Origin: Candidatus Aminicenantes bacterium
Lineage (GTDB): Bacteria > Acidobacteriota > Aminicenantia > Aminicenantales > JAFGBC01
Assembly (NCBI GenBank): GCA_963702005.1
Contig: OY969696.1
Coordinates: forward strand, 4,064,001-4,128,000
Length of the DNA stretch: 64,000 bases
Direction of reading: 5' to 3'
Shown here: piece by piece, positions 1-64,000 of the stretch
How positions within the stretch are numbered: position 1 is the first letter of the stretch
Layout: every line of letters starts with the position of its first letter
Program-made: the position numbers and the translations under genes
Notes under the pieces: generated by a model
What the model was told of the DNA's origin: nothing
What the model saw: only the letters and a program-made list of their open reading frames with translations
Database searches by the model: none

Positions 1-45
1 TGAAATCATTCCTTTGGCAGGGCGGTCCAAATATCTCCGCTCGCG

Positions 46-74
46 TTGACTAATCGCTGGCCGGGTGCTATAAA
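46..74 (+). promoter_or_regulatory. sigma70-type promoter for amidohydrolase operon
   Basis: TTGACT-17 nt-TATAAA with TG extended -10 element; SD GGAGG before ATG 123. Confidence 0.55.
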
Positions 75-122
75 ACAAGTCTTGATCAGATCGACGGGAA
101 AGCCCAATACGGAGGACGTCCC

Positions 123-2702
123 ATGAAGTCTAGATATCTGTCCGGACTCGTCGCCTTTTCCCTACTTTATATGGCGTTGGCGTCCCTGCCTTCTGTCTTG
201 GCAGAGACAAAGGCGGCCTCAGCGACGGGACTCCAGCACGCCGGGGCGGCGGCCGACGCGGGCCTTCTCATCAGGGCCAAGCGGATCTATACGGCGACCC
301 AGGGCATCATCAATGAGGGCATGATCCTCATCGAAAACGGAAAGATCGCCCGGATCGGGACGAAGATCCCCGTCCCGGGCAAGCCACGGGAGATCCTTGC
401 CGAAGTCGTCATCCCCGGTCTGATCGACATCCACACCCACCTTGGCGTCTACAGCGTCCCCAATATTCAGGAGAACGAGGACGGGAACGAGATGACCAAT
501 CCCGTCACGCCCCAGGTCCGCGCCATCGACTCCTTCAACTTTGAAGATCCGGCTCTCAAGATTGGCCGGGCCGGCGGCGTTACGACGATCATCTCCCGGC
601 CCGGGAGCGGGAACGTCATCGGCGGCACGAGCGTCGCCGTCAAGCTCAAGTCCGGCCCGCCCGAGGCGATGGTCCTCAGGGAGGACTGCGACCTCAAGAT
701 GGCTATCGAGGGAAATCCGGTCGGGGTTTACGGCGAGCGAAAGCAGATGCCCTCGACGCTGATGGCCGTCTATCATCTCGCCCGTAAGGCCTTCCTCGAG
801 GCCCAGGCCTACCAAAAAAGCTGGGAGGATTACGAGAAGGACAAAAAGGCCGGCAAAGATCCCGCTCCCCCCAAGCGGGACCTCGGTAAAGACAACCTGG
901 TCAGGGCTCTCAAACGCGAGATCCCGGTCCACATCCACTGCGCCACGGCGTCCGAAATCGTTAGCTGCATCCGGCTCGCGGACGAGTTCAAGCTCCGCCT
1001 CAGCCTGGGCCACTGCTACTGGGCTTATCTCATCGTCGATGAGCTGGCCGCCCGCAAGGACGTCTTCTTCAACGTCGGGCCGCCCATGCTCTTCAGCTAC
1101 TTCGACGATCCGAGCCAATTCATGAACTGCGCGGCCATCCTGGCCGAGGCCGGCCTCAAGGTCTCGCTCCAGACCGACGCCCTGGGCGGCGCTCAGCAAA
1201 ACCTGCGCGAGCTGGCCGCCCTCTGCGTCCGCTACGGCATGAAGGAAGAGGATGCCCTCAAGTCCGTCACGATCTGGGAAGCCGAAGCGGTCGGGCTGGA
1301 CGACCGGATCGGAAGCCTCGAGCCCGGCAAGGACGCCGATCTCGTCCTGCTCGACGGCGATCCCTTCGAGCTCCTGACGGCAGTCGACAAAGTCCTCATC
1401 GACGGTGTTGTCGAATACGAGAATCCCGCGCTCGCCCCGCGGGCCGCCGTCGCCCTCCCCGAGCCCCGGGGCGGGCTGGCGCTCCCAGCCGGATTCGAGG
1501 GCGCCGCCGCTTTCGCCATTAAAGCCGGAACCGTCTTCACCATGGCCGGAGTACCCATCCGTAACGGGGTCGTCCTGGTCAAGGGCGGAAAGATCGAAAA
1601 GGTCGGAGAGGAGCTGGACGTCCCCGCAGGCTATGCCGTCATCGACGCCCCCGGCTATGTCGTCATGCCCGGCTTCGTTTCGCCGCGCTCAACGCTCGGC
1701 ATCTCCTCGAACTGGAGGAGGCAGAGCTCGGTCGACGAGGCGTCGAATCCGATTACGCCCGAGCTCGAAGTTAAGTATGCCCTCGAGCCCCAGGCGCCCC
1801 TCTTCAACTTCTCCCGTCAGCTCGGGATCACGACCGCCCTGGTGACGCCCGGAAACCGGAACGTCATCGGCGGACAGGGCGTCGCCATAAGAACCGACGG
1901 CGCCGTCGTCGATAAGATGATCGTCAAGGACAGAGCCGTCATGGTCTTCGGGTTCGGCCCCCAGGCTAAGCGTGCCAATGCGATGCCCTCGACCCGCATG
2001 GGCCTGGCCGCCCTGCTCAGGGAAACGCTGGTCAAGGCCCGGGAGCACCTGGCCTCGATCGAGCGCTGGGAGAAGGACAAGAAGGGAGCGCGCCCGAGCG
2101 ACCTGTCCCTGGAAGCCCTGATCCCGGTCCTCAAGCGTGAGATGCCGGTCCTCGTCCACGCCGAGCGCGAAGACGACATCCGAACCGCGCTCAGGATCGC
2201 CGACGAGTTCGAGCTCCGCATTATCCTCGACGGCGCGACCGACGCCTGGAAGCTCGCCGCCGAGATCAAGAAACGCGACATCCCCGTCATCCTCGAAGAC
2301 GTCTTCCGCGGCATCGGCAATATCGAGGACGCAGGATTCAACCCCCGCAATCCGGCCCTCCTGGCCGAGGCCGGGATCCTTGTCGCCTTCAAGCCCGAGA
2401 CCGGCTCCTGGCTGGTTCCCGGCCCGGGCGAATCGGGCGGAGACCCGCTCGAAATCGCCGCCTTCGCCGTTCGGAACGGTATGAGCGAAGAGGCCGCGCT
2501 GCGGGCGATCACGATCGACGCCGCCCGGATCGTCGGCGTCGACGCCACGACCGGGAGCCTCGAGCCCGGCAAGGATGCGGATCTCGTCATCCTGCGCGGC
2601 TATCCCCTGTCGACCAAGGCCGTTCCCGAAGCCGTGTTCAGCGACGGGAAGCTCGTGTTCAAGAATGAACCGGGACGGCATCTCAAGACGAAGGGCCGTT
2701 GA
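123..2702 (+). CDS. Secreted amidohydrolase-family protein with two tandem amidohydrolase domains
   Basis: Signal peptide; PGLIDIHTH metal motif in domain 1; GSLEPGKDADLV motif occurs twice. Confidence 0.85.
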   Translation: MKSRYLSGLVAFSLLYMALASLPSVLAETKAASATGLQHAGAAADAGLLIRAKRIYTATQGIINEGMILIENGKIARIGTKIPVPGKPREILAEVVIPGLIDIHTHLGVYSVPNIQENEDGNEMTNPVTPQVRAIDSFNFEDPALKIGRAGGVTTIISRPGSGNVIGGTSVAVKLKSGPPEAMVLREDCDLKMAIEGNPVGVYGERKQMPSTLMAVYHLARKAFLEAQAYQKSWEDYEKDKKAGKDPAPPKRDLGKDNLVRALKREIPVHIHCATASEIVSCIRLADEFKLRLSLGHCYWAYLIVDELAARKDVFFNVGPPMLFSYFDDPSQFMNCAAILAEAGLKVSLQTDALGGAQQNLRELAALCVRYGMKEEDALKSVTIWEAEAVGLDDRIGSLEPGKDADLVLLDGDPFELLTAVDKVLIDGVVEYENPALAPRAAVALPEPRGGLALPAGFEGAAAFAIKAGTVFTMAGVPIRNGVVLVKGGKIEKVGEELDVPAGYAVIDAPGYVVMPGFVSPRSTLGISSNWRRQSSVDEASNPITPELEVKYALEPQAPLFNFSRQLGITTALVTPGNRNVIGGQGVAIRTDGAVVDKMIVKDRAVMVFGFGPQAKRANAMPSTRMGLAALLRETLVKAREHLASIERWEKDKKGARPSDLSLEALIPVLKREMPVLVHAEREDDIRTALRIADEFELRIILDGATDAWKLAAEIKKRDIPVILEDVFRGIGNIEDAGFNPRNPALLAEAGILVAFKPETGSWLVPGPGESGGDPLEIAAFAVRNGMSEEAALRAITIDAARIVGVDATTGSLEPGKDADLVILRGYPLSTKAVPEAVFSDGKLVFKNEPGRHLKTKGR

Positions 2703-2712
2703 GGGAGTCGCC

Positions 2713-4014
2713 ATGGACACCATGCGCGCGGCACGAGCCGGGGCGATCCTGCTTCTCGCGGCCGGCCTGCTCGCCCCGGCGCTCCCTTCGGATCAGGCCG
2801 AGGAAGGAAAAACGTTGGCCCTGCGGGGCGGCCGGATCATGACCGTGACCCGGGGCATTCTCGAGGACGGCATCATCCTGATCCGGGAAGGGATCATCGC
2901 GGCCGTGGGGCCGGCCGTCACGATCCCCGCCGACGTCGAGGTCATCGACATCCCGGGTCTCGTCGTCTGTCCGGGATTCGTCGACGCCACCACGAACCTC
3001 GGGGCGGCGAACCCGGACTGGGCCGAGCGGGACGACGACGAAGCCACCTCTCCCTTGACGCCCCAGCTCAATATCCTGGACGGCTTCAACCCGGCGAATC
3101 GGTACATCCCGGCCGCCCGCCGGCTCGGCGTCGTCTACGCCCTCTGCGCGCCGGGGCGTGGAAATCTCCTGTCCGGGTCGAGCGCCCTCGTCCGCCTCAA
3201 AGGCGAAGAGGCGCGGTCCATGGCCCTCAAGACGCCCGCCGCCGTCCACGGGAGCTTGGGGGAAGGACCCAAACTCCGCTATGGCGCAAAGAACGTCTAT
3301 CCCTCGACGCGGATGGGCGAGGCCGCCCTCCTCCGTCAGACGTTGATCGAAGCGCAGGAATACGTCGCCGCCCGGGAAGCCTATGAGCGCAAGGCGGAAG
3401 CATGGACGGAGAAGGAGTCGCGGGGCGAGAAGCCCGAGGGCGACAAGCCCGAACCGATCGCTCCGAATGCGCAATGGGACGCTCTCATCCCCGTCCTCAA
3501 GGGCGAGCTGCCGCTGGTCGTCACCGCCAACCGGATGGACGACATCCTGACCGCCATCAGGATCGCCGACGAGTTCAAACTCCGGATCATCCTCAACGAA
3601 GGAGCCGACGCTCCCAAGGTCAAGGACAAGCTCGCCGTTCGAGGGATTCCGGTCCTCCTCAGGCCCAGGGCGGCCTACAAGCTTACGCCTGAAACGGAGG
3701 GGGCCGGCTTCGACGGGGCGCTCCAACTCGTCCGGGCCGGGATCCGGATCGCTTTTCAGACCGGCTCCGTCCAGAATCTGGGCGACCTCATCCCCCAGGC
3801 CCAGCAGGCGATCGCCCACGGCCTCCACGAGGACGACGCCCTGCGGGCCTTGACGCTGTGGCCGGCCGAGATCTTCGGCGTCGCGGACCGGATCGGGTCC
3901 ATCGTCAAGGGGAAAGCGGGAGACCTGGTCGTTTTCGACCGGAATCCGCTCCGGTCGCCGGCCCGCGTCAAATTCGTCATCATCGGCGGCGAGATCGTCG
4001 ATAAGGAGGACTGA
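2713..4014 (+). CDS. Amidohydrolase-family protein, probably lacking metal ligands
   Basis: Start reassigned to ATG 2713 after GAGGGAG; PGFVDATTN replaces HxH; GSIVKGKAGDLVV motif. Confidence 0.8.
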   Translation: MDTMRAARAGAILLLAAGLLAPALPSDQAEEGKTLALRGGRIMTVTRGILEDGIILIREGIIAAVGPAVTIPADVEVIDIPGLVVCPGFVDATTNLGAANPDWAERDDDEATSPLTPQLNILDGFNPANRYIPAARRLGVVYALCAPGRGNLLSGSSALVRLKGEEARSMALKTPAAVHGSLGEGPKLRYGAKNVYPSTRMGEAALLRQTLIEAQEYVAAREAYERKAEAWTEKESRGEKPEGDKPEPIAPNAQWDALIPVLKGELPLVVTANRMDDILTAIRIADEFKLRIILNEGADAPKVKDKLAVRGIPVLLRPRAAYKLTPETEGAGFDGALQLVRAGIRIAFQTGSVQNLGDLIPQAQQAIAHGLHEDDALRALTLWPAEIFGVADRIGSIVKGKAGDLVVFDRNPLRSPARVKFVIIGGEIVDKED

Positions 4015-4015
4015 C

Positions 4016-4555
4016 ATGATGGATCGGCAAGCGTTGGAAGAGTTGTTCAAGGCGCGCGGCTACCGGGATTTCCGCTGGATCGATCCGAAGACGATCGTCG
4101 TCGGCCAGTGGGTCCGGATGAAGTGCCTGTTCGGATGCGGCGATTACGGAAAATGCGCGACGTGCCCCCCCGAAGTGCCTTCGGTCGAGGACTGCGAGCG
4201 CTTCTTTCGGGATTATACGACGGTCGCGGTCTTCCACTTCGAGAAGGCGGTCGTCAAGCCGGAGGACCGGCACGCCTGGACGAAGTCCATCAACGACAAG
4301 CTCCTCGACCTCGAACGGGAAGTCTTCCTGGCCGGCCATCGCAAGGCGTTCCTTCTCCCCATGGACAGCTGCGCGCTGTGCGAACCGTGCACGGGGAGGC
4401 GGGCGACCTGCAAGGAGCCGAAGAAGGCCCGGCCCACGCCCGACGCTCTGGCCATGGACGTTTATGCGACGGTCCGCTCGATCGGCTACCCGATCGAGGT
4501 CCTTTACGATTATAAGCAGGCCATGAACCGCTACGCGTTTCTGCTCATCGATTAA
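4016..4555 (+). CDS. DUF2284-like Cys-rich metal-binding protein
   Basis: KCLFGCGDYGKCATCPP and CALCEPC...C motifs; ARPTPDALAMDV. Confidence 0.75.
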   Translation: MMDRQALEELFKARGYRDFRWIDPKTIVVGQWVRMKCLFGCGDYGKCATCPPEVPSVEDCERFFRDYTTVAVFHFEKAVVKPEDRHAWTKSINDKLLDLEREVFLAGHRKAFLLPMDSCALCEPCTGRRATCKEPKKARPTPDALAMDVYATVRSIGYPIEVLYDYKQAMNRYAFLLID

Positions 4556-4717
4556 TGCCGTTGCCGGATCCTTATGCGAAACGCGCTTAGTACTTTGTCT
4601 GCGGGATGCCGTCGCTTTCATTAAAATAGCGCGACTTCGAGCAACCTAATGGCACCACAGCGCGTATAGACAGTAATGGATCTTAAGATAGATATTTTCG
4701 ATTCCGGGGAGGACTCT

Positions 4718-7700
4718 ATGAAATTTTTCGGGGCTCGCACTCTGAAACCGTATTCCGCGATTCTCCTTCTGCTGATTGGACTCTTAGGCTCGTTCCCGCT
4801 CCGGGCCCAGGATAAGCCCCTCTGGCTTCGCTATCCGGCGATATCTCCCGACGGACAAAATATCCTCTTTTGCTACCAGGGCGATATCTATAAGGTTTCC
4901 TCGTTGGGCGGTCAGGCCGTTCCCTTGACCATCGGCGAGGCCTACGACTTTGCGCCCATCTGGAGCCACGACGGCCGGTCCATCGCCTTCGCCTCCGACC
5001 GATACGGTCATTTCGATGTCTTCCTCATGCCGGCGGCCGGGGGGGAGGCCAAGCGCCTGACTTATCATTCAGCCGCGGATATCCCCAGCAGCTTCAGCTC
5101 CGACGATCAGCGCATACTCTTCACGTCGACGCGTCAGGATCTGGTGACGAACGCCCAGTTCCCGATGTCCGTATTTCCCGAGCTCTACAACGTATCCGTC
5201 AAAGGCGGAGAGGCGGCGCTCGTCTTGACCCAGCCGGCGATCTCGGCCACGGTCAACCCGGCCGGGGACAAGATTATCTATCATGACCAGAAAGGATACG
5301 AGAGCGACTGGCGCAAGCACCATACCTCCTCGGTGACCCGGGATATCTGGGTCTATGACCTCAAAGCAAAAAAGAACACCCGGCTCACGACTTTCAAGGG
5401 CGAGGACCGCAATCCCGTCTTCGACGCCAACGGCGACGATTTTTATTATCTGAGCGAGCAGAACGGCTCGTTCAACGTTTATAAAAGCTCCCTGAGCAAG
5501 CCGGCGGCGTCGACCGCCCTGACCGGCTTCAGCAAGAATCCCGTCCGGTTCCTAAGCCGCGCCAACTCCGGCGTTCTGTGTTTCGGATATGACGGGGAGA
5601 TCTACACCAAGTCCGGAAACGCGGCCCCGCGCAAGATCGACGTCCGTCTCGCGCAGGACGGCCGCGGGGTCTTGGAGAAAAGCGTGCCGGTCGGCGGCGG
5701 CATCACCCAAATGCGGCTGTCGCCCAACGGCAAGGAAATCGCCTATGTCTTCCGCGGCGAGATTTTCGTCGGCAGCGTCGAGGGCGGCGTCACCAAGCGC
5801 ATCACCAACACCCCTTGGCAGGAGCGGAGCGTGAGCTTCAGCCCCGACGGACGGACGCTCGTCTATGCTGCGGAAAGAGACAACAACTGGAACGTCTATA
5901 CGACCTCGATCACGCGGAAGGAAGAGCCTTATTTCTACGCCTCGACGGTCTTCAAGGAGGAGCCGCTGGTCGCCACGGCGGCCGAGGAATTCCAGCCGGA
6001 ATTCTCGCCGGACGGGAAGGAGGTTGCCTATCTGGAAAACCGGGTCGTTCTCAAGGTCATCAACCTGGCCTCGAAGGAGACCCGGACGATCTTACCGGCG
6101 GAACACAATTATTCCTATGCGGACGGCGACCAGAATTACCGCTGGAGCCCGGACGGGAAGTGGTTCCTGGTCCAGTTCGGATACGTCCGCCTGTTCACGG
6201 CCCAGGTCGGGCTGGTCTCGAGCGACGGTAAGGGCCGGGTCATCAACCTGACCAAGAGCGGCTTCGACAATATCGGGGCCCGCTGGGGGATGGACGGCAC
6301 GATGATGTATTGGGGATGCACGAGGGAAGGCGCGGCGAACCTGGACGGGTCCCCCCTGACCTATGACGTCTTCGGCATGTTCTTCACCCGGGACGCCTAT
6401 GACCGATTCCGGCTGTCCAAGCCCGATTATGACCTGTTGAAGGAGCAAGAAGATAAGGCGAAAGACGAGAAGGCCAAGGAGGACAAGGATAAATCCAAGG
6501 ACTCTAAAGCCAAAGAAGCGGCGGTCAAGAAAGAGGAGCCGAAGAAGGACATCGTCATCGAGTTCGACGGCCTGGATCAGCGCAAAGCCCGGTTCACCAT
6601 AAACTCCGCCGACATCGCCGATATGGCCCTGACCAAGACAGGCGATAAGCTCTTCTATCTGGCCAGCTTCGAGAAGGGCTATGATCTGTGGCTGACCGAG
6701 CTGCGCACGAAGGATACCAAGCTATTCGTCAAGCTGGGGGCTTCGAACGCGGCCATGGAACTCTCGGACGACGGCAAGGCCCTCTTCGTCCTAGCCGACG
6801 GCAAGGTCTCCAAGATCGATCCCGAAAGCGGCAAGATGGATTCCGTGGCCGTCGGGGGCGAAATGGCCCTCGACCAGACCGCCGAGAAGGCCTACATGTT
6901 CGATCACATGTGGCGGCAGATCAAGCAGAAATTCCTGGTCGCCGACTTGTACGGCGCGGACTGGGATTTCTATTACGCGGCTTACCGGAAGTTCCTCCCT
7001 TACATCGCCAACAACTACGACTATGCGGAGATGGTCAGCGAAATGCTGGGCGAGCTGAATGCCTCGCACACCGGCTGCTATTATTCCGGGGCGCGCACTC
7101 CGGCCTCCGACGCCACGGCCTCACTGGGCATTTTCAGGGACTATGACTATGCCGGTCCCGGCTTAAGAGTCGCGGAGATCCTGAGCGGCGGCCCGCTGGA
7201 TAAAGCGGCCCTCAAGATCAGGGCGGGACATATCATCGAAAAAATCGACGGCCAAGCTCTCGACGGCTCGTTCGATCATGCCCGGCTCCTGAACCGGAAA
7301 GCCGGACAGCTCACCCTGCTTTCCGTCTACGATCCGGCGGCGCAGCAGCGCTGGGACGAGGCCGTCAAGCCCGTTTCGCTGGGAGAGGAGAACGGCCTGT
7401 TGTACCGGCGCTGGGTCAAGGCCCGGCGCGCCGAAGTGGATCGCCTCTCCGGCGGCCGGATCGGCTACGTTCACGTCCGGAGCATGAACGATTCCAGTTT
7501 CCGGACGGTCATCGAGGAGGTCCTCGGCCTGTGCATCGATAAAGAGGCTCTGATCGTCGACACCCGGTTCAACGGCGGGGGAAGCCTCCACGACCAGCTC
7601 GCGGATTTCCTGAACGGAAAAAAAGTCTTCGACATCCTGCCCCGGGGACAGCTCGTCGGCTACGAACCGTACGGAAAATGGATCAAGCCCTCTATCGTCC

Positions 7701-8002
7701 TGATGGGCGAATGCAACTACTCGGATGCCCATCTTTTCCCGGTGGAATATAAGATCAAGGGCATCGGCAAGACGCTGGGCATGCCCGTGCCCGGCACCGG
7801 GACGTTCGTCTGGTGGGAAGCCCAGATCGATCCGACCCTGCGCTTCGGCATCCCCCAGGGCGGCTGGCGCACGCCGGAAGGGATTCTCTGCGAGAATAAT
7901 CAGCTCGAGCCCGACATCCTGGTCAAGAACGACCCGGACGTCCTCTCATTGGGCCGCGATCAGCAGATCGAAGCGGCGGTGAAGGAACTGTTGAAGAAGT
8001 AG
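4718..8002 (+). CDS. Tricorn-like S41 peptidase (PD40 propellers, PDZ, S41 catalytic domain)
   Basis: LRYPAISPDG repeats, GYVHVRSM, DTRFNGGG, NYSDA catalytic Ser; ATG 4718 follows GGAGG. Confidence 0.9.
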   Translation: MKFFGARTLKPYSAILLLLIGLLGSFPLRAQDKPLWLRYPAISPDGQNILFCYQGDIYKVSSLGGQAVPLTIGEAYDFAPIWSHDGRSIAFASDRYGHFDVFLMPAAGGEAKRLTYHSAADIPSSFSSDDQRILFTSTRQDLVTNAQFPMSVFPELYNVSVKGGEAALVLTQPAISATVNPAGDKIIYHDQKGYESDWRKHHTSSVTRDIWVYDLKAKKNTRLTTFKGEDRNPVFDANGDDFYYLSEQNGSFNVYKSSLSKPAASTALTGFSKNPVRFLSRANSGVLCFGYDGEIYTKSGNAAPRKIDVRLAQDGRGVLEKSVPVGGGITQMRLSPNGKEIAYVFRGEIFVGSVEGGVTKRITNTPWQERSVSFSPDGRTLVYAAERDNNWNVYTTSITRKEEPYFYASTVFKEEPLVATAAEEFQPEFSPDGKEVAYLENRVVLKVINLASKETRTILPAEHNYSYADGDQNYRWSPDGKWFLVQFGYVRLFTAQVGLVSSDGKGRVINLTKSGFDNIGARWGMDGTMMYWGCTREGAANLDGSPLTYDVFGMFFTRDAYDRFRLSKPDYDLLKEQEDKAKDEKAKEDKDKSKDSKAKEAAVKKEEPKKDIVIEFDGLDQRKARFTINSADIADMALTKTGDKLFYLASFEKGYDLWLTELRTKDTKLFVKLGASNAAMELSDDGKALFVLADGKVSKIDPESGKMDSVAVGGEMALDQTAEKAYMFDHMWRQIKQKFLVADLYGADWDFYYAAYRKFLPYIANNYDYAEMVSEMLGELNASHTGCYYSGARTPASDATASLGIFRDYDYAGPGLRVAEILSGGPLDKAALKIRAGHIIEKIDGQALDGSFDHARLLNRKAGQLTLLSVYDPAAQQRWDEAVKPVSLGEENGLLYRRWVKARRAEVDRLSGGRIGYVHVRSMNDSSFRTVIEEVLGLCIDKEALIVDTRFNGGGSLHDQLADFLNGKKVFDILPRGQLVGYEPYGKWIKPSIVLMGECNYSDAHLFPVEYKIKGIGKTLGMPVPGTGTFVWWEAQIDPTLRFGIPQGGWRTPEGILCENNQLEPDILVKNDPDVLSLGRDQQIEAAVKELLKK

Positions 8003-8039
8003 CCGGCGGTCAGAACTAGAAACGGAAATCGCAAGCTGC

Positions 8040-8681
8040 CTATTCGACGACCCGGGCGACGACAACGCCGAGGGAGCCGGTCTCGACATTGCGGCGCGTC
8101 GTTTCCTCGAAACCGTTCTCCCGGATAAAAGCCCGCAGGCCGCCGCGCTCCAAAAAGTCCCGGCTGTTCCGGAAATGCTCGCCGCCTCCCAGGCGCTCGA
8201 TGATCCGAACCAGGAACGCCCCGGTTCTCGACTTCGCGTTCCAGGGATTTTCGAAATCGACGACGATGAGCCGCCCGCCCGGGGCCAGAACCCTCCGGAC
8301 TTCTCTCATTATTGCGCTCCGGACGCCGGGGCTCTTATCGTGGAGGCCGAATGAAACTGAAACCGCCCGGAACGCCCCATCCTTGAACGGTATTCGCGCG
8401 GCGTCCCCGCAGACGAAGGGAAGGCCGGGCGCCCGGGCCGCCGCGTAGCGGATCATCCCGGCGCTCCTGTCGAGCCCGATAGCCCGGCCCGGTCCTTCCC
8501 CGGACCTGATCCCTCGGAACTGGCTTCCTGTCCCGCAGCAGACATCGAGCCAGGGGTAGAGTCCCTCCGCCCCGACCGCCGCCGCGACCCGCCTCCGCAC
8601 CCCCCTCAGCATTCCGCCGAAGGCTAGGTCATAAAGCCTTCCCGGGAGGTGCCAAAAGCCTTGGCGACGCGAGGTCCGCAT
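8040..8681 (-). CDS. Class I SAM-dependent methyltransferase (UbiE-like)
   Basis: LDVCCGTG motif I, GDAARIPF, RVLAPGG; ATG 8681 lies 7 nt after TTGTCG-17-TACAAT (leaderless start). Confidence 0.8.
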   Translation of the reverse strand: MRTSRRQGFWHLPGRLYDLAFGGMLRGVRRRVAAAVGAEGLYPWLDVCCGTGSQFRGIRSGEGPGRAIGLDRSAGMIRYAAARAPGLPFVCGDAARIPFKDGAFRAVSVSFGLHDKSPGVRSAIMREVRRVLAPGGRLIVVDFENPWNAKSRTGAFLVRIIERLGGGEHFRNSRDFLERGGLRAFIRENGFEETTRRNVETGSLGVVVARVVE

Positions 8682-8939
8682 TTGACATATTGTAGTCGAG
8701 ATCCGCGCCCCCGACAAAAGGCTTTTCATGGGAATGAACTTACGGCTATGGTTTTTCCCTCAGAATATCAGCCCCAGGACGACCGCCCATTCTCTGGTTT
8801 GAAATTCATACTCTCGGAATTCTCCTTTTTATTGATTTTATGTCTCCGGAAAGGAAGAAAGCAATATCCGCTATCGCGTCCGGGATCGTCCGTCTTCCAA
8901 CCAAAAGGCGATCCGCACGATCCTCGGCTTTGAGCCGGA

Positions 8940-9045
8940 TTGACCCGTTCGCCGACGCTACCCCGCCCTGAAAGGCGGGGACGAGAAGTGAGGCTCAGGG
9001 TTAACCCCGAATAAGCCCCGGCATTCATGCCGGGGAGTCGAGGGG
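8940..9045. repeat. REP/PATE-like palindromic element, copy 1
   Basis: Inverted near-identical copy at 18179-18283; hairpins CCCCGCCCTGAAAGGCGGGG and CCCCGGCATTCATGCCGGGG. Confidence 0.85.
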
Positions 9046-9105
9046 TGTACTCCTTGCTTCGGTTAGGGTATGAAAAAGAGGGAAGATGCCCGGTAAGGAG
9101 CTACT

Positions 9106-9417
9106 ATGAAGAAGCCATCGCCTAGCAAGACCGCCAAGGCGGAAACGGGAACGCCCCTAACCTCGCTCCCCAATATCGGAAAAATCACCGCCTCGGGTCT
9201 CGAGAAAATCGGGATCAGAACGGCGGAGCAATTCCTGGCCCGGGATCCCTATCTGGTCTTCGAGGAACTCCGCAAGAAAGTCGACCCCACGCTCTGCCGC
9301 TGCGCGCTGGCCGGAATCGTCGGGGCCAAGCGGGGCGTTCCCTGGCACACGATCACCAAGAGAACCGCCCGTGAATACGAGAAGCGCCATCCCCGGCATA
9401 GATGGGGGCCGTGCTGA
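9106..9417 (+). CDS. TfoX C-terminal/Cdd1-like helix-hairpin-helix protein
   Basis: LTSLPNIGKITASGLEKIGI HhH motif; SD AAGGAG. Confidence 0.7.
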   Translation: MKKPSPSKTAKAETGTPLTSLPNIGKITASGLEKIGIRTAEQFLARDPYLVFEELRKKVDPTLCRCALAGIVGAKRGVPWHTITKRTAREYEKRHPRHRWGPC

Positions 9418-9477
9418 AACAGCTCACGGACTGATTTTTGCGGGACTTTATCCGTGCGGACTGTCCTCGCCGGCCGG

Positions 9478-10641
9478 CTATTTTCGGACGCCGGGCGCCG
9501 GGCCGTAGAATGTCGCGGGATTCGATGTGTAGACGGCTCCGATAAATACGCCCTCGTTGCCGCCGGCGAATTTATGCGGCTCGGGCGCGCCCTTAGGCAC
9601 GAGAACGAGCTGCTTGTCGGTCTTCCCGCCGAACGAGCGCTGGTTGTCGCCCGTCTTGAAGTAATAGGCATTGCGCAGGATGAAGGGCTTCCATTCGGGC
9701 AGGACTTCCGCTCCGACTCTGCAGGCGACGGGCCGGTCGGCCGCGAAGGCCGCCTGGAGTTCGATGCCGTTGAGGGGCACTCCGTCGAGCTCGCCGATCG
9801 CCCCGTACTGCCCGTCCGCCAGGACCCACTTGTGGAACTGCTCCAGCCAGACTTCCGCGACCGAATGGGCTTCGCTGCGGGTTTCGACGTCGCGCGGCAG
9901 AAGGTTGACCAGGCGGGCCGGCATTCCGTAAGCTTTGGCCACGCCGGCCATGACGATGGCATACTCCCGGCAAATGAAACGCCCGCCCTTCTGCGCCTCC
10001 CTCAGAATCGTGACGGGATCGGACTTGGAAGCCATCTGATTCGGACTGTGCTGCCAGCGGCTGCTGACCCACCGCGTCAGGCGGCACAGCCGCTCGTAAT
10101 CGTCTTTCGCTCCGGCCACGACGGCGTCGATCGCAAATTCGCGCCGCATGTCCTGCAGTTCCTTCGTTTCCGGCGAGTCGAACAGAACCTGGAACTCCGG
10201 CGGGCTCTGGCTGAGATCCCACTCGAGCGGGCGGGGGCCGTATTTGGCCTTGAGATCAGTGACCAAGAGCGTGAATTCGGGATCGCTCCGCAGGCACTCG
10301 AAGTCGGCGTCGCTCGCGAAACTGGCGGCGTCCGTGAAGCCGGCCGCGATGCAGTCCCGGACGGCGGCGACGGCCTGCGCCTTTTGTCCCGCGAGGGCAT
10401 GGACGCAGGCCTTATTGTAGAGCACTCCGGCCCGGACTTCCCGGTTGCCGAGGCGGTCGGCAAGCTCCAACTGGCGCTCGATGACGCGAAGGGCGCCCGC
10501 CCAGTCTTTCTGGCTGTATAAGCGGGCCAGCTCCCGGCTCGAATCCTGAAGCTCCTTCTCCACGGACGTCTGGGCCGACGCCGTGAGACACAGCAGCAAG
10601 GCCGTCAAACCCGCGCCAACGATTTTCTTGATTCGAATCAT
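9478..10641 (-). CDS. Secreted TPR plus transglutaminase-like domain protein
   Basis: Signal peptide; YNKACVHALAG TPR; Cys-His-Asp triad in FICREYA, HSVAEVW, WVLAD. Confidence 0.8.
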   Translation of the reverse strand: MIRIKKIVGAGLTALLLCLTASAQTSVEKELQDSSRELARLYSQKDWAGALRVIERQLELADRLGNREVRAGVLYNKACVHALAGQKAQAVAAVRDCIAAGFTDAASFASDADFECLRSDPEFTLLVTDLKAKYGPRPLEWDLSQSPPEFQVLFDSPETKELQDMRREFAIDAVVAGAKDDYERLCRLTRWVSSRWQHSPNQMASKSDPVTILREAQKGGRFICREYAIVMAGVAKAYGMPARLVNLLPRDVETRSEAHSVAEVWLEQFHKWVLADGQYGAIGELDGVPLNGIELQAAFAADRPVACRVGAEVLPEWKPFILRNAYYFKTGDNQRSFGGKTDKQLVLVPKGAPEPHKFAGGNEGVFIGAVYTSNPATFYGPAPGVRK

Positions 10642-10841
10642 GGTCCCTCCCTATAAAAGACCTTCTAAAGCAAATACGCCCAGGACTTCCAGAAAGTTTA
10701 CGCTCTTTTTTAGAATAAGCGCCGGTGCCGGACGAACAAGCTCCTCCATCATTTTTTTCGATCAGGTAACGAATAGGCGGGGATTCATGTATTATCTTAT
10801 ACATGATCTCTTTTGAGCCGCTCGGGCATAAGGAGGCCGCT

Positions 10842-12329
10842 ATGAAGTCCAAAATCTTCGCCGCTCTCATGATCTGTCTGTTTCTTACCGGAGCCCTCTG
10901 GGCCCAGCAGCCCGGCGAGCAGAGCTACAGCGACAGCCCGAGCCTGCTCCAGGGGATCAAGGGCGAGCGGGTCCGGTCCGTCATCGACACCATAAACTCG
11001 AGCGACCCGGATCGAGTCCGCCGTTTTATCAACGAGGAATGCACCGGCTCCTTCCGGACGGGTATTCCGATGGACGAGCACGTCCAAACGCTTTTGGGAT
11101 TTTTCCGGCAAACCGGGGGCGTCGATTTCTTCGGCATCCGAAGCTATGTTCCCGAACGCAAGGGCGAAACCGTCGTTATCGTCAAGGACCGGAACCTGGA
11201 AAGCTGGTGGGGCATCACGCTCCGCTTCACGGAGAGCCCCGAAGCCCTGATCCAAGGCATCGGAATCAGCCCGGCTCGCGCGCCGTCAGGATTGAAGGAA
11301 GCGCCCCTGACCGAAGGCGAGTTCGCCGCGCAAACCAAGGCGCTTATCGACAAGCTCATTGCCAAGGGCGCATTTTCGGGGGCTCTCCTGGTCGCCAAGG
11401 GCGACAAAGTGCTGCTGACCTCGGCCGGCGGAGAAGCCAGCAAGGCCTTTCACGTCCCGAACAACGTCGACACCAAGTTCAACCTGGGATCGATGAACAA
11501 GATGTTCACCTCGACGGCGATCATGCGGCTGGTCGAACAGGGAAAACTCTCTCTCGACGACCCGATCTCCAAGTTCCTGGACGAGTCTTGGCTTCCTAAG
11601 TCCGTAACCGAAAAGATCACAATCCGCCATCTCCTGACCCACTCCTCCGGGCTGGGGAGCTACTTCAACGAGACCTATGACAAGAGCTCCCGGGCGCTCT
11701 TCCGCAAGCTCGACGACTACAAGCCCCTGATCAAGGACGACCGGCCGGCCTTCGAACCGGGCAGCCGCTTCCAGTACAGCAACACCGGGATGTTCCTGCT
11801 GGGCGTCGTCATCGAGAAGGTCACCGGCCAGGGTTATTTCGAACACATCCGAAAGGCCATCTACGAACCGGCCGGGATGACGAACAGCGACTCCTACGAG
11901 ATGGACGTCCCGGTCGAAAACCTGGCCATCGGGTACAGCCCCGATCCGTCCAGTCCCACCGGCTGGAGGAATAACCTTTATACTCACGTCATCAAGGGCG
12001 GTCCGGCCGGAGGCGGGTTCTCGACGGTCAAAGACCTCCACAAATTCGCCCTGGCCCTCCTGGCCGGGAAATACGTCTCTCCGGAGAGCCTGAAGATGAT
12101 GTGGACGGACCACCTCAAGGCCAACTACGGCTTCGGGTTCACGGTCGACCAAGGCCCCGCCGGCAAGGTCGTCGGGCACAGCGGCGGCTTCAGCGGGATC
12201 AACTCCGAGCTCGATATCTACCTGGATTCCGGGACTATCGTCGCCGTTATGTCCAACATCGATATGGGCGCGAGCCCGCTCGCCCGCAAGCTCGGCCAGT
12301 GGCTGGCCCGGGTCGGACCTGCGAAATAG
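10842..12329 (+). CDS. Serine hydrolase (beta-lactamase class C/AmpC-like family)
   Basis: SxxK (SMNK), LLTHSSG, YSN, GHSGG motifs; signal peptide; SD AGGAGG. Confidence 0.9.
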   Translation: MKSKIFAALMICLFLTGALWAQQPGEQSYSDSPSLLQGIKGERVRSVIDTINSSDPDRVRRFINEECTGSFRTGIPMDEHVQTLLGFFRQTGGVDFFGIRSYVPERKGETVVIVKDRNLESWWGITLRFTESPEALIQGIGISPARAPSGLKEAPLTEGEFAAQTKALIDKLIAKGAFSGALLVAKGDKVLLTSAGGEASKAFHVPNNVDTKFNLGSMNKMFTSTAIMRLVEQGKLSLDDPISKFLDESWLPKSVTEKITIRHLLTHSSGLGSYFNETYDKSSRALFRKLDDYKPLIKDDRPAFEPGSRFQYSNTGMFLLGVVIEKVTGQGYFEHIRKAIYEPAGMTNSDSYEMDVPVENLAIGYSPDPSSPTGWRNNLYTHVIKGGPAGGGFSTVKDLHKFALALLAGKYVSPESLKMMWTDHLKANYGFGFTVDQGPAGKVVGHSGGFSGINSELDIYLDSGTIVAVMSNIDMGASPLARKLGQWLARVGPAK

Positions 12330-12364
12330 TCAAACCCTCGACACTTCTATGATGGCGAAACGCA

Positions 12365-12525
12365 AGCCCCGAGAGTCTTTTTTCTTATCTTCGTTCCTTA
12401 TGGCTGCCTCGGTTTCTTGAACCACCCTTCTATCCGCGCCTCTAAGCGCACTGTAATATCCGGTCTCGGCTCCTAAACCTCATGGAGAACGCGACTCTCG
12501 CGAGTCCGTTAAGTGTCGTCCTAGG
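12365..12525 (-). ncRNA. Predicted bridge/seek RNA of the IS1111-type element
   Basis: Guide segments match the reconstructed target (CGACACTT, TCCATGA) and the donor junction (ATATTAC, ATAGA); each pair flanks a short hairpin; RNA ends approximate. Confidence 0.7.
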
Positions 12526-13552
12526 CAGCCGATCGATTCATGTCCGGGAGATACGTTCTTTTCTCGGTCAAGATGCGATAGATAATGGTCAGGAGCCGCC
12601 GCGCCACCGCGATCTTGGCCGCGTTCGGCCCCTTCCGCCTGGCCAGCCGGTTGTAGAGGACTCGAAGTCCTAGGTCTTTCTTGATCGCCGGATAGACCGC
12701 CTCCAGCGCCGCCCATCTCAGCCAGGCGCTCCCCTGTTTGGTGATCCGCCCATGATATGTCCGCTCTCCCGACGCATAGGTCGAAGGAATTACCCCGGCG
12801 TAGGAGTGAAGATGGGCCGGACTGGAAAACCGTTGGATATCCGCGATCTCCACCGCGACCAGTACCGCCAGCGTCGTGGCAAAACCCGGGATGCTGTCGA
12901 TGCGGGAGGCCTCCTCGATCGTTCCATACAAGGCTTGGACCCTTCCATCCGACGCCTTGATATGAGCTTGGGTTTCTTGATGTCCCCGCAGAAGATCGTC
13001 CAAGACCATCTTGTCCGGTCCCTCCAAGGGAAGCCGGCTGAGGAACTCGATCCCGCGGCCGCTGAACAGCCCGCCCGTTCGCTTGTCCACCTCCAGCCGG
13101 ATCTCTTCCTTCTGCTGAGCCAAGAGCGCCCGGATCTTGTTCTTGATTTCCGTCTGGATCCGAACCCAATAGGCCCGGGCTCTCAGCACTCTTTGCGCTT
13201 GCCGGTTCGCCTCGCCTCGTTGATAGATTTCCGGAATCAGGTCCGCCCGTAAAAGCTGGGCCAGTGTCCGGGAATCCCGCTTGTCCGTCTTGATCCGGGC
13301 ATGGGCGATCGCTTTGACCTGAAGCGCATTCGCCATTTTCACCTCGCCGCCCAGTTCCCTGAGAAGATCCGCCATCACATAGGAGGACCGCCCAGCTTCG
13401 AGAACGGCCGTGAACGGATGAAACCCCTTGAGGAAGGTCTCGACATTCCTCCTGAGGTTGAAGACGCGCCCCGTCTTCAGTTCCCGTCCGTCTTCGGCCA
13501 GAACCGTCAGCTGAGAGGCTTGCTTGTGATGGTCGACACCGATAAAATACAT
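12521..13552 (-). CDS. IS110 family recombinase/transposase
   Basis: IGVDHHK, VLEAG, KTDKRDS (DEDD RuvC), SIPGF, YAGVIPSTYASG catalytic Ser, AKIAVARRL. Confidence 0.95.
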   Translation of the reverse strand: MYFIGVDHHKQASQLTVLAEDGRELKTGRVFNLRRNVETFLKGFHPFTAVLEAGRSSYVMADLLRELGGEVKMANALQVKAIAHARIKTDKRDSRTLAQLLRADLIPEIYQRGEANRQAQRVLRARAYWVRIQTEIKNKIRALLAQQKEEIRLEVDKRTGGLFSGRGIEFLSRLPLEGPDKMVLDDLLRGHQETQAHIKASDGRVQALYGTIEEASRIDSIPGFATTLAVLVAVEIADIQRFSSPAHLHSYAGVIPSTYASGERTYHGRITKQGSAWLRWAALEAVYPAIKKDLGLRVLYNRLARRKGPNAAKIAVARRLLTIIYRILTEKRTYLPDMNRSAA

Positions 13553-13652
13553 CTGCGCACCTCCTTAAAAGAATTTGAGTCGACGTGTAATCTATCACAG
13601 TATTACCCGTCAGGGAGGTGCGTTTCGCTATCATGTTACCTCATGGAAGCCC

Positions 13653-13807
13653 TGAGTGCAGGCGTTTCGCAGTACTCATACTAAACGGGAAACGGTTTAG
13701 TATGGGTGCTGCAAGGCTGCTACCGGGCATGAAGGCCGGCACTCATAAGCCGTTTCCGGCTTATGGGTACTGCGAAACCGCCGCACTCATGAACCGGAAA
13801 CGGTTCA
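13653..13807. repeat. Nested palindrome cluster (REP doublet/BIME-like)
   Basis: Three hairpins with GAAA/TTTC loops (13669-13712, 13741-13768, 13790-13807) and an outer IR at 13653-13675 / 13767-13789. Confidence 0.75.
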
Positions 13808-13944
13808 GCGGTTAAGACCTCCCGTCAACCTGTTCGAAACTCTTCGGGCGCATTCCCACCCCTGTGGCTTGGAGACTTTTTGAATGAGTGCTGCATGCTT
13901 AGTGTGCCCCGTCCTATCCTCCGGGGAGGACCCCCTCAGGCGGG

Positions 13945-15387
13945 TCAGCGCTTCAACAGGGTCGGAGGGCCCTCGGGGATAAAAGGCTTGTAGACCACGC
14001 CCTTGGTTTTCTCCCGGAATTCGGCCTGAACGGCCTCGAGGATCTTGGCGTCTTCGAACAGGTCCACCATCGTCGTCGCCAGAGCCTTGGCCGCGTAGAC
14101 CAGCCCTTTGTGGCCGATCGACATCCCTCCGCAGGCGACGACGGGCCAGGCGTGCCAGGGAGCGTCCACGGGCGCCGTAGTGGCGTTCATGCTCAGGGTG
14201 GGAACGATCCAGCTCACGTCGCCGACGTCCGTCGAGCCGCCTTCCGGATCCGGCTTCGGCGCCGACCACGGCTGGACCGCGCCGTCGAGGCCCTTCGGGT
14301 CTATGCCCGTCGCGCGCTGGATCTCTTTGGCGAATTCCTGCTCCTCCGGCGTGAACTTGATCGGGCCGAGCCTCATGAGGTTGGCGAACATCACTTTTTC
14401 CCCGGTCAGGTTGACGAGGGTCTCCCAGTTGCCCCCCTGCACCGTGATCTTCGATTCGACTTCAGCCATCATGGCCGCACCCTCGGCGATCCGGCGCGCC
14501 CAGGCGAGAAGCTGCTCCACCCCGGCCCCCTTCGAATCGCGAAGCCAGCACCAGAGCCTGGCGTAGGCCGGCACGACGTTCGGCACGTCGCCCCCGTTCA
14601 GAATCGAGTAGTGCATTCGGACGGTGGGCTTGACGAATTCGCGCATGCGGTTCAAGCCCGTGACGAAGAGCTCCAGAGCGGCCACCGCGCTGCGGCCGTT
14701 CCAGGGGTCGCCCGCCGCGTGCGCGGTTTTGCCCTTGAACTCCAGGATAAAGTCGACGATGGCCTGCGAGCCGTCAACGGAGACCCGGGTCTTCTCGTCG
14801 GGGTGCCAGGCCAGGCAGACATCGAGGTCCTTGAAGAACCCCTCCCGGATCATGTACACCTTGCCGCCGACGGCTTCTTCGGCGGGCGTCCCGTAGAACC
14901 GGATCGTCCCCTTGAGTTTGCCCGCGGCCATCAGGTCCTTGACGGCCAGGGCGGCCCCGAGGGCCGCCGTGCCCAGGAGGTTGTGCCCACAGCCATGGCC
15001 CGGCGAACCGGCCTGCAGGGCTTCCTTCACAGGCTGGACTCTCTGGGACAGGCCCGGCAGGGCGTCGTATTCGCCCAAAACTCCGATGATCGGCCGGCCC
15101 TCCCCGTAGCTCGCCACGAACGCGGTCGGCATGCCGGCCACGCCGCGTTCGACCGTGAAGCCTTGTTTTTCGGCATAGTCCGCGAGCAGCTTCGAGGAAC
15201 TCGTCTCCAGCAAGGCGGTTTCGGCGAACGCCCAGACCTGATCGCTCAGGCCGATGATTTCGGTTCTGTGTTTTTCGATGGAGGCAACAGCTTCCTCTTT
15301 TTTCTTGACGGAGGCGCCGGCCGCCAGCTGGGAAATAATCAACAGAGCGGCGAGCAGGACTACGGCGTTCGGAAGACGTGTTTTCAT
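13945..15387 (-). CDS. M20 family amidohydrolase (AbgB-like), secreted
   Basis: GEYDALPG, HGCGHN, GTPAEE, WHP, GSTDVGDVSW motifs. Confidence 0.88.
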   Translation of the reverse strand: MKTRLPNAVVLLAALLIISQLAAGASVKKKEEAVASIEKHRTEIIGLSDQVWAFAETALLETSSSKLLADYAEKQGFTVERGVAGMPTAFVASYGEGRPIIGVLGEYDALPGLSQRVQPVKEALQAGSPGHGCGHNLLGTAALGAALAVKDLMAAGKLKGTIRFYGTPAEEAVGGKVYMIREGFFKDLDVCLAWHPDEKTRVSVDGSQAIVDFILEFKGKTAHAAGDPWNGRSAVAALELFVTGLNRMREFVKPTVRMHYSILNGGDVPNVVPAYARLWCWLRDSKGAGVEQLLAWARRIAEGAAMMAEVESKITVQGGNWETLVNLTGEKVMFANLMRLGPIKFTPEEQEFAKEIQRATGIDPKGLDGAVQPWSAPKPDPEGGSTDVGDVSWIVPTLSMNATTAPVDAPWHAWPVVACGGMSIGHKGLVYAAKALATTMVDLFEDAKILEAVQAEFREKTKGVVYKPFIPEGPPTLLKR

Positions 15388-15608
15388 CGGCATCCTCTCT
15401 TTCGTTTCAAGCCGGAATTCGAAGCGAGTGTGAAGTGACCCGGCCCCGTCCGGAAAGACTATATAGCTTCGTTCGAACGGCTGTCAAGAAGGGTGCGCGC
15501 TGCACCTCATCGAACCGTTCATTCCGCTATCGGTTCGGAAATCGTAATTCAGGTGGATAGGATTTTGCTTTTTCCGTGCGGGCTGAATTCTCAGTCTGAA
15601 CGATGAAT

Positions 15609-15637
15609 CTTTCCCCCTGACCCATGCCGGAATTTTA
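15609..15637. repeat. 29-bp perfect direct repeat, copy 1
   Basis: CTTTCCCCCTGACCCATGCCGGAATTTTA, identical at 18310-18338. Confidence 0.9.
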
Positions 15638-15684
15638 TCTCCGGCCCGGCGGCGGCGGGAGGGTGAGAATCCGGAGAAATCCGG

Positions 15685-16716
15685 CTACCATACTTTTTCG
15701 GAGTGCAGATCCCAGGCTTCGTCCTCGTCGTTATATCGAAGATAGAAATAACGGCCTTGGTAGAAACAGAAAAGGATGCCGTTGGATAGACGGCCGGTAA
15801 AGGGGAGGAAGATCCTCCGCAATTCACGCCCTTGCTGGTCGAAGACGGCGAATTCCGCCGTATCCGGGCCGTACTTATAGGTTCGGGTGACGAATTTCCC
15901 GTCGACGACGTCAAAATAATCGAGCCCCGGCGTGGCGTCGGGAAAGTAGAGACGCTTTTCGAATTCCTGCCATCTCGGCCTCATCTCCGGATCCTCCCTG
16001 ATGGGCTTGAGGATGGCCTCTTTCACGGCGGCCGTGATCTTGACCGGTTCCAGGGGCAGGCGGATCTCTTTTTGCCGGAGGCCGTTCTCGTCATAGACCG
16101 TGATGATCGATTCCTTTCCCGAAGCGATGACGAAGATTTGATCGTCTGACACCCGGGCCGAATAATAATCCCCCACGAGGTTGATCTTCTCGATGTTCAT
16201 CGATTCCCTTTGCGCGCCGATCTCTCTGATCAGCTTGAAATCTTTGTCGTATAAACGGATCGTCGTGACGACTCCCGTGGAGTCGAATTGAACATCCCTG
16301 GCCAGGAAATTCTCGCCGAGGCGATAGATCCCTCCTTTAAACACCCCGATGGTGAGCTTGATCTCATTGATGTACTCGCCCTCCAAGGAAAAGCGGGCGA
16401 GCTTATTGGAGCCCGGAATATCCAGGTGATCTTTGAAGACGCTGACGCGGTGAATGAAATCAAATTCGCCGGGGCCCTGCCCTTCGCGTCCAAAGGTTTT
16501 GACGAACGAGACGCCCTTGGCGCCGATCGTGAAAAGATGCACGGCCGCGGAATTCTCCACGATATAGACCCTGCCGTCGGAGATCGTGACAAAAAAGGGA
16601 TTCATCACCTGGGGCAGCTTGGCGACCAGCTCCCCCGCTGCCGGCTTGGCGGCGAACATTATGCCCAAAACAGAAATGAGTCCGAAAAATCGGAAAAGCG
16701 TCTTTCGACCTTTCAT
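15685..16716 (-). CDS. 6-bladed beta-propeller protein
   Basis: FGREGQGPGEF motif; signal peptide; ATG 16716 follows GGAGGT. Confidence 0.8.
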   Translation of the reverse strand: MKGRKTLFRFFGLISVLGIMFAAKPAAGELVAKLPQVMNPFFVTISDGRVYIVENSAAVHLFTIGAKGVSFVKTFGREGQGPGEFDFIHRVSVFKDHLDIPGSNKLARFSLEGEYINEIKLTIGVFKGGIYRLGENFLARDVQFDSTGVVTTIRLYDKDFKLIREIGAQRESMNIEKINLVGDYYSARVSDDQIFVIASGKESIITVYDENGLRQKEIRLPLEPVKITAAVKEAILKPIREDPEMRPRWQEFEKRLYFPDATPGLDYFDVVDGKFVTRTYKYGPDTAEFAVFDQQGRELRRIFLPFTGRLSNGILFCFYQGRYFYLRYNDEDEAWDLHSEKVW

Positions 16717-16828
16717 CCAAACCTCCCTTGGCGAGGAAACGTCTCTCCGGACCTTGAATCTCCTTCGGTAACGATGCCTCCCCTCATAAATTGATGATAT
16801 CGCCGGCCGCGGGTCGTAGTCAACCCCT

Positions 16829-18178
16829 CGCATTGAATCACGTAAAATGTTACCGAAGGAAAGCCCGTTGAATCATATAAAATGTTACCCAAATCTCCTA
16901 AAGGATAGGGTGACATGGATAGGATGGACATGCGATCACGAGAACAGTATCTGAAAGCTCTCTTGGGACGGTATCTCAGGGCCCGAAAAAGGGGGAAGAG
17001 CGCGCTTTTAGACGAATACTGCCGCAATACGGGCCTGGCGCGCAAGTCTGTTCTGCGGAAGATGGCCAGCCTCCTTAAGGGGGACTCGCGGCCCCGGAAG
17101 GCGAGACGGCGGGTGTACGGAAGGCCTGTGCGGGTGGCCCTAGAGACGCTCTGGGAGATCTTCGATCGGCCTTGCGGCCAGAGGCTGAAGCCCTTGGTCG
17201 AGGAGGAGTTGGGTAGGCTTCGCGCTTTGGGTGAGCTTGAGGTCGATGAGAAGACCGCCCGGCAACTTCGGCGGGTCTCGCCGGCCACGATCGACCGCCT
17301 CCTGAAGTCGAGGAAGACCGAATGGATCGCCCAACGGCGCTACGGGCGGGTCGGGGGGAATCTCATCGCCAAGAAGATCCCGCTGAAAATGACCGATTGG
17401 GACCTCCACCAAGTCGGGTTCCTGGAGATGGACTTGGTTCTCCACTGCGGGGCTTCGACGGCCGGCGAGTATGCCCACAGCCTCTCCGCCCTGGAGATCG
17501 GCTCGACCTGGTGGGAGGGCGAGGCGGTAATGGGCCGCGCCCAGGGCCGGATTTTCGATGCTATCAAGAAGATCCGGGCCAGGACCCCCTTCACCTGGCG
17601 GGGGATCGACTCGGACAACGACAACGCCTTCATCAACGATCAGCTCTACCGGTACACCCAGGAGGAGGGACTGGCCTTCACCCGGTCCCGGCCCTATCGC
17701 AAGAACGACAACGCCTATATCGAACAGAAGAACTTCACCCATGTCCGCCGGCCGCTGGGCTACCTGCGCTATGACACCCCCGAAGAGCTGAACCTGATAA
17801 ACGATCTATACAGAAACGAGCTGCGGCTCTTCAAGAACTTCTTCCAGCCGGTAATGAGACTCGAGCGCAAGGAACGGGTCGATGGGAAGACCCGCAGGCG
17901 CTATGCGAAGCCCCAGACGCCCTATCGGATCCTCCGGGAGTTGGGGCAACTCCCCCCGGAGGCCCTCAAAACCCTGGACGACCTCTATCGCAGTCTCAAT
18001 CCCGCCGACTTGAAGCGTCGGATCGACCAGAAGCTGAAGAGACTTTTTACCCTGTATGAGAAGAAACGCAAGGGGCTTGTCCAGGTCGATCCTTACAAAA
18101 AACTCGATCCTTCTTCGGTATCATTTTCGGTGATGCAATGACTACCGTTTCGGTAACATGGTTATATGAGTTGACACG
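16829..18178 (+). mobile_element. Insertion sequence with rve-type DDE transposase (unclassified/ISNCY-like), 1350 bp
   Basis: Imperfect terminal IRs starting CG and sharing ATGTTACCGAA; 5-bp target duplication CCCCT at 16824-16828 and 18179-18183. Confidence 0.8.
16915..18141 (+). CDS. DDE-type integrase/transposase
   Basis: GFLEMDLVLHCG, IDSDND, RSRPYRKNDNAYIEQKN (D-D-E); N-terminal HTH. Confidence 0.9.
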   Translation: MDRMDMRSREQYLKALLGRYLRARKRGKSALLDEYCRNTGLARKSVLRKMASLLKGDSRPRKARRRVYGRPVRVALETLWEIFDRPCGQRLKPLVEEELGRLRALGELEVDEKTARQLRRVSPATIDRLLKSRKTEWIAQRRYGRVGGNLIAKKIPLKMTDWDLHQVGFLEMDLVLHCGASTAGEYAHSLSALEIGSTWWEGEAVMGRAQGRIFDAIKKIRARTPFTWRGIDSDNDNAFINDQLYRYTQEEGLAFTRSRPYRKNDNAYIEQKNFTHVRRPLGYLRYDTPEELNLINDLYRNELRLFKNFFQPVMRLERKERVDGKTRRRYAKPQTPYRILRELGQLPPEALKTLDDLYRSLNPADLKRRIDQKLKRLFTLYEKKRKGLVQVDPYKKLDPSSVSFSVMQ

Positions 18179-18283
18179 CCCCTCGACTCCCCGGCATGAA
18201 GCCGGGGCTTGTTCGGGGTTAACCCTGAGCCTCGCTTCTCATCCCCGCCTTTCAGGGCGGGGTGGCGTCGGCGAACGGGTCAA
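18179..18283. repeat. REP/PATE-like palindromic element, copy 2 (inverted)
   Basis: Reverse complement of 8940-9045 with about 5 differences. Confidence 0.85.
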
Positions 18284-18309
18284 GAACCAGCAAAGCGACC
18301 AGAACCGGG

Positions 18310-18338
18310 CTTTCCCCCTGACCCATGCCGGAATTTTA
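18310..18338. repeat. 29-bp perfect direct repeat, copy 2
   Basis: Identical to 15609-15637. Confidence 0.9.
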
Positions 18339-18424
18339 ATAGTCGATGTTCTCCTCAGCCGCCGCGAGCGAGACCTGCCTGAAGACGTGGGAGGGCGGGG
18401 GGCTTCTCGGCCGCAAACGTCAGC

Positions 18425-18589
18425 TCAGCGGATGAGGTTGGCCAGGAGGCCGCCGAAGACGGCCCAGTAGATCATCGACCGGTAGCGGTTGCTGGTGATA
18501 TAACAGGCGCCGCTCCGGCAGCCGATCAGACGGTAATAAAGCAAGCCCACGCCGGCCCCGGCCACGACGCCGACAATAATCTTTATCAT
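18425..18589 (-). CDS. Small membrane protein, DUF6132-like (54 aa; absent from ORF track)
   Basis: Manual translation MIKIIVGVVAGAGVGLLYYRLIGCRSGACIITSNRYRSMIYWAVFGGLLANLIR; CxxGxC between two TM helices. Confidence 0.75.
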   Translation of the reverse strand: MIKIIVGVVAGAGVGLLYYRLIGCRSGACYITSNRYRSMIYWAVFGGLLANLIR

Positions 18590-18697
18590 CTGAACTCGCT
18601 TTCCCGAAAACTATTTCTTCAGTGCGGTGTCATTATTATTGCAGGCGGCGGCGCTTCTGTCTATGGATACGGAGAAGAAAGCCGGGAGTCAGGCGGC

Positions 18698-18730
18698 TTT
18701 GCACAAAGTGACAGAGTGTAGGTTTGACCC
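18698..18730. repeat. Single arm of the GGGGTCAAACCTACACTTT palindrome family
   Basis: TTTGCACAAAGTGACAGAGTGTAGGTTTGACCC approximates the reverse complement of the left arm at 58901/62261. Confidence 0.75.
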
Positions 18731-18733
18731 TGG

Positions 18734-19156
18734 TTAAAAAAGGCCGGTTGAGCCGAAGCCGTTCTCGCCGCGCGGAGTGTCGTCGAGCGTCTCGCTCTCG
18801 ACGACCTTGATCTCGGACACGGGCTGGATGAGGAGCTGGGCGATTTTCATCCCGGCCTTGATGGGGAAGGGCGCCGTCCCCAGGTTGATCAGCACGACCT
18901 GGATCTCGCCCCTGTAGCAAGCGTCGATGACGCCGGCCAGCCGATGGACGCCCTTGAGCGATATTCCGCTCTTGTCCCAGACAAGACCGGCGAAGCCCTT
19001 GGGGATCGAGACCTGGATTCCGGTCGGGACCGCCCGCAGGTCCCCGGGCGGTATCTCCAAGTCCCGGCAGGAGAACAGGTCGAGCCCGGCGTCGCCGGGA
19101 TGGCCCTGGATCGGAAGCTTCGCTTCGGGATGAATGCGTTTAACCTTGAGCTCCAT
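18734..19156 (-). CDS. dut: dUTP diphosphatase
   Basis: AGLDL, KSG, GVIDACYRGEI, IAQLLI, RGENGFGSTG motifs. Confidence 0.95.
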   Translation of the reverse strand: MELKVKRIHPEAKLPIQGHPGDAGLDLFSCRDLEIPPGDLRAVPTGIQVSIPKGFAGLVWDKSGISLKGVHRLAGVIDACYRGEIQVVLINLGTAPFPIKAGMKIAQLLIQPVSEIKVVESETLDDTPRGENGFGSTGLF

Positions 19157-19159
19157 ACC

Positions 19160-19858
19160 TCACGCCCCTTCCAGGCGAACTTCCTCGAAATAGGGCCGGA
19201 CCGCGTCCGCCAGCTTCTCCATGGTCTCCCTGCAGTAAGGTTTGACCTTAAGGAATTCCGGGTCCAGGGTGTTCCGGGGGGAAAAGACCTGCAATTGAAA
19301 GAGAGCGGCGCCTTTGAGCCAGCATCCGATCGCGACGAGATCCTCCTCGCCGATCAGCCCGGGCACGGCCGTCGTCCGGAACATGTGCTCGAGGCCGGAA
19401 CCCCTGAGGATGTCCGCGCTCCTTCGGATGTCGTCCTCGTTCACCTCGCTCCGGACCGTCGGCCAATACTTGCCGGGCGCGGCCTTGACGTCCATGGCGA
19501 CCGCGTCGACCAGGCCGGTCCGGATGACCTCCTCGAGCCGCCCGGGAAGCGATCCGTTCGTGTCGAGCTTGACCCGAAAGCCGCGCTCCTTGACGATCCG
19601 GAGCAGAGTTTCGAGCTCGGGCGCCAGGAGCGGCTCGCCGCCCGAAACGCAGACGGCTTCGAGCCAGCCCTTGCGCTCGTCGAGGAAGGCCAGGAACTCC
19701 GCCCCGTCGATGTCGGGGAGCGTCGCTGGCCGGAGGACGAGGTCGGCGTTGTGGCAGAACGGACAGCGGAAATTGCAGCCGCCCAGGAAAACGGTTGCCG
19801 TGATGTAGCCCGGATAGTCCTTGGAGGCGAACTTTTCTAAGCCCTTGATCGCGACCAC
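19160..19858 (-). CDS. nrdG: Anaerobic ribonucleotide reductase activating enzyme (radical SAM)
   Basis: CNFRCPFCHN, SGGEP, KLDTNG; operonic with nrdD. Confidence 0.9.
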   Translation of the reverse strand: MVAIKGLEKFASKDYPGYITATVFLGGCNFRCPFCHNADLVLRPATLPDIDGAEFLAFLDERKGWLEAVCVSGGEPLLAPELETLLRIVKERGFRVKLDTNGSLPGRLEEVIRTGLVDAVAMDVKAAPGKYWPTVRSEVNEDDIRRSADILRGSGLEHMFRTTAVPGLIGEEDLVAIGCWLKGAALFQLQVFSPRNTLDPEFLKVKPYCRETMEKLADAVRPYFEEVRLEGA

Positions 19859-20103
19859 GCCTCGAGCTCCTCGACCGAATTGACGACGGCCAGGGCCGCC
19901 CCGGCCTCGCTCAGGATGAGGGTCGGCAGGATGACAGCGCCGCTTTCGTCCCGCTTGATGACCTCACGGTATTCCCGCAGCTTCATTTTGGCGTCTTTGC
20001 CGACCAGGTTGAACTCCTTCCAGACGACGCCCTGGGCGGCCAGGCGCTTCTTGAGGGCGTCGCATTTGAGACAGCCGGGCAGGGTGAACAGGAGGTGCTC
20101 CAC
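19837..20103 (-). CDS. Glutaredoxin/NrdH-like redoxin
   Basis: GTG start at 20103 after GAGGAG; FTLPGCLKC CxxC and cis-Pro LPTL. Confidence 0.75.
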   Translation of the reverse strand: MEHLLFTLPGCLKCDALKKRLAAQGVVWKEFNLVGKDAKMKLREYREVIKRDESGAVILPTLILSEAGAALAVVNSVEELEAWSRSRA

Positions 20104-20114
20104 GGCGCTCCTCG

Positions 20115-22187
20115 TCAGGCGATCTTGGTGTAGGGCGTCCGATCCTTGAACTCCTGCTGCTTGCCGTCGTTCCATGTTCGGATCGGCCTCAGGTAGCCGA
20201 CGATCCGGGAGTAGACCTCGGTCTCCTTCCCGCACTGGGGGCAGCGGGCGTTCTCGCCCTTGAGATAGCCGTGGTCCTCGCAGACGCTGAAGGTCGGCGT
20301 GATACTGAAATAGGGCAGCCGCGTCTCGGCGATCTTCCGGACGAGCTTCCGGCAGGTCATCCAATCGATGGCCTCGGGCAGGAAGGTGTGGAAGATCGTC
20401 CCGCCGGTGTAGAGGGGTTGGATGTCGCCCTGATGCTGGATGGCTTCAAAGACGTCCCTGGTCGCGTCGACGTTGAGCTGGGTCGAATTCGTCAGGTAGG
20501 GGTGATTGGCCGTTCCCGAGGCGATGATGTTCGGGAACCTTTCCCTGTCGAGCCGGGCCAGCCGGTAGGAGGTCGATTCGGCCGGCGTCGCCTCGAGGTT
20601 GTAGAGGCTTCCGGTCTCCTCCTGAAATTCAAACAGCACGCCCCGCATGTAGTTCAGGATCTCGACGGCGAAGGCTTTGCCCTCGGGAGTCCCGATCCCC
20701 TTGCCGAGCAGGTTGAGGCAGGCCTCGTTCATGCCGCAGATGCCGATCGTCGAGAAGTGGTTGGCGAAGTGCTGCAGGTAGACCTGGGTGTAGGGCATGA
20801 TCCCCTTCTCGAGCATATGGTTGACGACCTCGCGCTTCGCCTCCAGGGATTCCTTGGCCAGCGTCATCAGCTCACGAAGCTTGGCCTTGAACTCGTCCAG
20901 GCTGTGGGTCGTGTAGCCGATCCGGTTGAGGTTGATGGTCACCACCCCGATCGAGCCGGTCGAGTCGCCGGGCCCCCACATGCTCCCCGGCCGCCGCATC
21001 AGCTCCCGCTGGTCGAGGTTGAGCCGGCAGCACATGGCCCGGATGTCGCCCGGGTTCATGTTCGTCCCGATGTAGTTCTGGAAATAAGGGATCCCGTACT
21101 TGGCGGTCGCCTCGAACAGGAGCCGGGCGTTGGGAGTGTCCCAGTTGAAATCCTTGGTCAGGTTGTAGGTCGGGATGGGAAAGGTGAAGACCCGGCCCTG
21201 GTGGTCGCCCTCGACCATGAGCTCGAGGAAGGCCTTGTTGATCAGGTCCATCTCGGCCTGGAATTCGCCGTAGGTCGCGTCGATCTCCTTGCCGCCGACG
21301 ACGGCCTTCTTGTCCTTCATGTCGGCCGGCACCACCCAGTCGAAGGTCAGGTTCGAGAACGGCGTCTGCCACCCCCAGCGGGAGGGGACGTTGAGGCCGA
21401 AGATGAGCTTCTGGATATCCTGCTTGACGCGCTCGTAGTCGAGATTGTCGGCCCGGACGAAGGGGGCGAGCAGGGTGTCGACGCTCGAGAAGGCCTGGGC
21501 GCCCGCGAACTCGCCCTGCATGGTCCCGATGAAGTTGACCATGTGGAGGGTCGCCGTCTCCAGGTGCTTGGCCGGCGAGGAATGGACCTGGTTGGGGACG
21601 TGGCCGAACCCGATCCGGAGGAGCTTGTCGAGGGACCAGCCGGCGCAGTAGCCGACGATCGGGTAGGACAGGTCGTGGAGGTGAAAATCGCCCTCGAGGT
21701 GGGCCCTCTTGACCTTCTCGGTGTAGATCTGGTTGAGGGCGAAGTTCGAGAGGACCTCGCCCGAGACCCGGGCGTTGAGCCCCGAGAAGCTGACGACGCC
21801 CTCGTTGCTGTTCTCCTTGACCTTCCAATCGTGGTCGTTGATGTAGTCCTTGACGAGCCGGACGAGGTTGATCCCCGTCTCGTGGGCCTCCCGGATCTCC
21901 TTGTGCCGCGCCCGGTACAGGATGTAGGACTTGGCGACCTCGTGGTAGCCCTGCTTCATGAGGACTCTTTCGACGATGTCCTGGATCTGCTCGACGGACG
22001 GGATGGTGTAGCCGCCGAAGCGGTCCTCGAGCATGTAGGTCGAGATGTCGGAGACCGTCTTGGCGACCCTCTGGTCGTGGACGCCGTTGGCGGCCATGGC
22101 CTTGGCCACGGCGTTGGTGATTTTGTCCTGGTGAAAATCAGCGATGGAACCGTCCCGCTTCTTGATGCGGGCAATGGTGGTCAACAT
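20115..22187 (-). CDS. nrdD: Class III (anaerobic) ribonucleoside-triphosphate reductase
   Basis: ATP cone, HLHDL, YCAG, RAMCCRL, EATPAES, Zn site CEDH/CPQC, YSRIVGY glycyl-radical loop. Confidence 0.95.
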   Translation of the reverse strand: MLTTIARIKKRDGSIADFHQDKITNAVAKAMAANGVHDQRVAKTVSDISTYMLEDRFGGYTIPSVEQIQDIVERVLMKQGYHEVAKSYILYRARHKEIREAHETGINLVRLVKDYINDHDWKVKENSNEGVVSFSGLNARVSGEVLSNFALNQIYTEKVKRAHLEGDFHLHDLSYPIVGYCAGWSLDKLLRIGFGHVPNQVHSSPAKHLETATLHMVNFIGTMQGEFAGAQAFSSVDTLLAPFVRADNLDYERVKQDIQKLIFGLNVPSRWGWQTPFSNLTFDWVVPADMKDKKAVVGGKEIDATYGEFQAEMDLINKAFLELMVEGDHQGRVFTFPIPTYNLTKDFNWDTPNARLLFEATAKYGIPYFQNYIGTNMNPGDIRAMCCRLNLDQRELMRRPGSMWGPGDSTGSIGVVTINLNRIGYTTHSLDEFKAKLRELMTLAKESLEAKREVVNHMLEKGIMPYTQVYLQHFANHFSTIGICGMNEACLNLLGKGIGTPEGKAFAVEILNYMRGVLFEFQEETGSLYNLEATPAESTSYRLARLDRERFPNIIASGTANHPYLTNSTQLNVDATRDVFEAIQHQGDIQPLYTGGTIFHTFLPEAIDWMTCRKLVRKIAETRLPYFSITPTFSVCEDHGYLKGENARCPQCGKETEVYSRIVGYLRPIRTWNDGKQQEFKDRTPYTKIA

Positions 22188-22298
22188 GTCGTCTCTCCTC
22201 CCTCCAAGAGCCCCGTCGGAGCTTTCCAGCGCCCCCGGCGCGTGTTAAAATGGCCTCGCCTTGATACCTCGAAGAAAAAAAGCAACCGCTTCAGCCGA

Positions 22299-22378
22299 CT
22301 GCCATATATTGTGGACCCTACTTCCGGTAACTACTAAATGTAGTAGTTACATCCCTGAATTTATCACAATTTTTGTTG
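22299..22378 (-). promoter_or_regulatory. Tandem NrdR boxes upstream of nrdD
   Basis: CTGCCATATATTGTGG (22299), CTACTAAATGTAGTAG (22331) and weaker ATCACAATTTTTGTTG (22363), at 32-bp spacing. Confidence 0.7.
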
Positions 22379-22445
22379 TTGTCAAGCCTTTTTTTGATAA
22401 TTTTTTTCACTCTTTTTTACTCTTTCGGGTACGCGAGGTCCAGCC

Positions 22446-22838
22446 ATGACAATAATCGAAGTGAGGACAAAATCCCGGGAGGAACTCGTCGATATCACGC
22501 CCCAAGTCCAGGACGCCGTCCGGACATCCGGCATCGCCGAGGGGATCTGCGTCGTCTATGCCCCGCACACGACGGCCGCGGTCACCATCAACGAGTGCGC
22601 CGACCCGGACGTCAGGAGCGATATTCTGATGGCGCTCAAAAAAGCCGTGCCGGATTCCCTGGCCTACAGCCACAGCGAGGGAAACTCGCCGGCTCACGTC
22701 AAGGCGACGCTGGTAGGGCCTTCGCTGAGCGTCATCATCGAGGATGAAAAGCTCGCCCTGGGCACTTGGCAGGCCATTTTCCTGTGCGAATTCGACGGCC
22801 CCCGGACCCGCAAGGTTTGGATCCGGGTCGTGAGCTGA
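22446..22838 (+). CDS. yjbQ: YjbQ/UPF0047 family protein
   Basis: HTTAAVTINE, HSEGNSPAHVK, LGTWQ, EFDGPR. Confidence 0.9.
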   Translation: MTIIEVRTKSREELVDITPQVQDAVRTSGIAEGICVVYAPHTTAAVTINECADPDVRSDILMALKKAVPDSLAYSHSEGNSPAHVKATLVGPSLSVIIEDEKLALGTWQAIFLCEFDGPRTRKVWIRVVS

Positions 22839-22866
22839 CGAGGATGCCATCGGCGTCTTTTAAATG

Positions 22867-22897
22867 AAAAAAAGGGCCGCCCCTCGGGGCGGCCCTT
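22867..22897. terminator. Intrinsic terminator between convergent genes
   Basis: A7 followed by GGGCCGCCCC-TC-GGGGCGGCCC hairpin. Confidence 0.75.
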
Positions 22898-22923
22898 CGG
22901 ATTCCGTGGCAAGATACGAGCTG

Positions 22924-23439
22924 TTATTTAAGCTTAATCGTCACTCCGAGGTCTATCCCGAGCGACGAGCCTCCTGAAACGATGATGAAGTTAAGCCTCG
23001 CGTTGGCCGCCACTTTGGGATTAAAGAAATACCGCCCGCCGATAAACGGGGATGCAAAGACGGCCGATCCGCCGCCATAGAAGCCCGTGTCTTCATCCGA
23101 GGAGGAAACGGAGAAAAGCCCCAGTCCCGCCCCGACATAGAGATCGTAATAATCGCCCTGGAGGGCCCTGGGCCTGAAGTGGTAGGCGCCGTCGGCTTCG
23201 ATTGAGAATGCGGTCGGGCTCGTCTGCCAGAGGCGCACGGTCCCTCCGACGCTGACCATATCGGTCATCCCGTACTCGCCCTGAACACCGACCGGAACGA
23301 CCCCGTTGTAAATGCCGATATGCGGAGTCAGATAAATCGCGCTCTTGGCGAAAGCGGCGAAATGCTTGGTGGCCGGGAAAGCCAGGGATGTGAGCAGCCC
23401 GACGGCGACGACCGTCACCGCGATCCTTTTAGCGATCAT
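22924..23439 (-). CDS. Small outer-membrane beta-barrel protein
   Basis: Signal peptide; alternating aromatic strands (YVGAGLG, IGGRYFF). Confidence 0.7.
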   Translation of the reverse strand: MIAKRIAVTVVAVGLLTSLAFPATKHFAAFAKSAIYLTPHIGIYNGVVPVGVQGEYGMTDMVSVGGTVRLWQTSPTAFSIEADGAYHFRPRALQGDYYDLYVGAGLGLFSVSSSDEDTGFYGGGSAVFASPFIGGRYFFNPKVAANARLNFIIVSGGSSLGIDLGVTIKLK

Positions 23440-23544
23440 GAGACCTCCTCGAAATTGAATTTTTTTCGTCCCATCCTCAACGTGAGGATACCTTGTCGCC
23501 GACCCCCTGTCAAGCCTCGGCCCGGAACGATCCCTCCGTTCTCA

Positions 23545-24159
23545 TCAAAGGCCGCTGAATCCGAGGGCGCGGAGCTCGGCGGCAATGTCGGTCGTCCCAG
23601 CCGTGAAGACGATCCCCTTGATCCCCTGCTTCGCCGCGGCGTCCACGTTCAACGCGAGGTCGTCGATGAAGACGGCTTCCTGCGGCCGGCAGCCGGCGCG
23701 CCGGATCGCCTCCTCGTAGATGGCCGGGTCGGGCTTGATGGCTCCGACCTCGTAGGACAACACGTATTCGTCGAAAATCAGGATTTCGGGAAAGGTTCGC
23801 TTGATGAACCCAAAGCGCATCGGGTCGGTGTTGGAGAGGAGCAGCAGCCTGGCCCGGGGCTTGAGCCGCCCTAAAATATCGAGCGTTCCCGGAATCGGCG
23901 AGAAAATGTCGTTGTAGATTGTAAAAAACTCATCGTATCCGATCCTAGCCCCCGTCCGGGACGTGACCCGCTCATAGAACTCGCGCGGCGCCATCCGGCC
24001 GCCGTCGAAGAGGCGGACGAGCTCGCCGTGATCGAAAGCGAGCCGGGCGATCTCCTCGTAGCTCAGCGGCGCGTAGCCGGACAGCTTCCGGTAGAAAATA
24101 TGGTTGTCGAAATGGAGGAGGACCCGGCCCAGGTCCGAGACGACCGCCTTAATGATCAT
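23545..24159 (-). CDS. HAD family phosphatase (YihX-like)
   Basis: DLGRVL, LSNT, KPDPAIY, FIDD motifs. Confidence 0.88.
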   Translation of the reverse strand: MIIKAVVSDLGRVLLHFDNHIFYRKLSGYAPLSYEEIARLAFDHGELVRLFDGGRMAPREFYERVTSRTGARIGYDEFFTIYNDIFSPIPGTLDILGRLKPRARLLLLSNTDPMRFGFIKRTFPEILIFDEYVLSYEVGAIKPDPAIYEEAIRRAGCRPQEAVFIDDLALNVDAAAKQGIKGIVFTAGTTDIAAELRALGFSGL

Positions 24160-24163
24160 GAGC

Positions 24164-25495
24164 TCAGGCGCGCTGCTGTCGCTGGGTTTCGAGGATTCCG
24201 CCCTCGCGGCCGTCGGCCCGCTTGAGGAGGAACGCGAAGGTCAGGCCCAGGATGCCCAGGCTGGCGAACATGATGGAGCTCGCCGTATAGGACTTGGTCG
24301 TGTCGCGGAGGAGCCCGTTGAGGAGCGAGAACCCGCCCAGACCGATGTTCTGGATGGCCGTCATCAGCCCGAAGGCCGTCCCGACCCGCTCCTTGCGGAC
24401 AATCAGGGGGACCGAGGGCCACAGGGCCGCCGGGACAAGGACGAAAGCCACGCCCAGGGCGATCATGGGCCAGGCCGGATAAATTCGGGTCACCCCCATC
24501 AGCAGGTGGCAGGGAATGAGGATGAGGGAGCCCCAGACCATGAGGGAGGCCCGCTTCCCAATCCGGTCGATCAGCCGGCCGCCGAAAGGCGCAAAGATCA
24601 TCGAGGCGAAGATAATGATGCTCGTTATCCCGCCCGCTGTCCCGAACAGATGGAAGAAGTTGGAGAAGACCCGGGCCAGGAAGCTCCCTTCGCCGGCGGC
24701 GGTCCGGGCAATCCCCCACTTGTCGACAAACATGTCGGTCGAGAGGTTCGTGAAGGGAAAGACGGCCGAGTAGAAGGTGAAACACAGGAAGGTCACGTAC
24801 CAGAAGGAGGCCTTGAATTCCTTGATGTCGGCGAAGACGATCTTATCGCCGGAGCTTTCGTCCTTGAGCTTGAGGGCCTTCTCCCCCCGGCGGTCCATAA
24901 ATATGTAGACGAGGTTTCCGATCAGGGAGAGCGCGCAGGCGGCCACGGCCGTCAACAGGGCGGCCCGGAACGTCCCGAAGTAGCTCGTGATGAGCTCGCC
25001 CGTGTTGAAAGCGAACAGCGACCCGATCCGGCTCACGGTCAGCGAGATCCCGAACGAAAGGGCCAGCTCCTTGTTCTTGAACCAGCGGGCCAGCATGGCG
25101 CTCTGGGCGACGACCAGGGGCTCGGAGCCTGCCCCGAAGATGAAGCGGCCGATGAAAAAGGCGGGGATGCTCTTGGCGTGCCAGACGAGGGCCGCGCCGG
25201 CCAAGACCAGAACCGAGAATAGAAGGCTGGCTTTCCGGGTCCCAAGCTTATCCGTCAGCATGCCACCGACGAGGACGGCCAGGACGGCCGCGATGCTGTA
25301 CATGGTGAAGAAGGTCCCGACCGTGCCCCGGGCGGCGTGGAGCTCTTCGACCAGCGAGGGGGCAATGGCGCCGACGATGTCGTAGGCGAAGTAGCTCCCA
25401 AAGGACAGGGAGGCGATGAAAAGGAGGATCGTGAAACGATAGAGCGCCCGCGAGGGGTGGAAGGCGCCGCCCGTCGTCTCGGCCGTCATGGTCAT
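24164..25495 (-). CDS. MFS transporter
   Basis: About 12 TM helices; GMLTDKLGTR and GRLIDRIGKR motif A. Confidence 0.88.
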   Translation of the reverse strand: MTMTAETTGGAFHPSRALYRFTILLFIASLSFGSYFAYDIVGAIAPSLVEELHAARGTVGTFFTMYSIAAVLAVLVGGMLTDKLGTRKASLLFSVLVLAGAALVWHAKSIPAFFIGRFIFGAGSEPLVVAQSAMLARWFKNKELALSFGISLTVSRIGSLFAFNTGELITSYFGTFRAALLTAVAACALSLIGNLVYIFMDRRGEKALKLKDESSGDKIVFADIKEFKASFWYVTFLCFTFYSAVFPFTNLSTDMFVDKWGIARTAAGEGSFLARVFSNFFHLFGTAGGITSIIIFASMIFAPFGGRLIDRIGKRASLMVWGSLILIPCHLLMGVTRIYPAWPMIALGVAFVLVPAALWPSVPLIVRKERVGTAFGLMTAIQNIGLGGFSLLNGLLRDTTKSYTASSIMFASLGILGLTFAFLLKRADGREGGILETQRQQRA

Positions 25496-25646
25496 GTCAA
25501 GCCGTCCTTTCCGGATGGGTTCTCGGCCAAGATATATCAGCCGTCGGCGGGGTGTCAAGAGAGGAGATGAGCCGGCGTCTTCTCGGTTGATGTCGGGCCG
25601 GGATTCTGATTAAATAAAGGGACCCCCCGAGCCGAGGAGACGATTC

Positions 25647-27551
25647 ATGAAAACGAGCCGTGTCCTGCTTCTGCTGGCGACGCTTGCCCTCATCTGCGGC
25701 GGCTGCGCCAAGAAAAAGGAGCTTCCTGGCGCGGAGGGGGCCGTCACTTTTGATCCGGCCCAGCCTCGGGCCGGGGCTCCCGTGACCGTTTCATACAAAC
25801 CGGCCGGGACTCCTCTTAAGGAAGAGGCGTCCGTCACTTGCGTCGCCTACATCTACACCAAGGGCGCTCCGGAAGCCAAGTCCGTCCCCATGATGAAGGA
25901 CGGCTCAGTCTGGAAGGCGACCTTGAGCCTCGGCCCGGCCGACCGCGGGATGATCCTCAAATTCCTGGCCGGGGACGTCGTTGACAACAACGATCAAAAG
26001 GGCTACACGACGCCCTTCGCCGACGCCGCCGGAAATCCGGTCGCGGGAAGTTTCGCGGGCCTGGCCGAAGCCTATGCGACTTGGGGAAAGGATCTCGCCG
26101 GGATGAACACGGACCAGGACCTGGCCCTGGCCCTGCTCGACAAGGAGTTCGCCCTCCACCCCGAGGTCAAAGCCGAGTATCTATCTCCCTATTTCAGCCT
26201 ACTGGCCCGGCTCAAGAAAGAGGAGGGCAAGGCTCAGATCCTCCGGGAGCTTGAAACACTGGCGGCCCGGCCCGGCCTCGGGGTCGAGGATTTGGGCCTT
26301 CTCCAGTACTGGATGGCGCGCCTTGACCGGCCCGACGAATCCCGCCGCTTCGCGGCCCTCCTCCGCGAGAAGGATCCTCAAGGAGAGTTCGTCCAGGCCG
26401 AGCGTTACCAGGAATTCGCCAAGGAAACCGACCCTGCCAAGAAAGCCGCCTTGTTCGAACGATTTAAGATCGGATTTCCCAAAAGCCCCCTTATTCCTCA
26501 GTTCGTCCACGGCCTGATCGCCGCCTTCCGCGCCAACAAGGATTTCGACAAGGCCGCCGATTTTATCCTCCATAATCCGGACGGAGTGTCCTGGAGCCTG
26601 TACGCGACCCTGTCCTCGGACTTCCTGAAGAATAAGCTCCCCGCCGGCCGGGCCGTCGAGCTCGCGGCCCGGGCGCTGGACCTGGCTCGGAGCGAGGATG
26701 CGGCCGGCGCCAAGCCCCCTTACCTGACCGAGGAGGAATGGACGAAGGAAAAAAATTCCGTCCTGGGACAGGCCCTGGCCACCCAGGGTGAAGCTCTTTT
26801 AGCCGTCGCCAAGACGGGGGAAGCCGTCCAAGCTTTCAAGGAAGCCGTGGGACGCACGAACGGCGCGAGCGCCGACCTTAACACCCGCTATGCCGAGCTC
26901 CTCGTCCGGCTCCCCGGATCCGATCCGGCCGCGGCCTTGGCCGAGATGGAGCCTTTCATTTCCTCCGGGAACGGTACGGCCAGGCTCAAAGGGTATCTGC
27001 GGCAAGCCTTCATCAAGAAGCGGGGAACCGATTCCGAGTTCGACGCCTATCTGGGCGGACTCGAAGAGCGGGCGCACGCTTCGCTGCTGGCCGATCTCCG
27101 GCGCCGGATCGTCGATATCCCCGCGGCCGAATTCGACCTCGAGGACCTGGAAGGGAACCGAGTCGCCCTGTCCGGGCTAAGGGGGAAGGTGGTCGTCCTC
27201 GACTTCTGGGCGACCTGGTGCGCTCCCTGCCTCAGTTCCTTCCCGGCCATGAAGCGGCTCGTCGAGAAACACAAGGACGATTCCGACGTCAGGTTCTATT
27301 TCATCAATACCTGGGAACGGGTCGCCGATAAGAAGAAAAACGCCCTCGACTTCCTGGCCAAAACGAGCTATCCCTTCCGGGTGCTTCTCGACCTCGAGAA
27401 CCGCGCCATAGACGCCTTCAAGGTGGACGGCATCCCGACCAAGTTCGTCATCGACGGCAAGGGCCGAATCCGCTTCAAGACGATCGGCTACACGGGCAAC
27501 CCGGACCGCCTCATCGACGAAATCGAGGCCATGATCGAGATGGCGCGCTGA
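25647..27551 (+). CDS. Lipoprotein with TPR region and TlpA-like thioredoxin domain
   Basis: Lipobox-like N-terminus; LDFWATWCAPC; GIPTKFVID. Confidence 0.85.
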   Translation: MKTSRVLLLLATLALICGGCAKKKELPGAEGAVTFDPAQPRAGAPVTVSYKPAGTPLKEEASVTCVAYIYTKGAPEAKSVPMMKDGSVWKATLSLGPADRGMILKFLAGDVVDNNDQKGYTTPFADAAGNPVAGSFAGLAEAYATWGKDLAGMNTDQDLALALLDKEFALHPEVKAEYLSPYFSLLARLKKEEGKAQILRELETLAARPGLGVEDLGLLQYWMARLDRPDESRRFAALLREKDPQGEFVQAERYQEFAKETDPAKKAALFERFKIGFPKSPLIPQFVHGLIAAFRANKDFDKAADFILHNPDGVSWSLYATLSSDFLKNKLPAGRAVELAARALDLARSEDAAGAKPPYLTEEEWTKEKNSVLGQALATQGEALLAVAKTGEAVQAFKEAVGRTNGASADLNTRYAELLVRLPGSDPAAALAEMEPFISSGNGTARLKGYLRQAFIKKRGTDSEFDAYLGGLEERAHASLLADLRRRIVDIPAAEFDLEDLEGNRVALSGLRGKVVVLDFWATWCAPCLSSFPAMKRLVEKHKDDSDVRFYFINTWERVADKKKNALDFLAKTSYPFRVLLDLENRAIDAFKVDGIPTKFVIDGKGRIRFKTIGYTGNPDRLIDEIEAMIEMAR

Positions 27552-27563
27552 GAGAAGGGGCCG

Positions 27564-29267
27564 ATGGATCTCCGAACCGCTATCCCGTCCGCTTACGAAG
27601 GCGCCCTCGGCGCGGCCTTGGCCGGGATCGGCTCGGCCGGCCTCGTTCGCCGCATCTGGGACAGGGATTGGACGGTCTGGGGCCGGGAGCCGGACGAGAT
27701 CGCCAACCGGCTCGGCTGGCTGACTTCGGCCGAGGCATCCCTGCAGAGTCTGCCGGCGATTGAAGCCCTGGTCCGGGACATCCGCCGCGAGGGATACCGC
27801 GAGGCCGTCGTCCTGGGCATGGGAGGATCGAGCCTGGCCCCCGAAGTCCTGGGACTCATTTTTCCGACCGGCGAGAGCGGCTGCCGGCTTTCGATTCACG
27901 ACAGCACGGACCCGGCCGCCGTCCTGGCCAGCGCCCGCCGGCTCGACCTCGAGCATACGGTCTTTCTCGTTTCCTCGAAGTCGGGAACGACCGTCGAGAC
28001 GAATTCCTTCTTTCGCTACTTCTACAACCTCGTCGCGGGTCTCGCCGGCGAGGAGGGAGCCGGCCGGTCGTTCCTGGCCCTGAGCGATCCCGGCAGCCCG
28101 CTCGAAGCTGAGGCCCAAACCCTCCGTTTCCGCGCCTTTGTCCCGGGCGACTCGGCGATCGGGGGACGCTTCTCCGTGTTATCGCCGTTCGGGATCCTCC
28201 CGGCCGCGCTCAAAGGGCTGGATGTCCGCCGCCTTCTGAACGAAGGGCTCCGGGCGGCCGCCCTCTGCCGGGAGGAGGATCCCTTCCGCAATCCCGGCGT
28301 CGGGTTGGGAGCGCTCTTGGCCGTCCTGGCCCGGGAGGGCCGGGATAAGCTGTCCTTCCTGCTCTCGGAGGCGGTCCGGCCGTTCGGCGCCTGGCTCGAG
28401 CAACTCATCGCCGAAAGCACGGGGAAGAAAGGCCGGGGGATTCTTCCCGTCGTCGAAGAGACTCCCCTGGCCCCGACAGCGCTCGGCGCGGATCGCTTCT
28501 TCGTCGTCTTGAGGCTCGAAACCGAGCCCGGACCGGAGGCCGACCTCCAAGCTCTCGCCGCCGCCGGCGTCCCGCACTGCGTGATAAAGCTCGCCGATCG
28601 CTACGAGCTGGGCGGCCAGTTCTTCATCTGGGAAATGGCGACGGCCGTCGCCGGGCATATCCTCGGCGTCAATCCCTTCGAGCAACCCGACGTGGAATCG
28701 GCCAAGAAAATCGCCCGGGAGATGGTCCGCGTCTTTAAGAACCGCGGGGCCCTCCCCGCGGAGCAGCCGGTCCTGGTTGAGGACGGGATTTCGCTCTTCG
28801 GCGACATCGCCGCGCCGGGAATCGGCGAGGGATTGCGCCGTTTCCTCGACCCGGCCCGGCCGGGCGACTACACGGCCCTGCTCGCCTTCCTGCCCCCGAC
28901 GCCGGAAATCGAAGCTCTCCTGCGACGGCTGGCCGGGACGATCCGGGAGAGGACGGGCCTGGCCTCGACCTGGGGCTGGGGACCCCGCTATCTTCATTCG
29001 ACGGGACAGCTCCACAAAGGGGACGCCGGGCGCGGGCTGTTCGTCCTCCTCACGGCCGCCGACTCCGAGGATGTCCCCATCCCCGATGCGGCCGGCGACA
29101 CGAAGTCCAGCCTCAGCTTTGGGACTCTCGAGGCGGCCCAGGCCAGAGGGGATTTCGAAGCCCTCCGCGCGGCCGGACGCCGAGTTCTCCGTTTCGATTT
29201 GGGAAAAGACATATCCGCCGGGCTAACGCTCGTCGCCTCTCTATCGGCAGTCCGCGGCGGAAAATAA
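27564..29267 (+). CDS. pgi: Glucose-6-phosphate isomerase (Tal-Pgi-type Pgi domain)
   Basis: GMGGSSL, SKSGTT, IGGRFS, EQLIAESTGK, NPFEQPDVE, HSTGQLHKG. Confidence 0.88.
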   Translation: MDLRTAIPSAYEGALGAALAGIGSAGLVRRIWDRDWTVWGREPDEIANRLGWLTSAEASLQSLPAIEALVRDIRREGYREAVVLGMGGSSLAPEVLGLIFPTGESGCRLSIHDSTDPAAVLASARRLDLEHTVFLVSSKSGTTVETNSFFRYFYNLVAGLAGEEGAGRSFLALSDPGSPLEAEAQTLRFRAFVPGDSAIGGRFSVLSPFGILPAALKGLDVRRLLNEGLRAAALCREEDPFRNPGVGLGALLAVLAREGRDKLSFLLSEAVRPFGAWLEQLIAESTGKKGRGILPVVEETPLAPTALGADRFFVVLRLETEPGPEADLQALAAAGVPHCVIKLADRYELGGQFFIWEMATAVAGHILGVNPFEQPDVESAKKIAREMVRVFKNRGALPAEQPVLVEDGISLFGDIAAPGIGEGLRRFLDPARPGDYTALLAFLPPTPEIEALLRRLAGTIRERTGLASTWGWGPRYLHSTGQLHKGDAGRGLFVLLTAADSEDVPIPDAAGDTKSSLSFGTLEAAQARGDFEALRAAGRRVLRFDLGKDISAGLTLVASLSAVRGGK

Positions 29268-29276
29268 CTAAGGGCT

Positions 29277-30005
29277 TCAGAACAAGCCGACGAAGACGAG
29301 GTCGGCGTGGAAAAGCTCCTTGCTCTTGACCCGGGTCTTGGCGTCGACGGATTCCTTGGCGTTCAAGTAGAACCAGAACTGATCGAACAGCCTCAGCTTC
29401 TTGATGTAGTACTGGGCATATTCGGTGATGTTGTCGATGATGATCTTGCCCGTCTCTTTGCCGTTTTCGTCGCTCATCGAGATGGCGTTCGTTTCGCCCT
29501 GGACGAGCTTGCCGAAGACTCTGACCTTGGCTTTGCCTTCCCAGCCTTCGGGCTTATTGGGGACAAGACCCTTGAGGGCCTCATAGCCTTCCCGAGCGAT
29601 GGGGTCTATATAGTCCTGAAGATTCGGCGCGGCTTTCTGATTGTAGAAAGGCTTGAAACTCCCGCCCTCCTTGACCTCGATCGTCTCGGCGGCCAGGATG
29701 GAGGGGCGCTTGGAATCGAACAGTCCCTTGACCCTGACCTCTTTGCCGACGAGGGCGGCCGTATTGACCTGGCCGGCGACGACGATGTCGAAACCCTGGG
29801 CGGCCGGGACATAGATGTACTTACCGAGGGCCAGTTTGACCGTTCCCTGGAACTCGTTGAAGCCTTCCTTAATGGTCGAAACCTGCGCGGCCGCGGCCGC
29901 CGTCTCCTTCGCCTTCTTGGAGCAGGCGACCGAAAGCACCAGGAGAAGGGCCAGCGCCATCAGACCGATAAGGATTATCTTTTCAGAGGCTCGTCCTTTC
30001 CTCAT
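29277..30005 (-). CDS. Hypothetical lipoprotein
   Basis: SVAC lipobox; host-like codon usage; SD GGAGG. Confidence 0.65.
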   Translation of the reverse strand: MRKGRASEKIILIGLMALALLLVLSVACSKKAKETAAAAAQVSTIKEGFNEFQGTVKLALGKYIYVPAAQGFDIVVAGQVNTAALVGKEVRVKGLFDSKRPSILAAETIEVKEGGSFKPFYNQKAAPNLQDYIDPIAREGYEALKGLVPNKPEGWEGKAKVRVFGKLVQGETNAISMSDENGKETGKIIIDNITEYAQYYIKKLRLFDQFWFYLNAKESVDAKTRVKSKELFHADLVFVGLF

Positions 30006-30101
30006 AGCTTTGACCTCCCTAAGATTCGGCGTTCATGATCAGCCCGTCTAAAGGAATTATTTTTATACCATTCCGAGGGTTAAAAGTAAAGAAGAAAGTT
30101 G

Positions 30102-30129
30102 AGGGGGCGGGCTTTCGCGTCCGCCCCCT
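30102..30129 (-). terminator. Intrinsic terminator after FecR/DUF6600 gene
   Basis: AGGGGGCGG...CCGCCCCCT hairpin followed by a U-rich tract on the minus strand. Confidence 0.55.
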
Positions 30130-30150
30130 GGTTATGGAAAAGCCGGCCGC

Positions 30151-32238
30151 TTATTTCCTGTGAATGCGGCCGGACGACACGGAACGGGAAGACGATCCCG
30201 AGCTTCGCGAGGGGGAGGAATAGGACCTGGCGCTGGGACGGGACCCGGAAGACCGGGGAGAATAGCTCGGACGGCTCGACGAGGACGAAGGGCCCGAATC
30301 TCCGGAACGCGGCGAGTAGCTCCTCGAATAGGACGGGCGGTCGGACGAGTCGGATTCCCGCCCATAGCGGATCTCGGGGCGGCGCTCCGCATCATCATAG
30401 GACCGGCTCCGGGGATACGGATCGTAGCTCGAATCCCTGTCCTCATTCCTCGTTCCGGATTCGGAGAACCGGCTCCGGAACGTCCGCAGCAGGCCGCCGA
30501 GCGTCTCCGAAGAAGACCGCGGCTCGCGCGACTCGTACTCCCTCAAGGAAGAACGAGATTCATCTTGGCGCGGGACGGGCTGCCGCGAAGAGAAGGATGA
30601 ATCGTTGCGGCGTTCGACGAGGTCCGACCGCCAGGTGGAGGGGGCGATCCGGGCCGGAAAGGTCTTGATCCCGGTCCTCGGAACGCCGACCTCCCCGGCG
30701 CCGCGCCGGCTGTCGAACTCCCGGCTGCGGGGCGCCGGGTCCTTGCTCGGGCCGATCGACGGCCCGTCGCTTCGCCGCGACGGATAGGTTTTAATGCCCT
30801 CCTTGTCGAGGAGGCGCGGGGTCAGGCTCCGGTCGGAGCCGCGGATGTCCCTGGGAGCCGCGACCGGCCTCGTTTCCCGGATCGTCGTCTTGTCGAACGA
30901 GCCGGCCACCCCTTTGCCGCGGATGTCGCCGGGGAGCCGGGATCGGTCCAATCGGATCTCTCCCGGCGAGAAGCTTTTAGGGACGTCGCGGATGTTATCG
31001 CGCGAGAGGTTCTTCGCCCCGATGCGCTGCTCCAGGCTCGACCGGTCGATGACGGGCTTGATGTCGGGCTGCTGGGCGCGGAGCGAGATCTTATTGATGG
31101 ACCTGATCCGGTCGGCGCTCAGGGCGTCGCGGCTGATCTGGCGCGACTGGAGCTGGTTGCGGCGGACGACGGTCAAGGCGCGGGAATTCGCGGGGTAGTC
31201 GTGGCGATTATAGCGGTCGTAGAAGTAGTTGTTGATGATGACGATGGGCGTATTGTAGTAGCCGAGCGGGCACCAACCGCAGTAATCGTAATCCCACCAC
31301 CAATGGACCCAGGCCGGGCCCCAATGATGGGTCGGGATCCAGTACCAGCCGAGGCCCATCCTCCAGTGCCAACGGCCGTAGTGGTAGGCGGCCCAGCCCC
31401 AGGGCTCGTAGGAAACCCAGGTCCAGCCGATGATCGGATACCAGGCCCAGCGGCCGTGGTAGTACGGCCGCCAGTCCGTCTCGTAGATGGAGGGAATCCA
31501 AACATAGCCGTAGGGCTGTTCGTAGGCCCAGCGGCCGTAAGAGTCAAGCTCGTCCTGGTATTCGTTGATCTCCTCGGGGAGATAGCGGGTCGAGGCGCGG
31601 GGTTTGTGCAGCTCGTCCCGGTCGGCGTTCCATTCGGCGAAATCATCCCGGCTCGCGATATAATCGTTGGCGGGCGATCGGAGGTCGCCGTTGACGGCGG
31701 TCAGCCGCTCATTCCGGTTGACCTGGACCGAGCCTTCTTGCCCGGCCGCTTCGAGCGAGCCGTCGAGGACGAGGACCTCGGTCTCCCGGTTCTGGCTGAC
31801 CTCGAACCGGTAAAGACCGCGGTCGAGGATATAAAAGGAAGCGTCCGGCGTGTGAATTTCGAAGGCCTTCTCCCGCTCGAGGAAGGCCACCCGGAGGTAA
31901 ATCCGGCCGGCCAGGAGATGGAGGTTAGTGGCGTCGCCGTCCCGCTGCGGGAGACCGTAGAAGTCGAGCTGCGTCTCGGCGTCGAGCCGGAGGTAGTTCG
32001 ACTTGCCGAAATGGATCTCGGCCCGGCCGTCCTTGGTCCCCAGCTTATCGCCCTGAACGAGGGGCAGATTGACTTCGCCCTGCTCGAATCCCTGATCCGA
32101 GGCTCGCTGGACGGATACATCTCCCTTGACATAGCTCATCCTGGCGAAACTCCGGTCATAGTACCCTTCGTCCTGGGCCAGGAGGAGCAGCGGGGTTACC
32201 AGAAGGATCGCTACCGTGAAAGCCCCTAGTTTTTTCAT
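30151..32238 (-). CDS. FecR domain plus DUF6600 (W/Y-rich) protein with low-complexity S/R tail
   Basis: N-terminal FecR-like GDKLGT..GRAEI; WRPYYHGRW, EPWGWAAYHYGRW, WGPAWV. Confidence 0.85.
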   Translation of the reverse strand: MKKLGAFTVAILLVTPLLLLAQDEGYYDRSFARMSYVKGDVSVQRASDQGFEQGEVNLPLVQGDKLGTKDGRAEIHFGKSNYLRLDAETQLDFYGLPQRDGDATNLHLLAGRIYLRVAFLEREKAFEIHTPDASFYILDRGLYRFEVSQNRETEVLVLDGSLEAAGQEGSVQVNRNERLTAVNGDLRSPANDYIASRDDFAEWNADRDELHKPRASTRYLPEEINEYQDELDSYGRWAYEQPYGYVWIPSIYETDWRPYYHGRWAWYPIIGWTWVSYEPWGWAAYHYGRWHWRMGLGWYWIPTHHWGPAWVHWWWDYDYCGWCPLGYYNTPIVIINNYFYDRYNRHDYPANSRALTVVRRNQLQSRQISRDALSADRIRSINKISLRAQQPDIKPVIDRSSLEQRIGAKNLSRDNIRDVPKSFSPGEIRLDRSRLPGDIRGKGVAGSFDKTTIRETRPVAAPRDIRGSDRSLTPRLLDKEGIKTYPSRRSDGPSIGPSKDPAPRSREFDSRRGAGEVGVPRTGIKTFPARIAPSTWRSDLVERRNDSSFSSRQPVPRQDESRSSLREYESREPRSSSETLGGLLRTFRSRFSESGTRNEDRDSSYDPYPRSRSYDDAERRPEIRYGRESDSSDRPSYSRSYSPRSGDSGPSSSSSRPSYSPRSSGSRPSARSYSSPSRSSGSSSRSVSSGRIHRK

Positions 32239-32265
32239 CTTGTCCTCCTATCCGCCCTTTTAAAA

Positions 32266-32281
32266 AGCAAAAAGCGTGCCA
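32266..32281 (-). promoter_or_regulatory. sigma54 (-24/-12) promoter
   Basis: TGGCAC-GCTTT-TTGCT on the minus strand, 27 nt upstream of the FecR/DUF6600 ATG. Confidence 0.75.
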
Positions 32282-32347
32282 TCTCTTCTTTCCTGGGAGG
32301 AAGCGGCTGGGGGAGCGGGAGTGTCCTGGCTATGTGACAATTGGACC

Positions 32348-32383
32348 CAAAAAAAGGGGCGGCCCCTCTCGAAGAGGCCGCCC
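32348..32383 (-). terminator. Intrinsic terminator after Spy/CpxP gene
   Basis: GGGCGGCC...GGCCGCCC stem followed by U8 on the minus strand. Confidence 0.7.
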
Positions 32384-32418
32384 GGATTCGGCTTATGGGA
32401 TGCGCCTTGTGACGTCTC

Positions 32419-32928
32419 TTACCACCACCGGCAGCGGGAGCGTAGGCGTAAGCCCCGTCCCGGAAAGCTGCCGCCGAACCGGCCGAAACGCCGGCCTAAG
32501 GGTCGCATCCGGTCGTCCCGCCTTCCGGCTCGGAAAGCCTCCCGATACTCGTCCAGCTTCTTGATCTGGTCGGGCGTCAGGATCTTCCTCATATCGTACC
32601 GGTGCTGCAGGCCGGACTTCAGATGCCCGGCTCGCAAGCGGGCCATCTCATCGATGAGCCCATCGGCTTTCTTGGGATCCAAGCCCGGATCCTTGAGGAC
32701 GGCCTCGAGCTCGCCGTTGATTTTCTTCATCCGGTCGAAGAAGTCCTTCCGCTCCGATTCGCGGGCTTGGGCCATCTCGTCGAACCCGGTCTGCTGCTCC
32801 GGCGTCAGGTCCAGGATATCCCGAGCCATCATCCGGAAGGGCCTTCGCTCCGTTTGCCCCTGGAGGGGAAAGGCAAGGACGGTCAGAATCGCCATGAAAG
32901 CCATAGCGCTCAGGGTGCGGCGTTTCAT
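32419..32928 (-). CDS. Spy/CpxP-family periplasmic protein
   Basis: Signal peptide; two LTxxQ motifs (LTPEQ, LTPDQ). Confidence 0.8.
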   Translation of the reverse strand: MKRRTLSAMAFMAILTVLAFPLQGQTERRPFRMMARDILDLTPEQQTGFDEMAQARESERKDFFDRMKKINGELEAVLKDPGLDPKKADGLIDEMARLRAGHLKSGLQHRYDMRKILTPDQIKKLDEYREAFRAGRRDDRMRPLGRRFGRFGGSFPGRGLRLRSRCRWW

Positions 32929-33011
32929 TGTGTGCCTCCTTTGTCTCGTTTTGCGCAATAGTTTAGACAAAGGCGCTGTCGATTCCTTGGAGAATTTGCA
33001 AGGTAAGGAGG

Positions 33012-33077
33012 CAAACCTACACTTTACACTGGGACGAGGGAATGAGTTTCTCCATTATAAAGTGAAGGTTTGACCCC
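33012..33077. repeat. GGGGTCAAACCTACACTTT-family palindrome (degenerate)
   Basis: Arms CAAACCTACACTTTA and TAAAGTGAAGGTTTGACCCC. Confidence 0.75.
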
Positions 33078-33079
33078 TG

Positions 33080-34123
33080 TCATATTTCCCAGGCCTCGAA
33101 GCCGGCCGGGGAAAGCCAGACCGGGAGGTGACGGATGCCGCCGCCAAGCCCGAGGATGGCCGCGACCATGCGGCGCCTCAACCCGTCGTCGGGAGAAGAG
33201 AGGACGGTCAGCGAGCCCCCCTTGCCGCCCGCTCCGTTGACCTTCCAGCCCGAGGCGCCGTGCCTCTGAGCGATCTCGATGACCCGGTCGGCCCTATCCG
33301 AAACAAGCTGGGGATGGAGCGCCCGCTGGGCTTCGTTGTTCGCGATCATGATCTCGCCGTAGGCTTCGAACTCGCCTTCGAGAAGCGCTCGTCTTCCCTC
33401 AGCGGCCAGCGCCGACAGCTGCTCGAGGATTTCGAACCGTCCCTTCCCTTTCTCGAGGCGGGCGATGACCTTCTCATGGATGTCCGAAGAGCTGTGGGGA
33501 CGCCCCAAATAGACGAGGCAAAGCCTCCTCTCCAGCTCCCGGAGAACCCCCTTGCCCGGCCGAAGCCGTTCGACGCGGGCTCTGGGGTAGCTTTTCATAT
33601 CGATATAGCAGATCCCGCCATAGGCGGCGCTGATCTGGTCCTGGATTCCGCTCTGCCGGCCGAGCTTGTCCGTTTCGACGCTGTGGGCCAGCGCGGCCAG
33701 CCCGGCCGGTCCGAGCCGCCCGCCCCGCAGGAAATCGAGGGCCCCCAGGAGCGCGACGCAGACCGAGGCCGAGGTCCCGGTCGAGATCCCGGCCGGGACG
33801 GGAGAGTGAAGACGGACTTCGAGGCTCAGCTCTCCGGGCAGGGGAACCGATTGGATGGCCATCTGGAGAAGGGGGTGGAGGGACGGGGAAGGCCGGGCCG
33901 GGTTGACCCGGAAGGATTGACCGTAATTCTCGGCGTGGACAAGAACCCGCGGCGCGCTCTTCGTCCGTTCGTTCCGGACGACTTTAACCTGAACCTCGAC
34001 CGGAGGCCGGACGGCCAGGTTCAGGACCCGGCCCCACCGAGCGAACCAGGTGTCGGTCCAGCCGCCGATATCATTGATGCGGAGCGGCGCCCGGGCGTGA
34101 ACGATTCGGACGGGCCGCGCCAT
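33080..34123 (-). CDS. GHMP sugar kinase (HddA/fucokinase-like)
   Basis: APLRINDIGGWTD, PAGISTGTSA, GIQDQ, KVNGAGGKGG. Confidence 0.85.
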   Translation of the reverse strand: MARPVRIVHARAPLRINDIGGWTDTWFARWGRVLNLAVRPPVEVQVKVVRNERTKSAPRVLVHAENYGQSFRVNPARPSPSLHPLLQMAIQSVPLPGELSLEVRLHSPVPAGISTGTSASVCVALLGALDFLRGGRLGPAGLAALAHSVETDKLGRQSGIQDQISAAYGGICYIDMKSYPRARVERLRPGKGVLRELERRLCLVYLGRPHSSSDIHEKVIARLEKGKGRFEILEQLSALAAEGRRALLEGEFEAYGEIMIANNEAQRALHPQLVSDRADRVIEIAQRHGASGWKVNGAGGKGGSLTVLSSPDDGLRRRMVAAILGLGGGIRHLPVWLSPAGFEAWEI

Positions 34124-34130
34124 CGCGCCC

Positions 34131-35105
34131 TCAAGCCCCTCGCCGGTGGCGGAACTGATCCAGGCTCACGGCCGCCACGATGATGGCGCCGATGATGATT
34201 TCCTGGATGTAGTTCGGCCAGCCCATCATCGTGCAGCCGTTCCGGAGGAAAGACATGATGAAGACGCCGATGAGCGTCCCCAAGATGCTTCCCTCCCCGC
34301 CGACCAAGCTCCCGCCCCCGATGACGACGGCGGCGATGATGTCGAGCTCGAGTCCGACGGCCACGGTCGGGTCCCCGACGGTCAGCCGCGAGTATTCCAT
34401 GACGCCGGCCAACCCGCAGAAAAGTCCGGACAGGGTGTAAATGAGGATCTTCATCCGCCGCGTCCGGATGCCGCAGAGCCGGGCCGTGGCTTCGTTCGAG
34501 CCGATGGCGAAGACGCGGCGGCCGAACACGGTCCGCCGCAGGATGAAGGCCATCAGGACCGCGAACACGATCATCAGCCAGACGCCCGGGGCCAGCAGAA
34601 GCCAGCCCGCCTTGGGGCTCCTGGCCATGAGCTCGTTGATCCAGGTCAGCGGAGCGTCGATCTTCTGGTTGCCGGCCATCCATTTAGCGACGCCCCGGGC
34701 GATCCCCATCATCCCCAGGGTCACGATGAAGGGAACGAGGCGGAGGGTCGTGATCAGGCTGCCATTGGCGAACCCGATCAGCCCGCCGCAGAGGATCCCC
34801 GCCGCCAAAGCGGCCAGGGGCGGCACCCCCCCGTTGACGGCGTAGGCGACGACGACGCTCGCCAGGGCGATGTTGGACGCCGCCGAGAGGTCGATCCCGC
34901 CGCTGATGATGACGAAGGTCATTCCCAGCGCGCCCAGAGCGACGATGACGGATTGGGTCGCTACGCTCTTGAAGTTGGCCGGCCGCAAAAAACGATCCCG
35001 GACCTCGGGCAGCAGGGAAAAAAGAGCGATCACCAGGAGGAGCCCTAAAAACGGGGCCAGCCAATTGAGGAGGATTTTGAGCCGCGCCTTGCCGTGTCCG
35101 TTCAT
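34131..35105 (-). CDS. Monosaccharide ABC transporter permease (RbsC-like)
   Basis: GGIDLS, PFIVTLG, AIGSNE, ELDIIAAVVIGG; start ATG 35105. Confidence 0.9.
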   Translation of the reverse strand: MNGHGKARLKILLNWLAPFLGLLLVIALFSLLPEVRDRFLRPANFKSVATQSVIVALGALGMTFVIISGGIDLSAASNIALASVVVAYAVNGGVPPLAALAAGILCGGLIGFANGSLITTLRLVPFIVTLGMMGIARGVAKWMAGNQKIDAPLTWINELMARSPKAGWLLLAPGVWLMIVFAVLMAFILRRTVFGRRVFAIGSNEATARLCGIRTRRMKILIYTLSGLFCGLAGVMEYSRLTVGDPTVAVGLELDIIAAVVIGGGSLVGGEGSILGTLIGVFIMSFLRNGCTMMGWPNYIQEIIIGAIIVAAVSLDQFRHRRGA

Positions 35106-36637
35106 GGTTCCGCCTCGATTCGGTCCGCCCCGGCCCGTCCGACCGCGGCGGCCTGCAGGATGCCCGCTCCGTCCCAGTCCGAAGCCGGCCGGCTGTCCAC
35201 GACCCGCCCCCGATGGAAGACGGCGATCGTGTCGCAGACGCCCAGGAGCTCGGGAAGATAGGAGGACACGAACAGGACGGCCTTGCCTTGGGCGGCCAGC
35301 TTTCCGATCCATTCGTAAATCTGGGCCTTGCTCAGGACGTCGATGCCCCGGGTGGGCTCGTCCAGAAGAAGGATGTCGGATTCCTGATGGAGGAGCCGGG
35401 CCAGCGCGACCTTCTGCTGGTTTCCTCCGGAGAGGACGGCCACGGCCTCGCCCGGATGCCGCCCCTTGATCTTGACCCGCTCCATCAACCCGGCGACCGC
35501 CTCCCGGCGCCGTCCGAGCGACAGGACGCCGCGCCGACTGAAGGGATCGAGACGGCTCAGCGTTACGTTATCGGCGATCGACTGAGACAAGGCCAAGCCC
35601 TCGCCCTGACGGTCCTCGCTGAGAAGACCCAAGCCCTGCCCGATCCGCTCCCAAGGTTTTCCCGTCTCGAAACGGACCCGGCCGATCGTGACGGCTCCCC
35701 GCTCGACCTCGTCCAGGCCGAAGACGGCCCGCAGCGTCTCGGTCCGCCCCGAGCCAATCAGCCCGGCAATCCCCAGGATCTCGCCCCGCCGCAGGGCCAG
35801 GTCGACCTCGGCCTGCATGGCCCGGCCCCGGAAGCCGTCGAGGGAGAGGAGGACCTCTCCGATAGCGTGGGGAACCCGCGGGAAGAGCTCCTTGAATTCC
35901 TGGCCGACCATCATCCGGATGATCGCCTCGAGCGAGACGTCGGCCATCCGGCCCGATCCGGCGTTCCGGCCGTCCCGGAGGACCGTGAAGATATCGGCGA
36001 CCCGCCGGACCTCTTCCAGGAAATGGCTGATGTAGATGATGGCGACACCCCGCTCCTTGAGCCTGCGGATGATCCGGAAAAGCTCCTCGCTGTCTTCGAG
36101 GGTCAGGCTGCTGGTCGGCTCATCCATCACCAGAATCCGGGCCTCGTCGACGAGGGCCCGGGCGATTTCGACGATCTGCTTGGCGCCCACGCTCAGCGCC
36201 CGGACCGGGACCTCGGGAGCGATCTCGGGATGGTGCATGAAGGCCAGGACCTCCCGAACCTTCCGTCTCATTTCGGCGAAGCGGACGACGCCCCAGCGGC
36301 GGAGCTCCTTTCCGAGCAGGATGTTCTCCTCGACGCTGAGATGCGGGCAGAGGGTCAGCTCCTGGTAGATCATGCTGACGCCGCGGCGCTTCCCGTCGAA
36401 GGGGCCGGTCGGCGTGTAAGGCGCGCCCTCGATCGAGATGCGCCCGGCATCGGGACGGACGGCGCCGCTCAGGATCTTGACCAGCGTGCTCTTGCCCGCC
36501 CCGTTCTCGCCGAGCAGGGCGTGAACCTCGCCCCGGCGAAGCTCGAACCGGACGGCGTCGAGGGCGCAGGTCGCGCCGTAGCTCTTGGAGATATCCTCCA
36601 TCCGCAGGACGAGGTCATCGGCCGACGAAAGCGTCAT
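35102..36637 (-). CDS. Monosaccharide ABC transporter ATPase (RbsA-like)
   Basis: GENGAGKST, MDEPT, LSGGNQQK, DEPTRGID. Confidence 0.92.
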   Translation of the reverse strand: MTLSSADDLVLRMEDISKSYGATCALDAVRFELRRGEVHALLGENGAGKSTLVKILSGAVRPDAGRISIEGAPYTPTGPFDGKRRGVSMIYQELTLCPHLSVEENILLGKELRRWGVVRFAEMRRKVREVLAFMHHPEIAPEVPVRALSVGAKQIVEIARALVDEARILVMDEPTSSLTLEDSEELFRIIRRLKERGVAIIYISHFLEEVRRVADIFTVLRDGRNAGSGRMADVSLEAIIRMMVGQEFKELFPRVPHAIGEVLLSLDGFRGRAMQAEVDLALRRGEILGIAGLIGSGRTETLRAVFGLDEVERGAVTIGRVRFETGKPWERIGQGLGLLSEDRQGEGLALSQSIADNVTLSRLDPFSRRGVLSLGRRREAVAGLMERVKIKGRHPGEAVAVLSGGNQQKVALARLLHQESDILLLDEPTRGIDVLSKAQIYEWIGKLAAQGKAVLFVSSYLPELLGVCDTIAVFHRGRVVDSRPASDWDGAGILQAAAVGRAGADRIEAEP

Positions 36638-36640
36638 CGG

Positions 36641-37642
36641 TCAGTCGTGATCCTGGAAGAATTCGGGTTCGAGGAGGGCCTTGATCTCGGGCGTGTCCAT
36701 CGTTTCCCGGGTCGCGATCGTGACGCCCGTATCGATGCGCGCTTCGATGGATTCCCCCCGCAGGTGCTTGACCATCTGGACGACCCCCAGGTAGCCCATC
36801 CGGGTCGGGTTCTGAAGGACGAGCCCATGGATGTGGCCATCGCGCAGCCCCTGGACGAGCTTGGGGCTCGAGTCGAAGCCCACGAACCGGACCTTGCCGG
36901 CCAGGCCCGCTTCCTGCAGGGCGCGCAGGGTTCCGAACGTGCTCGACTCGTTGGGGCAAAAGACTCCGGCGACATCCGGAAAACGGCCGAGCAGGTTCTC
37001 GGCCAGCTGGTAGGCGCTTTCGGTCGTCGTTCCGGCGTACTGGTCCTTGACGAGGAGGCGGATCGCGGGGAAATCCTTGGTCATCGTATCCAGGAAGCCC
37101 TGCTCCCGCTCCGTGGTGCTGGCCGATCCCTCCTGGTAGCGGATGAGGAAGATGTCCCCCGCCCCGCCCAGGAGCTCGGCCAGCCGGCGGGCCGCCAGGA
37201 CGCCGCCTTTGTAGTTGTCGGTCGCGACGAAGCTGATATAGTCGTTCCCCTGCAGCCCCGAGTCGATGACGACGACGGGGATGCCCTCGCGGACGGCGGC
37301 CCGGACCGGCGCGCAGAGGGCCCGGTCGTCGAGCGGAGCCAGGACGATGCCGTCGACGCCACGGCTGATGAAATCCTCGACGACGGTGATCTGCTGGGCC
37401 CGGTCATCCTCCCGCTGCGGTCCTTTCCAGAGGACCTCGGCGCCGAGCTCGCGGCCGGCGCGGGCCGCCCCGGAATGGATGGCCTTCCAGAACTCATGGG
37501 TCGTTCCCTTGGGAATGACGGCGATTTTAAGGGTCCGGTCGGCGGACGAAGACGGGCCGGCCTCCTTCTTACGGCAGGCGGGGACGACGGCCAACGAAGA
37601 CAGGATGAAAACCCAGGTGAGGATACGGCGAACGGATGTCAT
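36641..37642 (-). CDS. Sugar ABC transporter substrate-binding lipoprotein (RbsB-like)
   Basis: VIPKGTTHEFW, ATDNYKGG, VGFD, QNPTRMG; lipobox VPAC. Confidence 0.9.
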   Translation of the reverse strand: MTSVRRILTWVFILSSLAVVPACRKKEAGPSSSADRTLKIAVIPKGTTHEFWKAIHSGAARAGRELGAEVLWKGPQREDDRAQQITVVEDFISRGVDGIVLAPLDDRALCAPVRAAVREGIPVVVIDSGLQGNDYISFVATDNYKGGVLAARRLAELLGGAGDIFLIRYQEGSASTTEREQGFLDTMTKDFPAIRLLVKDQYAGTTTESAYQLAENLLGRFPDVAGVFCPNESSTFGTLRALQEAGLAGKVRFVGFDSSPKLVQGLRDGHIHGLVLQNPTRMGYLGVVQMVKHLRGESIEARIDTGVTIATRETMDTPEIKALLEPEFFQDHD

Positions 37643-37696
37643 GCCCAAAGTATACAAAAAATCCGGCAACGCGCGCCAATGTTCTTTTCAGAAAGA

Positions 37697-37729
37697 CAGG
37701 GAGGAGCGGTTTGATTATCCGCTCCCCCC
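37697..37729 (-). terminator. Probable intrinsic terminator
   Basis: GGAGCGG/CCGCTCC stem followed by UGUCUUU on the minus strand. Confidence 0.5.
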
Positions 37730-37790
37730 TTTTGGGCCTTTGTCTGAAGGGGAAAGGCGCCCCTGTAATATCAGAGGAATTCCGCGGGCG

Positions 37791-37994
37791 TTAGACGACC
37801 GCCTTCTTCAGGATCGGCATTCCGGTCTTCTTGGTCTCTTCGGCCACATAGCCGACCGGGACGGCGTCGAGAGCGTTGGGGCCGGCCACCTTGGCGAAGT
37901 AGAAGATCTTCTGGATCCGCCCGCCCTTGAGGGTGACATCCTTGGAATGCAGGAAATACGTCGCACCCCTGGAATTCGTGAATTGATAAGCCAT
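37791..37994 (-). CDS. Small hypothetical protein (67 aa)
   Basis: SD AGGAGG; host-like codons; YxFTNSRGxTYFLH...IFYFAK...TGMPILKK. Confidence 0.7.
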   Translation of the reverse strand: MAYQFTNSRGATYFLHSKDVTLKGGRIQKIFYFAKVAGPNALDAVPVGYVAEETKKTGMPILKKAVV

Positions 37995-38025
37995 GTCATA
38001 TCCTCCTGGAGCGAATTATAACTCC

Positions 38026-39312
38026 CTAAAACCGATAACTCAAGTTAACGCCGAGGAGATTGGCGGACGTGGAGTAGGTTCCCTCGCCCAGGTTCATGCC
38101 GTTGGGCAGGAGGTAGACATCCCGGTTAGGGCTCTTCCGGTCGTTGAACATCTCGTGTTGGAAGCCGACGTCGATCCGGAACTTGCCGAAGCCATAGCCG
38201 AAGCCGAGGATTAAAGCGAGCCGGTCGGCGTCGGGCAGGTTGGGATCGACGCTGGCTTCGGGCTGGGGCGTCCAATCGTAGAGGGCCCCCCCGCGCAGGG
38301 TGAGCGCATCGTTGAACTTGTACTCCAGGCCTCCCCGGAGGATGACCGAGTCCGTGAAATTCTCGCTGACCGTCTCGGGCGCGGGATCGGGCAGCGGGTC
38401 GGGATAATCGATATTGATCTTGTACTGGTCGTAGGTGCTCCAGCCGATGTAGTGGAGGTCCACAGACGCCTGGAGCTTGGAGGTCAGCTGGTAGCCGATG
38501 CCGACGCCGATGATGTTGGGGAAATTGAAGGTCGTGTTGGCCTTGCTCGTGGCCGGGATGTACGCCTGGAGGGGTCCCGGAACGTTGCTGGGATCGAGCT
38601 TAAGGTCTCCCTCGTACTTGACCGAGAAGCCGCTCCGGTAATTCAGCCCGCAGGAGAACTTATTCGCCTTGTAAAGAAGGCCGACGTTCCAGGAGACCGT
38701 GCTGCCCGCGGCCCCGCTCACGGAGGCCGGGACGTCGTAGGAGCCGTAGGGTCCGAACGAGATCAGGCGGACGAGGTCCAGGGTCAGGGACGAATGGATG
38801 TAGGAGACGCCGAAGCCGATCCCGAGGTTGTCGCTGATGCGGTAGGCGATGGTCGGGTTGATGATGATCGTTTGCATATCATTGGAGACGCCGACGTAGC
38901 GAAGGGGGTATTTCGCCGGCCACTTCGTTCCCAGCCCGTAGGGACAGAAAAAGCCGATCCCGAAAGCGATCTTGTCGTTCCAGCGGTGGGTGATGTAGAC
39001 GTTGGGGGCGAAGAAGGTCTGATCGACCTGATCGACTTTCTGGTAGGTCGGATCGGGCCAATTGGGAAGGGCCAAGGAACCCTTGGGAATGATGACCGTG
39101 CCGCCCAGCGAGATCTGGGTCCCTTCCATGAAGGCGAGGCCGCCGGGGTTGTGGAAGACGGCGGATGGGTCGTTGGCGACGCCTACGAAAGCGCCGGCGA
39201 TACCCATGGCCGCGGCGCCGTGCTCATAGATGAGGAATCCAGAGCCGCGCGCCGCCGGTGCCGCGCCCAAGACCAAGAGACCAAGGACGCAGAAGGTCAG
39301 GCTTTTCTTCAC
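38026..39312 (-). CDS. FadL/OmpP1/TodX outer-membrane transporter
   Basis: SGF..EHG..AMG.AGA, FHNPGGL, LPDADR; C-terminal YRF. Confidence 0.9.
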   Translation of the reverse strand: MKKSLTFCVLGLLVLGAAPAARGSGFLIYEHGAAAMGIAGAFVGVANDPSAVFHNPGGLAFMEGTQISLGGTVIIPKGSLALPNWPDPTYQKVDQVDQTFFAPNVYITHRWNDKIAFGIGFFCPYGLGTKWPAKYPLRYVGVSNDMQTIIINPTIAYRISDNLGIGFGVSYIHSSLTLDLVRLISFGPYGSYDVPASVSGAAGSTVSWNVGLLYKANKFSCGLNYRSGFSVKYEGDLKLDPSNVPGPLQAYIPATSKANTTFNFPNIIGVGIGYQLTSKLQASVDLHYIGWSTYDQYKINIDYPDPLPDPAPETVSENFTDSVILRGGLEYKFNDALTLRGGALYDWTPQPEASVDPNLPDADRLALILGFGYGFGKFRIDVGFQHEMFNDRKSPNRDVYLLPNGMNLGEGTYSTSANLLGVNLSYRF

Positions 39313-39447
39313 ATTCTCCTCCTTATAATAATCGATAACGTTGACGACAATCCCTTGATTGATCGGGGAATATCACATTATCCAGGCTTGTCCATCTTTG
39401 TATAAAAAAAACGGCTTCCTGTCAAGGAGGAAATCGGCGGACATGGG

Positions 39448-39729
39448 CTATTGGACGAAACCGACCGTCGGCGGGACCTCGGCCGGGGTGATCGCCCCGA
39501 AATCGTCCTCGTATTTCCGGAGGTTGGAGTCGAGGGCCTCCCGGAAGCGTTTGGCATGGGCCGGACTGAGGATGAGCCGCGCAACGAGCTTGCCCATCGG
39601 TCCGTCCGGAAAGACAAACGCGAAATCGAACAAGAACTCTTCCCGGGTATGGCGGATCGCGGCCAGGTTCGAGTACTGGCCCAGGGCGACCTGTTCGTCG
39701 ACCTTGATGTCGATCTTCTTGTCCTCCAT
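39448..39729 (-). CDS. DUF3467 family protein
   Basis: GQYSNLA..H..EEF.FDF, RLILSPAHAKR, YE..FG.I. Confidence 0.85.
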   Translation of the reverse strand: MEDKKIDIKVDEQVALGQYSNLAAIRHTREEFLFDFAFVFPDGPMGKLVARLILSPAHAKRFREALDSNLRKYEDDFGAITPAEVPPTVGFVQ

Positions 39730-39779
39730 GGGTCCTCCTCAGAGGGCTAAAAATATTTTAATTTTTTTTAAAAAATCGC

Positions 39780-39807
39780 TTTACAAATGAACTTTCTTTG
39801 CTATAAT
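39780..39807 (+). promoter_or_regulatory. Strong sigma70-type promoter with no downstream sense CDS
   Basis: TTTACA-16 nt-TATAAT with TG extension and AT-rich upstream region. Confidence 0.65.
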
Positions 39808-39813
39808 GATACT

Positions 39814-39900
39814 GGCTTTCTTGCGCGGGCTGGAGAAAGCCCCCACCTTTTTGGTTCCCATCATCAACCCCCCTTTTGCTGACAACAGCCCGCACCTCTC
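39814..39900 (+). ncRNA. Candidate pseudoknotted small RNA
   Basis: Predicted TSS coincides with an 8-bp stem whose loop is complementary to 39886-39893; 3' end uncertain. Confidence 0.4.
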
Positions 39901-39921
39901 TCATCGCCCGCTCCCGCCCGG

Positions 39922-40020
39922 TCAATACACCGGATCGCCGCTCCGCTCGTCCGCGGCCGCGACGGCCGCGACGCCGGCGAGGATCACGGACGTCACAAGA
40001 ACGATCTTCGCGAATCTCAT
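39922..40020 (-). pseudogene. 32-aa ORF that is essentially a signal peptide (gene remnant or small secreted peptide)
   Basis: SD AAGGAGG; MRFAKIVLVTSVILAGVAAVAAA-DERSGDPVY-stop. Confidence 0.4.
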
Positions 40021-40036
40021 CGTTCCCTCCTTCCCT

Positions 40037-41518
40037 TTATTCGCTATAGTGCCGGATGACGCGGACGACGGCCTGCTCGCAAACCTTGCAGAGAGGCTTG
40101 GTCCCCTTCGTAAACATGAGGCAATCCAGGGCCGGCCGGTAGAGCCCCTTGGCGGCATAGCCGGCGCCCTCAAAAGCCCCGACCGTTCCCCGATACCGGC
40201 TCGCCTTGAGATAAGCGTCAACCTTGTCGGCATGCTCGCGCGACAGCCACTCGGACTCGGCCTCGGCCCGGGCGACCTCGGCGGCCGGCGCCTTGCCCCG
40301 CTTCATCTTGGCGATCCGCTCGTTGGCTTCTTTCCGGACCTTCTGGTAGGCGTTGTCCATGGCGTCGAAATCGGCCTTCTCCCAGGGCGTCGGAATCGGG
40401 AGGTCGGGCGTCGCCCATTCCTTCCACTTGAGCCGGGCGGGGTCGAGGAGGGCCGTGATGTTGGGCTCGGTCGGTTCGACGCCGGCCGGATAAAAGTCGT
40501 TGAAGGCGACCTCCGACGTGTAATATTCGTCCCCGAGGCCCGCGAAGGAATGGCCGAACTCATGGAGGAAAAGGTAGTCCCGCCACTGGTTGTCGGCGGT
40601 GAAGGTGCAGTAGAGGTTGTAGATCCCGCCGCCGCCGTAGCGGGCGTGGTTGATCATGATGAGGAGGGCGTCGTAGGGGACGACCGCGGCGATGTCGCGG
40701 AGGCTCCGGTTGTCTTCGGTCAGGACGTAGCGCTCCGAGCCGAGGGAATCGAAGGTCGCGCCCAGGGCGGTCGCCTTGAAGCTCCCGTGGCCGGGCTCGT
40801 CGCAGCCGCTCTCGTCGGACGGCTTGAGGACGCCGACGACGTTGAAGCGGTCCCGTCGGCTCCGGTAGGGTTCCTCGCGGAACAGGACGGCGACGAGCCG
40901 GTCCAAGTCGGCTTCGAACTTGCCCTCTTCGGCTTTCGTATAACCTTCGCCCAGGACGGCAAGATCGACCTTGAGATGGGGGTCGCCGCTGGTCTGGGCT
41001 CGGAAAACCTTGATCCCGGAAGCGGGCTTGTCCCGGATGATCGTCAGGTCGGCCGGATCGATTACCCGGCTGAAGAGGGGCTTGAGGACGTTGTCGCGGC
41101 CGCGGATCTCGACCGTGAAGCGGACCCGGGCTTTGGGATAGGGAATAAGGGCCGACTCGAAATAAGCCCTTTTATCGCCCTTCAAAGCCGGCTCGGAGGT
41201 CTTGTACTCGCCGAAATAGCAGTCGAATCCTTTGGAGTAAATGAGCGCTCCGGAAGTATCGTCGTAGACTTTGACGAAATAGCGCCCCGTGTTGTAGTCG
41301 TCGATGAGATTCTTGAGGCTCCCAGCCCAGGGGCCCTGATCGAGGACGCGGTCCAGGGTGAGGAACTCTTCCTTGGCGTCGCCGACGTGGACGTAGTCGA
41401 TCCGCATAGTTTTATCCAAGAAATAACGGCCGAAATCGGCGGCCCGCGCGATTTCAGGAAAGGCGATCCCGGCCAGAGCCGTGAATAACAAACACGCCGT
41501 TGCCTGATGGTTTTTCAT
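40037..41518 (-). CDS. M64 family metallopeptidase
   Basis: YGGGG, HEFGHSFAGLGDEY, FEGAGY, YRP..DCLM, CKVC. Confidence 0.9.
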   Translation of the reverse strand: MKNHQATACLLFTALAGIAFPEIARAADFGRYFLDKTMRIDYVHVGDAKEEFLTLDRVLDQGPWAGSLKNLIDDYNTGRYFVKVYDDTSGALIYSKGFDCYFGEYKTSEPALKGDKRAYFESALIPYPKARVRFTVEIRGRDNVLKPLFSRVIDPADLTIIRDKPASGIKVFRAQTSGDPHLKVDLAVLGEGYTKAEEGKFEADLDRLVAVLFREEPYRSRRDRFNVVGVLKPSDESGCDEPGHGSFKATALGATFDSLGSERYVLTEDNRSLRDIAAVVPYDALLIMINHARYGGGGIYNLYCTFTADNQWRDYLFLHEFGHSFAGLGDEYYTSEVAFNDFYPAGVEPTEPNITALLDPARLKWKEWATPDLPIPTPWEKADFDAMDNAYQKVRKEANERIAKMKRGKAPAAEVARAEAESEWLSREHADKVDAYLKASRYRGTVGAFEGAGYAAKGLYRPALDCLMFTKGTKPLCKVCEQAVVRVIRHYSE

Positions 41519-41537
41519 GGTTTCTCCTTTGAGGGAG

Positions 41538-42383
41538 TCAGGGCCGGACGACCCGGCCGGCCAGCTCCTTGAGGAGCTTGAAGGCGGCCGCCGCCGTGAT
41601 CCCGGCCGGGTCCCGAGTCGCATTGAGCTCGACGATGTCGAACCCGACGATTCGGGCCTTGAGGCCTTGGATGATGGCTATGGCCTGCCGCACCGACAGT
41701 CCGCCCGCTTCTCGGTGGGAGACGCCGGGCGCGAAGGCCGGGTCCAGGACGTCCAGGTCAAAGGACACGTAGAGGGGATTGCGGAATTCGAGGATGAGCG
41801 GCTCCCGGAGGTCCTTCATCTCGATCATCCGGACTCCGGCCTTGGCCGCGTTGGCCCTCTGGTCGTTGGAGGCGGCCCGGATCCCGACCTGGACCAAGGT
41901 CTTGGCCAAGCCTTCCTCCATGATCCGCATCATAGGACAGGCGTGGGAGAATCGGTCGCCGTAGAGGTCGGAATAGAGGTCGGGATGGGCGTCGAAATGG
42001 AGGACGTCGAGGGCGGGGTAATGCTTGGACACGGCCCGGACGACATGGAGGGTGATCGAGTGGTCTCCTCCCAGGACGATGGGCACGGCTTTCTTGGCGA
42101 GGATTCGGCCCGTGGCCTGTTCGGTGCGGGCGAAGGTCTTGTCCACGTCCCCCGACGTATCAACATCGCCCAAGTCGACGAGGATCGTGTCGTGTTCCAG
42201 GTCGACGCCGGACTCGGTGCAGGGATTATAGCACTTCCCGGTTGAGGCGGCCCGGATGGCGGCCGGTCCGCCCGCGGCTCCCCGCAGATAGCTGGACTTC
42301 TCGTCGAAGGGGACGCCGATGACGGCCAGCTTGAAATCGGGATGCTCGTCCGCTGATTTAAGCGCGCCTGCGAAATCGGACAT
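41538..42383 (-). CDS. speB: Agmatinase/arginase-family ureohydrolase
   Basis: GGDHS, DAHPD, SHACP, DLDVLDP motifs. Confidence 0.85.
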   Translation of the reverse strand: MSDFAGALKSADEHPDFKLAVIGVPFDEKSSYLRGAAGGPAAIRAASTGKCYNPCTESGVDLEHDTILVDLGDVDTSGDVDKTFARTEQATGRILAKKAVPIVLGGDHSITLHVVRAVSKHYPALDVLHFDAHPDLYSDLYGDRFSHACPMMRIMEEGLAKTLVQVGIRAASNDQRANAAKAGVRMIEMKDLREPLILEFRNPLYVSFDLDVLDPAFAPGVSHREAGGLSVRQAIAIIQGLKARIVGFDIVELNATRDPAGITAAAAFKLLKELAGRVVRP

Positions 42384-42494
42384 GACGGGCCTCCTCGGAG
42401 CCGACGCGAATTCCGTAGTCGGCCCAGATTATACCTAAAACCCTCCCCGGGCGCCATCGGCCCGGCCGGACGGGAAGCATTCATGGACGACGGC

Positions 42495-43733
42495 TCAAGC
42501 GGTCCGCAGCGAAACGGCCGCGAAGCTGACGGCGGACCGGGTCGCCTCTTCGCGCCAGACTCCGTAATTCAAGAGCGTTCCATGAAGGCCCGGGAAAAGC
42601 TCGAGGAGGCAGGCCAGCGTCGAAAACCCGCAGACGTTGGTCCGGTCCCCCGTGCGGCGGGACTCGGCCCAGAACGCCTCGGCGTCGCCGCGGCACAAGG
42701 CATCGAGCAGGGCCCGATCGTGGGCCTCGGCCTCGGGGAGGAGAGACGCGGCCGTCCGGTCATGTCCGAATTTGGGGCCGATATGGGAGAGGTCGACGCC
42801 CGCCACGACCACGGCATCGGCGCCGGCCTCTGAGACGGCCTCCCTGAGACGGCCCAGGAAGCTTCCGACGCCGGGGAGCTCGCCCGCTCGCCGGACGCGT
42901 TCGAGGTCCTCCCGGAACGAACCGCACAGGACCGGGACCAACGAGAATGAAGAGCCGAATAAATGCTGGAGGATAAGAAGCTGGAGCTCGAGGGAATGCT
43001 CATGACGGTGGGCGATGTCCCAGCCCGAAACGGCGCTTCCGCCCGCCTCGCGAAGGCTCCCGACAAGGCGGCGGCTAGTTCCGACGCGCCCCAACGGCGT
43101 TTCGAAATCTTTCTCGGTCAGGCAAAAATAGGCGCCCGCCAGCTGATGGCCCGTCCCCAGGAGAAAGACCGTCCGGGGCGGCCGGAGGCCGAGCGAGCGG
43201 TAGGCCTTGCCGTAGGCCGTCCGCCCGGCCTCGAAATCGATATGGGGCGCCGCGAGAACGCGGAGGCCGGCGCCCGGCTCTTCCCGGTCCGGGACTGAGC
43301 CCGCGTCGAGAATCCCGTCAAGAACGGCCCGGAGCCGGCCGGGATCGGCAGGATAGGCCGAGCCCGCCAGGGCGGCCGTCCGGACCGGCTCGGCCAGATA
43401 GGCGCGCTGGACTTCGTCTTGCGCGGTCCGAAACCCGGGCGAATCAAGGAGCCGGACCTCGTCGAACTCGGCCAGGAGCTTCCGGATGCCGTCGGCGGAG
43501 ACGATCGCTCCCCCCTTCCGGCGGACGAGCTCGAGCTGGATGTCCCGGACGCCCCGCCGCCCGTCGATGAGGCTGAAGAGGAGGAGAGCATCGCCCTGGA
43601 GGACGACGGGCTCGACGATGAGTCCCAGGCCGTCACGGACGATGAGGCTCCGCTTGCCCCCCAGGACGGCGGGGACGATCTCGAGGTCCGGCCTGGGTCC
43701 GGGAACGGGCTGGTCGGGGGCGTTGACTTTCAT
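42495..43733 (-). CDS. AmmeMemoRadiSam system protein B (MEMO1-like)
   Basis: APHID, GTGH, HRHEHSLELQ, DLSHIGPKFG, VCG; true start likely ATG 43733. Confidence 0.85.
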   Translation of the reverse strand: MKVNAPDQPVPGPRPDLEIVPAVLGGKRSLIVRDGLGLIVEPVVLQGDALLLFSLIDGRRGVRDIQLELVRRKGGAIVSADGIRKLLAEFDEVRLLDSPGFRTAQDEVQRAYLAEPVRTAALAGSAYPADPGRLRAVLDGILDAGSVPDREEPGAGLRVLAAPHIDFEAGRTAYGKAYRSLGLRPPRTVFLLGTGHQLAGAYFCLTEKDFETPLGRVGTSRRLVGSLREAGGSAVSGWDIAHRHEHSLELQLLILQHLFGSSFSLVPVLCGSFREDLERVRRAGELPGVGSFLGRLREAVSEAGADAVVVAGVDLSHIGPKFGHDRTAASLLPEAEAHDRALLDALCRGDAEAFWAESRRTGDRTNVCGFSTLACLLELFPGLHGTLLNYGVWREEATRSAVSFAAVSLRTA

Positions 43734-43793
43734 TTTCAAGGGTCGGAGACTATAATAACCTACTATTTGATCCGGCTGAAACAAGGAGGAGCC

Positions 43794-44774
43794 GTGGAAA
43801 AGATCAAGCGGGTCCAAAGCCGGGATGACGTCCTGCGCTACCTGAATGTCGCCCTCGAGCACGAGTGGGCGGTCAGCTTCGAATATCTTTTTCACGCCTA
43901 CTCCATGGCCAAGGGAAAATTTTTCTACGAGGATCCGATATCGAAGCTGAGGACCGACGTCCGGGCCCAGACGATTCAAATCGGGATCGACGAGATGTAC
44001 CACTCCCTCCAGCTCGGGATCGTCATCGCCCAGATGGGCGGACTCCCTTCGTTCAAGACCGACGAGGTCCTCCGCTACCCCCGCATCCTGGACAACCTCG
44101 GCCGCGACCAGAAGACCGAGGACCTGGTCACCGACCTCTACCAGGGCGTCGCCTTCCCCGAGGGCGAGTTCCCCAAAATCCAGAACATGGTCTGGAACAT
44201 CTCTTACGACGAAGTCCGCCATTCCCGCCAGTTCATCGCCATGATGGACGCCATGCGCGGGGCCGGCCAGGAGGACGCCCTCTGCTTCCCGGCCAACCCC
44301 GAGGCGGCCGCCCGGCCCGAGGTCCGGCTCCTCCACGAGATCACGGTCCTCGAAAACGAGATCATGCACCGCTACCTCAAGCACGTCATCCTGTTCAGCG
44401 AGCACCAAGACCTCAGCCAGCGGCTGTTCAAGAACTCCATCAATCACATGAGACACTGGGATAAGGCCTCGGGCTGCCTGGTCAAGCTCGGCGACGTCAT
44501 CCGGATCGAGAACGCCGTCAAGGACGCGGCCGGCGTCGAGCGCAGCGTCGATCCCATGCCCGCTTTCTATCCCGGGGAGGACCGCCCCTCGGCCCTCAAG
44601 AAGCTGCGGCCGGTCGAAGAAGCGTTGGCCGCCAAGTACGAAGCCGTGATCGGTCTTCTCCCGGACGGCGAGGTCAAGGACCAGCTTCGGCTCCATCTCG
44701 GCCTGACCCGGGAGCACATCTTCACCGTCGAATGGCTATATAAGAACGCCCTCAAGATCAAGGGCGTCTGGTGA
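43794..44774 (+). CDS. Tandem (two-domain) ferritin-like protein
   Basis: GTG 43794 after AGGAGG; domain 1 ligands in EHE, DEMYH, TED, DEVRH; second four-helix domain follows. Confidence 0.75.
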   Translation: MEKIKRVQSRDDVLRYLNVALEHEWAVSFEYLFHAYSMAKGKFFYEDPISKLRTDVRAQTIQIGIDEMYHSLQLGIVIAQMGGLPSFKTDEVLRYPRILDNLGRDQKTEDLVTDLYQGVAFPEGEFPKIQNMVWNISYDEVRHSRQFIAMMDAMRGAGQEDALCFPANPEAAARPEVRLLHEITVLENEIMHRYLKHVILFSEHQDLSQRLFKNSINHMRHWDKASGCLVKLGDVIRIENAVKDAAGVERSVDPMPAFYPGEDRPSALKKLRPVEEALAAKYEAVIGLLPDGEVKDQLRLHLGLTREHIFTVEWLYKNALKIKGVW

Positions 44775-44802
44775 GCGGCCGAGCCGAGGGAGGCTGTCAG
44801 CC

Positions 44803-45363
44803 ATGAAAAAGGTCACGACCCACATCAAGTCCTTCCAATATTTCTACCCCTACACGGTCGCCGTCGTCGGGGCCAAGTCCGAAAATCGCCTCAACTACAT
44901 GAGCGCGGCCTGGCATACGGCCCTGTCTTTCAACCCGCCCCTGTTCGGGGTCCTGCTCTCCAAGAAGCGCCTGACCCACGAGGTCATCTCCGAGGCGCGC
45001 GAGTTCACGGTCAATTTCCTCGACTATGACCGGGTCAAACTCTCGGCCCAGATGGGCCGGATATCGGGCCACGACCGGGACAAGGTCGCCGAGTTCCAGG
45101 TCAAGCTGGAGCCGGCCAAATTCCTCCGCTCGCCCATCCTGGCGGAGGCTTACGCGGCCTTCGAGTGCAAGCTGACCGACGTCCGCGCCTTCGGCGACCA
45201 CGACCTGTTCGTGGGGGCCGTCATTGCCGTCCACACCGAGGACAAGTCGTTCCGGTCCGACGGCGTCCTCGACACCCGCAAGGTCCAGCCCCTTCTCTAC
45301 CTGGGAAGCGATTTCTACGTCACGATCGACCCCGATACCCTGAAGCACGTCCTTCCCGATTGA
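44803..45363 (+). CDS. Flavin reductase family protein (flavoredoxin-like)
   Basis: NYMSAAW, SFNPP, EFTVN, SG..RDK, FEC, GDHDLFVG. Confidence 0.88.
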   Translation: MKKVTTHIKSFQYFYPYTVAVVGAKSENRLNYMSAAWHTALSFNPPLFGVLLSKKRLTHEVISEAREFTVNFLDYDRVKLSAQMGRISGHDRDKVAEFQVKLEPAKFLRSPILAEAYAAFECKLTDVRAFGDHDLFVGAVIAVHTEDKSFRSDGVLDTRKVQPLLYLGSDFYVTIDPDTLKHVLPD

Positions 45364-45398
45364 TCCGGGATATCCTCGCGGCCCGGGCACAAGACTTA

Positions 45399-45428
45399 TT
45401 GCACTAACTTAACACATATGTTAAGTTA
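45399..45428 (+). promoter_or_regulatory. AbiE promoter overlapped by a palindromic operator
   Basis: TTGCAC-17-TAAGTT; perfect 10-bp IR TAACTTAACA-CATA-TGTTAAGTTA (45405-45428). Confidence 0.7.
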
Positions 45429-45433
45429 TTGCC

Positions 45434-46066
45434 ATGAATTGGAACGCGTTCCTGACCCGCTTCGCCGACCGGCCGCTCTTTCCATCGTCCCTTCTCCGGG
45501 TCGGCGCCGACGATCCCCGGCTCCTTCAGGTTCAGCTCTCGCGCTGGGTCAGGGCGAAAAAGCTCTCCCAGATCCGGCGCGGCTGGTACCTGATCGAAAA
45601 GCCCTATCGGACGCGCGAGGTGAGCGACGCCGTCATCGCCAACGCCGTCGTCCAGCCGTCCTACCTCTCCCTCGACTGGGCGCTCCAATTCTACGGGCTC
45701 ATCCCAGAGGCGACGTTCCAGCCGACCTCCGTGACCTCGCGCCGCGGCGTTCGGTTCAGGGCGACCGGCCGGCTCTTCATCTACGCCCACGTCGCGCCGG
45801 CCTTCTTCACGGGCTACGCGAGGGTGGAGGCGGCCGGGGAAAAGATCGTCGTCGCCCTCCCCGAAAAGGCCCTGCTCGACAAAATCTACCTTCAGACCCG
45901 GCAAAGCCGCTTTTCGGTCGCCTGGCTCCGGAGCCTTCGCCTCCGGAATCTCCGCGCGCTCGACCCGAGAAAAATGCGTTCCCTCGGCGTCCTTATCCAT
46001 AAGCCCGGTTTTGAGAAGATTTTAAGGGAAACCCTCGACTATATCGCCGCGGAAAGGGAGGGCTGA
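45434..46066 (+). CDS. Type IV TA antitoxin (AbiEi-like transcriptional regulator)
   Basis: wHTH QIRRGWY; SYLSLDWALQFYGLIPE; PEKALLD; overlaps toxin start (TGATG). Confidence 0.85.
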   Translation: MNWNAFLTRFADRPLFPSSLLRVGADDPRLLQVQLSRWVRAKKLSQIRRGWYLIEKPYRTREVSDAVIANAVVQPSYLSLDWALQFYGLIPEATFQPTSVTSRRGVRFRATGRLFIYAHVAPAFFTGYARVEAAGEKIVVALPEKALLDKIYLQTRQSRFSVAWLRSLRLRNLRALDPRKMRSLGVLIHKPGFEKILRETLDYIAAEREG

Positions 46067-46863
46067 TGAAAGATCTCGCGCTCCAGGTCGCCCGCGAAAA
46101 TCCCTCCCGACCGCTGAACGCCCTCCGCGAATACGTCCAGAGCGATCTTCTCTGGGCCCTCCAGAAGACGAAGCTGAACCTGAAGATGTATTTCGTCGGG
46201 GGGACGGCCCTCCGCTTCCTCCATCGACTGCCCCGCTTCTCGGAGGATTTGGATTTCTCGGCCGGCCGGTCCTGGAAGTCGGCGGGGTTCTCCGGCGAAA
46301 TGAGGAAAGTCGAGCGCCAGCTCCGCCTCTCGGGCTATGACGTGTCGCTCCATTTGAACGACGACCGGACGGTTCAGAAAGCGGATTTCCGTTTCCCCGG
46401 CCTTCTGGGCGAGCTGAAACTGGCGCCCCGCAAGGAACAGAAATTCCAGGTTTCGATCGAGGTGGATGTCCATCCGCCCGCCGGCTGGCGGGGAGATCGG
46501 ACGATCGTCAACATCCATCGTCCGATCCTTATCCAGCATTATGACTTGAGGTCCCTGTTTACGGCGAAATTAGCCGCCCTGTGGACAAGAGATTATGCGA
46601 AAGGCCGGGATTATTACGACCTCTTCTGGTACCTGAGCCGCTGGAAGGATCTCAGCCCGGAGCCCGCGCTTCTCGCCAACGCCCTGGCCCAGAAGAAAGG
46701 ATCCTTAAAAAGGATCGATCCCAAAAATTGGAAAGCCTGCCTCCGTGAAACGGTCGAAAAAGCCAAGTGGAAGATCATTGCGGCCGACGTCCTTCCTTTC
46801 CTCGAGCGCCCCGACGACCTCCTCGTATTCACGAAGGACAATCTGCTCCTGTTGCTCGACTGA
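46066..46863 (+). CDS. Type IV TA toxin, AbiEii nucleotidyltransferase
   Basis: FVGGTAL, RFSEDLDF, AKLAAL, KGRDYYDL. Confidence 0.9.
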   Translation: MKDLALQVARENPSRPLNALREYVQSDLLWALQKTKLNLKMYFVGGTALRFLHRLPRFSEDLDFSAGRSWKSAGFSGEMRKVERQLRLSGYDVSLHLNDDRTVQKADFRFPGLLGELKLAPRKEQKFQVSIEVDVHPPAGWRGDRTIVNIHRPILIQHYDLRSLFTAKLAALWTRDYAKGRDYYDLFWYLSRWKDLSPEPALLANALAQKKGSLKRIDPKNWKACLRETVEKAKWKIIAADVLPFLERPDDLLVFTKDNLLLLLD

Positions 46864-47010
46864 TCTCATTCAGCAATCCGTTCGGCTCATCTTGGCCAGT
46901 TCAAAAGCCATGTCATTTCTCTCCTCTCTGAAACGTTTTCCGCGATTCGACCCGCCCTTAAGAACAAGTCCGATTTAAGACTTTTTCGGCGATCTTCTTT
47001 TAATATCGCT

Positions 47011-49104
47011 CTAGAAGCCTAAAGCGACAAGGTAGCTGATTTCATAATTCCTTACTTTTTTGTTATCTCCCATTATGCTCAGGACAAATCTTCCTGGTCC
47101 GACTTGCTGCATCAATCCTAATGAAGCTAGTGAGCCTTTCATTCCAGGGTTCTTGTACTGGTTAAAGCTTCCTGTGATGCTTAGTCCTGGCACGAGCTTT
47201 TCAAGGCTTGCATTTGCGCCCAGGCTTAGCGTGGTGAAAGGAGCCATGCCTTTTGCTGTTGTAGCAGTCGTGTATGCTCCTACTACTTGCACCTGGTTGC
47301 CTCCAAGGTCGAACATGCTGCTCAGGCTGAAAGCATTAGCCCTTCTGTCCCTTGAATTGATTGTGTCGTAGCTGAAGCTGATGTTGGCTTTCGGAGTATT
47401 CTTGGCAACTGTTAATCCTAGTGCGTTGTTATGGTTGTTAATATCAAATGTTCCTCTCACTCCAAGGTCAACTCCGAGCTTGCCAATCCTTGTGCTTCCC
47501 TGTGCAGAATAAACTTGTTCTGTAGGCGATAATAGCATTGCAATGGTTGCTCCCTGCTTTCCGTTGGTGAAGTTCATGGCAGCAGAGTTTCTTAATTTTC
47601 CGTCAACAAGCTCTGTTCCTGCTTCTAGCTGCATGTTCTTTCCCTTGTAATCAACATTCAATCTTTTTCCTTTTAATCCTGCCTTCACTCCATTACCCAA
47701 GTCCATAGTCATGTCAACTCCTTGAGTCATTGCATTCAAAGCAGTTGCAGTACTAGACCAAGTCTTAGAGCTCTTTGCAACTTCATAACACATAATGTCC
47801 TTGCCAACAGGAGTGATGTTGCCACTTTTGTCCTCTATTACGTCGCCGCTGTTAGTTCCAGTTCCTGCTAAATCATCAACATCATTAGTAAGCTCATAAA
47901 TCTCATCAATAAAAAAGAATAGCTTGAGTAGGTCAGCTTTGCACAGATCAGGATTAACTCCTGCCCAATCACCATAAGTGCCACCATACCAATGCACTCC
48001 AGGATTTCCATCACAACCTCCATATCCTGCTCCAAACATGGCTCCTGAGTCAACTTTTGTAATGTCGGCGTATTGGACCCATGTTGTGTTGTAAGCGCCC
48101 TTCAAGCGGCTTATAGCATCCAGTAAAGGTTGATCTGGTCCTGTTCTTTCCTCAATGTCCTTGCGGTCATAAGTCATGTTAGGGTTGTAGTACAATTCAC
48201 CCCATCCAGTATATTTTTGAGTGTCAATCAAATCATACCTGCTTCCGCCAGCAGTATTGTTCAATAAAATAATCACGTCATTCTCGCTAGCCTGCGGTGC
48301 TGTGAATGTTACGCTGCCTCCGGATTTGTTAAAAGCAATTAATTCTCCTAGGTGATTATTAACATTAGCCTTCCTAACAATGATGTGGTCCTTAAGTACT
48401 CCTGAGATTCCTGTAATGTTGTTGGCATCTATAGTTACTGAGCTTCCTGCGTCAATATTAGGCTTGGAATAATGAGTAATGTATCCTTGCGTATGATTGT
48501 AAACATCGAACTCAAGGTTAATTTTATTAATCTTAGCAGTTACGGGGGTCTTCTCGTTGAGAAGTTTGTATCCAAGATAGCCTAGGCCTGCTGCTCCTAC
48601 GAGACCTAATACCCACCAGTACCAACTGCTTCCTTTCTTTTCTTCTTCTTTCTTTTTCTGCTCATCCATCATCTTATTGAACTGCGCGACCTTGAGCGCG
48701 TTAGAGTAGAGTTTTTCTGTTTTCTCATCAAGGCCTGTTGTTTTCATTCCGAGGGCTTTTTGCACGCCTACTTCGTTGATGGCCTTGGCAAAGAATTCCA
48801 TTGCCTTCTGCCTGTTCTCGTCGCCTTCTTTCTGGGCGTATTCTGCTCCTTGTTGGATGTAAGATTTATACATCTGCTCCGGCGTGAATAGCCGGCCGAA
48901 CTGATCCGCTTCGGGAAGGATTAGCTTGCTCGCAGCTTTTGAATCATTTGCTTCTTGTTCGTTATTAGTGGCCGCAGCCCTGGCAAGTGTTCCTACTCCT
49001 AGGAATCCTGTCATTAGAAACGCTGCCAGTGTTTTTTGAAAGAATTTGAATTTTGGATTTTCAATGCGGGAAAAAAGGTTCCCTTTGCCCGCCGCTCGAT
49101 TCAT
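47011..49104 (-). CDS. AT-rich hypothetical exported protein with internal TM segment and predicted C-terminal beta-barrel
   Basis: 697-aa uninterrupted ORF in low-GC DNA; SD AGGAGGAGG; signal peptide; terminal Phe. Confidence 0.75.
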   Translation of the reverse strand: MNRAAGKGNLFSRIENPKFKFFQKTLAAFLMTGFLGVGTLARAAATNNEQEANDSKAASKLILPEADQFGRLFTPEQMYKSYIQQGAEYAQKEGDENRQKAMEFFAKAINEVGVQKALGMKTTGLDEKTEKLYSNALKVAQFNKMMDEQKKKEEEKKGSSWYWWVLGLVGAAGLGYLGYKLLNEKTPVTAKINKINLEFDVYNHTQGYITHYSKPNIDAGSSVTIDANNITGISGVLKDHIIVRKANVNNHLGELIAFNKSGGSVTFTAPQASENDVIILLNNTAGGSRYDLIDTQKYTGWGELYYNPNMTYDRKDIEERTGPDQPLLDAISRLKGAYNTTWVQYADITKVDSGAMFGAGYGGCDGNPGVHWYGGTYGDWAGVNPDLCKADLLKLFFFIDEIYELTNDVDDLAGTGTNSGDVIEDKSGNITPVGKDIMCYEVAKSSKTWSSTATALNAMTQGVDMTMDLGNGVKAGLKGKRLNVDYKGKNMQLEAGTELVDGKLRNSAAMNFTNGKQGATIAMLLSPTEQVYSAQGSTRIGKLGVDLGVRGTFDINNHNNALGLTVAKNTPKANISFSYDTINSRDRRANAFSLSSMFDLGGNQVQVVGAYTTATTAKGMAPFTTLSLGANASLEKLVPGLSITGSFNQYKNPGMKGSLASLGLMQQVGPGRFVLSIMGDNKKVRNYEISYLVALGF

Positions 49105-49289
49105 CGGTTCCTCCTCCTGATGCGATCAGAATGAATACCGCCCATAAATCAACCCTTGCCTCGGATTATGCCCGAAGCCGAAACCCAAAGGCAAGGGGCT
49201 GCAATGGATTTCGTCCGTGCACCCCCGAATGACGACACGCCCTCCGCGGTTGTGCTAAGATATAAATTTCGTATCTGGAGGAATGTCAG

Positions 49290-51653
49290 ATGCCGCTTCG
49301 CTTCAAACGCTTGAGCCCGATTCTCCTGCTTTTGCTCATCTCGGCCGCGCCCTTCCCGGCCAGAGCCCAGGCCCAGGATCAGGTCGGCCCGACGATACCG
49401 CCGATCGAGACGTTCATGAAGGGCGAGGATTTCGTCGGACGCGAGCCAACCTCGCCGACCTGGGCGCTCGACGGCAAGACCGTCTACTTCCGATGGAAGA
49501 AGCCGGGCGATCAGAAAGAGGAGATTTATGCCGTTTCGCTGGCTAAGCCGACGCCCCGGCCCGTCAGCGCCGATGAAATCCTCAAGAACCCGCCCGCCCC
49601 GAGACCGGACTCCGCCCGTTCCTATTATTCCTTCGGCGGGCTGGGCCTCGACCTCGAATACGACAAAACGCGGAAGCGGGCCCTGGTCAGCCAAGGCGGC
49701 GCCCTCTGGCTCCTCGAGATCGCTTCCGGGAAGAAGCGGCTGCTGACGGCCGTTGACGAGGGGACGAGTCAGGCCGGCTTCAGCTTCGACGGACAGAAAG
49801 TCTGGTTCCGCTCGGGCGACAACCTGTTCCTGCTTTCGCTCCAAGACGGGAGCCTGCGCCAACTGACCTCGTTCGCGAAAGAGAAGCCGCCGGCCGATCA
49901 GACGCCGGACGAGCTCGAAGCCTGGTACGCCCGGCAGCAGAAAGATCTCTTCAAGGAAATCGGCTCGTCGCGCGGCTGGTCGAGAGGGGACGACAAGTTC
50001 GCCGCCGCCTTCCAGGTCCCCCGCCGCAAGCCGTTCGTCCTCTCCGAGGGGGCGGCGTTGTTCGGGCTCGAGCTGTCTCCCGACGAAAAGTCGGCCCTCT
50101 TCCTCCTCTCCGAGGAAAAACTCGACGCCAAGGAGACCGTCGTCCCCTTTTACGTTACGCAATCGGGATTCACCGAAACGCGGCCCTCGCACTCCAAAGC
50201 CGCCTACCTGGGCCGGCCCGTCAAGGCCGGCCTGATGGACACCGCCTCGGGCGATATCAAATGGATCAACTTCGGGCAGGGCGAGCGGGGCGTTCGCCCC
50301 TCGGGGACCCTCTGGTCGCCGGACGGGACGACCTGCGTCATCGAGGCCTCCTCCGAAGACCGCAAGGACAGCTGGCTGTTCCGCTTGGATCTCGCGACCG
50401 GGACAACCGACGCCATCGAGCGCGTCCACGACGACGCCTGGGCGGGCGAGTACACGCTGGCCAACGTCTTCTGGTGTCCGGACGGCCTCCATCTTTCCTA
50501 CATCTCGGAGAAGGACGGCTTCGCCCATCTTTACAAGATCCCGCTGGCGACAAAGACGCCCGTCCAGCTGACGCGGGGCCGCTTCGAGGTCAGCGAAGCC
50601 CGGCTCTCCAAGGACGGCAAGCGGATATTCCTGACGACGAACGAACAGCACCCGGGCGAGCGTCACCTCTACGTCATGCCGGCCGAGGGAGGTCCTCGGA
50701 CGAGGCTGACCGAGCTCGAAGGCTGGAACGAAACGATTCTCTCGCCCAACGAGTCGGCGCTGGCCGTCCTCCATTCGACGACGACCGAGCCCGCCGAGCT
50801 CTACCTCCAAGCGGCCAAGCCCGGCGCCAAGGCGGTCCGGGTGACCCTCTCGACGACGGACGAGTTCCGGGCCGTCGCCTGGACGAAACCCGAGATCTTG
50901 AGCTTCAAGGCTCGCGACGGCGCCGACGTCTACGCCCGGCTCTACCGGCCCGCGACGCCGGCCCCGGCCGGGCCGGCCGTCATCTTCATCCACGGCGCCG
51001 GCTACCTTCAGAACGCCCACAAGGGTTGGAGCAGCTACTACCGCGAGTTCATGTTCCACGGCTATCTTACTGCTCACGGCTATCACGTCCTGGACGTGGA
51101 CTACCGGGGCAGCGCCGGGTACGGCCGCGATGTCCGGACCGCCATCTATCGCCACATGGGCGGGAAGGACTTGGACGACCTCGTCGACGGGGCCGCTTTC
51201 CTGGTCGCTCGATGCGGCGTCGCTCCGGACCGGATCGGGTGCTATGGAGGGAGCTACGGCGGCTTCCTGACGCTCATGGCCATGTTCAAGGAGCCCGCGA
51301 CGTTCCGGGCCGGGGCCGCCCTCCGTCCCGTGACGGACTGGGCCCACTACCACCCTTACTATACGGTCGACATCCTCAACCTTCCCCAGAAGGATCCCGA
51401 GGCCTATAAACAAAGCTCTCCGATCTATTTCGCCGAGGGGCTCAAGGGCGCGCTCCTCATCTGCCACGGCATGGTCGACACGAACGTCCATTTCCAGGAT
51501 ACGGTCCGGCTCGTCCAGCGTCTCATCGAGCTGGGCAAGGACAACTGGGAGGTCGCCTTCTACCCGGTCGAGGACCACAGCTTCCGGAACGCTTCGTCCT
51601 GGACGGACGAGTACAAACGGATCTTCAAGCTGTTCGAGACGAATCTCAAGTAA
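49290..51653 (+). CDS. S9 family (DPP-IV-like) prolyl oligopeptidase
   Basis: DYRGSAGYG, GGSYGG, HGMVDTNV, EDH catalytic triad. Confidence 0.92.
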   Translation: MPLRFKRLSPILLLLLISAAPFPARAQAQDQVGPTIPPIETFMKGEDFVGREPTSPTWALDGKTVYFRWKKPGDQKEEIYAVSLAKPTPRPVSADEILKNPPAPRPDSARSYYSFGGLGLDLEYDKTRKRALVSQGGALWLLEIASGKKRLLTAVDEGTSQAGFSFDGQKVWFRSGDNLFLLSLQDGSLRQLTSFAKEKPPADQTPDELEAWYARQQKDLFKEIGSSRGWSRGDDKFAAAFQVPRRKPFVLSEGAALFGLELSPDEKSALFLLSEEKLDAKETVVPFYVTQSGFTETRPSHSKAAYLGRPVKAGLMDTASGDIKWINFGQGERGVRPSGTLWSPDGTTCVIEASSEDRKDSWLFRLDLATGTTDAIERVHDDAWAGEYTLANVFWCPDGLHLSYISEKDGFAHLYKIPLATKTPVQLTRGRFEVSEARLSKDGKRIFLTTNEQHPGERHLYVMPAEGGPRTRLTELEGWNETILSPNESALAVLHSTTTEPAELYLQAAKPGAKAVRVTLSTTDEFRAVAWTKPEILSFKARDGADVYARLYRPATPAPAGPAVIFIHGAGYLQNAHKGWSSYYREFMFHGYLTAHGYHVLDVDYRGSAGYGRDVRTAIYRHMGGKDLDDLVDGAAFLVARCGVAPDRIGCYGGSYGGFLTLMAMFKEPATFRAGAALRPVTDWAHYHPYYTVDILNLPQKDPEAYKQSSPIYFAEGLKGALLICHGMVDTNVHFQDTVRLVQRLIELGKDNWEVAFYPVEDHSFRNASSWTDEYKRIFKLFETNLK

Positions 51654-51701
51654 AGAGCACTTCAAGATTTGACCCCGGTTTGTTTTTCCATATAATTGGG
51701 G

Positions 51702-52637
51702 GTGACCAAGGCGACCGTCATGGCCAACGCGCTCACGATCGAGAACCTCCACAAATCCTTCAAGCTCGGGTTTATCCCCAAGACGAAAGAGATCCTCAAG
51801 GGGATCAGCCTCTCCGTCGAAGAGGGGACGATCTTCGGCTACCTCGGGCCCAACGGCGCCGGGAAGACGACAACCCTCAAGACCGTCCTGGGCCTCATCT
51901 TCCCCGACCGGGGCGAGATCCGGATCTTCGGCGAGTCCCACCTCGCGTTCAAAGCCCGGGAGCGGATCGGCTTCCTCCCCGAAAACCCCTATTTCTACGA
52001 CTACCTGACGGCGGCCGAGTTCCTCGACTTTTACGGCCGTCTTTTCCGCCTCGGAAAGGAGGTCCGGACCGAGCGGGCCCGGACGCTTCTCAAGCGGGTC
52101 GGCCTGGAGGGGGCCGCCGACCTCCAGCTCCGCAAGTTCTCGCGGGGCATGCTCCAGCGGATCGGCCTGGCCCAGGCCCTCATCAACGACCCGGCCTTCG
52201 TCATCCTCGACGAGCCGCTGGGCGGACTCGACCCGATCGGACGCAAAGAGATCCGCGACCTGATCGTCCAGTTCAAAGCCGAGGGGAAGACCGTCCTCCT
52301 CTCCTCCCACATCCTCCAGGACATCGAAATGATCTGCGACCGGGTCGCCGTCATCGTCGGCGGCCTCATCCTCAACCAAGGGCCGCTCCACGAGCTGGTA
52401 TCCGAAAAAATTCTGTTCACCGAAATCGCCCTGTCCGAGATCGATCCCGGCCCGCTTGCAGGGATGGGCGAGATCGTATCCGTCCACGGGGGACGGGTCC
52501 TGCTCAAGGTCTACGACGAGGCCGAGGTCGAAAGCGTCCTGGCCCTCGTCCAGGCCAAGAAGGGCCGCCTCCATTCCCTCATCCCCAGGACCGAGACCCT
52601 GGAGGACATCTTCGTCGGGATGGTCAAAGGACAATGA
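51702..52637 (+). CDS. ABC transporter ATPase (PilH-like)
   Basis: GPNGAGKTT, FSRGMLQR, LDEP, SSH; start GTG 51702 or ATG 51720. Confidence 0.9.
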   Translation: MTKATVMANALTIENLHKSFKLGFIPKTKEILKGISLSVEEGTIFGYLGPNGAGKTTTLKTVLGLIFPDRGEIRIFGESHLAFKARERIGFLPENPYFYDYLTAAEFLDFYGRLFRLGKEVRTERARTLLKRVGLEGAADLQLRKFSRGMLQRIGLAQALINDPAFVILDEPLGGLDPIGRKEIRDLIVQFKAEGKTVLLSSHILQDIEMICDRVAVIVGGLILNQGPLHELVSEKILFTEIALSEIDPGPLAGMGEIVSVHGGRVLLKVYDEAEVESVLALVQAKKGRLHSLIPRTETLEDIFVGMVKGQ

Positions 52638-53398
52638 CGATCCGCGCCATCGCCCTCAACACCTTCAAGGAAGCGGTCCGGGACCGGATCCTCTACCTTC
52701 TCTTCTTCTTTGCGGCGGCCACCCTGGTCTTCTCGCGCGTCCTGGCCCTGCTGACGGTCGGGGACCGCATCAAGATCATCAAGGACGTCGGGCTGGCCTC
52801 GCTGTCTTTGTTCGGGACGCTGATGGCCGTCCTGATCGGGACGGGCCTCGTCTATAAGGAGATCGACAAGAAGACGATTTTCACCCTCCTCTCCAAGCCG
52901 ATCGGCCGCGGCGCCTTCCTGGTCGGGAAGTTCGCCGGGCTCGTCCTGACCTTGTTCGTCATGCTCGGCCTGATGAGCCTGATCTTCCTGGCCGTCCTTT
53001 TCCTCCATACCTTCCGGTTCGAGGCCTCCCTCCTCCTCGCCATCCTTTATATCTTCTTTGAACTCATCCTGATCACGGCCGTCGCCATTCTTTTCTCCTG
53101 CTTCTCGACGCCCATCCTGAGCTCGATATTCACCCTGTCCTTCTATCTGATCGGGCATACCTCCTGGGGACTGAAAGCCCTCATCAAGAAGATCCCGCCC
53201 GGCGCCGGACGAACCCTGGCCCGGGTCCTGTTCATCCTTCTCCCCGACCTCGAAAGCCTCAACTTCAAGACCGAGGTCGTCCACGGCATCGCCATCCCGC
53301 CTGCCGCCCTCGTCAACGGCCTCCTCTACGGGCTGTGCTATACGGCCTTCATCCTGGCCCTGGCGTCGCTCGTCTTCCGCAAGAGAGACTTCATCTGA
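52634..53398 (+). CDS. ABC-2 type permease (PilI-like)
   Basis: IALNTFKEAVRDR, EIDKKTIFTLLSKP, FRKRDF; ATGA overlap with ATPase. Confidence 0.85.
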   Translation: MTIRAIALNTFKEAVRDRILYLLFFFAAATLVFSRVLALLTVGDRIKIIKDVGLASLSLFGTLMAVLIGTGLVYKEIDKKTIFTLLSKPIGRGAFLVGKFAGLVLTLFVMLGLMSLIFLAVLFLHTFRFEASLLLAILYIFFELILITAVAILFSCFSTPILSSIFTLSFYLIGHTSWGLKALIKKIPPGAGRTLARVLFILLPDLESLNFKTEVVHGIAIPPAALVNGLLYGLCYTAFILALASLVFRKRDFI

Positions 53399-53402
53399 GG
53401 CC

Positions 53403-54242
53403 ATGAAAAAGCCGGTCGCCCTCATCCTCGTCCTGCTCCTTTCCTGCGGGGCGTTCGCCGGCCTCAAGCTCCGCGCGGACCGGATCACCCGGGCCAAGGT
53501 CCCGGGGGCTTCGATCATCTACATCCCTTCCGGAAAATTCCTCAGGTACGCCACACTCGGCTTCGCGAACCTGGCCGCCGACCTCATCTACCTCTGGGCC
53601 ATCCAGTACTTCAGCAACACGGCCGTCCCCGTCCGCTTTCACTACGTCGACCACGTCTTCGGGATCATCGCCGAGCTCGACCCGCGCTACATCGATCCTT
53701 ATGAAGTCGGCGCCCTGATCGCCATCTTCGACGCCCGCGACCCGGAGGCGGCCTTCGCCATCCTCAACCGCGGCCTGGCCAAGAACCCGGACCAATGGCT
53801 TTTTCCCTTCGAGGCCGGCCACCTGGCTTTAATGACGCTCAAAGACTTCAAGGTCGCCCAGGCCTACTTCCAGAAGGTCATGGACATCCCAGGCTCGCCC
53901 GAGATCGCCAAGCGCCTTTACGCCAACGCGGCCTACAAGCAGAGCGATTACAAGACCGCCTGGGAGACCTGGTCCGAAGTCCTTCGGACGACCAAGGACG
54001 AGAGGGTCAAGAAGTTCGCCGATAACCATCTCTACCAGGCCAAGTCGGCCATCGACAGCCAGGCCCTCGAGGAAGCCGCAAAAAAGTTCCGGGAGGCGAC
54101 GGGCCGGTTCCCGGCCGAGCTCGCCGAGCTCGTCCGCGCCGGACTCGTCCGGAAGATCCCCAAGGACTATGACGGCGCGGACTACGTCTATGACCCGAAG
54201 ACGGGCGTGGTCACGGCCCCTAAAAGCCCATGGAAGCGCTGA
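53403..54242 (+). CDS. TPR-containing pilus accessory protein (PilG/Xap-like)
   Basis: ADLIYLWAIQY, LDPRY, TPR helices; position between ABC genes and pilD. Confidence 0.6.
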   Translation: MKKPVALILVLLLSCGAFAGLKLRADRITRAKVPGASIIYIPSGKFLRYATLGFANLAADLIYLWAIQYFSNTAVPVRFHYVDHVFGIIAELDPRYIDPYEVGALIAIFDARDPEAAFAILNRGLAKNPDQWLFPFEAGHLALMTLKDFKVAQAYFQKVMDIPGSPEIAKRLYANAAYKQSDYKTAWETWSEVLRTTKDERVKKFADNHLYQAKSAIDSQALEEAAKKFREATGRFPAELAELVRAGLVRKIPKDYDGADYVYDPKTGVVTAPKSPWKR

Positions 54243-54994
54243 CCGTCGTCCTGGTCGGCCTTGCTCTGGGGAGCTTTCTCAACGTCGTCATCCACCGCGT
54301 CCCGAAAGGAATGAGCCTCGTCCGGCCGCCCTCGACTTGTCCGAAATGCGGGAAGGGCATCAAACCCTACGACAACATCCCCGTCCTCTCGTTCTTGATC
54401 CTGAGGGGCAAGTGCCGGTTCTGCCGGGCGCCCATCGCCTGGTCCTATCCCCTCGTCGAGCTCGCCACCGGCCTGACTTTTCTCCTGCTCTGGAATCGCT
54501 TCGACCTGACCCCGGACTTCTTCGCCGCCTGCGTCTTCAGCGGCGGCCTGATCGCCCTGAGCGTCATCGATTTCTACCACCAGATCCTGCCCGAGGTCAT
54601 CAGCCTCCCCTTGATCGGGCTCGCCTTCGGCTATGCATTCCTCCGGCCCGGCTTCGGATTCCTCCGGGCGTTGTTGGGCGCGGCCGTGGGCGCCGGCTTC
54701 CTGCTCCTCATCTACGGCGCTTACTACCTCCTCAGGAAAAAAGAGGGATTAGGCTTGGGCGACGTGATCCTGATGGTCCTCATCGGCGCTTTCCTGGGCT
54801 GGAAGCTCGTCATCCTGACGCTGATCTTGGCTTCGTTCGTGGGCGCCCTGGTCGGGATCTTCCTCATATCCTTCCGGAAGAAGGGCCTCCAGCACGCCCT
54901 CCCCTTCGGGACCTTCCTGGGACCGGCCGCCATCATCGCCCTCCTCTGGGGCGACCGGGTCATCGCCGCCTACCTGACCCTCTTCCCAAAATAA
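54230..54994 (+). CDS. pilD: Prepilin peptidase/N-methyltransferase
   Basis: GSFLNVVIHRVP, CPKC/CRFC, GLGLGD, PFGTFL. Confidence 0.93.
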   Translation: MEALTVVLVGLALGSFLNVVIHRVPKGMSLVRPPSTCPKCGKGIKPYDNIPVLSFLILRGKCRFCRAPIAWSYPLVELATGLTFLLLWNRFDLTPDFFAACVFSGGLIALSVIDFYHQILPEVISLPLIGLAFGYAFLRPGFGFLRALLGAAVGAGFLLLIYGAYYLLRKKEGLGLGDVILMVLIGAFLGWKLVILTLILASFVGALVGIFLISFRKKGLQHALPFGTFLGPAAIIALLWGDRVIAAYLTLFPK

Positions 54995-55084
54995 TTCTGG
55001 GGACACACGACTTAATTCCTGGGCTAGCCGGATTGGCATTTATATGGAAAAAAGAGGCGAATTAAGTCGTGTGTCCCCAGAATT
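54993..55084. repeat. Perfect 26-bp inverted repeat with 40-bp spacer (GGGGACAC type)
   Basis: AATTCTGGGGACACACGACTTAATTC (54993-55018) and its exact reverse complement (55059-55084). Confidence 0.9.
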
Positions 55085-55129
55085 GAGGACCGGTTGAATT
55101 TTGGTTCTGTCTAAGATATTCTTTTAAAC

Positions 55130-56959
55130 ATGCCCGGCTTTCCCGACGAGAAGAAGACGGCCCAGATCGTCGCCGCCGTCGTCTTTCTTTTTTTCCTGGG
55201 CTTCTCGCTGTCCGTCAATTTGCCCGTCATCTACGACGGATTCCTGTTCGCCGACCAGGCCGTTTACTACTCGATGGCCCAGAGCATCGCCTTCGATAGA
55301 GATCTCGAGTTCACCAAGAAGGACCTGGCCCGTTACTACCCCGATTTCAACGCGGGTCCCCAGGGGATATTCCTCAAAAAGGGCCGGGACGGCCGGATCT
55401 TCTTCGCCAAGTCGTTCGTCTATTCCTTGTTCGCGGCGCCCTTCGTCCGGCTGTTCGGCTCCAACGGATTCCTCGTCTTCCACTCCATCCTCCTGCTCCT
55501 CCTCCTGCTCATGGGCTTTAAATATTTCTCCCTGTCCGGACCTCCTCTGAGCGCGCTTCTCCTCGTCCTGACGTTCCTGTTCGCCTCGGTCGCCGGCGTC
55601 TATTTCATCTGGATGACGCCCGAGTTCTTCAACCTAACCCTCGTCTTCGCCATCCTGTTCCTCTGGCTCTACAAGATGAGAATCAAGGAGCGCGCGGCGG
55701 ACGGGCCGCCCGCCGCCCTCCCCACCGGCAAGCTGGAGGCCTTCTTGATGTCGGATACGACCGACTACCTGGCGGCCTTCCTGGCCGGTATCGCCGTCTA
55801 TACCAAGCCGCCCAACGCCGCCCTGCTCGGCCCCCTGTTGCTGGTCACCCTCGCCCGCCGGAAAGTCCTCAAGGCCGGCGTCATGGTCCTCTCCTTCCTC
55901 CTCTGCATCGCTCTATTGTTCAGCGCTAAGTCCATCCTGTCTTCGGACTGGTCGGACTGGAATTACCAAGGAGGGGAGCGCAAGGCCTTCTACTACGAAT
56001 TCCCGTTCGGGGACAAGGGACAAACCTTCGATACGGTCGGCTCGGCCATGACTTCGGAAGGCTACTTCGACCGCTTCCTTCTCCCCCCGAAATACATCGC
56101 CCTCAACCTTTTCTATTATTTCTTCGGACGGTTCACGGGCGCCGCTTGGTATTTTTTCCCGTCCCTCCTGTTTCTATTCCTTTTCTTCCGGGGACGCCGC
56201 GACCTCGCCCGCTGGCTCCTCCTGGCCGCCCTGGCCGCCGAGATCCTGTTTTACATCGTCATCATGCCCACCAACTTCGGGGGCGGCGGGGGGTCGCTGG
56301 CCAATCGTTACTTCATGCATATCTACCCGTTGTTCCTGTTCCTGCCCGACTTTAAAATCAAGAAACGGCATATAGTCGTCCCCTGGCTGGTGGCGGCCCT
56401 CTTCATCTCGCAGATTCTGATCAACCCCTTCCGGGGATCGGGCTACCCGGCGACCCACGCTAAGCGGTTCCCGATCAAAGCCCTCCCGCTCGAAATGACC
56501 CTGGTCAACGAGTGGCCGACCAACACCAATCCGTGGGGCTTCCGGATTCCGATCGGAACGCCCCCCAATGACGGATACCTCAACTTCCTCGACGATAATT
56601 TCTTCAAGAGGCTGGAGCCCACCGGCAACTGGACCTACTGGGACCGCGAATGCGAGATGGTCCTCAAGACGGGGCAACCGCTCAAGGAGATCGTCATCCG
56701 CCTTCTCAACAGCCCCCGGCTCGAAAACGAGATCCGGGTCAAGGTCGAAGGCCGGACCCAACGGATCACGCTCGGCTCCAAGCAGTGGGGGACGCTCCGC
56801 TTCCCGGTCGGCGACGGCTTCACGATGAAGACGACCCATCTCTACCACATCAAGATCAAGGCCGCCAAGGGCTCCATCCCCCATTACGAGGACGAGGACA
56901 ACCTCGAGCGCCGCATCCTGGGCGTCTTCTTCGAGATGGAGCTCATCCCGCGGAGCTAG
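55130..56959 (+). CDS. Polytopic membrane protein, GT-C glycosyltransferase-like
   Basis: FADQAVYYSMAQS after TM1; many TM helices; NRYF; periplasmic C-terminal domain. Confidence 0.6.
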   Translation: MPGFPDEKKTAQIVAAVVFLFFLGFSLSVNLPVIYDGFLFADQAVYYSMAQSIAFDRDLEFTKKDLARYYPDFNAGPQGIFLKKGRDGRIFFAKSFVYSLFAAPFVRLFGSNGFLVFHSILLLLLLLMGFKYFSLSGPPLSALLLVLTFLFASVAGVYFIWMTPEFFNLTLVFAILFLWLYKMRIKERAADGPPAALPTGKLEAFLMSDTTDYLAAFLAGIAVYTKPPNAALLGPLLLVTLARRKVLKAGVMVLSFLLCIALLFSAKSILSSDWSDWNYQGGERKAFYYEFPFGDKGQTFDTVGSAMTSEGYFDRFLLPPKYIALNLFYYFFGRFTGAAWYFFPSLLFLFLFFRGRRDLARWLLLAALAAEILFYIVIMPTNFGGGGGSLANRYFMHIYPLFLFLPDFKIKKRHIVVPWLVAALFISQILINPFRGSGYPATHAKRFPIKALPLEMTLVNEWPTNTNPWGFRIPIGTPPNDGYLNFLDDNFFKRLEPTGNWTYWDRECEMVLKTGQPLKEIVIRLLNSPRLENEIRVKVEGRTQRITLGSKQWGTLRFPVGDGFTMKTTHLYHIKIKAAKGSIPHYEDEDNLERRILGVFFEMELIPRS

Positions 56960-56963
56960 ATCG

Positions 56964-58878
56964 ATGTGCGGCATCTGTGGGATCGTCAAGCCCCGGCGCG
57001 GCGAGCCGGTGTCCGAGGAATTGCTGGCCGCACTGTGCCGGACCATCGTCCACCGCGGCCCCGACGACCAGGGGTTGTTCGTCGAGGGGCAGGTCGGGTT
57101 CGGGACGCGCCGGCTCAGCATCATCGACCTCGTCAGCGGCCACCAGCCCCTTTCGAACGAAGACGGCTCGGTTTGGGTCGCTTACAACGGCGAAATCTAC
57201 AACTTCGCGGACCTTCGCCAGGAACTCATCGGCCGCGGCCACGCCTTTCGGACCAAGAGCGACACCGAGACGATCGCCCACGGCTACGAGGAATGGGGCG
57301 ACGCCTGCGTCGAGCGCTTCCGGGGCATGTTCGTGTTCGCGGTCTGGGACCGGGCCAAGGGGCGGGTCTTGATCGGCCGGGACCGGCTGGGGATCAAGCC
57401 CCTCTATTACACCCTTCTCGAGGACCGGACCCTCGTCTTCGGCTCCGAGCTCAAGGCCGTCATCGCCCACCCCGGCGTCCGGCGCCGGCTTAATCCTGCG
57501 GCCCTCGACCTGTACCTGACCCTTGAGTACATCCCGGCCCCCCATTCGATCTTCGAAGGGATCTTCAAGCTGCCGGCCGGGCACACCCTCGCCTACAAGG
57601 ACGGCGAGGTCGAGGTCCAAAAATACTGGGACATCGAGACGGCGGCGGCCGGGCCGGGAAGCGGCGGCACGGACCGGGGGAAACCGCCCCGCCTCGAGGA
57701 GGCCATGGACCGCCTCTACGATCTTCTCAAGGAATCGGTCAAGCTGCGCCTCATCAGCGACGTCCCGCTCGGCGCCTTCCTGAGCGGCGGGATCGATTCC
57801 TCGACCATCGTCGGATTGATGCGGGAGCTGGGCGCCTCGCCCCTAAAGACCTTCTCGATCGGGTTCAAGGACCAGTCCTACAACGAGCTCGAGTACGCGC
57901 GGGCGATCGCCAAGCGGTTCGAGACCGACCACGAGGAGATCATCCTCGAGCCCAAGGCCCTCGAATTAACCGAAAAACTCATCCGCCACCTCGACGAGCC
58001 GTTCGGCGATTTCTCGATCTTCCCGACCTTTCTTGTCTCCGCCATGGCGCGGGCCAAGGTCACGGTCGCCCTGTCCGGGGACGGCGGGGACGAGGTCTTC
58101 GGCGGCTACGAGCATTACCAGGCCCAGAAGCTCGCCCGGCTGCCGCTGGCCGCGGCCGGGGCGATGCTGGCCGGGCCCTTCGTCAGGAGGCTCCGGCCCG
58201 CGCCCGAGAAAAAGGGAGCCAAGAACAAGCTCCGCAGGTTCGTGGCGGGCTTCGGACACGCTGCGGGAACCGGGCATCTCCGCTGGATGATGTTCCAGTC
58301 GCCGCGGACCAAAGCCCGGCTCTACACGCCGGCCCTGCGGGCCGAGCTGGCCGGAAGCGGGGATATCCGCGGCCGGGAGCCTCTCGCCTCGCTCTTCGGA
58401 CGGCTGGGCGGATTCGACCGGATCAACCGTGAGCTTTACTTGGATCTCAAGACCTATCTCCCCGACGACATCCTGGTCAAGGTCGACCGGATGAGCATGG
58501 CCGTCTCGCTCGAAGCCCGCGTCCCGCTCCTCGACCACAAGGTCGTCGAATACGCCTTCAGCCTGCCCGGAACCTGGAAGGTCCGCGGCCTGACCACGAA
58601 ATGGCTCTTCAAGAAGACGGTCGAAGAGGCTCCTCCCCAAAGAAAACATCTATAAGAAAAAGGAAGGCTTCTCCATCCCCATCAAGCATTGGCTGACGAA
58701 GGAGCTCAAGGAGCTGATGCTGGAAACCCTCTCCGAGGACAGGATCCGGGAGGGCGGGCTGTTCGAGTACCCGGCGGTGCGGCGGATGATCGGCCTCCAT
58801 CTCCAGGGCAAGGAAAACTACAGCCACCAGCTCTGGTCGCTCCTGGTCTTCGAGCTCTGGCGCGGCAAATACCTGTGA
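56964..58878 (+). pseudogene. asnB: Asparagine synthase (glutamine-hydrolysing) family amidotransferase with +1 frameshift near 58625
   Basis: MCGICG, HRGPD, LSGGIDS, SGDGGDE; conserved C-terminus (RLLPKENIYKKKEGFSIP...LWSLLVFELW) continues in another frame to TGA 58878. Confidence 0.85.
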
Positions 58879-58900
58879 AAATCAAGATCTGCTTCAGCGC

Positions 58901-58980
58901 GGATTGGGGTCAAACCTACACTTTGTCACTAAGTGCAAATTGCTTTCTTACACTATTTGCCAAAGTGCAAGTTTGATCCC
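58901..58980. repeat. GGGGTCAAACCTACACTTT-family palindrome
   Basis: 58899-58942 identical to 62259-62302; right arm decayed. Confidence 0.88.
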
Positions 58981-59173
58981 GTTCCGAGTCAGCGCGTCTC
59001 TCTACATGAGGTACGAATCTGCCTCGGCATCTATTTCAACCGGGCCCAGGCGTCTCTTTGTCTCTCCGAGGAGGCTGCAAGTGTGCGTAAAGCAGCCCAT
59101 GCAGCTTTTAAAGCCCTTGGCCTCGCTTTCCTGTAAAAAACAAGCCGTCCACAATCCCATGAAGATCCTCCCA

Positions 59174-61969
59174 TCATCTAATAAATTTAAACCAATTGAA
59201 ATTATTGTCTTCGTTCCACTCCGTCACGGTGTGAGCTGTATCCACCCACGCATAGATATAATAGGTTACTCCGGGAGTAAAAATCCCAAGAGCGTATGTA
59301 GCCGACAGGACAGGAGAGGATTCTCCCGCAGCCAAGGCAGGGACATCAAGTACTGAATCAATATTCCCTGAAAGGAATAGAATCTTTGAGCTGGCTGCCG
59401 CGGCGGGCCCGTTATTGGTCACTACAGCATCTAACTGGACCAGATCCATAAACATGATCCTCACTCTCTTGTAACTGAACGATGACACCACCAAGTCCGG
59501 AAGCGGCCATACTCTCCAGCCATAGACAGACGCTAAGTTGTTGGTTTCGTCCGACTCCGCAACTTCATTATTGACGTCCGCTTTCGCACTGAGAGAATAT
59601 ATTCCGGCCCACAATTGCCCTACCTCATGCGTCACGGTCGAAGTCTGGCCAGCTGCAAGCACGGGAATGCTATGCATCGTGGTATAACCAGCCGCTAACA
59701 AACTCATGGTTGAGGCGCCAGCGGTTGAGACCCCCACATTCTGGACCACGACGGTAACCGAGTTGTAGTCCGCCATCGTCGGGGTCGCCGGGCTGTGCGT
59801 CAGGCTATGAATGATTAGGTCCGGCGGCCTGACCACCACGAAGGGGTGCGTCATTCCATTGTTCAATTCGTTCGACTCGGCTACTGCGTTGTTGACGTCC
59901 GCCTGCGCCGTTACGGCATAACTCGCAGCCGCCATGGTCCCCATAGTCCGAGCCACGGCCGAGCGAGCGCCCGCCGCAAGGGCGGGAATAACGTGGGTCG
60001 TAGGAGCTGACTCCCAGTCTCCCTTCAGGCTCAGGGTCGAGGCCCCGGCCTGTGCCGTGCCCACATTCTTAACCACGGCGGTCACCGTGATCGTATCCAA
60101 TGTCGTCGGGCTCGCCGGGGAGGATCCCAAGCTGAACACGATCAGATCCGGCGGGGCGGCAACCAGGAAGCTATCCTCCCGGGAGTTGTTCGTTTCGCGC
60201 GACTCCGTGATAACGTTGTCATCGTCAGCCCACGCCGTTGCGACATAGGTCGCGGCCGCCAAAGGCCCCACGGTCCGAGTTACGGCCGCGGTCGCGCCCA
60301 CCGCAAGCGATGGAATATCATGAGTCGTATCAGCTGAGGCGATCCTCAGACGTAGGGTTGAGGCGCCGGCCTGAGCCGCGCCCACATTCTTAACCACGGC
60401 GGTCACCGTGATCGAATTCAAGGTCGTCGGGCTCGTCGGGCTGTGCGTCACGCTGTCCACGATCAGGTCTGGTAGTGCGGCGCTGGTGATTTGGAATGGC
60501 GGGCTGTCCTCATAGACCTTGCCGTCCGTCGAGTTCGAGATTCGAACCATGTAATCCGTTCCGTCCGCCAGGCCGGCCGGGACCATCCATGAATATGCCC
60601 CCGCGCCGGCGCTCGTTTCCGCGACGATCGGTTTGATCAGAGTGGACCCCTTATACAAATCTATTTTCACGTTATCGATAGCCGGGACATCCGTCGAGGA
60701 CGCCACATGGATTTGACCGGCGAGGCCCTCGGGGATCTTCCATTTGATCTTCTCCGTCGTGCCCATGACCCAGACCGAGGAGGCGTTCGGTAAAATTATG
60801 GAGATCGGACTCATATCCGGCTTCTTATGCATGATGTAAATTTCATTGTTGCCCGGGGTCAGATCCTGCCAGACGACGAAGATTTGTGAGCCCCCGACCC
60901 CCAGGAATTGGCCGCGGGAAGTGCTGGAATTATTCGTGAGCCTTTCGATTTCCCGCCAGGCGCCTCCCCCGTTCGTCGACTGCCGATGGTAGATCTCCAT
61001 GTTTCCCGGCGTGTCGTCGTTCCAGACGACATCGAGGCTTGAGTCATTGACGGCCAGGGCCGGAGCCTCGGAGCGGCCTGAATTATTGGTGAGCCTCAAA
61101 CCGGGTTGCCAGGTGGCTCCTTGATCGGCGGATTCCCGGAAATAGATCTCAGGATTCCCCGGCGTGGCGTCGCTCCAGGCGATATAGACCGTTGAGCCCA
61201 TGGCGGCGACGGCCGGAGAATTGGAGGAACCCGAATTCGTGGTGAGTCTCTTGGGAGCTTCCCAGGCGGCGCCTCCGCTCGTCGATTTCCTGAAGTAGAT
61301 CTCGTTGTTTCCGGCCGTGTTCTCTTCCCAGGCGACATAGACGCCCGAGTCGGCGGCGGCGACGGCCGGGTTTTTGGCGTCGGCAGACCCCGTATTCCCG
61401 GAGAGCGTTTTAGCGGCCTGCCAACCGGCTCCTCGGTCGGCGGATTTCGTCAAGGCGACCCCGCAATTTCCTCCCTTGGCGCTCTCGTCATTCTGCCAGG
61501 CCACATAGATATTCGCGCCGACGACGGCGATGGCCGGCTTTCCCGCTTTCGCCGTCTTATTTTCCGTCAGGGCGCGTGCGGCCTTCCAGTGATTTCCTCC
61601 ATCCTGGGACTTCATGAAATAGATCTGGGCGATCCCCGGCGTCGAATCCTCCCAGACGACATAGACGTTCAAGCCGTCGACGGCTATCGCCGGAGACTCG
61701 GAGTCACCGACATTGGTGGTGAGTCTTTGCGCCGCTTGCCAGCCGACTCCCCCATCGGCCGATTTCCGGAAGTAGATTTCGCCATTTCCCGGCGTATCGT
61801 CCGTCCATACGACGTAGACCTCCGAGCCGCTGACCGCGATTTTGGGATTCCCCGAGTCGCCCGAGGTCGTCGTAAGCCTCTTGGTAATCCAGCCCGCTCC
61901 ATAGGCAATCCCCGAGGACAGGAGCAGGACAATCAGGCCCCCCATGAGGATCATTCTCAACGGCTTCAT
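59174..61969 (-). CDS. Secreted protein: BNR/Asp-box propeller, Ig-like domain and four CARDB domains
   Basis: Repeated SxDGGxxW and EIYFRKS; repeated PDLIV...VKNVG...ESNExNN. Confidence 0.88.
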   Translation of the reverse strand: MKPLRMILMGGLIVLLLSSGIAYGAGWITKRLTTTSGDSGNPKIAVSGSEVYVVWTDDTPGNGEIYFRKSADGGVGWQAAQRLTTNVGDSESPAIAVDGLNVYVVWEDSTPGIAQIYFMKSQDGGNHWKAARALTENKTAKAGKPAIAVVGANIYVAWQNDESAKGGNCGVALTKSADRGAGWQAAKTLSGNTGSADAKNPAVAAADSGVYVAWEENTAGNNEIYFRKSTSGGAAWEAPKRLTTNSGSSNSPAVAAMGSTVYIAWSDATPGNPEIYFRESADQGATWQPGLRLTNNSGRSEAPALAVNDSSLDVVWNDDTPGNMEIYHRQSTNGGGAWREIERLTNNSSTSRGQFLGVGGSQIFVVWQDLTPGNNEIYIMHKKPDMSPISIILPNASSVWVMGTTEKIKWKIPEGLAGQIHVASSTDVPAIDNVKIDLYKGSTLIKPIVAETSAGAGAYSWMVPAGLADGTDYMVRISNSTDGKVYEDSPPFQITSAALPDLIVDSVTHSPTSPTTLNSITVTAVVKNVGAAQAGASTLRLRIASADTTHDIPSLAVGATAAVTRTVGPLAAATYVATAWADDDNVITESRETNNSREDSFLVAAPPDLIVFSLGSSPASPTTLDTITVTAVVKNVGTAQAGASTLSLKGDWESAPTTHVIPALAAGARSAVARTMGTMAAASYAVTAQADVNNAVAESNELNNGMTHPFVVVRPPDLIIHSLTHSPATPTMADYNSVTVVVQNVGVSTAGASTMSLLAAGYTTMHSIPVLAAGQTSTVTHEVGQLWAGIYSLSAKADVNNEVAESDETNNLASVYGWRVWPLPDLVVSSFSYKRVRIMFMDLVQLDAVVTNNGPAAAASSKILFLSGNIDSVLDVPALAAGESSPVLSATYALGIFTPGVTYYIYAWVDTAHTVTEWNEDNNFNWFKFIR

Positions 61970-62139
61970 CGTCCCCTCCTTATTTGAAGAAAATTGGCGT
62001 GATTCAATTCCTCAGGACCTTTGTTGATCAACACTAAATCACGCCTAGCGGGTCGGTTTGAAACAGAAGTATTTGCTTTTTCCGAGACGTGACGGATTCC
62101 GCCTCTCGGCGCTGAATGGCCCCTCCTCCTTAGGTCTTT

Positions 62140-62169
62140 ATTGTATCGTCATCATCGAGGCGATGTCAA
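62140..62169 (-). promoter_or_regulatory. sigma70-type promoter for CARDB gene 1
   Basis: TTGACA-18 nt-TACAAT on the minus strand. Confidence 0.55.
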
Positions 62170-62260
62170 TCGCCGCGATGACGGCAATGTCAATAGCCGT
62201 TAAAACCGCGTTACATCCCCGCCTTGCGGCCGGCTTCGACCCTGCGGACCGTCTCGGTGC

Positions 62261-62345
62261 GGATTGGGGTCAAACCTACACTTTGTCACTAAGTGCAAAT
62301 TGTCATTTTGTACTTTTTGCCAAAGTGTAGGTTTGACCCCAATCC
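62261..62345. repeat. GGGGTCAAACCTACACTTT-family palindrome with perfect 25-bp arms
   Basis: GGATTGGGGTCAAACCTACACTTTG (62261-62285) and exact reverse complement (62321-62345). Confidence 0.92.
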
Positions 62346-62382
62346 TACGCAGATCTGTTCCTTATCCGTAGAAGGACGATCC

Positions 62383-64000
62383 TCATCTGATATATGTCAT
62401 TGTGGCCGTATTGTTAGCATAGTTCCATTCGAGCACTCCGTGCGAATACAAGGTGAAAGTCCAAGTTCCGGCCTCCATTTGGGAAAGAAGCCTAACATTA
62501 TAATAAAAGACATAGGACTCGCCTGCCGCCAAGGGATCGATCATATAGCTTCCCCCCCATCCCGATCCTCCAGGGGAATAGACCATCCAATCGAGCCATG
62601 ACGAGGGGGCGTTCCCCGGCCCGTTATTGGTTACCACCCGTTTTACTCGGAAATACTTTAATCCAGGGATACCGATTATATCGTAGCTCAGCGATACCAC
62701 CAAGTCCGGAGACGGCGATACGATCCAGCCGTAGAGAATGTCTGTATTGTTGATTTCGTTCGACTCCGCAACTACGTTAGCGACGTCCGCTTTCGCTGAG
62801 ATCGAGTACGTGCCGGCCCACAACTGCCCTACGTTCCAATTCACGGTCGACGTTGCGCCAGCCGCGAGGGCGGGGACGCTATGCGATGTGGTAATGCCAG
62901 CTACACTTAAACTCAAAGTTGAGGCACCGGCGGTTGACCCCCCCGCATTCTTGACCACGGCGGTGACCGTGTTCTTATCCGCCATCGTCGCGTTCGCCGG
63001 GCTGTGCGTCAGGCTTTGAATAATTAAATCCGGCGGCACGATCACTAAGAAGCTGTCGGTCTTCACGTTGTTCGTCTCATTCGATTCGGCCACCGCGCCG
63101 TTGACGTCCGCCTGCGCCGTAACGACATAACTCGCGGCCGCCAAAGGCCCCACGGTCCGAGTTACGGTCGAGGTAGCGCCCACCGCAAGCGCGGGAATAG
63201 CGTGGGTCGTAGGAGTTGACTCCCAGCCGCCCTTCAGGCTCAGGGTCGAGGCCCCGGCCTGAGCCGCGCCCACATTCTTAACCACGGCGGTCACCGTGAT
63301 CGTATTCAGCGTCGTCGGACTCGCCGGACTGTGCGTCAAGCTATACACGATCAGGTCCGGCCCGGTCACCACGAAGCTGTCCTCCAGGGAGTTGTTCGTC
63401 TCGCGCGACTCCGCGATAACGTTGTTATCGTCAGCCCACGCCGTTGCGACATAGGTCGCGGCCGCCAAAGACCCCACGGTCCGAGTCACGGTCGCGGTCG
63501 CGCCCACCGCAAGCGCGGGAATAGCGTGGGTCGTGTCAGCTGAGGCGACCCTCAGACGTAGGGTTGAGGCGCCGGCCTGAGCCGCACCCACATTCTTAAC
63601 CACGGCGGTCACCGTGATCGTATTCAAGTTCGTCGGGTTCGCCGGGCTGTGCGTCAGGCTGTACACGATCAGGTCCGGGAGTGCGGCGGTGGCGATTTGG
63701 AATGGCGGGCTGTCCTCATAGACCTTGCCGTCCGTCGAGCTCGAGATTCGAACCATGTAATCCGTTCCGTCCGCCAGGCCGGCCGGGACCATCCATGAAT
63801 ATGCCCCCGCGCCGGCGCTAGTTTCCGCGACGATCGGTTTGATCAGAGTGGACCCCTTATACAAATCTATTTTCACTTTATCGATTTTGAGAAGATCCGC
63901 CAAAGACGCGGCCCCCGCCGTTTGACCGGCGATGCCCTCGGGGATCTGCCATTTGATCTTCTCCGTCGTGCCCATGACCCAGACCGAGGAGGCGTTCGGT
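62383..64000 (-). CDS. Paralogous CARDB-repeat protein, 5' end outside the window
   Basis: Frame open to window edge (PNASSVWVMGTTEK, as in paralogue); four CARDB domains. Confidence 0.88.
   Translation of the reverse strand, partial: PNASSVWVMGTTEKIKWQIPEGIAGQTAGAASLADLLKIDKVKIDLYKGSTLIKPIVAETSAGAGAYSWMVPAGLADGTDYMVRISSSTDGKVYEDSPPFQIATAALPDLIVYSLTHSPANPTNLNTITVTAVVKNVGAAQAGASTLRLRVASADTTHAIPALAVGATATVTRTVGSLAAATYVATAWADDNNVIAESRETNNSLEDSFVVTGPDLIVYSLTHSPASPTTLNTITVTAVVKNVGAAQAGASTLSLKGGWESTPTTHAIPALAVGATSTVTRTVGPLAAASYVVTAQADVNGAVAESNETNNVKTDSFLVIVPPDLIIQSLTHSPANATMADKNTVTAVVKNAGGSTAGASTLSLSVAGITTSHSVPALAAGATSTVNWNVGQLWAGTYSISAKADVANVVAESNEINNTDILYGWIVSPSPDLVVSLSYDIIGIPGLKYFRVKRVVTNNGPGNAPSSWLDWMVYSPGGSGWGGSYMIDPLAAGESYVFYYNVRLLSQMEAGTWTFTLYSHGVLEWNYANNTATMTYIR

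Follow-up and report, generated by a model that had tools for sequence, protein, structure and literature searches.

A complete IS1111-group insertion sequence with predicted RNA guides in a REP-like repeat of a Candidatus Aminicenantes bacterium

Results

The window, meaning here the whole stretch of 64,000 nucleotides analysed from a Candidatus Aminicenantes bacterium (contig OY969696.1), contains a REP-like palindromic repeat between two convergent ORFs, and an insertion sequence lies inside this repeat. The body of the element has 1294 bp without its core and is bordered by a CT dinucleotide on both sides; its minus strand carries a transposase gene and, overlapping the end of that gene, the region of a predicted bridge/seek RNA (Table 1).

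Table 1. Coordinates of the element, its predicted RNA parts and its surroundings in the window.
Feature	Position	Strand	Basis and remarks
Left CT core copy	12344..12345	+	Last two bases of left target flank plus core; junctions compared with uninterrupted repeats
Insertion sequence body	12346..13639	- (transposase and RNA)	Ends set by empty sites and conserved termini in relatives
Subterminal inverted repeat, left arm	12349..12364	.	16 nt, 94% complementary; 3 nt inside the end
Predicted bridge/seek RNA core, about 130 nt	12402..12533	-	Consensus structure of 74 sequences; ends inferred
Right donor guide, AUAGAAG + G	12426..12433	-	Reverse complement of last C of left donor, CT core and right-end TCTAT (8 nt)
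Donor-loop distal hairpin (UGCGC / GCGCG)	12435..12450	-	Helix 5; 99.7% of cells paired, one compensatory pair
Candidate left donor guide, AUAUUAC	12453..12459	-	6/7 positions match left donor ATGTTAC; no core pairing
GU just 3' of right target guide, candidate handshake guide	12477..12478	-	Complementary to left donor terminal AC
Right target guide, CCAUGAG	12479..12485	-	Reverse complement of CT core plus 5 nt of right target
Target-loop distal hairpin, GCGA cap	12488..12510	-	Helix 2; compensatory changes in 6/9 pairs
Left target guide, CGACACU	12512..12518	-	Equals plus-strand left target (5 nt) plus CT core; pairs with the other strand
Target-loop basal stem, 5' strand	12521..12531	-	Helix 1; 99.4% of cells paired, almost invariant
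Transposase/recombinase gene, 343 aa	12521..13552	-	ORF; Pfam, NCBIfam and structure-chain alignment
Subterminal inverted repeat, right arm	13619..13634	.	16 nt, 94% complementary; 5 nt inside the end
Right CT core copy	13640..13641	+	Junctions compared with uninterrupted repeats; CT in 68/68 relatives
Right part of the interrupted palindromic repeat unit, then more units of the same family; this cluster is the target	13642..13800	.	Sixteen short matches elsewhere in the genome

The transposase matches PF01548 (E 9.8e-16) and PF02371 (E 6.1e-19), which correspond to the N-terminal DEDD (RuvC-like) and the C-terminal Tnp domains, and reaches 195.6 bits with the NCBIfam model NF033542, "IS110 family RNA-guided transposase", against a cut-off of 140. 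In the alignment with the IS621 and ISCro4 chains (8wt6 and 9t56), where the protein similarity is distant (E about 1e-8), D7, E52, D90, D93 and S261-G262 fall on identical residues of one chain or the other, and the roles of these catalytic residues in IS621 are those described in PMC11208158. Site-specific insertion at a conserved CT was found at both junctions, as in the IS110 family.

Within this family, the features of the element are those of the IS1111 group. Transposases of the group are described with 330-350 aa and a GL-P----S(t)G motif (PMC11187229), and the motif found here is G253-V-I-P256-S-T-Y-A-S261-G262, with V replacing L. The length of the subterminal inverted repeats lies within the 7-17 bp given for IS1111 elements (PMC11208160). 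The non-coding DNA is longer downstream of tnp (175 nt, 12346-12520) than upstream (87 nt, 13553-13639), the arrangement that PMC11187229 describes for the group, and the order of the guides also agrees, the tnp-sense strand being complementary to the 5' guide and identical to the 3' guide: in the tnp orientation, IS1111 seekRNAs have the top-strand match 5' of the bottom-strand match (PMC11187229). The earlier note, made from the letters of the window, had already called an IS110-family element of IS1111 type, and this assignment holds, given the Pfam and NCBIfam matches, the 16-nt subterminal repeat and the non-coding region downstream of tnp. No consistent wobble pattern was seen between the two arms of the repeat, where T-T mismatches occur too.

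The ends of the element could be set by comparison with target repeats that stand uninterrupted elsewhere in this genome and read ...TCGACA-CT-CATGGAAGCC... The 12-mer CGACACTCATGG (CGACA-CT-CATGG) has 12 exact copies in the genome, compared with about 0.5 expected by chance, and CT is the sole 2-nt overlap between both junctions and the empty site. Of 68 distinct relatives, 66 have a left flank ending in CT and 2 have one ending in CC; the right flank starts with CT in all 68. The crossover core is CT, one base off the TC placed by the earlier note, and because CT is shared by both junctions and the empty sites the element extends over 12346-13639 and not over the 12348-13642 proposed there. 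The empty site reconstructed in that note has no match in the genome, even when a 22-mer is allowed up to 4 substitutions, which rejects the TC core; the string given for the circle joint depended on this core and falls with it. The seven strings on which that reading was built are nevertheless all in place: CGACACTT (12518-12511, minus strand), the GCGA-capped hairpin, TCCATGA (12486-12480), ATATTAC (12459-12453), ATAGA (12433-12429), ACCTCATGGA (at 12477, equal to 13638) and CTTCTAT (at 12427, equal to 12344). One contig of a public sequencing run (X4) skips from 12329 to 13640, which fits an uninterrupted repeat in a relative, although this is weak evidence.

Three copies of the element are found in the genome with 99-100% identity: the copy in the window (W) and L003 share 100% identity, against 99% for L002. 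All of them keep an intact 343-aa ORF with the catalytic residues. At the insertion site of L002, each guide has one mismatch. The genome also contains two older relatives: L005, with an internal deletion and an ORF of 134 aa, and L004, in which a repeat unit is inserted between the ribosome-binding site and the ATG. The high identity of the three copies and their intact ORFs suggest recent activity, and the earlier description of the element as probably active can be kept with that same "probably". No stand-alone RNA genes were found in the genome by nhmmer, all 5 hits falling inside elements.

The predicted RNA has a basal stem, a target loop and a donor loop, each with its hairpin, and a further small hairpin on the 3' side; it could also exist in a longer form reaching the end of the element at 12346. 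The 5' strand of the basal stem overlaps the last three codons of the transposase (S-A-A) and the UAG stop. In the consensus fold 98.6% of cells are paired, compared with 26-45% in slid controls, and compensatory changes are seen in 7 pairs against 1.9 in shuffles, with none of 500 shuffles reaching the observed value. The fold of the single sequence (z-score -1.88), where GGCUGCC pairs a distal GGCAGCC around both loops, was rejected: among relatives the distal partner changes freely and nothing compensates for it, unlike the consensus basal stem, which is conserved. No Rfam family matched at threshold; three weaker matches are due to chance, with E 0.95-9.9 and 16-18 bits where the gathering scores are 43-70.

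A search of the linear element for sigma-70-like promoters gave no site, in a phylum whose promoter consensus may differ, and none was found to span the joined ends at up to 2 mismatches per hexamer. A candidate picked by eye across the joint, TTGCGT-N17-TAACAT, matches at only 3/6 and 4/6 positions and was not counted. No public sequencing run contains half of the sampled words. In the four runs compared, all as assembled contigs, X1 and X2 have short pieces identical to parts of the element, and the RNA-library run X20 has contigs about 88-95% alike that extend over the non-coding region too, a kind of evidence that cannot show transcription.

The guides of the target loop were compared with the flanks of related elements. 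From 109 sources, 91 had guide anchors and 74 had both flanks, giving 68 distinct combinations and 57 distinct guide pairs. The mean contiguous match between the left guide and its flank is 6.30 nt over the 57 pairs, against 2.9 after permutation (maximum 3.49), and the right guide gives 5.74 against 2.5 (maximum 2.98); none of 2000 permutations reached the observed mean for either guide, figures that overstate the significance somewhat, since the related sequences are phylogenetically non-independent. Contiguous matches of at least 7 nt are seen for 34/57 left guides (permuted mean 2.2, maximum 8) and of at least 6 nt for 37/57 right guides (permuted mean 1.8, maximum 8), both in the 2000 permutations. 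Position by position, over the five positions beyond the core, identity to the flank is 0.79-0.93 for the left guide (0.26-0.46 permuted) and 0.58-0.93 for the right guide (0.24-0.36 permuted). The matching positions are fixed in the alignment, lie on opposite strands and end sharply 5-7 nt from the core; in the window copy the match of the right guide extends to 12486.

Three diverged variants within this single genome have different guides and correspondingly different flanks, the string shared by guide and flank being CGACACT in W, GCAGTACT in L004 and ATCCCCT in L005, and their uninterrupted sites occur as 12, 15 and 19 exact 12-mers, respectively. Some cases do not fit: 23 of the 57 left guides match less than 7 nt contiguously, L005 and L022 fit the right target only with one U bulged, and the left guide of L046 mismatches its own left flank (3 contiguous nt). 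Even so, to judge from the compared sequences, both putative target guides follow the flanks far beyond chance across relatives whose targets differ. The claim of two target guides made in the earlier note is borne out by these 57 pairs, in which the guides match opposite strands and both covary with the flanks. Its term "reprogrammable" can be kept as far as the relatives appear to have been naturally retargeted, and nothing beyond that.

In the donor loop, the right guide ATAGAAGG is present in 80/80 relatives scored and matches the donor joint, whereas the equivalent positions of the target loop are hypervariable. The left segment is less regular. Over 28 distinct combinations it matches the left donor at 4-7 of 7 positions with non-wobble mismatches, is identical to it in 4 and has C opposite A at position 2 in 16; the two bases that follow are never CU, hence no core pairing like that of IS621 is expected. 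Of the two donor guides proposed earlier, the right one is an invariant segment of 8 nt, core included, and the left one is weaker than stated. Donor ends and donor-loop segments are both nearly invariant. Two distant relatives, L036 and L037 (38-42% identity), stand outside the comparison of donor guides and handshake, their ends being undefinable from single copies.

The handshake pairing described in the earlier note is kept as a candidate in one of the two loops. The GU that follows the right target guide has the geometry of the IS621 handshake guide (PMC11208158); it is found as GT in 67/68 combinations and the left donor terminal AC in 28/28, so that both sides of the candidate pairing are all but invariant. 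In the donor loop the proposed handshake is an artefact, because the core had been wrongly placed and the CT in CTTCTAT is simply the core. A fixed G in this loop would pair with a C at the last position of the left target, which is C in 37/57 targets and A in this copy.

Discussion

We consider it very probable that the DNA at 12346-13639 is a complete, RNA-guided insertion sequence belonging to the IS1111 group within the IS110 family, probably still mobile and inserted in a REP-like repeat. This reading is built on the anatomy of the element, its CT core, the covariation of both target guides, the compensatory changes of the target-loop hairpin and the conservation of the catalytic residues, all observed directly. 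For RNA production, protein binding, a circular intermediate, donor pairing and the handshake, we infer a mechanism by homology with characterised members of the family. The 343-aa DEDD/Ser recombinase would act with an RNA of about 130 nt starting in the last codons of its gene and folding into two internal loops. The first loop would read the target, with its 5' CGACACU pairing one strand (left target plus CT) and its 3' CCAUGAG pairing the opposite strand (CT plus right target). The conserved AUAGAAGG of the second loop would pair the joined ends of the element across the CT core, this loop also having the weaker segment that resembles the left donor end. The recombinase would then exchange strands at CT between the circular element and the target.

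The least tenable alternative is that the matches between guides and flanks arose by chance or as a by-product of insertion, with a piece of flank copied into the element, and have no guiding role. Single matches of 7-8 nt can indeed arise in a region of 175 nt, and many C-rich targets inflate the background (permuted mean contiguous match 2.9); but no permutation out of 2000 came near the observed means of the left and right guides (6.30 and 5.74, with permuted maxima of 3.49 and 2.98). The matches are moreover fixed in the alignment, break off sharply at 5-7 nt from the core and involve opposite strands, like those of characterised members, and experimental reprogramming of relatives is reported in PMC11187229, so that we regard this explanation as effectively refuted. 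It is improbable, though less so, that the element was recently immobilised, its guides and ends being intact and its copies static, for example by the lack of a promoter in the host, so that the three copies are what is left from a past burst. Only 3 of at least 15 perfect sites are occupied, with 12 exact sites still empty; no promoter-like site was found in the linear element or across the joint; and the two older relatives of the same genome are damaged (L005 and L004). Against this, identity over the element is 100% between W and L003 and 99% for L002, all three copies keep the full ORF with its catalytic residues, and the promoter consensus of this phylum may differ.

A more serious doubt concerns the second loop. 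The target loop could be the only guide, as a short seekRNA. The second loop would be structural or protein-binding, its likeness to the ends partial or incidental, and the transposase would recognise the ends by way of the 16-nt subterminal repeats. We think this unlikely, but it deserves attention, given that just 4/28 combinations have a left donor guide identical to the left donor and none has it core-paired, that the variable position of this guide pairs with the right donor segment within the RNA (helix 4 of the consensus fold), and that covariation lends no support to donor pairing, since ends and loop segments are near-invariant. Furthermore, an 82-nt seekRNA with target matches only sufficed for the transposition of ISEc11, and a different recognition of the ends in IS1111 elements is suspected by the authors of that work (PMC11187229). 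On the other side, the 8 nt of the right guide are the exact reverse complement of the joint (C, CT, TCTAT) and are invariant in 80/80 relatives although their equivalents in the target loop are hypervariable; the second loop is built like the target loop, its two single-stranded segments lying between a basal stem and a distal hairpin; and Durrant et al. (PMC11208160) predicted donor-binding nucleotides in IS1111 elements.

Returning to a second loop that takes part in donor recognition, an asymmetric version of it may be speculated for this Aminicenantes IS1111 clade, although we rather doubt it. The right guide alone would base-pair with the joined ends, and the left end would be held mainly by the transposase via the 16-nt subterminal repeat. 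The fixed G located 3' of the right donor guide would then be a hard-wired handshake favouring targets whose left part ends in C (37/57), a PAM-like constraint absent from IS621.

The element is an ordinary intact REP-targeting insertion sequence, and the understanding of the family is unchanged by it. Bridge or seek RNAs had already been predicted in 93.0% of IS1111 elements (PMC11208160). What is added is an intact and compact orthologue from an uncultured phylum, with a 343-aa protein and a predicted RNA of about 130 nt, and what looks like a series of 57 naturally reprogrammed guide pairs and their targets, of which three occur within a single genome. From this series, the guide lengths of the clade would be 5-7 nt plus core on the left and 5 nt plus core on the right. 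It could aid the choice or engineering of recombinases of IS1111 type, which are less studied than those of IS621 type. Among the papers searched, none names both "Aminicenantes" and "IS110".

Among known systems, ISPpu9 and ISPpu10 are REP-targeting members of the IS110 family that also insert at a fixed dinucleotide of repetitive extragenic palindromes, with several copies per genome (PMC12288879). Their dinucleotide is AG in the tnp orientation, that is, CT on the other strand, as here. ISPpu9 differs as a member of the IS110 group whose RNA is located upstream and which has additional small RNAs as well as modular circles (PMC12288879); unlike in ISPpu9, no stand-alone RNA copies were found here, 5/5 nhmmer hits being inside elements.

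With the IS621 bridge RNA, as described by Durrant et al. (2024, PMC11208160) and Hiraizumi et al. (2024, PMC11208158), the element shares the CT core and the succession of target loop and donor loop, each between a basal stem and a distal hairpin. It also shares a left guide equal to the top strand (left flank plus core) and a right guide that is the reverse complement of core plus right flank. The two bases 3' of the right target guide complement the left donor end, at the handshake position, and the catalytic D, E, D, D and S are conserved. Compared with these descriptions, the RNA lies downstream of tnp here, and gene and RNA together have the opposite orientation with respect to the CT strand; further differences are the long subterminal repeats, an imperfect left donor guide without core, a donor-loop extension that mismatches the left target of this copy, and a distant protein similarity (E about 1e-8). 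In many IS1111 RNAs the donor-binding bases are placed in a multi-loop by Durrant et al. (PMC11208160), whereas here they would lie in a simple internal loop.

ISEc11, ISPa11 and ISKpn4 are the IS1111 elements with seekRNA described by Siddiquee et al. (2024, PMC11187229). From them the Aminicenantes element differs in being known from sequence alone, in its uncultured host and in an RNA that would start inside the last tnp codons. It resembles them in the transposase of about 340 aa with the G-x-x-P-x-x-x-x-S-G motif, in the subterminal inverted repeats and in the long non-coding region downstream of tnp. Likewise, two short RNA segments correspond to opposite target strands, with an overlap at the insertion point, and the one complementary to the top strand is on the 5' side. 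The likeness extends to the REP-type target in the case of ISPa11, and to the natural retargeting seen among relatives of these elements, to which the guide pairs reported here would correspond.

Element limits and group membership

The 343-aa transposase matches Pfam PF01548 (DEDD_Tnp_IS110) and PF02371, and scores 195.6 bits against the NCBIfam model NF033542 ('IS110 family RNA-guided transposase', cut-off 140). Residues D7, E52, D90 and D93 align to identical residues of ISCro4 or IS621 chains, and the motif G253-V-I-P-S-T-Y-A-S261-G262 is present. The arms of an inverted repeat are set back 3 and 5 nt from the element ends, with 175 nt of non-coding DNA downstream of the transposase gene and 87 nt upstream. 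Subterminal repeats, a long downstream non-coding region and the protein motif are described as defining features of the IS1111 group in PMC11208160 and PMC11187229. Judged from its sequence, the element belongs to the IS1111 group within the IS110 family and carries a predicted bridge or seek RNA downstream.

Annotated features of the element copy in the window
Feature	Coordinates	Strand	Source
Transposase ORF, 343 aa	12521-13552	minus	ORF listing
Inverted repeat, 16 nt, 94% complementary	12349-12364 / 13619-13634		repeat search

The window sits within a single contig of 4.31 Mb. A genome search with 12300-13700 returned W (the copy in the window), L002 and L003 as full copies, with 100, 99 and 100% identity, diverged copies at 78% (L004) and 80/87% (the split copy L005/L006), and 16 short matches that cover just the right flank. 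The element thus lies within a dispersed repeat. All strings read in the earlier note were recovered where it placed them (minus strand of 12300-12560, plus strand of 12200-13800). On the other hand, the empty site that it rebuilt has 0 matches genome-wide, allowing up to 4 substitutions in 22 nt. Uninterrupted copies of the repeat read ...TCAAMCCCTCGACA-CT-CATGGAAGCC..., and the 12-mer CGACACTCATGG occurs 12 times in the genome versus 0.5 expected. When the two junctions are aligned on the empty site, exactly two bases are common to all three, CT (12344-45, 13640-41), and the element body is therefore 12346-13639 (1294 bp). The TC core proposed previously was wrong, and arose because the element begins with TC and the right flank with C. 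The L005 junctions conflict with a TC core and are consistent with CT, which is also found in relatives at 66 of 68 left junctions (CC in the other two) and at all 68 right ones. The core dinucleotide is CT, not TC.

The target (12330-12345 and 13642-13800) is one module of a REP-like palindromic family, e.g. CACTCATGG-AAG-CCATGAGTG, whose units are found in dozens of copies clustered between genes. Different IS variants of this genome target different modules. One module shares the 9-mer GCGTTTCGC with the element's subterminal repeat.

Target guides

In an alignment of the five genomic copies, the sequence following the stop codon varies between variants and is in each case identical to the variant's own left flank with CT added: CGACACT in W, GCAGTACT in L004 and ATCCCCT in L005. 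A second segment corresponds, in reverse complement, to CT followed by the right flank, with 8 matching nt in W and 6 in L004; that of L005 fits its right flank only with one U bulged. Uninterrupted sites in the genome number 12 for W, 15 for L004 and 19 for L005. Given these variant-specific guides, each with its own uninterrupted sites, each variant targets its own repeat module. The insertion site of L002 has one mismatch to each guide.

Relatives were collected by protein-guided scans, yielding 24 loci in species genomes, for the most part MAGs carrying the label Candidatus Aminicenantes, and 80 metagenome loci kept of 123 found. With the genome's own five copies added to the first set (29 sources), 18 had both ends located, 5 a single end and 6 neither. 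RNA anchors were located in 91 of all 109 sources, and 74 have both flanks of at least 12 nt, which reduce to 68 distinct combinations, with 57 distinct guide pairs among them. For observed and permuted data alike, the left guide took the score of whichever of two registers matched better. Its mean contiguous match is 6.30 nt versus 2.90 in 2000 permutations (sd 0.16, max 3.49), and that of the right guide 5.74 versus 2.50 (2000 permutations, sd 0.13, max 2.98). At least 7 contiguous nt match in 34 of the 57 left guides (permuted mean 2.2), and at least 6 in 37 of the 57 right guides (permuted mean 1.8). Per-position identity drops to background at 5 nt past the core in the right guide, and after 5-7 nt in the left one. 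As for the registers, an extra U between the core-pairing CU and the hairpin is seen in 42 guides and is absent in 15.

Left guides match poorly in L063, L075, L085 and L094. Another misfit, L046, has an L004-like left guide beside a W-like left flank, with 3 contiguous matches. This hybrid could result from recombination between copies or from a half-matched insertion. This locus is a metagenome contig with 92% protein identity, and its right guide matches the right flank over 6 nt. In the distant relative L037 (Omnitrophica MAG, 38% identity), a 28-nt inverted repeat surrounds the gene (1307-1373 and 2665-2692); its upstream arm is tandemly duplicated, and it is longer than usual IS1111 subterminal repeats.

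Predicted RNA structure

The consensus fold, computed from 74 distinct sequences, contains a basal stem, the target-guide internal loop and a distal hairpin with a GCGA cap, followed by a shorter basal stem, a donor-like internal loop, a UGCGC/GCGCG hairpin and a small 3' hairpin. The 5' strand of the basal stem is formed by the last three codons of the transposase gene (S-A-A) plus the UAG stop (12521-12531, minus). This strand is almost invariant among the 74 relatives, and thus protein C-terminus and RNA structure constrain each other. On the consensus structure 98.6% of the cells are paired, versus 26-45% with slid partners. Compensatory changes are seen in 7 pairs versus 1.9 in shuffles, with none of 500 shuffles reaching 7; six of the seven belong to the target-loop hairpin, the remaining helices being conserved and not covarying. 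The single-sequence minimum-energy fold (z -1.88), unlike the consensus, has a long-range partner that varies in the alignment with no compensation, and was rejected.

Donor-like loop and candidate handshakes

The core reads AG in the orientation of the transposase gene. All 80 scored relatives carry AUAGAAGG (12433-12426). In reverse complement this segment spells the left donor's last C, the CT core and the right donor TCTAT. AUAUUAC, the candidate left donor guide in W, is only loosely similar to the left donor ATGTTAC. Across 28 distinct combinations, 4 are identical at 7/7 positions, 11 at 6/7, 11 at 5/7 and 2 at 4/7, and 16 have C opposite A at position 2. In none of the 28 is this candidate directly followed by CU, so it has no core pairing.

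A GU on the 3' side of the right target guide complements the AC at the end of the donor; with GU in 67 of 68 combinations and AC in 28 of 28, both are near-invariant and hence uninformative on covariation. The second handshake claimed earlier (CTTCTAT) is just core plus right donor, and the following base pairs with the donor as it stands before exchange rather than with W's left target. Of 57 distinct targets, 37 have C as the last left-target base, just 5' of the core (CC in 24); in W this base is A. A fixed donor-loop G could base-pair with this C once the strands are exchanged, a lead rather than a finding. The preference for C may reflect such a handshake G, or merely C-rich repeats.

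Activity and expression

Full 343-aa ORFs are preserved in W, L002 and L003. L004 (G000:C1:3156007-3157342, minus) has a 344-aa ORF, with a repeat-like unit of ~32 nt between ribosome-binding site and ATG that probably uncouples translation of the transposase gene; this insert resembles the W-type target repeat. In the decayed relative L005/L006 (G000:C1:987835-989026), an internal deletion of ~110 bp cuts the ORF to 134 aa. An intact-looking element of another genome (L022) has the L005 guides and an identical target sequence. No promoter-like site was detected in the linear element, nor any convincing one across the joined ends. Public-run matches are contigs only, hence uninformative on expression. 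By homology with characterised elements, the region would be made as RNA and bound by the transposase.

Comparison with known elements

Experiments on ISEc11, ISPa11 and ISKpn4 have demonstrated bridge/seek RNAs (PMC11187229), and PMC11208160 reports their prediction for 93.0% of IS1111 entries. None of the papers searched names both Aminicenantes and IS110. The element may be identical to a catalogued IS. The guide complementary to the transposase-sense strand comes first, an order reported for IS1111 seekRNAs and opposite to that of IS110-type RNAs (PMC11187229). The GU after the right target guide occupies the position of the IS621 handshake guides described in PMC11208158. In IS621 the core is included in all four guides (PMC11208160), whereas the candidate left donor guide here lacks it. 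New material comprises the lineage of the host, the anatomy as corrected here and a series of naturally retargeted guides.
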